Positions 1 through 30,382 of a stretch of DNA of 30,382 nucleotides are shown piece after piece. The number at the start of each line of letters is the position of its first letter. Within the stretch, counting starts at the first letter, position 1. Made by a program: the position numbers and the translations under genes. Under the pieces are notes generated by a model that saw only the letters and a list, made by a program, of their open reading frames with translations, did no database searches and had not been told where the DNA came from. Source of the stretch: a virus. The stretch lies in IMG/VR virus record IMGVR_UViG_3300029936_000055, one strand, 5' to 3'.

Positions 1-114
1 CGGGTCGCGGCGATCAGGAAATCCCATGCGTGCTTCGGGTTCCCGGTTTCTGCAACTCCGGCAATTGCTGCCCGTCCCAGTACGTCATGCGGTAGTTCAG
101 CCGGGACAACCGCA
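1..114. repeat. Terminal direct repeat, copy 1 (identical to 30269..30382)
   Basis: Base-by-base comparison of both window ends. Confidence 0.95.
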
Positions 115-251
115 AAGCCCGCACGGGCCAAGGCCGCAATCAGCTTCGTCGGCCAGTCCTCAAGCGGCACGTCTTGGTTGTCCATCGCGCAGGCCGCTTC
201 GTAGAGCGTTTCGCGCGGGGTTGCAATCATGCTGTAGTAGCCTTGTTCCAT
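1..251 (-). CDS. Hypothetical early protein, 86 aa in total. It wraps the circle; the last 3 sense codons and the stop lie at 30268..30259.
   Basis: ATG at 251..249 with GGAG 6 nt upstream. Translation starts MEQGYYSMIATPRETLYEAACAMDNQDVPLEDWPTKLIAAL. The frame stays open across the junction to a TAA at 30261..30259. Confidence 0.55.
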   Translation of the reverse strand, partial: MEQGYYSMIATPRETLYEAACAMDNQDVPLEDWPTKLIAALARAGFAVVPAELPHDVLGRAAIAGVAETGNPKHAWDFLIAAT

Positions 252-286
252 GTCGTTCTCCGGTAGTTCGGCATAACAATTCATTC

Positions 287-312
287 AAGCCGACGTGCTA
301 CGCACGCGGCTT
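287..312 (-). other. Imperfect stem-loop (10 bp with one bulge) between the DUF551 gene and the next gene
   Basis: aagccgAcgtg-ctacg-cacgcggctt. There is no U-tract, so the function is unclear. Confidence 0.25.
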
Positions 313-322
313 AATTCCGGCG

Positions 323-640
323 TTAGGCCGCAGGCACCTCGGGGAGCGGCATCCAGTGAGTTACCACCGGGTCGCTGCCATCGTCGCAGATGCCGTTGTT
401 CTCCACCGGGTAGCACCACCCGTTGTGGTCGTGCGGGTTGCCGGTCCATTGGCCTGTTGCGGGAATCGTGATCTGCCCGGCAAAAGCCACAAGTACCTCG
501 GTGAACTTCTCCGGCAGGCGCTCGGTCACTGGCACCCACGCTCGCTCAGCGGCGAGGCGCTGCAGCTCATCCGCCGCCTCGAATGGTGCGCGGTCGTACT
601 TCAGCACGCAGTCTTTCCAACTGCCGTAGCTTTCTCTCAT
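323..640 (-). CDS. DUF551-like phage protein (105 aa)
   Basis: C-terminal pattern WVPVTERLPE...VLVAF...W...VTHWMPLPEVP is typical of DUF551. The ATG overlaps the upstream stop as ATGA. The longer 219-aa track ORF has an implausible Arg/Ser-rich N-terminus. Confidence 0.7.
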   Translation of the reverse strand: MRESYGSWKDCVLKYDRAPFEAADELQRLAAERAWVPVTERLPEKFTEVLVAFAGQITIPATGQWTGNPHDHNGWCYPVENNGICDDGSDPVVTHWMPLPEVPAA

Positions 641-822
641 CCAGTTCGGCGTGTCGCGCAGTCGATCGACAACAGGCACTCCGGACCATCTGCGTCTTCT
701 GGAGTGACTTTGATCACCTGGTAGCAGTACAGAGCGGCTGGCACGGGACGGATGAAGCTGCCGAGCGGTGGGTGCAACGCTGTCACTTGCATGAAATGCT
801 CCGCGTCCGGAAAATCGTGCAC
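637..822 (-). CDS. Hypothetical protein (61 aa)
   Basis: Its stop overlaps the DUF551 start (ATGA coupling). GC3 is moderate. The start is uncertain; an alternative ATG lies at 792. Confidence 0.4.
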   Translation of the reverse strand: MHDFPDAEHFMQVTALHPPLGSFIRPVPAALYCYQVIKVTPEDADGPECLLSIDCATRRTG

Positions 823-1019
823 GCTTCCCGCACAGCAGTAGCAACTTGTTCCGCCAGATTGTCTCCTCCGCTATCCGGCAATGCAAGGAACTCGCCGTCG
901 TCCGCCCACAGCGTGACGTCGACGTGTCCGTGCTCGATGCTGATGCGCACCTCGAAGCCGTCTGGCAAAAACCATTGGGCATGTTTGCATACGTCTTTCA
1001 ATCGTCCAGTACGCATCAC
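783..1019 (-). CDS. Hypothetical protein (78 aa)
   Basis: The ATG overlaps the stop of the upstream 229-aa gene. The sequence looks globular (WFLPDGFEVRISIEHGHVDVTLWADDGEF). Confidence 0.5.
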   Translation of the reverse strand: MMRTGRLKDVCKHAQWFLPDGFEVRISIEHGHVDVTLWADDGEFLALPDSGGDNLAEQVATAVREACTIFRTRSISCK

Positions 1020-1705
1020 TCGACCGCCGAAAAAACGATATCATGATGCGCATCGCCGACCAGCTCGACCCGATACACCCGCACCGTCTTGCCTTCCCGC
1101 CTGGCAATCCCGATGGCGCTGTCGACCCAGTCTTCACTGGCCAGCAGCTCGCAGTCCTGCAGTCCGGGCTTGCCATCGATCACCGCAACGTACTCGAGCA
1201 GCCCGAACGGATAGCAGTCTCCGGATACCGATTGAGGAATCGTCTGCAGCTCAATCTGTTCCGTGCCGCTGTCCTGTTCTGGCGCGCGCTGATCGGAAGT
1301 CAAAGGAGTAGCACAGCCCTCCAGGGCATCCGGATCAACGGGCTGCGTGGCCTGTACCTCGCTTTCCGTCTTGATCAGACTACAGAGCATTGTCGACCAC
1401 CCGGAATCCTGCGGCTGTACCGTGCTTGCTGGCGTGTCAACCGCTTGCTCTTCCAGTGCCGCCTGGTCGGGCGTCTTTTCGCTTGCGTAATTGCGCGCAC
1501 AGTATTCCCGCCCTCTGGTGGTCAGACGGTACAGGACGCATCCCGGGCCGTCGCTGGCGCGCTCGATGAGATTGTCCCGAACCGCCGGCCCAATGCTGCC
1601 GCGCAGATCGTCCAACGGCATGCCAATCATGGCCGACAGTTCCTGTCGTGTTTTCGGCCCATGAATGAGCAAGTGCTGCAAAATATGTTGACGCAAGCTG
1701 ACCAT
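1016..1705 (-). CDS. Winged-helix (MarR-like) DNA-binding protein with an unknown C-terminal domain (229 aa)
   Basis: The N-terminus LRQHILQHLLIHGPKTRQELSAMIGMPLDDLRGSIGPAVRDNLIERASDGPGCVLYRLTTRG has the wHTH pattern. A GGAGG SD lies upstream of the ATG. Confidence 0.65.
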   Translation of the reverse strand: MVSLRQHILQHLLIHGPKTRQELSAMIGMPLDDLRGSIGPAVRDNLIERASDGPGCVLYRLTTRGREYCARNYASEKTPDQAALEEQAVDTPASTVQPQDSGWSTMLCSLIKTESEVQATQPVDPDALEGCATPLTSDQRAPEQDSGTEQIELQTIPQSVSGDCYPFGLLEYVAVIDGKPGLQDCELLASEDWVDSAIGIARREGKTVRVYRVELVGDAHHDIVFSAVE

Positions 1706-1706
1706 G

Positions 1707-2105
1707 TCATCCTCCCCAATTCGATTGATTGCGCAGATCCAGAATCTTCCAGACGCTCGGAATACAGCAGCTCTGCGGTGGCTCCCCGCTGGTGGTCACC
1801 ACCACCTGGGGCGCCGCGATCCGCCTGACCGGTGTCGATCGCAGGTTGATCGTCCACGTCGGCTGAATCGCCAGCGTCATCAGGCGCTGCCAAAGCGCCG
1901 CGTGGTCCGGCGGCGCGCCGATGATTACCAGTGCATTCGGTTCGCACGCCGCCGCTTGCTCGACCGCATACGGATCCAGTACGCGCCGCGCATCCAGTGT
2001 GACCATGCCAGAATGGCGTCCCTGGCACGTGGCGAGCGCGATCCCGATTGCCCGGGCAACCGCCGGCCCTTCTGGGTCGTCGATGATGATGACGTGCTTG
2101 GTCAC
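1707..2105 (-). CDS. Hypothetical protein (132 aa)
   Basis: The GTG start overlaps the stop of the upstream micro-ORF (GTGA). It is tightly packed within the operon. Confidence 0.55.
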   Translation of the reverse strand: MTKHVIIIDDPEGPAVARAIGIALATCQGRHSGMVTLDARRVLDPYAVEQAAACEPNALVIIGAPPDHAALWQRLMTLAIQPTWTINLRSTPVRRIAAPQVVVTTSGEPPQSCCIPSVWKILDLRNQSNWGG

Positions 2106-2209
2106 AGCCGGTCATCCTCGTCTTCGCCGAGGCCTTCGCCAATCGCGCCGGCCACGACCAGCACGCACAGCAGGTAGATTCCAACCAGCAGGCCATCAAG
2201 CACGTCCAT
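2102..2209 (-). CDS. Small membrane peptide (35 aa), absent from the ORF track
   Basis: ATG 2209..2207 is preceded by GGGAGGTGGCGA (strong SD). Translation is MDVLDGLLVGIYLLCVLVVAGAIGEGLGEDEDDRL: one TM helix and an acidic tail. Confidence 0.5.
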   Translation of the reverse strand: MDVLDGLLVGIYLLCVLVVAGAIGEGLGEDEDDRL

Positions 2210-2441
2210 TCGCCACCTCCCGCGCGCGGTGATACGCCGCCCGGCACAGCTCGACGCGCCATTCAGCGCGCAGCCTCCTCGCGAAGAGCTCCCGCCTCTT
2301 GTCGTGCGCCATCCGCCGCCTGGTGGATTCGGTCAGCGCATCGGAAACGCGCTGCAGCTGGACCTCGGCCGCCAACAGCCTGCAGGCGGCAAGAATGCGT
2401 TGCGCCCGCTGGCGCAGCAGTTTGGTGACGGGGTTTGGCAT
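2196..2441 (-). CDS. Hypothetical basic helical protein (81 aa); first gene of the early-left operon
   Basis: ATG 2441 with AGAGG upstream. It lies downstream of the PL-like promoter. Translation starts MPNPVTKLLRQRAQRILAACRLLAAEVQLQRV. Confidence 0.5.
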   Translation of the reverse strand: MPNPVTKLLRQRAQRILAACRLLAAEVQLQRVSDALTESTRRRMAHDKRRELFARRLRAEWRVELCRAAYHRAREVANGRA

Positions 2442-2502
2442 GGGTGGGCCTCTTCGAGATCGGTTGATCGGTGTTGCTGCCGTTTGCTGTGACAGCGCCT
2501 GC

Positions 2503-2531
2503 ACGATAGCTCACACTAGCGACGGTGTCAA
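2503..2531 (-). promoter_or_regulatory. PL-like promoter: TTGACA-N17-TATCGT
   Basis: Minus-strand -35 at 2531..2526 and -10 at 2508..2503. It sits just downstream of the repressor-operon terminator, and its -10 hexamer matches that of the PR-like promoter. Confidence 0.55.
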
Positions 2532-2547
2532 TAGTGATTACTATCAC
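2531..2547. promoter_or_regulatory. Overlapping near-palindromes ATAGTGATTACTAT / GTGATTACTATCAC (candidate OL operator)
   Basis: Dyad symmetry abuts the -35 element. Confidence 0.35.
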
Positions 2548-2557
2548 GCAAGGCGAC

Positions 2558-2580
2558 AAAAAAGCCCGCGCAAGCGGGCT
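2558..2580 (-). terminator. Rho-independent terminator ending the repressor transcription unit
   Basis: The minus strand reads AGCCCGC-TTGC-GCGGGCT followed by TTTTTT, 25 nt after the stop at 2606. Confidence 0.7.
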
Positions 2581-2605
2581 TGGTCTCAGCGTCGATAGTA
2601 TTGAC

Positions 2606-2905
2606 TCATCGCGATAGCAGACCAATCAACCCTACCACGAACAGCGCGATGAAGATTCCGGCCGGCACGGTCGCCATGATCACGTAGATGATCAACCGCA
2701 CGACCGAAAAAAACGGCAGCCGGATGTCGACGAGCACCGCGCGCACGGTCGGCTCTGTGGCAGCGCTGTCGACGGCGATCGCTCCGTCGCTGACCGGAGT
2801 CACGTCGGGTGCGGCCGTAGTCTTCGCCGGGCCAGATGCAACGATCGGCGAAGCTGGCTGGTCAGGAGCCAGCCGGGACCTGGGTGTTCGTGTCTGCTGT
2901 GTCAT
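2606..2905 (-). CDS. Membrane protein with two C-terminal TM helices (up to 99 aa), co-transcribed with the repressor
   Basis: The C-terminus FFSVVRLIIYVIMATVPAGIFIALFVVGLIGLL is hydrophobic with high GC3. The start is uncertain: there is no SD at 2905, and the ORF overlaps the repressor gene by 44 nt. Confidence 0.5.
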   Translation of the reverse strand: MTQQTRTPRSRLAPDQPASPIVASGPAKTTAAPDVTPVSDGAIAVDSAATEPTVRAVLVDIRLPFFSVVRLIIYVIMATVPAGIFIALFVVGLIGLLSR

Positions 2906-3353
2906 CGCTGTTTGTGGTTGTCGTCGCTGTCCGCCTTACCCCGTAAGCGGCCGCGATCACGCGCACGGCGCCAAGAATCTCAAGATGCGCGCGCCCGGGG
3001 AGTTGTCGAATGATGCGCAGGATTTCCAAGACGGTCAACGAGTCTGTCACCACGTACTCAGCAAGGCTTTGGTCTGCCACGGGTGGCCGTGCCTCTTGCG
3101 CGTGCGGTTGCGTCTCTTGCTCGAAATACTGCGGATCGAGGTTGCAGCGGATCGCCATCTTCAGCCGCGCTTTTTCCCCGAATGGCGAATGCCCGTTCAA
3201 GATTTGCGAAACGTATGACGCATCAATCGGGCTATGGTCTGTATTCCTGCTCCACGTGCGGGCAAATGCCGCCGGCCCGCCATGCGCCTCCACCATTGCC
3301 TTGAGCTTTTCGATTGCCAAAGATTCCCGACTCATCCGCTCAGTCTTGTTCAC
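2862..3353 (-). CDS. CI-like HTH repressor with no recognisable S24 peptidase domain (163 aa)
   Basis: HTH segment SYVSQILNGHSPFGEKARLKMAIRCNL. The gene is divergent from the cro-like gene. It starts at GTG 3353; an alternative ATG is at 3335. Confidence 0.65.
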   Translation of the reverse strand: MNKTERMSRESLAIEKLKAMVEAHGGPAAFARTWSRNTDHSPIDASYVSQILNGHSPFGEKARLKMAIRCNLDPQYFEQETQPHAQEARPPVADQSLAEYVVTDSLTVLEILRIIRQLPGRAHLEILGAVRVIAAAYGVRRTATTTTNSDDTADTNTQVPAGS

Positions 3354-3365
3354 ATCCGTATCCTA

Positions 3366-3388
3366 TGCAATTCGTAAAAACTATTGCA
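3366..3388. promoter_or_regulatory. Operator candidate: TGCAAT-N11-ATTGCA perfect dyad
   Basis: It lies between the divergent repressor and cro-like genes and overlaps the PR -35 element. Confidence 0.45.
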
Positions 3389-3412
3389 CCCAACATTAGT
3401 CCGTGCTATCGT
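3384..3412 (+). promoter_or_regulatory. PR-like promoter: TTGCAC-N17-TATCGT
   Basis: The -10 ends 6 nt before the cro-like ATG (3419), which predicts a leaderless or near-leaderless mRNA. Confidence 0.5.
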
Positions 3413-3418
3413 TACCCA

Positions 3419-3643
3419 ATGGACCTCAAGACTTACCTTCAAGACCAAGGATCTGCCGCCAGGTTGGCTCGTGCTTTGGACGTCCATCCAGCGATGGTTG
3501 CCCAATGGAAGAGCGGCCGGCTTACTGTTCCTGTGCAGCGGTGCATCGACATCGAGATCGCCACCGGTGGGGCTGTTACCTGCGAAGACCTCAGGTCAGA
3601 TGTTGATTGGGCCTACCTGTCATCGCGCCAGATTGCTGCTTGA
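3419..3643 (+). CDS. Cro/YdaS-like HTH regulator (74 aa)
   Basis: GSAARLARALDVHPAMVAQWKSGRLTVPVQRCIDIEIATGGAVTCEDLRSDV matches the YdaS/Cro family pattern. Confidence 0.75.
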   Translation: MDLKTYLQDQGSAARLARALDVHPAMVAQWKSGRLTVPVQRCIDIEIATGGAVTCEDLRSDVDWAYLSSRQIAA

Positions 3644-3647
3644 ATTC

Positions 3648-3703
3648 ACGATAGCAGTGCGCTTGTCCGCGCTTGTCCGTGAACCTCGGACAACCACGGA
3701 CAA
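3648..3703 (-). promoter_or_regulatory. PRE/pE-like activator-dependent promoter candidate: TATCGT -10 (3653..3648) plus four heptamers (TTGTCCG x2, CGGACAA x2)
   Basis: Heptamers start at 3663, 3673, 3687 and 3697, with 10-bp phasing within each pair and the pairs inverted. The dyad centre is at about -42 relative to a leftward start. Confidence 0.4.
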
Positions 3704-3723
3704 CCCATCCAGAAGGAGGAACG

Positions 3724-4104
3724 ATGCAGTACGAGTCGATGGAAGAAGCTCTGCGCGACTTGGTTCGCGCGCTCGGCGGGACGAAAGCAGTTGGGGCCAA
3801 GCTGTTCCCCGCGCTGCCGATCGAGCAGGCGGCGAGCCGGGTCAGCGACAGCCTCAACCCGGATCGCCGGCAGCACCTCGCACCGCACGAGCTGCTGTAC
3901 CTCCTTCGCATGTCGTGCCAGGCTGGTCACCACTGCGCGATGCAGTACTTCTGCGCCATCGCCGGATACGAGCAACCACGCCCGACGCGCGACGAACAAG
4001 AGTTGGCCGAGCTCCAGGCCGCATTCGTCCAGGCCGTCGCTGACTTACATCGGATGACATCGGCCATCGAAGCGCTGTCATCACCCAAGCTGCGCAGCGT
4101 CTGA
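3724..4104 (+). CDS. Phage regulatory protein CII (CP76 family)-like (126 aa)
   Basis: AGGAGG SD. The motif SLNPDRRQHLAPHELLYLLRMS resembles the CP76 signature KLNPeqphqftppEL. Confidence 0.6.
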   Translation: MQYESMEEALRDLVRALGGTKAVGAKLFPALPIEQAASRVSDSLNPDRRQHLAPHELLYLLRMSCQAGHHCAMQYFCAIAGYEQPRPTRDEQELAELQAAFVQAVADLHRMTSAIEALSSPKLRSV

Positions 4105-4310
4105 TGGACATCGTGGACATGGCTCAAGAGGCCGAAGCCATCATCTTGCAGCAGGCTATTCGCCGATCCATTCAGCCAGCCTACACCCTGACCGCGTGCG
4201 GTTGCTGCCACAACTGCAGCGCATCAGTCCCCGCAGGCTCCACATTCTGCGACGTCGACTGCCGCGACGACTGGTCAAGACGCAACCCATCCCCCCCACG
4301 GGCAGCGTGA
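4104..4310 (+). CDS. TraR/DksA-type zinc-finger protein (68 aa)
   Basis: C-terminal CGCCHNC...FCDVDCRDDWSRR Cys cluster. The start is coupled to the upstream stop (TGATG). Confidence 0.5.
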   Translation: MDIVDMAQEAEAIILQQAIRRSIQPAYTLTACGCCHNCSASVPAGSTFCDVDCRDDWSRRNPSPPRAA

Positions 4311-4375
4311 CGCAACCAATGCGCAACCCCCCCGCAACCACAACCAACAGCAGCCAGCAAGGTACTCCCGCAACC
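4281..4375 (+). repeat. Five direct copies of CGCAACC (starts 4281, 4311, 4322, 4333, 4369)
   Basis: The three central copies are exactly 11 bp apart. The cluster lies in the leader of the primase-helicase gene. Confidence 0.6.
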
Positions 4376-4413
4376 TTCCCATTCACGGGTAATGCGCGCC
4401 GTGTGGCGCTAGG

Positions 4414-6861
4414 GTGTGGCGTGACAGGAAGGGAAACCCGGGCTTGCTGAACTACGACGACGTTCTCGACCAGCTGCGCGCCGTCGGAATTCGGCCGCGG
4501 GACGGGCGGCTGGTGATCGATGCGCCTGGCTTTCAGCGGTGCGTCGTCGACGGCGAAGGGCGGGAGACGCGAGGCTGGTACCAGCTGCGGTCGATGCCGC
4601 TGCGCGAACGGCCCGGCGAGTATGCCATTGTCGGGTCGTTTGGCGTCTGGCGCGGGGCCGAGAACGAGTCGCACCAGGTGGTCGTGCGGCTCGACGTCGG
4701 GATGACGCCCGAAGAGCGGTCGCTGATGCGGCAGGTACAGGTGCGGGCGCAGCGCGATGCGGGCGTCGAGCAGCTCCGGCTGCAGCAGAAGATGGCGGAT
4801 CGCGCGGCCGGATGGTGGGCGCGCATGGATGTCTCGGGGCGCAGTGCGTACCTGGAGCGGAAGGGGCTGCCGGCCGGCAATCTCTACGGCGCCCGCGTCA
4901 GCGCGCGCGGTAACCTGGTGATCCCGGCCATCGACAGTGCGGCCCGCATCTGGTGCCTGCAGGTCATCTACTCCGACCCGGAGATCAAGGCCCGGAAGAA
5001 GCGCGACAAGGACTACACGCCGAAGTCGGCGACGTACCGCGGGCGATACTTCGTCATCGGGCCATCGCTCTACGCGGGCGGGGTGGCTCTGGTGTGCGAG
5101 GGCTTCGCGACAGGCGCGTCGCTGCACGAGGCGACCGGGCTGGCCGTGGTCGTCGCGTTCGCTGCCGGGAATCTGCAGCCGGCCGTGCAGGAGATCGCGA
5201 AGGCGCACCGCGGCATCCGGCTGTTGATCTGCGCCGACGACGATTACGACTGGCAGGCGATCCCCGACAAGCCGAAGCTGAACGCCGGCGTCGTCGCAGC
5301 GCGCCAGGCGGCTTTGGCTGTCGCCGGGGCGGTCTGCCTTCCGGTGTTCCCTGGCGATCGTCCGACCGTGACGCACAAGGGACCAACGGACTTCAACGAC
5401 CTGCACTGTCACCCGCACGGCGGACTGCACCTTGTGGCGCAGCAGGTGACCGCCTCCTTGTCGGCCCTCGACTGGTTGCCCCGGTCTGCGGTTGCGTCTG
5501 CCAGGGGGCCAGCGGCATCAGGGGGTGGAGGGTCTGCCGCGGCGAAGCCTGAACTGCGCGCCTTCTACACGCTGGAAGAGGCGGTCGAAAAGTGGGTGCT
5601 GATCTACGGGTCCAACGGCTGCTTCTTCGACGTCGACGAGCACACTCTGGTGCCGAAGGCGGATGTCTACGCATTGACCGCCGACCACGTATCGCGCGAC
5701 TGGAAGCGTCACCCGAACCGACAGGTCGCGCGAATCAGCGAGGTGGGGTTTGATCCGACGGAAACCGATGCATCGGTGCGCTGCAACCTGTGGGGCGGAT
5801 GGCCGACGGTGCCGCGGGAGGGAGACTGCTCGATACTGCTCGATCTGCTGTACTACCTGTGCAGCGGCGAGCAGAACGGGCCGGAATGCGCGCAGTGGGT
5901 GCTCAAGTGGCTGGCGTACCCGATCCAGCATCCGGGCGCCAAGATGCGCTCGACGATCATTTTCCACGGCGACCCAGGCGCCGGCAAGAATGTGTTCTTC
6001 GAGGCGATCAAGGCGATTTACGGCGACTACGGCCGCGTCATCGATCAGTCAGCCGTCGAAGACAAGTTCAATGACTGGGCGTCGCGCAAGCTGTTCCTGG
6101 TTGCCGACGAAGTCGTCGCGCGCAACGAGCTGTACTATTTGAAAAATAAGCTAAAGGGAATCATCACCGGGGAATGGATCCGCATCAACCCCAAGCAGGT
6201 GGCCGCGCACGACGAGCGCAACCATGTCAACATGGTCTTCCTGAGCAACGAACTGCAGCCGCAGGTGATCGAGGCGGGAGACCGGCGATACTTCGTCGTC
6301 TGGACGCCGCCGAAGCTGTCGAAGCCTTTCTATCGCGATGTCGGGCAGGCGCTGAAGAATGGCGCCATCCCGGCGCTGCATCACTATCTGCTGCATCTGC
6401 CGCTGGGCGACTTCAACGAGCACACCGAGCCGCCGATGACGGCCGCCAAGCGATCGGTGCAGGAGTTGTCGGCCAGCTCGACGGATCGCTTCGTATCCGA
6501 ATGGTCGGCTGGCGACACGCCGTGGCCGTTCGGCATGTGCTCCAGCGGCCAGCTGTACACCGCCTATAGCCGCTGGTGCTCGACGCGCGGCGAGAAGGCT
6601 CGGGCGCAGCTCCACCTCTCCGCGTACGTCGGCAAGCTCAACGGCTGGGCAATCCAGCACAAGGATGTCTTCGGCAACTGCATGTACTCCGGATCGCCGC
6701 GTCGCATGCGGATGATTGTCCCGGATTCCGGACTGATCGAGGACCACATCAAGCGGGGCGTCCCGGAGGCCGACCTGCGCAAGCCGGCGGACAAGAGCGA
6801 GGCGCAGTGGGCGACGGACTGCTTCTTCCGGATGTCGTCGGCGCTCGGAGAAGCATCGTGA
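4414..6861 (+). CDS. Bifunctional Toprim primase / SF3 (D5/P4-alpha-like) helicase (815 aa)
   Basis: Toprim segment VALVCEGFATGASL...LLICADDD. Walker A is GDPGAGKN and Walker B is LFLVADEV. The start codon (GTG 4414) is uncertain. Confidence 0.85.
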   Translation: MWRDRKGNPGLLNYDDVLDQLRAVGIRPRDGRLVIDAPGFQRCVVDGEGRETRGWYQLRSMPLRERPGEYAIVGSFGVWRGAENESHQVVVRLDVGMTPEERSLMRQVQVRAQRDAGVEQLRLQQKMADRAAGWWARMDVSGRSAYLERKGLPAGNLYGARVSARGNLVIPAIDSAARIWCLQVIYSDPEIKARKKRDKDYTPKSATYRGRYFVIGPSLYAGGVALVCEGFATGASLHEATGLAVVVAFAAGNLQPAVQEIAKAHRGIRLLICADDDYDWQAIPDKPKLNAGVVAARQAALAVAGAVCLPVFPGDRPTVTHKGPTDFNDLHCHPHGGLHLVAQQVTASLSALDWLPRSAVASARGPAASGGGGSAAAKPELRAFYTLEEAVEKWVLIYGSNGCFFDVDEHTLVPKADVYALTADHVSRDWKRHPNRQVARISEVGFDPTETDASVRCNLWGGWPTVPREGDCSILLDLLYYLCSGEQNGPECAQWVLKWLAYPIQHPGAKMRSTIIFHGDPGAGKNVFFEAIKAIYGDYGRVIDQSAVEDKFNDWASRKLFLVADEVVARNELYYLKNKLKGIITGEWIRINPKQVAAHDERNHVNMVFLSNELQPQVIEAGDRRYFVVWTPPKLSKPFYRDVGQALKNGAIPALHHYLLHLPLGDFNEHTEPPMTAAKRSVQELSASSTDRFVSEWSAGDTPWPFGMCSSGQLYTAYSRWCSTRGEKARAQLHLSAYVGKLNGWAIQHKDVFGNCMYSGSPRRMRMIVPDSGLIEDHIKRGVPEADLRKPADKSEAQWATDCFFRMSSALGEAS

Positions 6862-6862
6862 A

Positions 6863-7001
6863 CGCACGCATCGATGCCTCCGCACGCCTCACCGCACGCA
6901 GTAGCGCACGGTTCAAGTCCTTGTTTTCATTGAAAACGCACGCACCGCACGCAGTTTCGCGTACACGTATGCGCGCGACGCAGGCACACCTGCAGGCACG
7001 C
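6863..7001 (+). repeat. Left array of about 7 CGCACGC-type heptamers
   Basis: Exact copies start at 6863, 6881, 6893, 6937 and 6946. Variants lie at 6905 and 6996. Confidence 0.7.
6923..6937. repeat. AT-rich perfect palindrome GTTTTCA-T-TGAAAAC inside the left array
   Basis: It is the only AT-rich stretch in the 330-bp noncoding gap. Confidence 0.6.
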
Positions 7002-7047
7002 ATGCGGGCATCGTGCGGATTCATCGCGCGCGTATACGTGATTTCAT

Positions 7048-7136
7048 GCGTGCGCCCCGTGCGTGCGCCTATCCATGCGGGTTACAGGCGTGCGCCCATG
7101 CGTGCGCCCATGCGTGCGGTGCGTGCGGTGCGTGCG
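7048..7136 (+). repeat. Right array of 7 GCGTGCG heptamers (inverse of the left array)
   Basis: Copies start at 7048, 7061, 7088, 7099, 7112, 7121 and 7130, several within CATGCGTGCGCCC units. Confidence 0.7.
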
Positions 7137-7189
7137 CCGGGCAGCACGCGCGCGCGCGCTCTGGTTTCTCCTTGCGGATCCAGAAAGAA

Positions 7190-7807
7190 ATGAACAGAAG
7201 GCTGAAGCCGATCGAGCTGGCCCGCTGCCTCGGCATCCACAAATCCTCGGTTTCCCGGGCCATTGCCGCCGGCCGCTTGACCTTGGGCGACGACGGCCGC
7301 CTCGACGAGCTGCAGGCGCTGCAGCAGTGGGCCAACACCAGGCACGGTGGCCGGCCGGATGTCGCCGAGCGACTGGAGCTGGCCCGTGCCGCCGCGCGGC
7401 AGACTGCCGACGCATCAGCGGCAACAGAGTCGTCCGACGCGCTGCCGGAAGCTGCGGAAGCCGCAGCGGAGACGGCAGCCGTGCCGGGCAGCCTGCAGGC
7501 GTACCGCATCGACCGCATGACCGCCGACAACGCGCGCCTGCTGCTGGCGCTCGATCTCAGCACCCATCGGCGCTATGTCGCCAGCCGGGCGCTCTCCGAA
7601 GCGCACGGCCTGGGGGCGACGCTGCGCGCGCAGTGCGAGCGGCTGGTAGACCAGGTCGCCGCGCAGCTCGCGGCACGCAGCGACCCGGCCGCCCGCCGAT
7701 TGATCCTGCAGACCGAAGTGCGGCGGCTTTCCAATGCCGTGCGGGCCAGCTTCCCCGCGGCCCTGCGGAGACTTCGCGACGCCACCGATGGGAAGGGTTT
7801 GGGATGA
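7190..7807 (+). CDS. Nu1-like HTH protein, putative small terminase subunit (205 aa)
   Basis: N-terminal KPIELARCLGIHKSSVSRAIAAGRL...LQQW, followed by a helical C-terminus like lambda Nu1. The upstream part of the track ORF only translates the repeat array. Confidence 0.5.
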   Translation: MNRRLKPIELARCLGIHKSSVSRAIAAGRLTLGDDGRLDELQALQQWANTRHGGRPDVAERLELARAAARQTADASAATESSDALPEAAEAAAETAAVPGSLQAYRIDRMTADNARLLLALDLSTHRRYVASRALSEAHGLGATLRAQCERLVDQVAAQLAARSDPAARRLILQTEVRRLSNAVRASFPAALRRLRDATDGKGLG

Positions 7808-7998
7808 GCCAGAAAGGACGCCTGCGCGCGCAAATGCCCAACGTCGCCGAATTCGTCGACGCCTTGCGGGATGCAGGCTACGGGCCAGACGTTGAAGCCG
7901 CCATGCGCAATGCCCTGGCCGGCTGCTGCGACTTCTACGCAGCGGAGAACGGGCAGGTGTTTGGGAAAAAGTACGTTTCATCTACAAGGAGCAAATAA
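7804..7998 (+). CDS. Hypothetical protein (64 aa)
   Basis: ATGA overlap with the upstream gene; high GC3. Confidence 0.5.
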   Translation: MSQKGRLRAQMPNVAEFVDALRDAGYGPDVEAAMRNALAGCCDFYAAENGQVFGKKYVSSTRSK

Positions 7999-8104
7999 TG
8001 GGTTCGGTCGTGATGAAGAATGCAACATTAAGATTGATTCCTTTTTCAGAAGGCATCCCGTTTGAAAGCAGATCGTCTTTTGCGATCAGCAGAGGGTAAG
8101 CGGA

Positions 8105-8506
8105 ATGGACGTCCAGCGATGCAAACCGGGATCCCAAGCCCTGATCATCACCGGCCACGGCAAGGAAGCGATGGCGCAGGCCGTCGCCGAAGGCCGTGTC
8201 CAGACCTACACCGTGACGAACGCCAACATCTTCAGCCTGCCGGACTACCTGGGCCAGATGCTCTCCGGCCTGCCGCTCGCAGTCACGCCGCGCACCGTCA
8301 TCGTCAACGGCTTCCCGCGCGGCCGCGTCGCCCGGTCACGCCTCCTGCGCACCATCATGAGCCAGACGCTGCGCATCGGAAACTGGGTGTTCGACACGCC
8401 CGCCTTCATCTTTTGCGTCAGCGACCGCGTCGTGCTCGACGTCTGGAACGACGGCGTCTTCCGTTGGAACATCATCAACATCGGCAAGAAGGAGAAAACC
8501 AAATGA
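8105..8506 (+). CDS. Hypothetical protein (133 aa)
   Basis: It follows a lower-GC, roughly 105-bp spacer. GGGTAAG lies upstream. No domain recognised. Confidence 0.55.
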   Translation: MDVQRCKPGSQALIITGHGKEAMAQAVAEGRVQTYTVTNANIFSLPDYLGQMLSGLPLAVTPRTVIVNGFPRGRVARSRLLRTIMSQTLRIGNWVFDTPAFIFCVSDRVVLDVWNDGVFRWNIINIGKKEKTK

Positions 8507-8730
8507 GCAGCCACGGTCACCCGCATCCGTGCGCGCGTGCCGGCTGCCGGCACTACCACAAGGTCCGGACGCCGCCATTGCTTGGCATCTCACGCGCTGT
8601 CGAATGGTGCGCCCGGCACGTGCCGATCATGGCGCCCTGCGACCATCTCGAGCCCGAACGCGCCGCCCAGCAAGACGACCGCACCGACGGCGCATTCTGC
8701 GCCAGGCCGCCGCGCCGGTGCCTGGCATGA
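8503..8730 (+). CDS. Cys/His-rich small protein (75 aa), possible metal-binding
   Basis: GGAG SD and ATGA coupling at both ends. GC3 favours this frame over the overlapping track ORFs. It has 6 Cys and 7 His. Confidence 0.5.
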   Translation: MSSHGHPHPCARAGCRHYHKVRTPPLLGISRAVEWCARHVPIMAPCDHLEPERAAQQDDRTDGAFCARPPRRCLA

Positions 8731-9482
8731 TCAGCGTGCGCCTCGACGGCCTCGACGCCCTGCAAGCCGAGCTGTCGGGATACGGCCGGCAGATCCCGTT
8801 CGCCGCCGCGCAGGCCATCACCATCACCGGGCACGCCGTACACGCCGACATTCGGGCAGAGCTGTCGGCGCGCGTGCAAGGTGGCGCCACCCCCTACACC
8901 CTGCGCGCGTTCGCCGTCACGGGCGCCACCAAGGCCGACCTGACCGCCACCATCAGCCTGAAGACGCCGCAGCAAGCGCCCGGCACGCCATACGAGCAAT
9001 CGATCGGCCATCTGTTCCGTGGTGGTCGGCGCAGCATCAAGCGCATCGAAGACTGGCTGCACGCCCGCGGCATCCTGCCGGCTGGCCAGCAGATCGCGCC
9101 CGGCCGCAGCGCGCCGATCGACGGCCGCGGCAATGTGCGCCGCCAGGCGCTGCAGGAAATGCTCGGCGTCCTCGCCGCCGCCGGCCGCGGGCTGCGCAAC
9201 CTGCGCGTCTACCGCAAAACGGGAAAATCCAAGGGGCCATCGGCGGTCGGCTTCTTCGTCGCCCTTCCGGGCGCTGCCCGGGCCAAGCACCTGCACCCGG
9301 GCATCTATCGGCGCGTCGAGCGCGGCGGCGAATCGGTCATCGAGCCGTGGTTCTACTTCGTCGCACCAGCCCCGTACGCGCGCGTCTTCGACATCGAAGC
9401 GATCGCCCGGCAGACGGTGTCCAGAACCTTCGCCGACACCTTCGCCAGGACGCTGGCGAAGGCCATCGCCGGGGCCCGCTGA
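8727..9482 (+). CDS. Hypothetical virion-associated-type protein (251 aa)
   Basis: ATG 8727. The N-terminus MISVRLDGLDALQAEL weakly resembles HK97 gp10-like proteins. The gene is coupled to the large terminase gene. Confidence 0.5.
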   Translation: MISVRLDGLDALQAELSGYGRQIPFAAAQAITITGHAVHADIRAELSARVQGGATPYTLRAFAVTGATKADLTATISLKTPQQAPGTPYEQSIGHLFRGGRRSIKRIEDWLHARGILPAGQQIAPGRSAPIDGRGNVRRQALQEMLGVLAAAGRGLRNLRVYRKTGKSKGPSAVGFFVALPGAARAKHLHPGIYRRVERGGESVIEPWFYFVAPAPYARVFDIEAIARQTVSRTFADTFARTLAKAIAGAR

Positions 9483-11677
9483 TGGCCACCCTCACCGAAG
9501 TCCAAACTGCGCGCGCCCGCCTGCTCGCGCAGCAGTCCGAGCACGAATACCGATCCGCCCTGGCCGACACCGTCCCGGCAGACCATCTGCTGTCCGCCGC
9601 CATCGGCGTCCGCCGCCAGGTGATTGATCTGCTCGCCGGCCTGACCGACCGCCTGCTCGAGTGCGTCGCCGACCAGGCCGACGAAACCCGCGTGCACTAC
9701 CTCCTCACCGAGCAGATCAACCAGGTGCTTCGCGAAGCCGGCGACCGCGCCCGCGCCGTCACCGCCAGCATGCCCACCTTCGGCGCCGAGTTCCGCCGCG
9801 GAGTGCGGCCGCGCGACCTGCTCACCGTCTCGCAGTGGGCGGACCGCTATCGCCTCATCACCAGCGGCACCAACGCCCCCGGCCCGTGGCAGACCGCGCT
9901 GACCCCGTACCTGCGCGCCATTCAGGATGATCTGTCCGAGCACTCGCCGGTCGCGACCGTCGTCTTCCGCAAGGCTTCCGGCCTCGGCGGCACGGAGGCC
10001 ATGTTCAACTGGATCGCCTACACCATGCATCACTTGGGCAACAGGGACATGCTTCTCGTGATGCCGACGCTCGAGCTGCGGGACCGCAGTCTCAACCCGC
10101 GGCTGGCCAAGATGCTGCGGCAGACCCCGGTCCTCTCGTCCCTCGTCACCACCGCGTCGCGCAACAACGCCAACCGCGTCGACATCCTCGAATACGGCGC
10201 CGACGCGCGGCTGATCAAGGCGGGCGCCAACAGCGCCGACAGCCTGCGATCAGACCACGTGCCCTACGTCATCTGCGACGAAGTGTCTGCATTCAAGTGG
10301 GACGTCGGCGGCGAAGGCGACCCATTCACCCTGATCGCCAACAGGCAGCGCACATTCACCCGCGCCAAGACGCTGCTGATCAGCACGCCGACCAACGACG
10401 GCCGCTGCCGCATCGATGAGGCCTACCAGGCCAGCGACCGGCGCCATTACCACGTCCCGTGCCCGGAGTGCGGCGCGCTGCACGAGCTGCAGCAGGCGAA
10501 TCTCCGCTGGCGCACGCTGCCCGAAGAGCACGCCCCTGGCCAGCCGGAGAAACAGATCGTCACCGCCGCCTGGATGGTCTGCCCGCACTGCGGCAGCGAG
10601 ATCCAGGAGGGCCAGAAGCCGCAGATGCTCGCGCGCGGAATCTGGATTGCCGACCGCCCGCATGTGCACCACGTGCACGGCTACCACCTCAACGCCTTCA
10701 ATGCACCGGTGGGCCTCGGCCTCTCGTGGGTCAAGATCGCGCAGAAGTGGCTCGATGCGCAGACCGACACCGCCAAGCTCAAGGCGTACATCAACACCTT
10801 CCTGGGCGAAGTCTTCGTCGAAAGCGGCCAGGGCGCCGACGCGCTTGCGCTGCTCTCCCGCCTCGAACCCTGGACGGCCGAGCAGATCCGGGCCAGCGTG
10901 CGGCCGCTGCGCATCGTCTGTGGCATCGACGTGCAGAAGGATCGCCTCGAAGCCACCCTGGCCGCCTTCGGGCTCGACGAAGAATGCTGGGTGCTCGACC
11001 ACCAGATCCTCGCCGGCGACACGGCGCAGCCTGAAGTATGGGCCGACCTCGCCGACCTCCTGCGCGCCGCCCGCGTCGAGCGCGCCTGCATCGACAGCGG
11101 CTACCAGACCGGCATGGTGCAGGATTTCTGCGCGCATCGCGCCTGGTGCGTGCCGACCAAGGGCCTTGCCGGCCCCGGCCGCGACGTCGTCGAAGACCAG
11201 CGCCGCCGCGCCGCCAGACTGCGCACCAAGCGCCGCCGCGGCCGGCCCGTCGAGCCCATCGGCGTCGATCATGCCAAGGCCCTGATCTACAGCCGGCTAG
11301 CTCAGACCAAGGTCGGCGCCGGTTACATCCACTTCCCGGCCGAGGCCTGGGCCGATGACGAGTACTTCCTGCAGCTCGCCGCCGAACAGATGCGCACGCG
11401 CCAGCGCGGCGGCAGGACCATCACCGAATGGGTCCAGATCCGGCCGCGCAATGAAGCGCTCGACTGCCTCGTGCTGTGCCTGTCCGCGCATCGCCTTGCC
11501 GGCAAGCTCAAGGCCACCGACAAGCCGGCCGCTTCAGCGCCCGAGCAACGCACAGCGAGCGCGCCGGCCGCAACGCCAACGGACCAGGGCGCCGCACCGC
11601 CAACCGCACCGCCCACCATCCGCCGGCCACCGCGCCGCCCGCCCGCCGCATCCGACTCTTGGGAGACAAGACTATGA
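9482..11677 (+). CDS. terL: Terminase large subunit, lambda GpA family, with an N-terminal extension of about 96 aa (731 aa)
   Basis: Collinear similarity to lambda gpA: WADRYRL, PYLRAIQDDL, CPECG...CPHCG, RNEALDC. The first 315 codons of the 1046-aa track ORF are rejected. Confidence 0.85.
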   Translation: MATLTEVQTARARLLAQQSEHEYRSALADTVPADHLLSAAIGVRRQVIDLLAGLTDRLLECVADQADETRVHYLLTEQINQVLREAGDRARAVTASMPTFGAEFRRGVRPRDLLTVSQWADRYRLITSGTNAPGPWQTALTPYLRAIQDDLSEHSPVATVVFRKASGLGGTEAMFNWIAYTMHHLGNRDMLLVMPTLELRDRSLNPRLAKMLRQTPVLSSLVTTASRNNANRVDILEYGADARLIKAGANSADSLRSDHVPYVICDEVSAFKWDVGGEGDPFTLIANRQRTFTRAKTLLISTPTNDGRCRIDEAYQASDRRHYHVPCPECGALHELQQANLRWRTLPEEHAPGQPEKQIVTAAWMVCPHCGSEIQEGQKPQMLARGIWIADRPHVHHVHGYHLNAFNAPVGLGLSWVKIAQKWLDAQTDTAKLKAYINTFLGEVFVESGQGADALALLSRLEPWTAEQIRASVRPLRIVCGIDVQKDRLEATLAAFGLDEECWVLDHQILAGDTAQPEVWADLADLLRAARVERACIDSGYQTGMVQDFCAHRAWCVPTKGLAGPGRDVVEDQRRRAARLRTKRRRGRPVEPIGVDHAKALIYSRLAQTKVGAGYIHFPAEAWADDEYFLQLAAEQMRTRQRGGRTITEWVQIRPRNEALDCLVLCLSAHRLAGKLKATDKPAASAPEQRTASAPAATPTDQGAAPPTAPPTIRRPPRRPPAASDSWETRL

Positions 11678-12003
11678 CCGCCCCGCCGCTCCGCCATCCT
11701 CCCAGTCGTCGTCTGCCAGAGTCCGCCGAGTGGCTGGCCGAGCAGATCCAGCACTCGCTGGCCGACGAGCTGCAGACGCCGGACGAACTGCTGGCGCCGC
11801 TGGCGCAGGCCATCGTCCGCCGGCTGATGGTCGAATGCGGCGGCGCCAGCGTCTACCTGCCGGCCCGCTGCCGGCCGAGCGCGCAGGAGATCCGCGCCCG
11901 CTGCGACGGCCGTCCGATCGCCGAGGTTGCGCGCGGTCTCGGCGTGTCGCGGACGACGGTGTATCGGGTGCTGGCTGGAAAGGATGGCTCGACATGTGTT
12001 TAG
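11674..12003 (+). CDS. Mor/C-family transcription activator-like protein (109 aa)
   Basis: ECGGASVYLPA...DGRPIAEVARGLGVSRTTVYRVL parallels Mu Mor GGGQVYIPR...NGRNVSELTTRYGVTFNTVYK. Confidence 0.7.
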   Translation: MTAPPLRHPPSRRLPESAEWLAEQIQHSLADELQTPDELLAPLAQAIVRRLMVECGGASVYLPARCRPSAQEIRARCDGRPIAEVARGLGVSRTTVYRVLAGKDGSTCV

Positions 12004-12143
12004 CAGAAGCCTTTTTTCTACTGATTGGCTGCGCAGCCGTGCTGGCTGTTCTCGGCCCGCAGCACAAACGGACCAATAGCAACCCGCCGCCGACATACGA
12101 GAGGCCGCCGCCGCCACCATCGCCGCCGCCGCGGCGCTTATGA
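11994..12143 (+). CDS. Possible small Pro-rich membrane or lipoprotein-like peptide (49 aa)
   Basis: AAGGA upstream. The sequence MCLAEAFFLLIGC is lipobox-like but has no N-terminal positive charge. GC3 is low. Confidence 0.3.
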   Translation: MCLAEAFFLLIGCAAVLAVLGPQHKRTNSNPPPTYERPPPPPSPPPRRL

Positions 12144-12326
12144 AGCGGCAGACTTGATCCGGAAAAGTTCCCACAGTCCCGGATGCATGCGCCGGTTTCC
12201 GGCTTCCCACTCCTGCCAGCCGCGCAAAGTACAATGGATTAGCGCAGCGGCAGCGGTTTGGGTCAGTCCGGCCGCCTCGCGGGCTGCGCGGACTTCGGCA
12301 GGAGATGGGTGGTTAGCTGCGGTCAT
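12138..12326 (-). CDS. Small XRE/YiaG-type HTH protein, Aca2-like N-terminal pattern (62 aa)
   Basis: AEVRAAREAAGLTQTAAAALIHCTLRGWQEWEAGNRRMHPG. ATGA coupling to the upstream gene. Confidence 0.7.
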   Translation of the reverse strand: MTAANHPSPAEVRAAREAAGLTQTAAAALIHCTLRGWQEWEAGNRRMHPGLWELFRIKSAAS

Positions 12327-12562
12327 GGTGAATAACCAGAATCCTTCCCCACGGGGCCGCTGATGATCGCGTTAATCTCGGACATCAACACAGCCGCTTC
12401 CATGCTTTCATCCTCCATACACGTGAAATCGTCGCGCTCGATGACAAACTCGGTATTGTTCCAGTTGGGATTGAACAGCGCTGTCTGCTGCAGAAGCTCT
12501 TTGATCGTGAGCACGTCGGCTTCTGGAACTTCGTAAGCGATTTTGATGGTGGTCGTTGCCAT
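12323..12562 (-). CDS. Small, strongly acidic protein of unknown function (79 aa; 14 D/E versus 4 K/R)
   Basis: AAGGAG lies 6 nt upstream of the ATG. GC is visibly lower than in the flanks. The gene has its own promoter. Confidence 0.65.
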   Translation of the reverse strand: MATTTIKIAYEVPEADVLTIKELLQQTALFNPNWNNTEFVIERDDFTCMEDESMEAAVLMSEINAIISGPVGKDSGYSP

Positions 12563-12612
12563 TTCGATCTCCTTGCTTGTTGGCGGGTTGCGATGCGCTC
12601 CCCATGAACTGC

Positions 12613-12640
12613 ATTATACACGCAATGCGTGCAAAAGCAA
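12613..12640 (-). promoter_or_regulatory. Sigma70-type promoter: TTGCTT-N16-TATAAT
   Basis: Minus-strand -35 at 12640..12635 and -10 at 12618..12613, about 50 nt upstream of ATG 12562. Confidence 0.65.
12619..12631. promoter_or_regulatory. Perfect 13-bp palindrome CACGCA-A-TGCGTG inside the promoter spacer (operator candidate)
   Basis: It lies within the 16-nt gap between the -35 and -10 elements, covering 13 of its 16 nt. Confidence 0.5.
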
Positions 12641-12652
12641 GCGCTATTTGCA
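12630..12652. promoter_or_regulatory. TGCAAA-N11-TTTGCA dyad overlapping the -35
   Basis: It has the same geometry and TGCAA/TTGCA core as the OR dyad at 3366..3388. Confidence 0.4.
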
Positions 12653-12813
12653 TTCCGCGACGAAAAATCACCCGCAAAAATTCCCATTTTTCCTAGAACT
12701 GGACACCCAGGACTGCGCACAATTCCGCGCATGCGCTGCCCTGTCACCACCATCCGCCGTGAATCCCCTCCAGTTTGCGGTGGACGGACTCCCCACCAGG
12801 GCAGCGCACCCGC

Positions 12814-13032
12814 ATGAGCACGGCCGCCGACCTGCTTGCACTCTACCTGGAAGCCGAGGCGCGCATCCTGCGCCGGCAGTCCTACACCCTCGGCGACCGC
12901 ACCTTCACCCTTGCCAACCTCGCCGAAGTCCGCCGCGAGCGCGAACGCCTCGAAAAGCGGGTCGCCGCTGAAGCCACCGGCGGTGCCGGCCGGGTCGGCC
13001 CGCGTCATCTGCAGGCCGACTTCTCGGCATGA
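12814..13032 (+). CDS. gpW-like head-tail joining protein (72 aa)
   Basis: ADLLALYLEAEARILRRQSYTLGDRTFTLANLAEVRRERERLEKRV fits the gpW pattern. It sits just before the portal gene, as in lambda. Confidence 0.65.
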   Translation: MSTAADLLALYLEAEARILRRQSYTLGDRTFTLANLAEVRRERERLEKRVAAEATGGAGRVGPRHLQADFSA

Positions 13033-14588
13033 ACTGGCTGGATCGCATGATCGCCGCCGTTGCGCCCGCCTCCGCAGTCCGCCGGCAGCAGGCCCGCCGG
13101 CAGCTTGCCGTGCTCGGCGCCTACGACGCAGCGACGCCCAGCCGGCTCCGGAAGTACTCGCGCGACACGCGCAGCGGCGAAGCGCTTGCCCGCCTGCAAG
13201 CGCCGTCGATCCGGCAGCAGGCGCGCGAGCTTGACCGCAACCACGACCTGGCCAGTGGCGCACTCACCGTGCTGGTCAACAACATCGTCGGGCCAGGCGG
13301 AATCGGCATCGAACCGCAGCCGCGCAGCGTCTCCGGCGAAATCCTCGACGACCTCGCCGCCCGCCTGCTCGAGCTGTGGCGCGACTGGTGCCAGCAGCCC
13401 GAAGTCACCGGGCAGCACTCCTGGGCCTCGGCACAGCGCCTGGCATGCCGCACCTGGCTGCGCGACGGCGAGTGCTTTGCGCAGATCGTCGAAGGAACGG
13501 TCGCCAAGCTCGACCACCGCACGCTCGTCCCGCTGTCGCTCGAACTCATCGAAGCCGACCAGATCCCGGCCGACACTGACCTTGCCGGCCGCGCCAGCCA
13601 AGCCGGCATCGTGCGCAACGGCTGGGGCCGCCCGACCGCCTACCGCGTGCTCAAGGCGCATCCGGGCGATACATGGACGTGGTCCAACCGGCAGGACTTC
13701 AAGACCATCCCGGCCGACAGCATGCTGCACCTGCGGCTCGTCGATCGCATCGGCCAGTGCCGTGGCGTGTCGGTCCTGGCCAGCGTCATCACCCGCCTCG
13801 AAGACCTCAAGGACTACGAAGAGTCCGAGCGCATCGCCGCCAAGATCGCCGCCTCGATGGCCGCCTTCATCCGCAAGGGCACGCCCGATCTCTACGGCGC
13901 CACCGAGACCGAAGCCGACGGCACCACGCCGGCGCCGCGCGACATGCGCTTCCGGCCCGGCATGATCTTCGACGACCTCATGCCCGGCGAGGATATCGGC
14001 ACGATCGATTCGACGCGGCCGAACACCGGGCTGCAAGCCTACCGTGACGGCCAGCTGCGCGCGGTCGCCGGCGGCATCGGCGCCAGCTACTCGTCGGTGA
14101 GTCGCAACTACAACGGCACCTACTCCGCGCAGCGCCAGGAACTGGTCGAACAGTGGGTGCATTACCAGGCGCTCGCCGAGCACTTCACCGCGCAGTGGGT
14201 TCGCCCGGTCTGGCAGCGCTTCGTCGCGCTCGCCGTGCTGTCCGGCGCCGTCGAACTGCCCGGCGAGCTGCAGCCCGAGACGCTGGATGACGCGCTCTTC
14301 GTCGGCCAGACCATGCCCTGGATAGATCCGCAAAAGGAGGCGCAAGCCTCCGAGATCCTGGAGCGCAACCGCTACGTCTCGGCGCCCGAGATCATCCGCC
14401 GCCGCGGCGGCAACCCGCGCGAGACCATCCAGCAGCAGGCCGCCTGGCAGAGGATGCTGCGGGAGTCCGGCCTCGATCGCCAGCCGCCGGCCGCCGCGTC
14501 GCCTGCGCCCGCATCGCCGGAGCCATCGAACGACGGCGCCGATCCCGCCGAAGAGGCCAATCACCAGACCCCCGGAGCCACTGCATGA
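13029..14588 (+). CDS. Portal protein, lambda (gpB) family (519 aa)
   Basis: N-terminus MNWLDRMI...YDAA...SRLRKYS...ELDRNHDLA. Position matches the lambda order. Confidence 0.85.
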   Translation: MNWLDRMIAAVAPASAVRRQQARRQLAVLGAYDAATPSRLRKYSRDTRSGEALARLQAPSIRQQARELDRNHDLASGALTVLVNNIVGPGGIGIEPQPRSVSGEILDDLAARLLELWRDWCQQPEVTGQHSWASAQRLACRTWLRDGECFAQIVEGTVAKLDHRTLVPLSLELIEADQIPADTDLAGRASQAGIVRNGWGRPTAYRVLKAHPGDTWTWSNRQDFKTIPADSMLHLRLVDRIGQCRGVSVLASVITRLEDLKDYEESERIAAKIAASMAAFIRKGTPDLYGATETEADGTTPAPRDMRFRPGMIFDDLMPGEDIGTIDSTRPNTGLQAYRDGQLRAVAGGIGASYSSVSRNYNGTYSAQRQELVEQWVHYQALAEHFTAQWVRPVWQRFVALAVLSGAVELPGELQPETLDDALFVGQTMPWIDPQKEAQASEILERNRYVSAPEIIRRRGGNPRETIQQQAAWQRMLRESGLDRQPPAAASPAPASPEPSNDGADPAEEANHQTPGATA

Positions 14589-16627
14589 ACTCGCCATTCC
14601 AGATCCTCGCCCGTGGCAAGACGCACGCCGAGATCCACATCCTGGGCGACATCGGCCAGTCGTGGGACGAGGAAAGCATCACCGCGAAGAAGTTTGTCGA
14701 GCAGCTCCAGCAGATCGAAGCCAGCACCCTGGCGGTGCGGATCAACAGCGCCGGCGGCTCGGTGCCGGACGGGCTGGCGATCTTCAACGCCTTGCGCCGC
14801 CACCCGGCGACCGTGGCCGTGCACGTCGAAGGCGTCGCCGCCAGCATCGCCAGCCTCATCGCGATGGCCGGCGACAGCGTCGAGATCGCCGCCAACGCTC
14901 TGTTGATGATCCACGCGCCGTGGACCGCCACCGCCGGAAACGCGGTGATCCTGCGCGAGACCGCCGACACGCTCGACCGCTTCGCCCGCGCGATGGCCAG
15001 TTCCTACGCCCGCGCCGGTGGGCTCACGCCAGACCAGGCACTGGCGCTGCTCACCGACGGCGTCGACCACTGGTACGGCGCCGACGACGCATTGGCTGCC
15101 GGCCTCGTCGATCGCATCACCCCGGCCGCGAAGGTCGCTGCCTCTGTCGTCTCCCGCTTCGTGCCGCCGGACGATCTGCTCCCGCGCCTGCTGCATCACC
15201 ACACCCCAGCGGCAGCCGCCGCGCCCACTCCGAAAGGAACCCCCATGACTCAAGCATCAACCACGCCGGCGGCTGCGACCACCAAAACGCCCGCTGCCAT
15301 CCTCGATCCGGTCAGCGTCGGCCCGGTCGACGCCGAAGAAATCCGCGCCGAAGCCCTCAAGCACGAAGCCATTCGTCGGCAGAACATCGCCGCGATCGCC
15401 GGCCCGTGGATCAAGGGCGAAGCCGCCCGCACCGACATCCGCGCACTCGTGCAGCGCGCGCAGGACGATCCCGGCAAGTCGATCGAGAGCTTCCGCGGCG
15501 AAATGCTGCAGATGCTCGGCCGCACCGCGCAAGCCCTCGGCGGTGGCCTGGTGATGACCGTCGAGGACGAAGGCGACAAGTTCCGCGCCGCAGCCACCTC
15601 CGGCCTGATGATCCGCGCCGGCCTGGTGCCGAACGACACGACGAACGGCTACCGCGGATACGGCCTGATCGAACTCGCTCGCAACTGCTTGAACCGCCGT
15701 GGCGTCGATTGCTCCGGGATGGGCCGCATGGAAGTCGTGGGCTCCGCCTTCACGCACGGCAACGCCGACTTTACCAACCTGCTCGCCGACGTCGCCAACA
15801 AGGCGATGCTCAAGGGCTGGGAGGAAAGCGAAGAGACCTTCCAGAAGTGGACCAGCCGCGGCACGCTGACCGACTTCAAGGCCGCCAAGCGCGTCGACCT
15901 CAACACCTTCCCGGCGCTCTCGAAGGTCGAGCCGGGCGCCGAGTATCGCTACGTCACCGTCGGCGACCGCGGCGAGACGATCCAGCTTGCCACCTACGGC
16001 AGCCTCTTCAGCATCCACCGCCAGGCCGTCATCAACGACGACCTCGACGCCTTCACGCGTATCCCGGCGAAGATGGGCCGCTCCGCCATCCGCACCGTCG
16101 GCAATCTGGTCTATGCCATTCTCACCGGCAACCCGAACATGGCCGATGGCGTCGCGCTGTTCCACGCCAACCATGGCAACCTGCTGACCGGCGCAGCGAT
16201 CTCGACCGCAGCGGTCGACGCGCTGGCGACGGCGATGGCCCGGCAGACCGATGCGACCGGCACCACGCTCAACATCAATCTCGCGTACTTGATCGTCCCG
16301 CGCACGCTCAAGGGCGTCGCGCAGACCGTCGCGACCGCCGAGAACGAGATCGTCGCCGCGAAGACCGCGACCACGCCGAACTACATGCGCGGCGCCTTTG
16401 AAGTCATCGCCGACCCGCGACTCGACGCGTCGAGCACCTCGAACTGGTTCGGCGCCGCGAATCCGATGGTCAACGACACCATCGAAGTGGCCTACCTCGA
16501 CGGCAACGACACTCCGACGCTCGAGCAGCAAGGTGGCTGGACGGTCGACGGCGTCGAGTTCAAGGTGCGGATCGACGCCGGCGTCAAGGCGCTCGATCAC
16601 CGCGGCCTGGCGAAGAACCCGAACTGA
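14585..16627 (+). CDS. ClpP/S49-type prohead protease fused to linker/scaffold and major capsid protein (680 aa)
   Basis: Protease segment RINSAGGSVPDGLAIFNAL...GVAASIASLIAMAGD. The C-terminal roughly 400 aa is capsid-like. An internal in-frame SD-ATG lies at 15245. Confidence 0.8.
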   Translation: MNSPFQILARGKTHAEIHILGDIGQSWDEESITAKKFVEQLQQIEASTLAVRINSAGGSVPDGLAIFNALRRHPATVAVHVEGVAASIASLIAMAGDSVEIAANALLMIHAPWTATAGNAVILRETADTLDRFARAMASSYARAGGLTPDQALALLTDGVDHWYGADDALAAGLVDRITPAAKVAASVVSRFVPPDDLLPRLLHHHTPAAAAAPTPKGTPMTQASTTPAAATTKTPAAILDPVSVGPVDAEEIRAEALKHEAIRRQNIAAIAGPWIKGEAARTDIRALVQRAQDDPGKSIESFRGEMLQMLGRTAQALGGGLVMTVEDEGDKFRAAATSGLMIRAGLVPNDTTNGYRGYGLIELARNCLNRRGVDCSGMGRMEVVGSAFTHGNADFTNLLADVANKAMLKGWEESEETFQKWTSRGTLTDFKAAKRVDLNTFPALSKVEPGAEYRYVTVGDRGETIQLATYGSLFSIHRQAVINDDLDAFTRIPAKMGRSAIRTVGNLVYAILTGNPNMADGVALFHANHGNLLTGAAISTAAVDALATAMARQTDATGTTLNINLAYLIVPRTLKGVAQTVATAENEIVAAKTATTPNYMRGAFEVIADPRLDASSTSNWFGAANPMVNDTIEVAYLDGNDTPTLEQQGGWTVDGVEFKVRIDAGVKALDHRGLAKNPN

Positions 16628-16697
16628 TCCACGCGGCGCCCACGAACTAACCCACCCGGCGCCGGCACCCGCCGCCGGGCCCTGAAAGGAAAGCACC

Positions 16698-17045
16698 ATG
16701 ACCACTGCTTACGTCCAGGACGGCAACGTCTTGACTCTGACCCCGGCTGCCGCCGTCAACGCCGGCATCGGCTACCTGCACGGCGCGGCCCTCTTCGGTG
16801 TCGCCATCGAGAATGTCCCGATCAGCACGCCCGGGAGCTTCATCTGCTCCGGCGTCGTCACCATCGCCAAGACCTCGGCCCTGGCTATTGCCGTCGGCGA
16901 CCGGCTGTTTTGGGACAGCACCAACAAGGTGGTGAACAAGACCACCACGGCGCAGCAGCAGGTCGGCGTCGCCGTCGAGGCCGCGTCGAACCCGAGTGCG
17001 ACCGTCAAGATGCTGATCGCGCCGGCCCTTCCGGTCGCGACCTGA
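16698..17045 (+). CDS. DUF2190-like protein, probable head decoration or accessory protein (115 aa)
   Basis: AAGGAAA SD. Size, position after the capsid gene and the G/V/A-rich beta-type sequence fit this family. Confidence 0.6.
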   Translation: MTTAYVQDGNVLTLTPAAAVNAGIGYLHGAALFGVAIENVPISTPGSFICSGVVTIAKTSALAIAVGDRLFWDSTNKVVNKTTTAQQQVGVAVEAASNPSATVKMLIAPALPVAT

Positions 17046-17070
17046 GCGGTTCAGCCCGCGCGCGCGGATC

Positions 17071-17499
17071 ATGGGCAGGCCCTACGACTCCCAGACCCGG
17101 TACGACGACCCGTCGTTCACCTACGACGGCGCGTACATCGGCCCGGTCGGCGGAGACCCGGACGAAATAGACGACTGCTACGAGCTGGCGCCGAACGGCT
17201 TTGCGGTGCAGGTCGAACGCGCCGCGCAGCCCTTCGACTCCGGCGAGCCATACGACAGTGACGTCGCCTACGACGGCGACGCCGTCGCCTTCGTCGCCCT
17301 GCTCGATACCGCGGACGATGAATTCTGGTCTGCGGCCGCGGTGGCCACCACGCACACCCTGCGCTACCGCGCCAACGCCGTTACCCTGCGCACCGGCGAT
17401 CAGCTGCAGATCGGCCTCGACGCTTACACCGTGGCGCACGTTCCGCGCCGGATCAACGCCAGCGAAATGCGCGCGCCGCTGACGCTCAACCCTGCATGA
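17071..17499 (+). CDS. Putative head-tail adaptor with an acidic YD-repeat N-terminus (142 aa)
   Basis: Called from position. The C-terminus RTGDQLQIGLDAYTVAHV resembles head-tail joining proteins. Confidence 0.45.
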   Translation: MGRPYDSQTRYDDPSFTYDGAYIGPVGGDPDEIDDCYELAPNGFAVQVERAAQPFDSGEPYDSDVAYDGDAVAFVALLDTADDEFWSAAAVATTHTLRYRANAVTLRTGDQLQIGLDAYTVAHVPRRINASEMRAPLTLNPA

Positions 17500-17509
17500 G
17501 ATCAACGCG

Positions 17510-19051
17510 ATGACCACTGCCTATCCGGCCGCGCTCGACCAGTTCAGCAACCCATCCGGAACCGACCCGAACAACAGCGCGGCGGTGCGGCATTCGACGC
17601 AGCATGCCAACGCGAATGACGCCATCGAGGCGCTGCAGGCGAAGGTCGGCATCGATGACAGCGCGGTGGCGACATCGATCGACAAGCGGTTGGCGGATGT
17701 CGAGACCGTCGCCGATGATGCTACCGCCGATCTGATATCTCACTCTGCGGCGCCAGATCCGCATCCGGCGTACATGCTGGCGGATCAGCACGCCGCGCAG
17801 CACACCGCGCTCGGATTCGTCATCACGGATGCGCGCGATCAGGGATCCGTGATTTATGCGGCTGCCGGCCGGACGGGGCTTACTTTCTCCGGCGGGGCAA
17901 ACACGCCGACGCTCGCCGACTCAGCAGATGGGCTGCAGGTAACGACGCCAGTCGGCGCATACGCCGAGGTGACGCTGCCGCAATTTGCGACCCCTCGCCT
18001 GATCTCCGAGCAGTGGTATCTCGAGGTTTGGTGCAGCGACTGGTCGGCCGTTTCGAGCATGGCCATGTATCTGGGCAGCGTCAGCAACTTCGCGACCAGT
18101 TGGACGAGGACATTCAACGCCAACAACTCGGACAAAACCGGCGAAACGGCGATGGTCGGTACCGGCACGCGCCGTTTGCACAGCGACTTCGCATCGCACG
18201 CGACGCTTGGAAGCCCGGACAAGGCCACCACGATGCTGCAGTACCACAAGCTGCGCATCACGCCAATGGCCGGCCGGCAGGCGACGGTCAGCATCAAGAA
18301 GGTTGTTTTCGACATCCTCGATTCTCCGAGCATTTCGATCACGTTCGACGATGGGTACCAGACCATCATCGACAACGCCCTGCCGGTGTTGGTGGCGCGC
18401 GGACTACGTGGGTCGGCCTGCATCATTCCCGGAAAGATCGGCACAAGCAGCAGATTCGCATCAGTCGCGTCGTGGCTGAACTGGATCGCTGCCGGCAATG
18501 AATGCATTGGACATGGGCCGAATTTCAGCGAGGACAACCTCACCGATGCCGGAACAATCGCCGGTGCCGTCGCGGACATGAACTTTGGCCGCAATTTCCT
18601 TGTACAGAATGGCCTGGCAGTCAACGGTTCGGAAAACGTCTATTGCTGGCCGCAGGGCATTTACACATTTGCCGGAGACAAGCGGGATCCCGGACTGCGC
18701 GACGCCGTTCGCGCGGCGGGGTACGTTGGATCGCGCGGCACCGAATTTTCGTATTTCAACTCTCTGCTGGCCGGCGAGTATCCGAAATGTCTGGCAACGC
18801 CGATTTTCGGATGGGTCAAAAGCGTACCGGACGAGCCTGGAAACATTACGACCCTGCTGGCAAAGATCGATGAAATTTGCGACACGAAGAAGTCAGGCAC
18901 GCTGATGTTCCACGACGTGGAAGCGTCGCCGGACAACGGCAACAACATCACGCTGGCGAATTTCACGACGCTGATGGATCGGATCGCTCTGCGTGTGGCA
19001 CAGGGCAGGTGCATCAATCCGCTGTACTCGCAGCAGATCAAGTGGGCCTGA
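17510..19051 (+). CDS. Fibre-like protein with a C-terminal polysaccharide deacetylase (CE4/NodB)-like domain (513 aa)
   Basis: N-terminus YPAALDQFSNPSGTDPNNS..HSTQHANANDAIEALQAKVG is a common tail-fibre N-terminus. CE4-like motifs are SITFDDGY, IGHG, YCWPQGIY and LMFHDV. Confidence 0.6.
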   Translation: MTTAYPAALDQFSNPSGTDPNNSAAVRHSTQHANANDAIEALQAKVGIDDSAVATSIDKRLADVETVADDATADLISHSAAPDPHPAYMLADQHAAQHTALGFVITDARDQGSVIYAAAGRTGLTFSGGANTPTLADSADGLQVTTPVGAYAEVTLPQFATPRLISEQWYLEVWCSDWSAVSSMAMYLGSVSNFATSWTRTFNANNSDKTGETAMVGTGTRRLHSDFASHATLGSPDKATTMLQYHKLRITPMAGRQATVSIKKVVFDILDSPSISITFDDGYQTIIDNALPVLVARGLRGSACIIPGKIGTSSRFASVASWLNWIAAGNECIGHGPNFSEDNLTDAGTIAGAVADMNFGRNFLVQNGLAVNGSENVYCWPQGIYTFAGDKRDPGLRDAVRAAGYVGSRGTEFSYFNSLLAGEYPKCLATPIFGWVKSVPDEPGNITTLLAKIDEICDTKKSGTLMFHDVEASPDNGNNITLANFTTLMDRIALRVAQGRCINPLYSQQIKWA

Positions 19052-19053
19052 CG

Positions 19054-19467
19054 ATGCTCGCCACCACCGAACCCGCCATCCTCGCCCGCCTGGCGTCCGC
19101 CCTGCCCGGAACCGTCCTGCTCGGCACCTTCAACGACGTCTACCTCACCGACGACTCGCCCTCGACACTGGTCTGCCAAGTCCGCCTGCAGCGCATCGAC
19201 TCCGGCTTCTCGGTGCGCGCCTCGTCGGCGCAAGTCGATCTGCTCTTCAGCTTCTCGATCTTCTGCGACGTCCACCGCGCGACGCCGGCCGATCGCGAGA
19301 CGGCCTACACCCTGCTGCAGCAAGCCGGCGACGCGCTCGTCGGCTGGGAGTACGCCCCTGGGCAAACGCCGGTCCTCGCCGACGGCCCGCAGACCGGCTA
19401 CGACGGGCGAATCCTGCAGATCGGATTCGGCTTCACCGTCGCGGCATTCTTCACCGCAAGCACATAA
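19054..19467 (+). CDS. Putative tail terminator or tail completion protein (137 aa)
   Basis: Called from its position immediately upstream of the tube gene. Confidence 0.4.
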   Translation: MLATTEPAILARLASALPGTVLLGTFNDVYLTDDSPSTLVCQVRLQRIDSGFSVRASSAQVDLLFSFSIFCDVHRATPADRETAYTLLQQAGDALVGWEYAPGQTPVLADGPQTGYDGRILQIGFGFTVAAFFTAST

Positions 19468-19479
19468 AGGAAATCAATC

Positions 19480-20226
19480 ATGGGTGTCGCATTTTTCCCC
19501 AACGCCAAGATCCGGCTCGCTCGGTATTCCGGCGGGTCGTCGTTCGAGGCCCGCAGCTTCTTCGACGTCGAAAACGCCAGCGCGTGCGCCCTCTCGTTCG
19601 AAGAAGAAGAGAAGTCTTTGGCCGACTATCGTTCCGGAACCGGCGGGGTCGACGCATCGATCAAGCGCGTCACCGGGGCCAATGGGAACATGGATTTGCG
19701 CCATTTCACGCCGGAAAACCTCGCAACGATTTTCTGGGGCACGACGGCCACGCTTGCCGCCACCGCTATCGTCGGCGAATCGGGCGGCAAGGTCGGCGCA
19801 GTGGGAAAATTCACGCCGACCAAGCGCTTGATCAATACCAGCATCGCGCCCGTCATCAAGAAAGGTGCGACCACGATCTTGGCTGCCGACTACACAGTAT
19901 CGCCGGGTGGAATCACGTGGAAAACGATCACGACCGGCGGGGTCGCACCCGGCGACGCCATCACGATCGACTACACCCCGCTCGCCGGGGCCTCGGTCGA
20001 AGCGCTGATCAGTTCGGCACCCGATGTCTCGATTCACCTCGAAGGCATCAACCAGGTCGACGGCAATTACTGGATCGTGCGGATTTACAAGGCCAAGCTC
20101 GGCGTGGCCAGCAACGTCCCATTCATCGCCGCCGACTTCGCCGCCGCGGGCGTCAGCTTCACCGCGCAGAAGGACGAGACCGTCCTCAGCGGATCGCAGT
20201 ACTTCTCCGCCGAGTTCGCTTCCTGA
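19480..20226 (+). CDS. Major tail tube protein (248 aa)
   Basis: AAGGAAA SD. Position before the chaperone and tape-measure genes. Confidence 0.65.
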   Translation: MGVAFFPNAKIRLARYSGGSSFEARSFFDVENASACALSFEEEEKSLADYRSGTGGVDASIKRVTGANGNMDLRHFTPENLATIFWGTTATLAATAIVGESGGKVGAVGKFTPTKRLINTSIAPVIKKGATTILAADYTVSPGGITWKTITTGGVAPGDAITIDYTPLAGASVEALISSAPDVSIHLEGINQVDGNYWIVRIYKAKLGVASNVPFIAADFAAAGVSFTAQKDETVLSGSQYFSAEFAS

Positions 20227-20651
20227 TGATGGGCATCCCAGGGGCGGTGCCGGCCGCCCAGATCAGCGCCCGCATTCCGGGCGACCCGGCAACCGAAACG
20301 CTTGAGGTGGGCGACTCCGGTGTGTACCACATCACCGTCCACGAGCTGTCCGTCGGCGAGGTGCGCGCCTGGCTGACCGAGATGGCTTCCCAAGTGCAGC
20401 GCGACCCGCTGCACGCACTGGCCTTCGAGGACATCGGGCTGGACGAGCTGGCGCGGATGACTGACTGGACGGTCGAGCACCTCGAGCGCTTTGCGCCGTC
20501 GCAGCTCGCCGAAGTACTGCGCGTCGCCCGGCGGCTCAATCCGGATTTTTTTCGCATCCGGGGCGTGCTGATCGCGGCAGCGTCCCCGGCAACCCAGACG
20601 GCGCCGCAGAACCCGCCGCAGCCAGCGGAAGCGGACGCGCGCAGCGAATAG
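20226..20651 (+). CDS. Tail assembly chaperone (gpG-like, 141 aa)
   Basis: Called from its position and the slippery site near its 3' end. Confidence 0.65.
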   Translation: MMGIPGAVPAAQISARIPGDPATETLEVGDSGVYHITVHELSVGEVRAWLTEMASQVQRDPLHALAFEDIGLDELARMTDWTVEHLERFAPSQLAEVLRVARRLNPDFFRIRGVLIAAASPATQTAPQNPPQPAEADARSE

Positions 20652-20788
20652 AAGCCGTTCGCCGGCTCGACCGCACGCTGGCGCTGCTCGTGCAGCGCGG
20701 ACACGCCGCGATCCTCGGCTACCCGTGGAGCCTGTACCTGGCCGCGGTGGCCCTGGCGCTCGAGACTGAACCAGGCAGCAGGAGGTAG
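20226..20788 (+). CDS. Tail assembly chaperone -1 frameshift product (gpGT-like; join 20226..20552, 20552..20788)
   Basis: The -1 frame was translated codon by codon from 20552 to TAG 20786..20788 and contains no stop. Confidence 0.55.
20546..20552 (+). other. Slippery heptamer T_TTT_TTT in the zero frame
   Basis: Zero-frame codons read gaT TTT TTT cgc. Confidence 0.55.
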
Positions 20789-20796
20789 AACCCAAA

Positions 20797-23010
20797 ATGG
20801 CCGGACCGCAAACCAAGGTCGTCATCGGCGGCGACGCATCCGGCGCACTCAAGGCCATCCAGCAGACGCAGGCGGCGCTCAGTAGCGCCGGCCAGCAGTT
20901 CACCAGCGCCTTCACGCCGCTGACGGCTGGCGTCAAGGGCTTCCAGGCCGCCATCGCCGGACTCTCTACCGCCCTGGCCGGCGGCGCCCTCTTCAAATCC
21001 TCGCTGTCGGCCGCCAACGAGTGGAATGCGACGGTCGGCAAGATCGCCCGCGCGATGGGGACGACCAGCGAAAGCGCCTCGGTCATGGCCGTGGCGATGG
21101 AGCGTCTCGGCATCGAGTCCGATGTCGTCGTCAAGGCGACGGTCGCGATGACGCGGCAGCTCGGTTCCAACGAAGACGCCTTCAAGCGCCTGGGCGTGCA
21201 GACGCGCGATCTGACGACCGGTGCGCTCCTGCCGGCCGGGCAGATCATGAATCAGGTGAACCAGCGCCTGAGCGAGATCGGCAACGCGACCGAGCGCAAC
21301 CTCGCCGGACTCGAGATTTACGGCCGCGCTTGGTACGAAGTCCAGGGCGTGCTGCGCATCACCTCCGAGCAGCTCCGCGAAGCCGAACGCCGCGCGCGCG
21401 ACCTCGGGCTTGTGGTCGGCTCCGACTCCGTCGCCGCTACCAAGCAGTTCAAGCTGCAGCTCGCCGACCTCTCGCTGGTCTCCAAGTCGCTCCAGGTGCG
21501 CCTGGGCAACGAGCTGCTGCCCACCTTCGTGCAATTCGGTGCCTGGGTCGCGAAGGAAGGGCCGACGATCGGCCGCGGACTGCGCATCGTTTTCGAGGCC
21601 GCGACCACCGGCGCGCAGGTCGCTTTCACCGTTGTCAAGGATCTCGGCGACGCACTGGCCGCCTTCGCCGCATCGGCAGCCGCCCTGTTGCGCGGCGATC
21701 TGGCCGCATTCGGCGCCATCCGCGCCGCGCGCGAGGAAGAAGCCGACAAGAACCGGCAGGCGCTGCGGGAAGTGCTCGACAACGTCGGCAAGATCCCGAA
21801 CAAGGAAGCCGAGATCGGCGCCGAACGCAAGCGCCTGCAGTCCGAACTGCAGACGCAGCTCGGAAATCTGGAGTTCCTGCGCGCCGTCGCTGCCGGCAAG
21901 GCGTCGCTGCAGATCGTCGAAGAAGACCAGAAGCAGACCGACGCGCGCATCAAGAACGCCGAGAAGCTGCGCGATGCGCTGCAGAACGCCTGGCAACGCA
22001 CCGTCGAGGACGCGCGCAAGGCCGGCGAGGAAGCCACCAAGCTGCTCGACAAGGCGGCACAGACGCGCGAAAGCGGCAAGCAAAGCGCCGACGAGATCCG
22101 CCGCGGCACGCTGGACAAGGAGTCGCAGGACTTCCTGAACCAGCGCGACGCGCAAGAGCGCACGTCCGCCGCCGTGCAGGCCGCGCTGCAAGCCAAGCTG
22201 GCAGCCAACTACGGCCGCACCGAGAACGCGGCCAAGCTGGCCGACACGGCGACGAAGGAGGCCGAGCGCGCCGCCCGGCTCGTGCAGAAGGTCGTCGACC
22301 CGGAACAAAAGGCGCGCCTCACTGAAGACCTGTCCGAAGCGCAGGCCCGCGCCGACGAAGCCCGCGCCCGGATCAAGCAGGACGAGGCGGCCAAGGCGAC
22401 CGACCAGGCCGCGTCGATCCAGCAGAAACTCGTCGAAGTCGATGCGCAGATCACCGAGCTGCAGAACAAAGCCGCCAATATCGCACTGCAGGTGCAGATC
22501 GACCAGGCCGAACAGGCCATCGCCGCCATCCAGGCGCAGCTCGACGCCATCCAGGACAAGGTCGTAACCGTCACGGTGCGCCAGGTCCGCGAAGGCGGCG
22601 GCAGCGCCACGGCGGACGAGATGGCGCAGTTCGACGCCGCCGCCGCCGCATCCGGATTCGCCCGCGGCGGATTCACCGGCCGCGGTGGCAAGTACGACCC
22701 GGCCGGCATCGTCCACCGCGGCGAGTTCGTCATCCCGTCCGAGATCGTCGCGCAGCGCGGCGCGCTCGCCTTCCTGCAGCGGCTACTCCGGCAAGGCGTT
22801 TCCGCCCTGCCCGGCTACGCCGACGGTGGGCTAGTCGGCCGCTTGTCCATCCCGACGCTGCGCCAGTCCGCGCCGGCCGCCGCGCGCGCCGCCGCGGTGT
22901 TCAACTTCCCCGGCATGGGTCGTTACGAGACCAGCATGGACGCCTACAACTTTGACCGCCTGCAGCGCGATTTCGCCCGCGCCGCACTCAAATGGGGTGG
23001 CCGTCGGTGA
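20797..23010 (+). CDS. Tape measure protein (737 aa)
   Basis: AGGAGG SD. It is long, Ala/Gln/Glu-rich and helical, with a typical C-terminus (GIVHRGEFVIPSE). Confidence 0.85.
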   Translation: MAGPQTKVVIGGDASGALKAIQQTQAALSSAGQQFTSAFTPLTAGVKGFQAAIAGLSTALAGGALFKSSLSAANEWNATVGKIARAMGTTSESASVMAVAMERLGIESDVVVKATVAMTRQLGSNEDAFKRLGVQTRDLTTGALLPAGQIMNQVNQRLSEIGNATERNLAGLEIYGRAWYEVQGVLRITSEQLREAERRARDLGLVVGSDSVAATKQFKLQLADLSLVSKSLQVRLGNELLPTFVQFGAWVAKEGPTIGRGLRIVFEAATTGAQVAFTVVKDLGDALAAFAASAAALLRGDLAAFGAIRAAREEEADKNRQALREVLDNVGKIPNKEAEIGAERKRLQSELQTQLGNLEFLRAVAAGKASLQIVEEDQKQTDARIKNAEKLRDALQNAWQRTVEDARKAGEEATKLLDKAAQTRESGKQSADEIRRGTLDKESQDFLNQRDAQERTSAAVQAALQAKLAANYGRTENAAKLADTATKEAERAARLVQKVVDPEQKARLTEDLSEAQARADEARARIKQDEAAKATDQAASIQQKLVEVDAQITELQNKAANIALQVQIDQAEQAIAAIQAQLDAIQDKVVTVTVRQVREGGGSATADEMAQFDAAAAASGFARGGFTGRGGKYDPAGIVHRGEFVIPSEIVAQRGALAFLQRLLRQGVSALPGYADGGLVGRLSIPTLRQSAPAAARAAAVFNFPGMGRYETSMDAYNFDRLQRDFARAALKWGGRR

Positions 23011-23525
23011 AAACCCTCAAGATCGGCAGCATTGAGATCCCGCTCCGCAGCGCGCTCGATTGTGCGACCGCGTACGAGCAGATCGGCGGCGAGACGATTT
23101 TGCGCACGATCAACGGCAGCGGCATCCGGCAGGAGACCTGGAAGAAGCTGCGCGCCACGGTCAGCGGCAGCGGCTGGATTCCGCCCGGCCTCGACGCCGT
23201 CGACAGCACGCAGCAGCAGGTCGTCGCCTTTGCCGCGCCGCTGGCCGTCACCTGCGACGGCAGCCGGCAGGCGACGCTGCCCGCGGGACGGCGCAGCGAT
23301 TCCGGCTACACGCCGTGGGCCATCGCGCTGCTCGCCGACGGCGGCATCATCGACACGCCGGTCGCCGTGGTCGGCGACACCGCTACCGCCGACGCCGTGG
23401 CGGACGCCATTGGCTATCAGGCGTGGTACTACCCGCAGATCACCGCCTGGGTCAGCAGGCCGTCGCAAAGCCTCGAGCATCAGACGGCCACCTGGTCGTG
23501 GGAACTCTTCGTCGAGCAGGTCTGA
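23007..23525 (+). CDS. Distal/minor tail protein (172 aa from a GTGA-coupled GTG; an alternative start is at 22992)
   Basis: Called from its position after the tape measure gene. Confidence 0.5.
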   Translation: MKTLKIGSIEIPLRSALDCATAYEQIGGETILRTINGSGIRQETWKKLRATVSGSGWIPPGLDAVDSTQQQVVAFAAPLAVTCDGSRQATLPAGRRSDSGYTPWAIALLADGGIIDTPVAVVGDTATADAVADAIGYQAWYYPQITAWVSRPSQSLEHQTATWSWELFVEQV

Positions 23526-23528
23526 AGC

Positions 23529-25163
23529 ATGGCGAACGAGACCTACTCCGCCACGTCCGGCGCCGCAGGCCGCGCCGGCATCTGGTCCGCCATCGTCACG
23601 ATCGACGGCGTGGACCAGTCCGCGCGCGTTGTCGGCGACATCCGCGTCGAGATCGAGGAAGGCGCAGCGCGCATCGCGGAACTCACCATCCGGCCCGCTG
23701 CCGGGGCCACTTTCCAGATTGCCGATTGGGTCGGCAAGCCGATCACCATCGACGTCGCCGACATCGCCAGCGGATCACCGGCCAGCGTGCGCCGTCTGTT
23801 CACCGGCTTGATCGACACGCCGACGCTGGACCTCGACCTCAAGATCATCGACCTGGCCTGCACCGACAACTTGCAGGCGATCATCGATCAGATCGGCGCC
23901 GCAGCGATCGACGCCCTGACGCCGGACGCCTATCACTCGCCGGTCGTCTTCGACCCCGCCGCGACCGGCTGGGTGCGCCTGCAGGATCGGCTCTCGACCT
24001 GGCCCGCCACCGTCGAGCTCGATGCGGCCGGCGCCGCGCGCCTGTCTCTGTGGGGCGCAGCCGGATCGGCCGCAATGACCTTCACGGAATCGCATCTGCT
24101 CGACGGCTCGCTGTCCGTGTCGCTCTCCAGCCGGCACCAGATGGTCAACTCGATCACGATCGATTTCGCGTACCGCTTCCCGCGCGTCAAGGCGGAAGAA
24201 TACGGAATCGCCTACGACTACGTGAACCTCGGCAACCTCGCGCAGCATGTCATCGACGGAAACTGGTTCCTGCGCCGCGACGCAGCAGAAGCCGCGATCC
24301 GCGCCGCAGGCGGGACGATCCAGTCCATCACCTTCACGCCTTTGCCGAATACTGCGATTGGTCCATGGGTGCCGAACCCAACCGTTGACGACCAGCTATG
24401 CATGGGATTCTCCGCGTCCGTCAGCTTTGACTATGCGCAGCAGGTCGTCGAAAATCACACCATTACCGTCGAGACGGATGGCAGCATCGCCGCCATTGGC
24501 ACGCTGGAAGAGACGCTATCCGGGGCTCTTGAAGGCGTCTATCCACCGATCCAGTCCGCTGAACAGGCGATCCTGCTCTACGCAAACGACGTATCCGGAA
24601 TCCCGCCGCTCGACACCGCCACTCCGCTGCTCGGCTACACCACCGCGGCCGACGTCACACTGACCGCCGACACCGACCGCGCCGCCGCCAACGGCGCCAT
24701 GGAAACGCTGATTCAAGTCGCGAAGACGCGCATCTGGGCTGCGCATCGACGCAACCGCTTGACGGCCAGCGTGCCGCTGAATCCAGCACTCGACGTCGAC
24801 CAGACCGTCGACGTCTTCACGACGAACGTCAGCGCCCATGGCAAGGTCGCGCGCGTCTCGCATGTGCTGTCCCCCGCCAACGGCCAGGCCGTCACCGAGT
24901 TTTCGCTCGCCATCTGCAGTGTCGCCGGCACGGGCGTTTCACACCCGGAAACGCCGACCGCACCGCCGGCCGCCAGTTCTCCCGGATCATCCGCGCTCAC
25001 GCTGACCCCGACCGCGGACTTCAACTTCGGCCCGACGGAAGACCACAGAATCACCGTCACTTTCCCGGGCGTCGAGGACATCGAGCGCGACTTGGCAACG
25101 ATCGCCATCGCCACCGCCTTCGACGCCACGATCCCCGAAGACATGCTGCTGATCACCCTATGA
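23529..25163 (+). CDS. Tail tip/hub protein (544 aa)
   Basis: Called from position and size. No domain recognised. Confidence 0.5.
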   Translation: MANETYSATSGAAGRAGIWSAIVTIDGVDQSARVVGDIRVEIEEGAARIAELTIRPAAGATFQIADWVGKPITIDVADIASGSPASVRRLFTGLIDTPTLDLDLKIIDLACTDNLQAIIDQIGAAAIDALTPDAYHSPVVFDPAATGWVRLQDRLSTWPATVELDAAGAARLSLWGAAGSAAMTFTESHLLDGSLSVSLSSRHQMVNSITIDFAYRFPRVKAEEYGIAYDYVNLGNLAQHVIDGNWFLRRDAAEAAIRAAGGTIQSITFTPLPNTAIGPWVPNPTVDDQLCMGFSASVSFDYAQQVVENHTITVETDGSIAAIGTLEETLSGALEGVYPPIQSAEQAILLYANDVSGIPPLDTATPLLGYTTAADVTLTADTDRAAANGAMETLIQVAKTRIWAAHRRNRLTASVPLNPALDVDQTVDVFTTNVSAHGKVARVSHVLSPANGQAVTEFSLAICSVAGTGVSHPETPTAPPAASSPGSSALTLTPTADFNFGPTEDHRITVTFPGVEDIERDLATIAIATAFDATIPEDMLLITL

Positions 25164-25330
25164 CCGCCAACGACCGCGCCAGCCCGCAGAACCTCGTCGA
25201 CACGCTCGGACGGCTCGAACAAGGCGCCGGAACGACGACGCTGCAGCGCAAGCGCCTGCCGCAGCAGCCCGTATTGCCGTCGATCGGCCAGCGCACCGGC
25301 AGTGCGCTGTCGCAGGCGCCATCCTCCTGA
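25160..25330 (+). CDS. Small tail-module protein (56 aa), absent from the ORF track
   Basis: Coupled at both ends (ATGA and TGATG). Very high GC3. Confidence 0.5.
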   Translation: MTANDRASPQNLVDTLGRLEQGAGTTTLQRKRLPQQPVLPSIGQRTGSALSQAPSS

Positions 25331-27402
25331 TGGACGGCGGCAACCTCGTCCGCTCCCGCCGCAGCCTGGCAATCGGCACCGGCACGACGACGCGCCGGAA
25401 CCGCGTCCTGCCGGCTGCATCGGTGCTTTCCCAGATCCCGCAGCGGGTCGGCAGCTTCCAACAACAGGACAACAGCACCACCGCACCCGCTGAACCACCA
25501 TGCCTCGGCTCGGATTTCTGGACGTACACCGCTGGCTACCCGTGGCACGATCACGCCTGGCACACCGACCCGGACACGCTCGTTTCATCCGATGGCATCA
25601 TGCGGCTCGAGCGCACGGCGATCAAACGGATGTCGGTTGTCGGCCTCAAGCCATCGCTGTCGACCGATCCCATCCACCTCTGTTTCGCCTCGCCGACCGT
25701 CGCATCGCAAGACCAGGCTGGAGCCGGGGCGAACGACATCATGTTCCGCGAGACATCCTATTCCGCGCGGCAGTGGCACCCCGCGCAGACCATTTCCGTC
25801 TTGCCGCTCAACGTGCTCGGCGCTGCGCAGCGCCTGAAGTCGATCACGTGGCGACAGGGCGGCACGACCTACACCTTCGCCTGGTCGTTCAAGACCGACA
25901 CCGACGCCGCCGAACCGACGACGGCGACGCCGACCTGCATGAACCGACCGAGCCGCGAGACCAGCACGGCCGACCGGCTCTTTGCCAATGACGGCACGAC
26001 GCAGCCGAGAAAGCGCGTCAAGCAGTTCCAGCTCGTCAACCGCGAAGGTCGCGGCTATCTCGAGGTGCGCGACGTGCCGTGGGGATTCATGCCCGCCACC
26101 AGGCGCGCCGACGTCGCGCTGCTGGTCAACGCCGCCTGGGCGAGCGAATCGAATCACGGCAACGTCACCGACCTATCGCGCCTGCTCTCGATCGGCCAGG
26201 GCTATCACGGGCTGTGCGCTCCGGGCTCGATCAAGGACCTGTCCGGCAACAACCTCGCCAAGCCCATCAGCATGGGCTCCCCCCGCTATGGCAACACGCG
26301 CTACTTTCGCAACCCGCAGGCGCCCGGAACGCCTGCCGCCGGCTTGCTGCCGCCGGACTACGCCACCGCCGGCTACGAGTTCCGCGAAGATGCCGTGCTC
26401 GGATCGGGTCTCGACTACGCCCCCGGCGCGCCGATTCTGCCAACTGTGACCGCCTGGCTGCACGTCGATGCGGCGGGCGTCGTCAGCGTGCTCGACCTGG
26501 TCATGATCAACGACACGGCCGCGACCACCACCTGGCAGGTCGTCCGGTACGATCAACCGCCCGGCAGCCAGCAGTACCTGACCTACACGACCCTCGGCAG
26601 CTTCGACCTCACCACCACGGATGCCTATCTGCTCGGGCTGCCGGAGACCGAGTATTACCCGCGCACGCGCACGGGCACATACGATTTGCAGCTCTCGACG
26701 ACGTCTGTCGATCTCCGGCCGATGATGCCGCCCGGCAAGGAGCTGACGTTCAACGTCCACCTGCAGAAGTACTTGCAGGTCGAATCATCCTCGGATGGCC
26801 GCTCGATCGCCGTCATGCGCGGCTGGTACGAAGGGCTCAACAGCAGCTACTACGGCGACGGCGACAATCGCGGGGTCATCGCGACCGTCGCCGTCGTCAA
26901 TATCTCTCCGACCGGGGCGGTCGGCGCGCCGACGGTGGTCTGGCAGTATCAGCATCAGTACAACCCGACCGGCGGATACACACAAAGCAAGTGCCACGGG
27001 TTTGCTTTCCTGGACACCGGCGTGCTGCACCTGTGGACGTCTACCAAGGTCGTCGGATGGTATCCGCCGGATGACCCCTACGGCCGCACCGGGCACTCCT
27101 ACGGCATCGGCGATCTGGCGTTTTCCGGACCGTCGCTGGTCAATGCGGCCGATTTATGGTTTGGGCAGGACTCCGTCTACCGCATCACCAACAACGTTCT
27201 GATGGCCATCTGGGGCTACGCCGGCGTCGACATCGGTTTTGGTCGCCCGACCGTCTACCTGCCGGAATTCTCGACCCCGAAAGCCGCGTACGACTACTAT
27301 GCGACGATGGAGCCCGGCACATCGACGGGGCGTTATGCAACCTGGAACCCGAAGACCTGGCAGTTTGCCGCGCGTAAGTCGGGTCCCATCACCTGGGTTT
27401 GA
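25330..27402 (+). CDS. Large terminal tail protein, probable host-specificity/receptor-binding protein (690 aa)
   Basis: Last large gene of the tail module. Trp/Tyr/Gly/Thr-rich. No recognisable domain. Confidence 0.5.
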   Translation: MDGGNLVRSRRSLAIGTGTTTRRNRVLPAASVLSQIPQRVGSFQQQDNSTTAPAEPPCLGSDFWTYTAGYPWHDHAWHTDPDTLVSSDGIMRLERTAIKRMSVVGLKPSLSTDPIHLCFASPTVASQDQAGAGANDIMFRETSYSARQWHPAQTISVLPLNVLGAAQRLKSITWRQGGTTYTFAWSFKTDTDAAEPTTATPTCMNRPSRETSTADRLFANDGTTQPRKRVKQFQLVNREGRGYLEVRDVPWGFMPATRRADVALLVNAAWASESNHGNVTDLSRLLSIGQGYHGLCAPGSIKDLSGNNLAKPISMGSPRYGNTRYFRNPQAPGTPAAGLLPPDYATAGYEFREDAVLGSGLDYAPGAPILPTVTAWLHVDAAGVVSVLDLVMINDTAATTTWQVVRYDQPPGSQQYLTYTTLGSFDLTTTDAYLLGLPETEYYPRTRTGTYDLQLSTTSVDLRPMMPPGKELTFNVHLQKYLQVESSSDGRSIAVMRGWYEGLNSSYYGDGDNRGVIATVAVVNISPTGAVGAPTVVWQYQHQYNPTGGYTQSKCHGFAFLDTGVLHLWTSTKVVGWYPPDDPYGRTGHSYGIGDLAFSGPSLVNAADLWFGQDSVYRITNNVLMAIWGYAGVDIGFGRPTVYLPEFSTPKAAYDYYATMEPGTSTGRYATWNPKTWQFAARKSGPITWV

Positions 27403-27407
27403 TCATC

Positions 27408-27677
27408 ATGCACTCTCGCCTGTCGCCATCCAGCAGCGCGCGCGATCGCCATCTCGAGCCATCGGAAAAGCTGGACTACGAAATCCTCGTGCTCGCCAGC
27501 AAGGGCTATCTGCTCCTGATGCGCCGTTTGATGTTGCGCGCGCGCGAGCACATCAACCGCGCCGCGCTCGAGGCGCGGATCAACGATTTGCCGATCGACC
27601 AGAAAGGCGAGGCGCTGATCCGCGACATCGATCCCGCACTGTCACAGGAGCACCTCCATGTCACCGCTCGGGATTGA
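27408..27677 (+). CDS. Hypothetical protein (89 aa)
   Basis: ATG 27408; the track start at 27399 is TTG. It overlaps the next gene by 20 nt. Confidence 0.45.
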   Translation: MHSRLSPSSSARDRHLEPSEKLDYEILVLASKGYLLLMRRLMLRAREHINRAALEARINDLPIDQKGEALIRDIDPALSQEHLHVTARD

Positions 27678-28026
27678 GCTGCTGTCGCTGTTCTGGCCTG
27701 GAATCTCCGCCGCGCTGCTCGGCGGTGCCGCATACGTCTGGCGCCAGCAGGCCGCGCATCTGAACGGAATCAGCAAGGCGCTCGAGCAAATCCGAAGCGA
27801 CGTCGACCGAATCGAACGCGACTTTGCGGACCATCGCGTCGCCGTGACGCACAAGCTGGATCGCGTGATCGGGATGACGCATGCCCGGCTCGTGGGGATT
27901 GAAACCGTATGCGAGCAGCAGCACGGCGTTAACTTTCGCCGCCGGCATACCGACCACGGCAACAACTGGGCGCACGACTCAGACATCATGGGGCCAGTGG
28001 CCAACAGCAATCCCGGCCAGCAATGA
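27658..28026 (+). CDS. Membrane-anchored coiled-coil protein (122 aa); holin or i-spanin-like candidate
   Basis: AGGAG SD. N-terminal TM segment LLSLFWPGISAALLGGAAYVW, followed by a helical charged region. Confidence 0.5.
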   Translation: MSPLGIELLSLFWPGISAALLGGAAYVWRQQAAHLNGISKALEQIRSDVDRIERDFADHRVAVTHKLDRVIGMTHARLVGIETVCEQQHGVNFRRRHTDHGNNWAHDSDIMGPVANSNPGQQ

Positions 28027-28109
28027 ACCCCGGGCCGCGCGTAGCTCACACTTGAGGTACGCGGCGCAGCGGGAAACTACGTCAAGCGGCCCGGCCCTAT
28101 GCTATGCTG

Positions 28110-28139
28110 CGCACCATGCCAGCGTGCTGTGCGGTTTTT
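28110..28139 (+). terminator. Weak terminator candidate for the late operon
   Basis: 5-bp stem CGCAC/GTGCG with a 14-nt loop, then G and TTTTT. Confidence 0.3.
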
Positions 28140-28140
28140 G

Positions 28141-28304
28141 TGCGACATAGCGGACATTTCGTGCAACATTCTGTCATCTTCTGTCGCAATGAACCAACAA
28201 GAAAAGCTTTTAAGTCGTTGAAAACAAATGGCGCCCGGGTGGTGGAATTGGTAGACACAAGGGACTTAAAATCCCCGTAGGTGCTTTACAAATCAATCAC
28301 TTGG
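28141..28304. other. Putative attP region
   Basis: Lower-GC noncoding DNA beside the 3' end of int. It holds the tRNA-identical core, a TTCTGTC direct repeat (28169 and 28179), GCGACAT/GCGGACAT/TGCAACAT repeats, and an IHF-consensus match AATCAATCACTTG (28292..28304). Confidence 0.55.
28233..28275 (+). pseudogene. Truncated tRNA-Leu(UAA): 5' acceptor strand, D-arm and anticodon stem-loop only (attP core candidate)
   Basis: GCCCGGGTGGTGGAATTGGTAGACACAAGGGACTTAAAATCCC is near-identical to bacterial tRNA-Leu(UAA) positions 1-43. There is no variable arm, T-arm or 3' acceptor strand downstream. Confidence 0.8.
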
Positions 28305-29264
28305 CGGATCCTGTGCAGATTTTGTGCGGGCGTGCATCGCGGCTACCGCCTCAGCGCCGCGTTTCAACTCGCCGGGCATCAGATGCAGATAGCGGTTTGT
28401 GACCGTCACGTTGGCGTGGCCGAGAAGGTCGCGAACGGTGGCCAGGCTGTTCCCGGCCGACAGCCACCACGACGCCGCCGTGTGCCGCAGATCGTGGAAT
28501 CGCACATCTGGCAGACCAGCGGCGATCCGCGCGCGCTCGAAATCATGGCGCAGTTGGTTGTATGTGATGCCGAGCGGCAGCGATAGATCGGGAAGGTCCG
28601 GCGGCACGGGAACAAGCCGCGGCCGGCCGCTTTTCGCGTCTTCTGCGGCGACCTCGATGCAGCCGTCGCGGATGGTCGATGCGCGCAAAACCTCCTGCTC
28701 CCGCAGTCCTGTGCGGGCAGCGAGCCGGATGGCCAGGGCGCACAGCGGATTGCTGCAGGATTCCGCCAGCCGCTCGACCTCTGGCATATTCAGGTAGACG
28801 TGCCGGGTCCGCTCTCCGGGAAGCAGCTTGATCCGCTTGCCGACTGAATCGTTGATCCATCCCCATTCGTGCGCGAGATTCGCGACTCGACGGACGATTG
28901 CGAGCCGGCGATTGATGGTGGCAGCGGACAAGCCCGCGGCGATTCCGGCCGTTCGGATGCGGTGCGCGACCTCGACGATTTCGGCCAGAGGTGTGTCTTT
29001 GCTGTGCGCGAGCACGGCGCGCACTTTGCTCTCCAGAGAAGCCGCGCCTTTCAGCCTGTGCGCGTACTCGTCCAGCCAGCGGGCGATGGCGTCGTCGACG
29101 GTTCGTGACTCGGGCTTGTTGCGGGCTGTCGCTTCAACTCGCCGCTGCGCTTCGAGTCGGATCGCCTCAGATTTTCCAGCGCCCGCTCCAGCCGATCCCG
29201 AGTACTGCCGGCCGCCGAGCTGGAAGCGGTAGTGCCAGCGGTCCCCGCGCCTGTAGACGGCCAT
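28293..29264 (-). CDS. int: Tyrosine integrase (323 aa)
   Basis: N-terminus RRGDRWHYRF. Catalytic motifs HDLRHTAASWW and LLGHANVTVTNRYLH. Confidence 0.9.
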   Translation of the reverse strand: MAVYRRGDRWHYRFQLGGRQYSGSAGAGAGKSEAIRLEAQRRVEATARNKPESRTVDDAIARWLDEYAHRLKGAASLESKVRAVLAHSKDTPLAEIVEVAHRIRTAGIAAGLSAATINRRLAIVRRVANLAHEWGWINDSVGKRIKLLPGERTRHVYLNMPEVERLAESCSNPLCALAIRLAARTGLREQEVLRASTIRDGCIEVAAEDAKSGRPRLVPVPPDLPDLSLPLGITYNQLRHDFERARIAAGLPDVRFHDLRHTAASWWLSAGNSLATVRDLLGHANVTVTNRYLHLMPGELKRGAEAVAAMHARTKSAQDPPSD

Positions 29265-29437
29265 TGTTCGATCCTCCTCGCTCGAGCAATGTACGCCTCA
29301 AGGTCCGGTTCGGCAATCCGCACAGCGCCACGGATGCGGATTGTTGCCAGTGCTCCTCTGGCGATCTCTCGGGCGAGCGTGCGCGTGGACACGCCGAGGT
29401 GATCGGCAGCCGCTAGAAGTGTCAGCAAGTGGGGCAT
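29051..29437 (-). CDS. xis: Excisionase-type (MerR-like) HTH protein. The ORF continues 214 nt into int (128 aa as read).
   Basis: LLTLLAAADHLGVSTRTLAREIARGALATIRIRGAVRIAEPDLEAYI. The HTH domain ends near the int start, and the tail is low-complexity. Confidence 0.65.
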   Translation of the reverse strand: MPHLLTLLAAADHLGVSTRTLAREIARGALATIRIRGAVRIAEPDLEAYIARARRIEQWPSTGAGTAGTTASSSAAGSTRDRLERALENLRRSDSKRSGELKRQPATSPSHEPSTTPSPAGWTSTRTG

Positions 29438-29485
29438 TTGTCTGCTTGGTCGTGGGTTGACACCGCTTTTGGTGTCTACTGCGCG

Positions 29486-29614
29486 TTAGGTTTCGTTCTC
29501 ACGCTCCCGCGCCTTTTCGATGCGGTCGCAAACCCAATCGGCGGATTTCCCACCACTGATGCGGGCCAACTTCTCCCGCAAGCGCACCGGCAGGCGAACC
29601 GTGAGCGTCGTCAT
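29486..29614 (-). CDS. Ribbon-helix-helix (CopG/Arc-like) protein (42 aa)
   Basis: MTTLTVRLPVRLREKLARISGGKSADWVCDRIEKARERENET has the beta-alpha-alpha pattern. The track ORF's N-terminal extension is rejected. Confidence 0.55.
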   Translation of the reverse strand: MTTLTVRLPVRLREKLARISGGKSADWVCDRIEKARERENET

Positions 29615-29667
29615 GGGCTCGCCTGGGTACTTCGGCGGCCGGTGCGGCGGCCGCTTCTTCAAGCCGG

Positions 29668-30099
29668 TCACGCCCGGCCTCCGAGCAATTCCCGCTGGTA
29701 GGCGAGATTCGCTCCGTCCATCTGGACGGAAGCGCCCGCCAACTCCGGCTCGTCGCCGAAGTGAATTCGGTGCTGCCCCCAACTATTGGGGGCAATGTGC
29801 GGGTCGCTCGGACGCCGCTTGGTTGCCACCCTCGCGGCCTGGCGCAGCCCTTCCCGCGTGTGAGGGATGGGCATCTCTACTCCGGGGAACATCTCCCCCC
29901 ATTGGTCGCCTGTCTCACGCTGGTTGCCCAGCTTGAAACACAGGCGCAGGTCGGCTACCGCCATGAAGGCGGCTATCTCCGCGTCGGTGGCGTCGAGGCT
30001 AACCGACGCCACAACTTTTTCCTGCCCGGCGTAGGCGTGGCAACCGGCATCGGTCTGGCCGAACGTTCCGTTGGGGCTGCTGATGAAGTAGGCTTTCAT
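29668..30099 (-). CDS. Hypothetical protein (143 aa) driven by a strong promoter
   Basis: AAGGAG lies 6 nt upstream of ATG 30099. GC3 is consistent with coding. No domain recognised. Confidence 0.6.
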   Translation of the reverse strand: MKAYFISSPNGTFGQTDAGCHAYAGQEKVVASVSLDATDAEIAAFMAVADLRLCFKLGNQRETGDQWGEMFPGVEMPIPHTREGLRQAARVATKRRPSDPHIAPNSWGQHRIHFGDEPELAGASVQMDGANLAYQRELLGGRA

Positions 30100-30157
30100 G
30101 ACTCGCTCCTTTTGTTGTCTTTTGTTGTTGCTCGGCACCGCGCCTCGCATGGTTAGT

Positions 30158-30186
30158 AATGTAGTGCATTAGTCTGAGCGTGTCAA
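30158..30186 (-). promoter_or_regulatory. Sigma70-type promoter: TTGACA-N17-TACATT
   Basis: Minus-strand -35 at 30186..30181 and -10 at 30163..30158, in a lower-GC leader. Confidence 0.6.
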
Positions 30187-30224
30187 GCACTTTCGCACAA
30201 CAAAACCTAACTATCGTTTCCAGC

Positions 30225-30247
30225 GGGACGGGCCTCCGGCCCGCCCC
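30225..30247 (-). terminator. GC-rich hairpin (10-bp stem, one mismatch, 3-nt loop) after the early-left operon
   Basis: GGGACGGGCC-TCC-GGCCCGCCCC, 12 nt downstream of the TAA at 30259. There is no adjacent U-tract. Confidence 0.4.
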
Positions 30248-30258
30248 TGAAACTGGCG

Positions 30259-30382
30259 TTATGCCGCACGGGTCGCGGCGATCAGGAAATCCCATGCGTG
30301 CTTCGGGTTCCCGGTTTCTGCAACTCCGGCAATTGCTGCCCGTCCCAGTACGTCATGCGGTAGTTCAGCCGGGACAACCGCA
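30259..30382 (-). CDS. C-terminal part of the 86-aa wrap-around gene (same gene as 1..251)
   Basis: See the feature at 1..251. Confidence 0.55.
   Translation of the reverse strand, partial: AVVPAELPHDVLGRAAIAGVAETGNPKHAWDFLIAATRAA
30269..30382. repeat. Terminal direct repeat, copy 2
   Basis: Identical to 1..114. Confidence 0.95.

Follow-up and report, generated by a model that had tools for sequence, protein, structure and literature searches.

A reverse two-gene cassette between the terminase and head genes

The window, which is the whole stretch of 30,382 nucleotides analysed here, is a complete genome (~30.3 kb) of an uncultured, high-GC phage. A cassette of two genes lies on its minus strand, between a plus-strand Mor-family gene that ends at 12003 and a plus-strand gene for a gpW-like head-tail adaptor (phrog_118) that starts at ~12814. 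The genes and signals of the cassette are as follows.

12138..12326, minus strand: 62-aa helix-turn-helix (HTH) ORF, aca10-family gene (ORF read; sequence homology)
12323..12562, minus strand: 79-aa ORF, acrIF15-family gene (ORF read; sequence homology)
12305..12552, no strand assigned: swapped payload segment, without similarity to a sister phage
12569-12574, minus strand: ribosome-binding site AAGGAG, 6 bases 5' of the ATG (sequence)
12585..12603, minus strand: leader hairpin GGGGAGCG-CAT-CGCAACCC, predicted from pairing across 17 aligned leaders
12613..12618, minus strand: -10 hexamer TATAAT, 16-nt spacer from the -35 hexamer (read from the sequence)
12617..12633, no strand assigned: predicted Aca10-type operator TG-CACGCA-T-TGCGTG-TA, a spacer palindrome that overlaps the -10 hexamer
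12635..12640, minus strand: -35 hexamer TTGCTT (read from the sequence; 3/6 match to TTGACA)

The 79-aa and 62-aa ORFs are joined by an ATGA overlap (12323-12326). All the elements listed in a preliminary description of this DNA, namely the reverse gene pair, a promoter, a palindrome, AAGGAG and ATGA coupling, are present, and the lower GC content that it mentioned is real, GC dropping to ~0.5 against 0.66 for the window. The promoter and leader have a GC content of 0.48, the 79-aa ORF of 0.51 and the HTH ORF of 0.62; GC3 is 0.66 and 0.60 for the 79-aa and HTH ORFs, respectively, as compared to 0.88 for the portal gene. The base composition of the cassette is foreign, which we count in favor of an acquired operon. 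No intrinsic terminator was found 3' of the operon, and the window contains neither Rfam families nor tRNAs.

The first gene encodes a homolog of AcrIF15

With 14 acidic residues against 4 basic ones, the 79-aa protein has a pI of 4.05. It was first described as having no recognizable family. This holds for Pfam, PHROGs, NCBIfam and PADLOC, none of which matches the protein, and for PDB sequences, where the family profile finds no match, but the protein is a member of a published family, that of the anti-CRISPR AcrIF15. A word-indexed homology search returned two proteins, and the family (55 representatives; 93 members) emerged only from an exhaustive phmmer search. All 93 retrieved members are unnamed or called “hypothetical protein”, and Pfam gave nothing consistent on 56 of them.

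BLASTP aligns the 79-aa protein with the validated AcrIF15 (WP_047683605.1) over 66 aa with 44% identity (E 4e-18), and identities to other published AcrIF15 homologs are 49-55%. At the profile level, hhalign relates the family to AcrIF15 with a probability of 99.9% (E 2.4e-32), and the family HMM scores AcrIF15 at 1e-36. The protein is made of a 68-aa conserved core, in which the family motifs NWNG and IERDDFTC are intact, followed by a disordered, low-confidence C-terminal tail of 10 residues. The AF2 model (pLDDT 88) has a beta-alpha-beta-beta-alpha fold. Two points call for caution about the activity of the cassette copy: its identity to the single AcrIF15 that was tested stops at 44%, and AcrIF17.2, a distant homolog (39% identity) of another Acr of the same study, had lost its action on one system (PMC7648647).

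AcrIF15 strongly inhibits three type I-F systems that are <50% identical to one another, causes loss of CRISPRi and acts before target-DNA binding (PMC7648647); as to its mechanism, DNA mimicry has been no more than suggested in the literature. The small acidic inhibitor put forward in the preliminary description is, by sequence comparison, a homolog of a validated anti-CRISPR (PMC7648647).

Other anti-CRISPR families were considered for the identity of the 79-aa protein. The reported taxonomic distributions of AcrIC6 and AcrIC7 do not fit the family. AcrIF6-10, which have solved structures, were discarded as none of them was matched in the PDB searches. AcrIF17, which is known with Aca10 from Rahnella, is also out, being 112-116 aa long and basic; it was the look-up of AcrIF17 that brought the AcrIF15 match to light.

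Foldseek, suggested at the outset as a way to identify the protein, found nothing at E 0.001 or better in PDB and BFVD. The predicted fold of the family resembles no solved Acr in Foldseek, and neither the sequence nor the fold search of the PDB found a solved structure of the AcrIF15 family. Below the threshold, the top Foldseek match of two independent family models is DinI (7ywa_A; E 0.06, probability 0.96-0.97, TM 0.53-0.62), which has an equal length and the same beta-alpha-beta-beta-alpha order. DinI-like genes are common prophage morons. The 79-aa protein could accordingly be imagined to modulate RecA and the SOS response, as DinI does, instead of inhibiting Cas proteins, a reading that we regard as very improbable. 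Indeed, the match does not reach E 0.001, the hhalign probability between the family profile and DinI is 0.4%, and the Pfam DinI model is matched by none of the 56 family members. DinI uses acidic residues on its C-terminal helix, whereas on inspection those of the 79-aa protein lie mainly in the beta2-beta3 region. In addition, experiments have directly demonstrated anti-CRISPR activity for one member of the family (PMC7648647). Homology to DinI is discarded on the basis of the hhalign value, and the resemblance is at the level of the fold only.

The second gene encodes a homolog of Aca10

The 62-aa HTH protein matches Aca10 of Pseudomonas citronellolis (WP_074980464.1; PDB 7XI5; PMC9410881) with a phmmer E of 9.8e-24, its residues 6-59 being aligned on Aca10 residues 5-58. 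It also matches Pfam HTH_31 (E 4.4e-8). The preliminary description had compared it with Aca2/YiaG-type proteins. The protein is of the Aca10 rather than the Aca2 kind, Pfam Aca2_YdiL reaching only E 0.11; the HTH motifs of Aca10 and Aca2 do superpose structurally (PMC9410881).

Aca10 is a dimeric repressor that binds a palindrome with a 1-bp center inside its own promoter; R44 is critical to DNA binding, to which Q22 and Q37 contribute (PMC9410881). Aca10 Q22, R34, Q37, R44 and G49 correspond to identical residues in the cassette protein (Q23, R35, Q38, R45 and G50). Hence, the conserved set comprises the DNA-contact residues Q22, Q37 and R44, together with R34 and the dimer residue G49 (Aca10 numbering). 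On the other hand, Aca10 Q38 is replaced by E39 and Aca10 D43 by N44. The motif formed by Aca10 residues 37-46 tracks operator class across loci. The small autorepressor-type HTH initially recognized as the second gene of the operon is a close homolog of an Aca that has been crystallized and validated by EMSA (PMC9410881).

Promoter, operator and leader

The cassette promoter had been called near-consensus. This is true of the -10 hexamer, which is perfect, but overstated for the -35 hexamer, which is weak with only three of the six TTGACA positions. A generic promoter scanner reported nothing at this position. We nevertheless call a promoter here because it is conserved in ~30 related loci and matches the published Aca10 promoter, TTGCAA-N16-TATTCT (PMC9410881). 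Across these ~30 aca10-type loci, TTGCnn is kept at the -35 position; the -10 hexamer is conserved across related loci, with a natural variant TGTAAT in locus L005.

The core of the operator is a perfect 6-1-6 palindrome (12619-12631), extendable to 12617-12633, with T at its center on the coding strand (CACGCA-T-TGCGTG) and A on the plus strand (CACGCA-A-TGCGTG). Its only exact copy in the window is the one in the cassette promoter; the rest of the window yielded no second operator, and matches with 2 mismatches are at chance level. Inspection by eye showed no LexA-box-like site in the promoter. The EMSA-validated Aca10 site IR2, ATACGCTCA-T-TGAGCGTAT (PMC9410881), has the same 1-bp center and the same placement in the promoter. 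Other loci carry compensatory variants of the operator (CACGGA/TCCGTG, CGCGCA/TGCGCG, CACTCA/TGAGTA and CGCTCA/TGAGCG), and the validated core, TACGCTCA-N-TGAGCGTA, recurs exactly among them. In the cross-locus alignment, 94% of cells in the palindrome are paired, with 3 compensatory pairs. The operator inside the promoter spacer, pointed out in the preliminary description, thus agrees with the validated Aca10 layout and co-varies symmetrically across loci. As judged from these alignments, the cassette palindrome is a predicted variant of the validated Aca10 operator, at the same location.

The putative leader hairpin is positioned just 3' of the inferred transcription start (~12605-12607). 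Of its 8 pairs, 5 are changed on both sides among the 17 aligned leaders. Taken alone, the hairpin of the cassette has a stability similar to that of shuffled sequence (z -0.06), and two of its inner pairs are mismatched. The combined score of the operator and the leader hairpin was reached by no shuffle. An RNA motif of the aca10 5'UTR and a DNA motif of its promoter are already published (PMC13551039), and the hairpin seen in the leader alignment matches this RNA motif; the EMSAs of that study did not detect binding of Aca10 to its own RNA motif (PMC13551039).

The gene upstream of aca10 is exchanged

The 72 Aca10-type loci have ~38 unrelated clusters of genes upstream of the regulator. These genes are mostly acidic, and most are coupled to it by overlaps of 1-8 nt. 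They include an AcrIF11 equivalog (E 7e-52) and one AcrIC5 match, and also a RadC gene, a C5 methylase and a YccJ-like gene. The guilt-by-association search that had been proposed for the HTH gave homologs adjoining ~38 unrelated genes with the AcrIF11 and AcrIC5 families among them.

Exchange can be followed at the resolution of a single gene. In blastn, the sister phage (L097/L024) aligns with the window at 9350-11977, 12140-12304 and 12553-13858 only. Both sides of the gap, which corresponds to the payload segment, are 86-89% identical to the sister phage, which shares the promoter and Aca10 with the cassette but has an unrelated 70-aa ORF within the gap. Such an exact replacement of the gene in one slot is the behavior of a moron, as was first supposed for the cassette. 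Conversely, AcrIF15-family members occupy the acr position of other Aca10 operons (L010, L014 and L015). They do so too in a prophage of P. carotovorum and in Serratia plasmids, where the regulator is a true Aca2 and the operon is canonical, having IR1 in its promoter as well as the IR2 hairpin. Overall, the AcrIF15 family has at least four kinds of regulator partner and also occurs without any HTH gene.

This modularity bears on the main alternative of the preliminary description, a type II toxin-antitoxin pair with a toxin as first gene and the HTH protein as autoregulating antitoxin. The HTH is weakly similar to the HTH domains of the MqsA and HigA2 antitoxins, the literature notes the resemblance of Aca10 to HigA2, and the HTH gene comes second as in higBA and mqsRA. 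A toxin would however be expected in the first position, where Pfam, NCBIfam and PADLOC find no toxin domain and the protein is very acidic (pI 4.05) and homologous to a validated anti-CRISPR. Furthermore, the alignment of residues 6-59 of the 62-aa protein with the 65-aa Aca10 leaves no room for a separate toxin-binding domain, and neither gene has a fixed partner: the HTH is paired with the ~38 unrelated upstream genes, while the first gene has several kinds of regulator and is found elsewhere without an HTH. We consider that a toxin-antitoxin pair can in practice be set aside.

The diversity of the slot also bears on the target of the 79-aa protein. In an operon of the same type, a divergent AcrIF15 homolog might hit type I-E, type I-C or a non-CRISPR defense, matched to a host that is probably betaproteobacterial. 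Compatible with this are the 44% identity to the tested AcrIF15, the dual or shifted subtype specificity seen in other Acr families, and the action of the validated Aca10 partners AcrIC6 and AcrIC7 on I-C and I-E. Non-Acr anti-defense genes also occur in Aca-regulated operons, and the RadC, C5 methylase and YccJ-like genes are found in the Aca10 slot itself. On the other hand, the inhibition of three divergent I-F systems by AcrIF15 indicates that the family is broad within I-F, and the core motifs of the family are intact in the cassette copy. We judge such a shift of target to be unlikely, though less so than the toxin-antitoxin and DinI readings.

Proposed function of the operon

Overall, the cassette is very probably an acrIF15-aca10 anti-CRISPR operon, acquired horizontally as a reverse moron between the terminase/Mor and head genes. 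The acr-aca anti-defense reading of the preliminary description is supported by the families of both genes, the operator layout and the modularity of the slot. Upon entry of the genome, the unrepressed promoter would fire from its perfect -10 and TTGCTT -35 hexamers and yield a leadered mRNA, from which the 79-aa acidic AcrIF15 homolog would be translated. By homology, this protein may block the type I-F (Csy/Cascade) complex at or before target-DNA binding. Translational coupling through ATGA would then provide the 62-aa Aca10 homolog, which would dimerize and bind the spacer palindrome. Bound Aca10 would occlude RNA polymerase and turn the operon off after an initial burst. We infer type I-F inhibition, the step blocked, Aca10 binding and repression, and the timing of expression from published work on the two families.

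Possible specificity classes of Aca10 and significance

The candidate Aca10 half-sites fall into the classes CGCTCA, CGCGCA, CACGCA, CACGGA and CGAACA/CGACCA. WQEWEAGNRR goes with CACGCA, WQQWEAGDRR with CGCTCA, and WQDWEAGKAR with CACGGA or CGCGCA; the E39 and N44 changes track operator class across loci. From these sequence correspondences, residues 39, 44 and 45 seem to be the main determinants of class. Tentatively, the Aca10 family could comprise at least five mutually orthogonal repressor-operator classes; separately, the AcrIF15 family could have a DinI-like fold unseen in solved Acrs, and we hold this whole proposal to be possible rather than probable. If true, several acr-aca10 cassettes could reside in one cell without cross-regulation, and each would also be insulated from the Aca decoys that serve hosts as “anti-anti-CRISPR”. 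The family would moreover offer small orthogonal repressors ready for use.

The two components have already been published, as has the regulatory architecture, and no new question is opened. The cassette provides a clean case of a natural anti-CRISPR operon, carried by an uncultured phage of ~30 kb. It brings the AcrIF15 family into new phage backgrounds and documents the pairing of AcrIF15 with Aca10, while the sister phage shows payload exchange at single-gene resolution between a conserved promoter and leader and a conserved aca gene. It also reveals an annotation gap, as the 79-aa protein is detected by no AcrIF15 model of Pfam, PHROGs, NCBIfam or PADLOC.

Comparison with known acr-aca operons

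The acrIF8-aca2 operon of Pectobacterium phage ZF40 follows the same logic, with a strong early promoter that contains an operator, a 5'UTR hairpin, acr and aca. However, the HTH protein of the cassette is not Aca2 and is without the Aca2 C-terminal domain. Aca2 of ZF40 regulates through both DNA and RNA; for Aca10, the published EMSAs did not detect binding to its RNA motif (PMC13551039).

The acrIC7-acrIC6-aca10 operon of P. citronellolis (7XI5; PMC9410881, PMC7913775) has in common with the cassette the promoter TTGCnn-N16-TAnnnT, the operator in the spacer, a candidate 5'UTR hairpin and aca as the last gene. The half-site is CACGCA in the cassette and CGCTCA in P. citronellolis, with 4 of the 6 inner positions shared. 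The payload is a single AcrIF15-family gene instead of two AcrIC genes.

AcrIF15 itself (WP_047683605.1; Pinilla-Redondo et al. 2020, PMC7648647), a protein of ~69 aa with a pI of ~4 encoded in a Klebsiella prophage, is homologous to the cassette protein over the whole core of 66-69 aa. The published list of its homologs reaches Rhodanobacter, Azotobacter and Pseudomonas (PMC7648647). The 79-aa copy differs by its C-terminal tail of 10 residues and by its location in the high-GC genome of an uncultured phage. The discovery paper gives Aca5 and Aca9 as partners of AcrIF15 (PMC7648647), whereas the cassette copy is paired with Aca10; AcaFinder gives the pairs AcaI-AcrIF15 and AcaII-AcrIF15, with an AcaI model that recognizes Aca10 as well. 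Like AcrIF15, the cassette protein is small and acidic and is encoded by the first gene of an aca-ended operon on a mobile element.

Organization of the cassette and of its surroundings

The window ends in an exact 114-bp direct terminal repeat (1-114 = 30269-30382), and the same sequence was met again in several metagenomes as ~30.3 kb contigs. The phage genome is therefore complete, 30,268 bp long and assembled as a circle. A ClpP-protease/capsid fusion and a Phage_cement_2 decoration protein are among the products of its head module. The anatomy of the cassette was read from the minus strand of 11900-12900 and from the ORF listing:

before the Mor-family gene, plus strand: GpA-type terminase gene
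11674-12003, plus strand: Mor-family late activator gene, which follows the terminase gene and converges on aca10
12138-12326, minus strand: 62-aa ORF, with an ATGA overlap with the 79-aa ORF
12323-12562, minus strand: 79-aa ORF
12569-12574, minus strand: AAGGAG
12613-12618, minus strand: -10 hexamer TATAAT
12619-12631: perfect palindrome CACGCA-T-TGCGTG, within the 16-nt promoter spacer
12635-12640, minus strand: -35 hexamer TTGCTT
from ~12814, plus strand: gpW-like head-tail adaptor gene (phrog_118), then lambda-type portal gene

All elements of the cassette that the preliminary description listed, from the promoter hexamers to the ATGA-coupled helix-turn-helix (HTH) gene, are present in the sequence. 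The promoter had been called near-consensus, but the -35 was overstated, as TTGCTT agrees with TTGACA at 3/6 positions only. A generic scanner called neither a promoter nor a terminator at the cassette, and neither strand of the 134-bp gap between Mor and aca10 showed a recognisable terminator. The excess of acidic residues in the 79-aa protein (14 versus 4 basic; pI 4.05) and the low GC content were recomputed as claimed, with GC values of 0.51 for the 79-aa ORF, 0.62 for the 62-aa ORF and 0.48 for the promoter/leader, as compared to 0.66 for the window. GC3 is 0.66 and 0.60 in the two ORFs, and 0.88 in the portal gene. A natural variant of the same phage (L005, ENA ERZ761592) has TGTAAT in place of TATAAT (equivalent of window 12617). 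Because the change affects the conserved second position of the -10, which also lies inside the extended operator, it may weaken the promoter.

The 79-aa protein belongs by homology to the AcrIF15 family

The 79-aa protein has no match in profile libraries or among PDB sequences. An exhaustive phmmer search yielded 55 family representatives, extended to 93 members by a profile search, all of them without a name or called "hypothetical protein". They share a core of ~68 aa with the consensus MTTIxIAYEV..NWNGAxFxIERDDFTCI..D..A..LL..I..II.G. The decisive evidence came from homology to a published list, in which AcrIF15 (WP_047683605.1, Klebsiella) stands with 22 homologues (Supplementary Data 4 of Pinilla-Redondo et al. 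2020, PMC7648647). Over 66 residues, the 79-aa protein shares 44% identity with AcrIF15 (E 4e-18); with the homologues listed from Pseudomonas alcaliphila, Rhodanobacter and Azotobacter it shares 49-55%. The family profile aligns with AcrIF15 end to end (probability 99.9%). Hence, a protein first described as having no recognisable family is, by sequence homology, a member of the AcrIF15 family. Three type I-F systems, those of P. aeruginosa, Pectobacterium and Serratia, are strongly inhibited by AcrIF15, which also abolishes CRISPRi and so acts before target-DNA binding; its authors suggested DNA mimicry (PMC7648647). By analogy, the 79-aa protein would have anti-I-F activity.

AlphaFold2 models of the 79-aa protein (pLDDT 88) and of a Serratia rubidaea member (pLDDT 95) have the same beta-alpha-beta-beta-alpha fold. 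The fold check proposed for this protein gave a confident model but no Foldseek match in the PDB at E 0.001 for either structure, and no solved Acr was among the matches. The top match for both was DinI (7ywa_A; E 0.06, TM 0.53-0.62). Profile comparison with DinI was negative, and homology to DinI was rejected; the likeness of the models is one of fold only. A DinI-like fold is predicted for the AcrIF15 family with high confidence. Neither sequence nor fold searches of the PDB turned up a solved structure of AcrIF15.

The HTH protein is an Aca10 homologue with a matching operator layout

The 62-aa protein matches Pfam HTH_31 (E 4.4e-8). It had been likened to Aca2/YiaG; a small HTH it is, but its Pfam matches to Aca2_YdiL and MqsA are sub-threshold, whereas among PDB sequences it matches 7XI5 over residues 6-59 (E 9.8e-24). 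This entry is the crystal structure of Aca10 from Pseudomonas citronellolis, a dimer that binds the palindrome AATACGCTCA-T-TGAGCGTATT (minimal site ATACGCTCATTGAGCGTAT) inside a TTGCAA-N16-TATTCT promoter (PMC9410881). Binding by Aca10 requires R44 and is aided by Q22 and Q37, and without G49 the protein does not dimerise (PMC9410881). Aca10 Q22, R34, Q37, R44 and G49 align with identical Q23, R35, Q38, R45 and G50 in the 62-aa protein, which on this homology is an Aca10 family member. The window palindrome has the same design as the validated site, with a 1-bp centre and the same position in the promoter spacer, but the half-site counted from the centre reads C-A-C-G-C-A instead of C-G-C-T-C-A. 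Binding of the 62-aa protein to this operator, and burst-then-repress dynamics, would be predicted from the two families.

At least 488 homologues of the HTH exist, and a scan of viral contigs gave 69 loci. A looser palindrome search added other classes of operator: TACGCTCA-N-TGAGCGTA (the core validated in P. citronellolis), TACGCGCA-N-TGCGCGTA, CACGGA-N-TCCGTG, TACGAACA-A-TGTTCGTA and TACGACCA-A-TGGTCGTA. In Aca10 homologues of loci L003-L092, residues 37-46 (numbered as in the 62-aa protein) track the operator class: WQEWEAGNRR goes with CACGCA, WQQWEAGDRR with CGCTCA, and WQDWEAGKAR or WQDWEAGVAR with CACGGA or CGCGCA. Such tracking fits an HTH that reads the palindrome. Overall, the motif WQ[E/Q/D/N]WEAG[N/D/K/V][R/A]R co-varies with the half-site class (CACGCA, CGCTCA, CGCGCA, CACGGA, CACTCA), which suggests discrete specificity classes in the family, although the match is not one-to-one (L074 and L050 share a protein motif and have different operators). 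Upstream of the operon in L059/L060, a variant operator, GCACGGATTCCGT, occurs twice, once in the promoter spacer and once overlapping the -35 or immediately in front of it, as against one operator in the window.

In an alignment of 17 distinct leaders, 94% of the cells of the operator palindrome are paired and three positions changed on both sides, while a hairpin just after the -10 shows both-side changes at 5/8 pairs. With both elements counted together, no shuffle reached the observed pairing or covariation score. Taken by itself, the window hairpin does not exceed shuffled sequence in stability. The promoter motif and a co-varying 5'UTR hairpin were already reported in 2026, and EMSAs have not shown Aca10 binding to the hairpin RNA (PMC13551039). 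A further conserved element, CCGCGCCTCGGGAACAGGGGC, is present in many leaders (L025-L074; alignment columns 72-97), downstream of the first hairpin and ahead of the ribosome-binding site; it could form a GCCTC/GGGGC stem and is missing from the window leader.

The first gene of the operon is exchangeable

In the 69 scanned loci and others that were retrieved, an ORF on the same strand nearly always lies upstream of the HTH gene. It is usually of 55-170 aa, in most cases acidic, and stops either 1-8 nt inside the HTH start or shortly ahead of that start codon. The guilt-by-association search bore out the variability of these partners: in 72 loci they fall into ~38 unrelated clusters. Links within the largest cluster were discarded as an artefact of the translated shared 5' leader. 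Promoter, palindrome and leader are kept in 30/78 loci, behind which payloads differ. Besides the AcrIF15 homologue, 37 payloads were examined; one is an AcrIF11-family equivalog (E 7e-52, L043-L045), one matches AcrIC5, and one each matches RadC, a C5 DNA methylase and YccJ.

A sister phage (L097 and L024, which are one IMG/VR contig, 3300037458_001557) is 86-89% identical to the window in nucleotides (blastn) over 9350-11977, 12140-12304 (aca10) and 12553-13858 (start codon, leader, promoter, gpW and portal). Window 12305-12552 did not align. In the sister phage, this gap (L097 2651-3036 and L024) is filled by an unrelated 70-aa ORF that replaces the AcrIF15 homologue and overlaps the start of its Aca10 gene; the swap breakpoints lie at the ORF boundaries. 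In L095, a more distant relative (portal 69% identical), blastn found no similarity to the Mor-cassette region, and the terminase ORF stops only ~300 nt before the gpW-like region. From this swap and the comparison with L095, the cassette is an accessory insertion with an exchangeable first gene, in keeping with the moron initially proposed. The alternative of a toxin-antitoxin pair is not supported, because no toxin family is recognised, the first protein is acidic, pairing is promiscuous and the HTH is minimal.

On P. aeruginosa plasmid-like contigs (L020-L023), the gene of a 62-aa Aca10 homologue (73% identical) is joined by an ATGA overlap to that of an acidic protein of 104-148 aa, which looks like a ribbon-helix-helix at its N-terminus. 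Because the validated operator core occurs in its exact form, TACGCTCATTGAGCGTA, at a distance of 853 nt upstream, the operon probably comprises several genes. An AcrF3 (PF21401) gene is found ~3.5 kb upstream, and genes for KfrA, KorA and ParE/RelB lie close by.

Comparison with known acr-aca systems

Members of the AcrIF15 family occur in varied contexts, all of them such as are typical for acr genes. In a Pectobacterium carotovorum prophage of the P2-like type, the gene precedes that of an Aca2_YdiL protein (E 6.6e-25) and follows TTGACA-GTTCGCGATTGCGAAC-TACAAT and a hairpin, TTCGAGATGGCTCGAA, which together closely resemble the ZF40 Aca2 binding sequence GTTCGCAATTGCGAAC...GATTCGAGATTGGCTCGAATC (quoted in PMC9410881). 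On conjugative Serratia plasmids, a DUF1870 (Aca2-type) gene and then a DEAD/DEAH helicase come after it, an architecture described in PMC13551039. In a P22-like P. parmentieri prophage and Erwinia phage Midgardsormr38, a reverse two-gene cassette lies between holin and Q, its second gene encoding a small Cro/YdaS-like HTH (judged from weak Pfam matches for the prophage and by inspection for the Erwinia phage). A Tad2-like (anti-Thoeris) gene (L019 2298-2579) is located ~1.4 kb from the prophage cassette, past the lysis genes on the terminase side; the region looks like an anti-defence cluster. By inspection only, the Janthinobacterium gene (L013 3998-4457) overlaps a separate ribbon-helix-helix-looking gene, and some members (P0123, P0141) carry a similar-looking fused C-terminal extension; these could be Acr-Aca fusions or Aca14-like regulators. 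The gene stands alone in Serratia rubidaea and Enterobacter prophages, and is paired with Aca10 homologues in a Dechloromonas MAG and another phage contig.

Family membership, operator architecture and modularity are demonstrated here, and the acr-aca-like reading was essentially correct: judged by homology to AcrIF15 and Aca10 and by its Aca10-type operator layout, the cassette is an acrIF15-aca10 operon. This pairing may already be covered by AcaFinder, since that tool reports AcaI-AcrIF15 and AcaII-AcrIF15 colocalisations and its AcaI model also detects Aca10.
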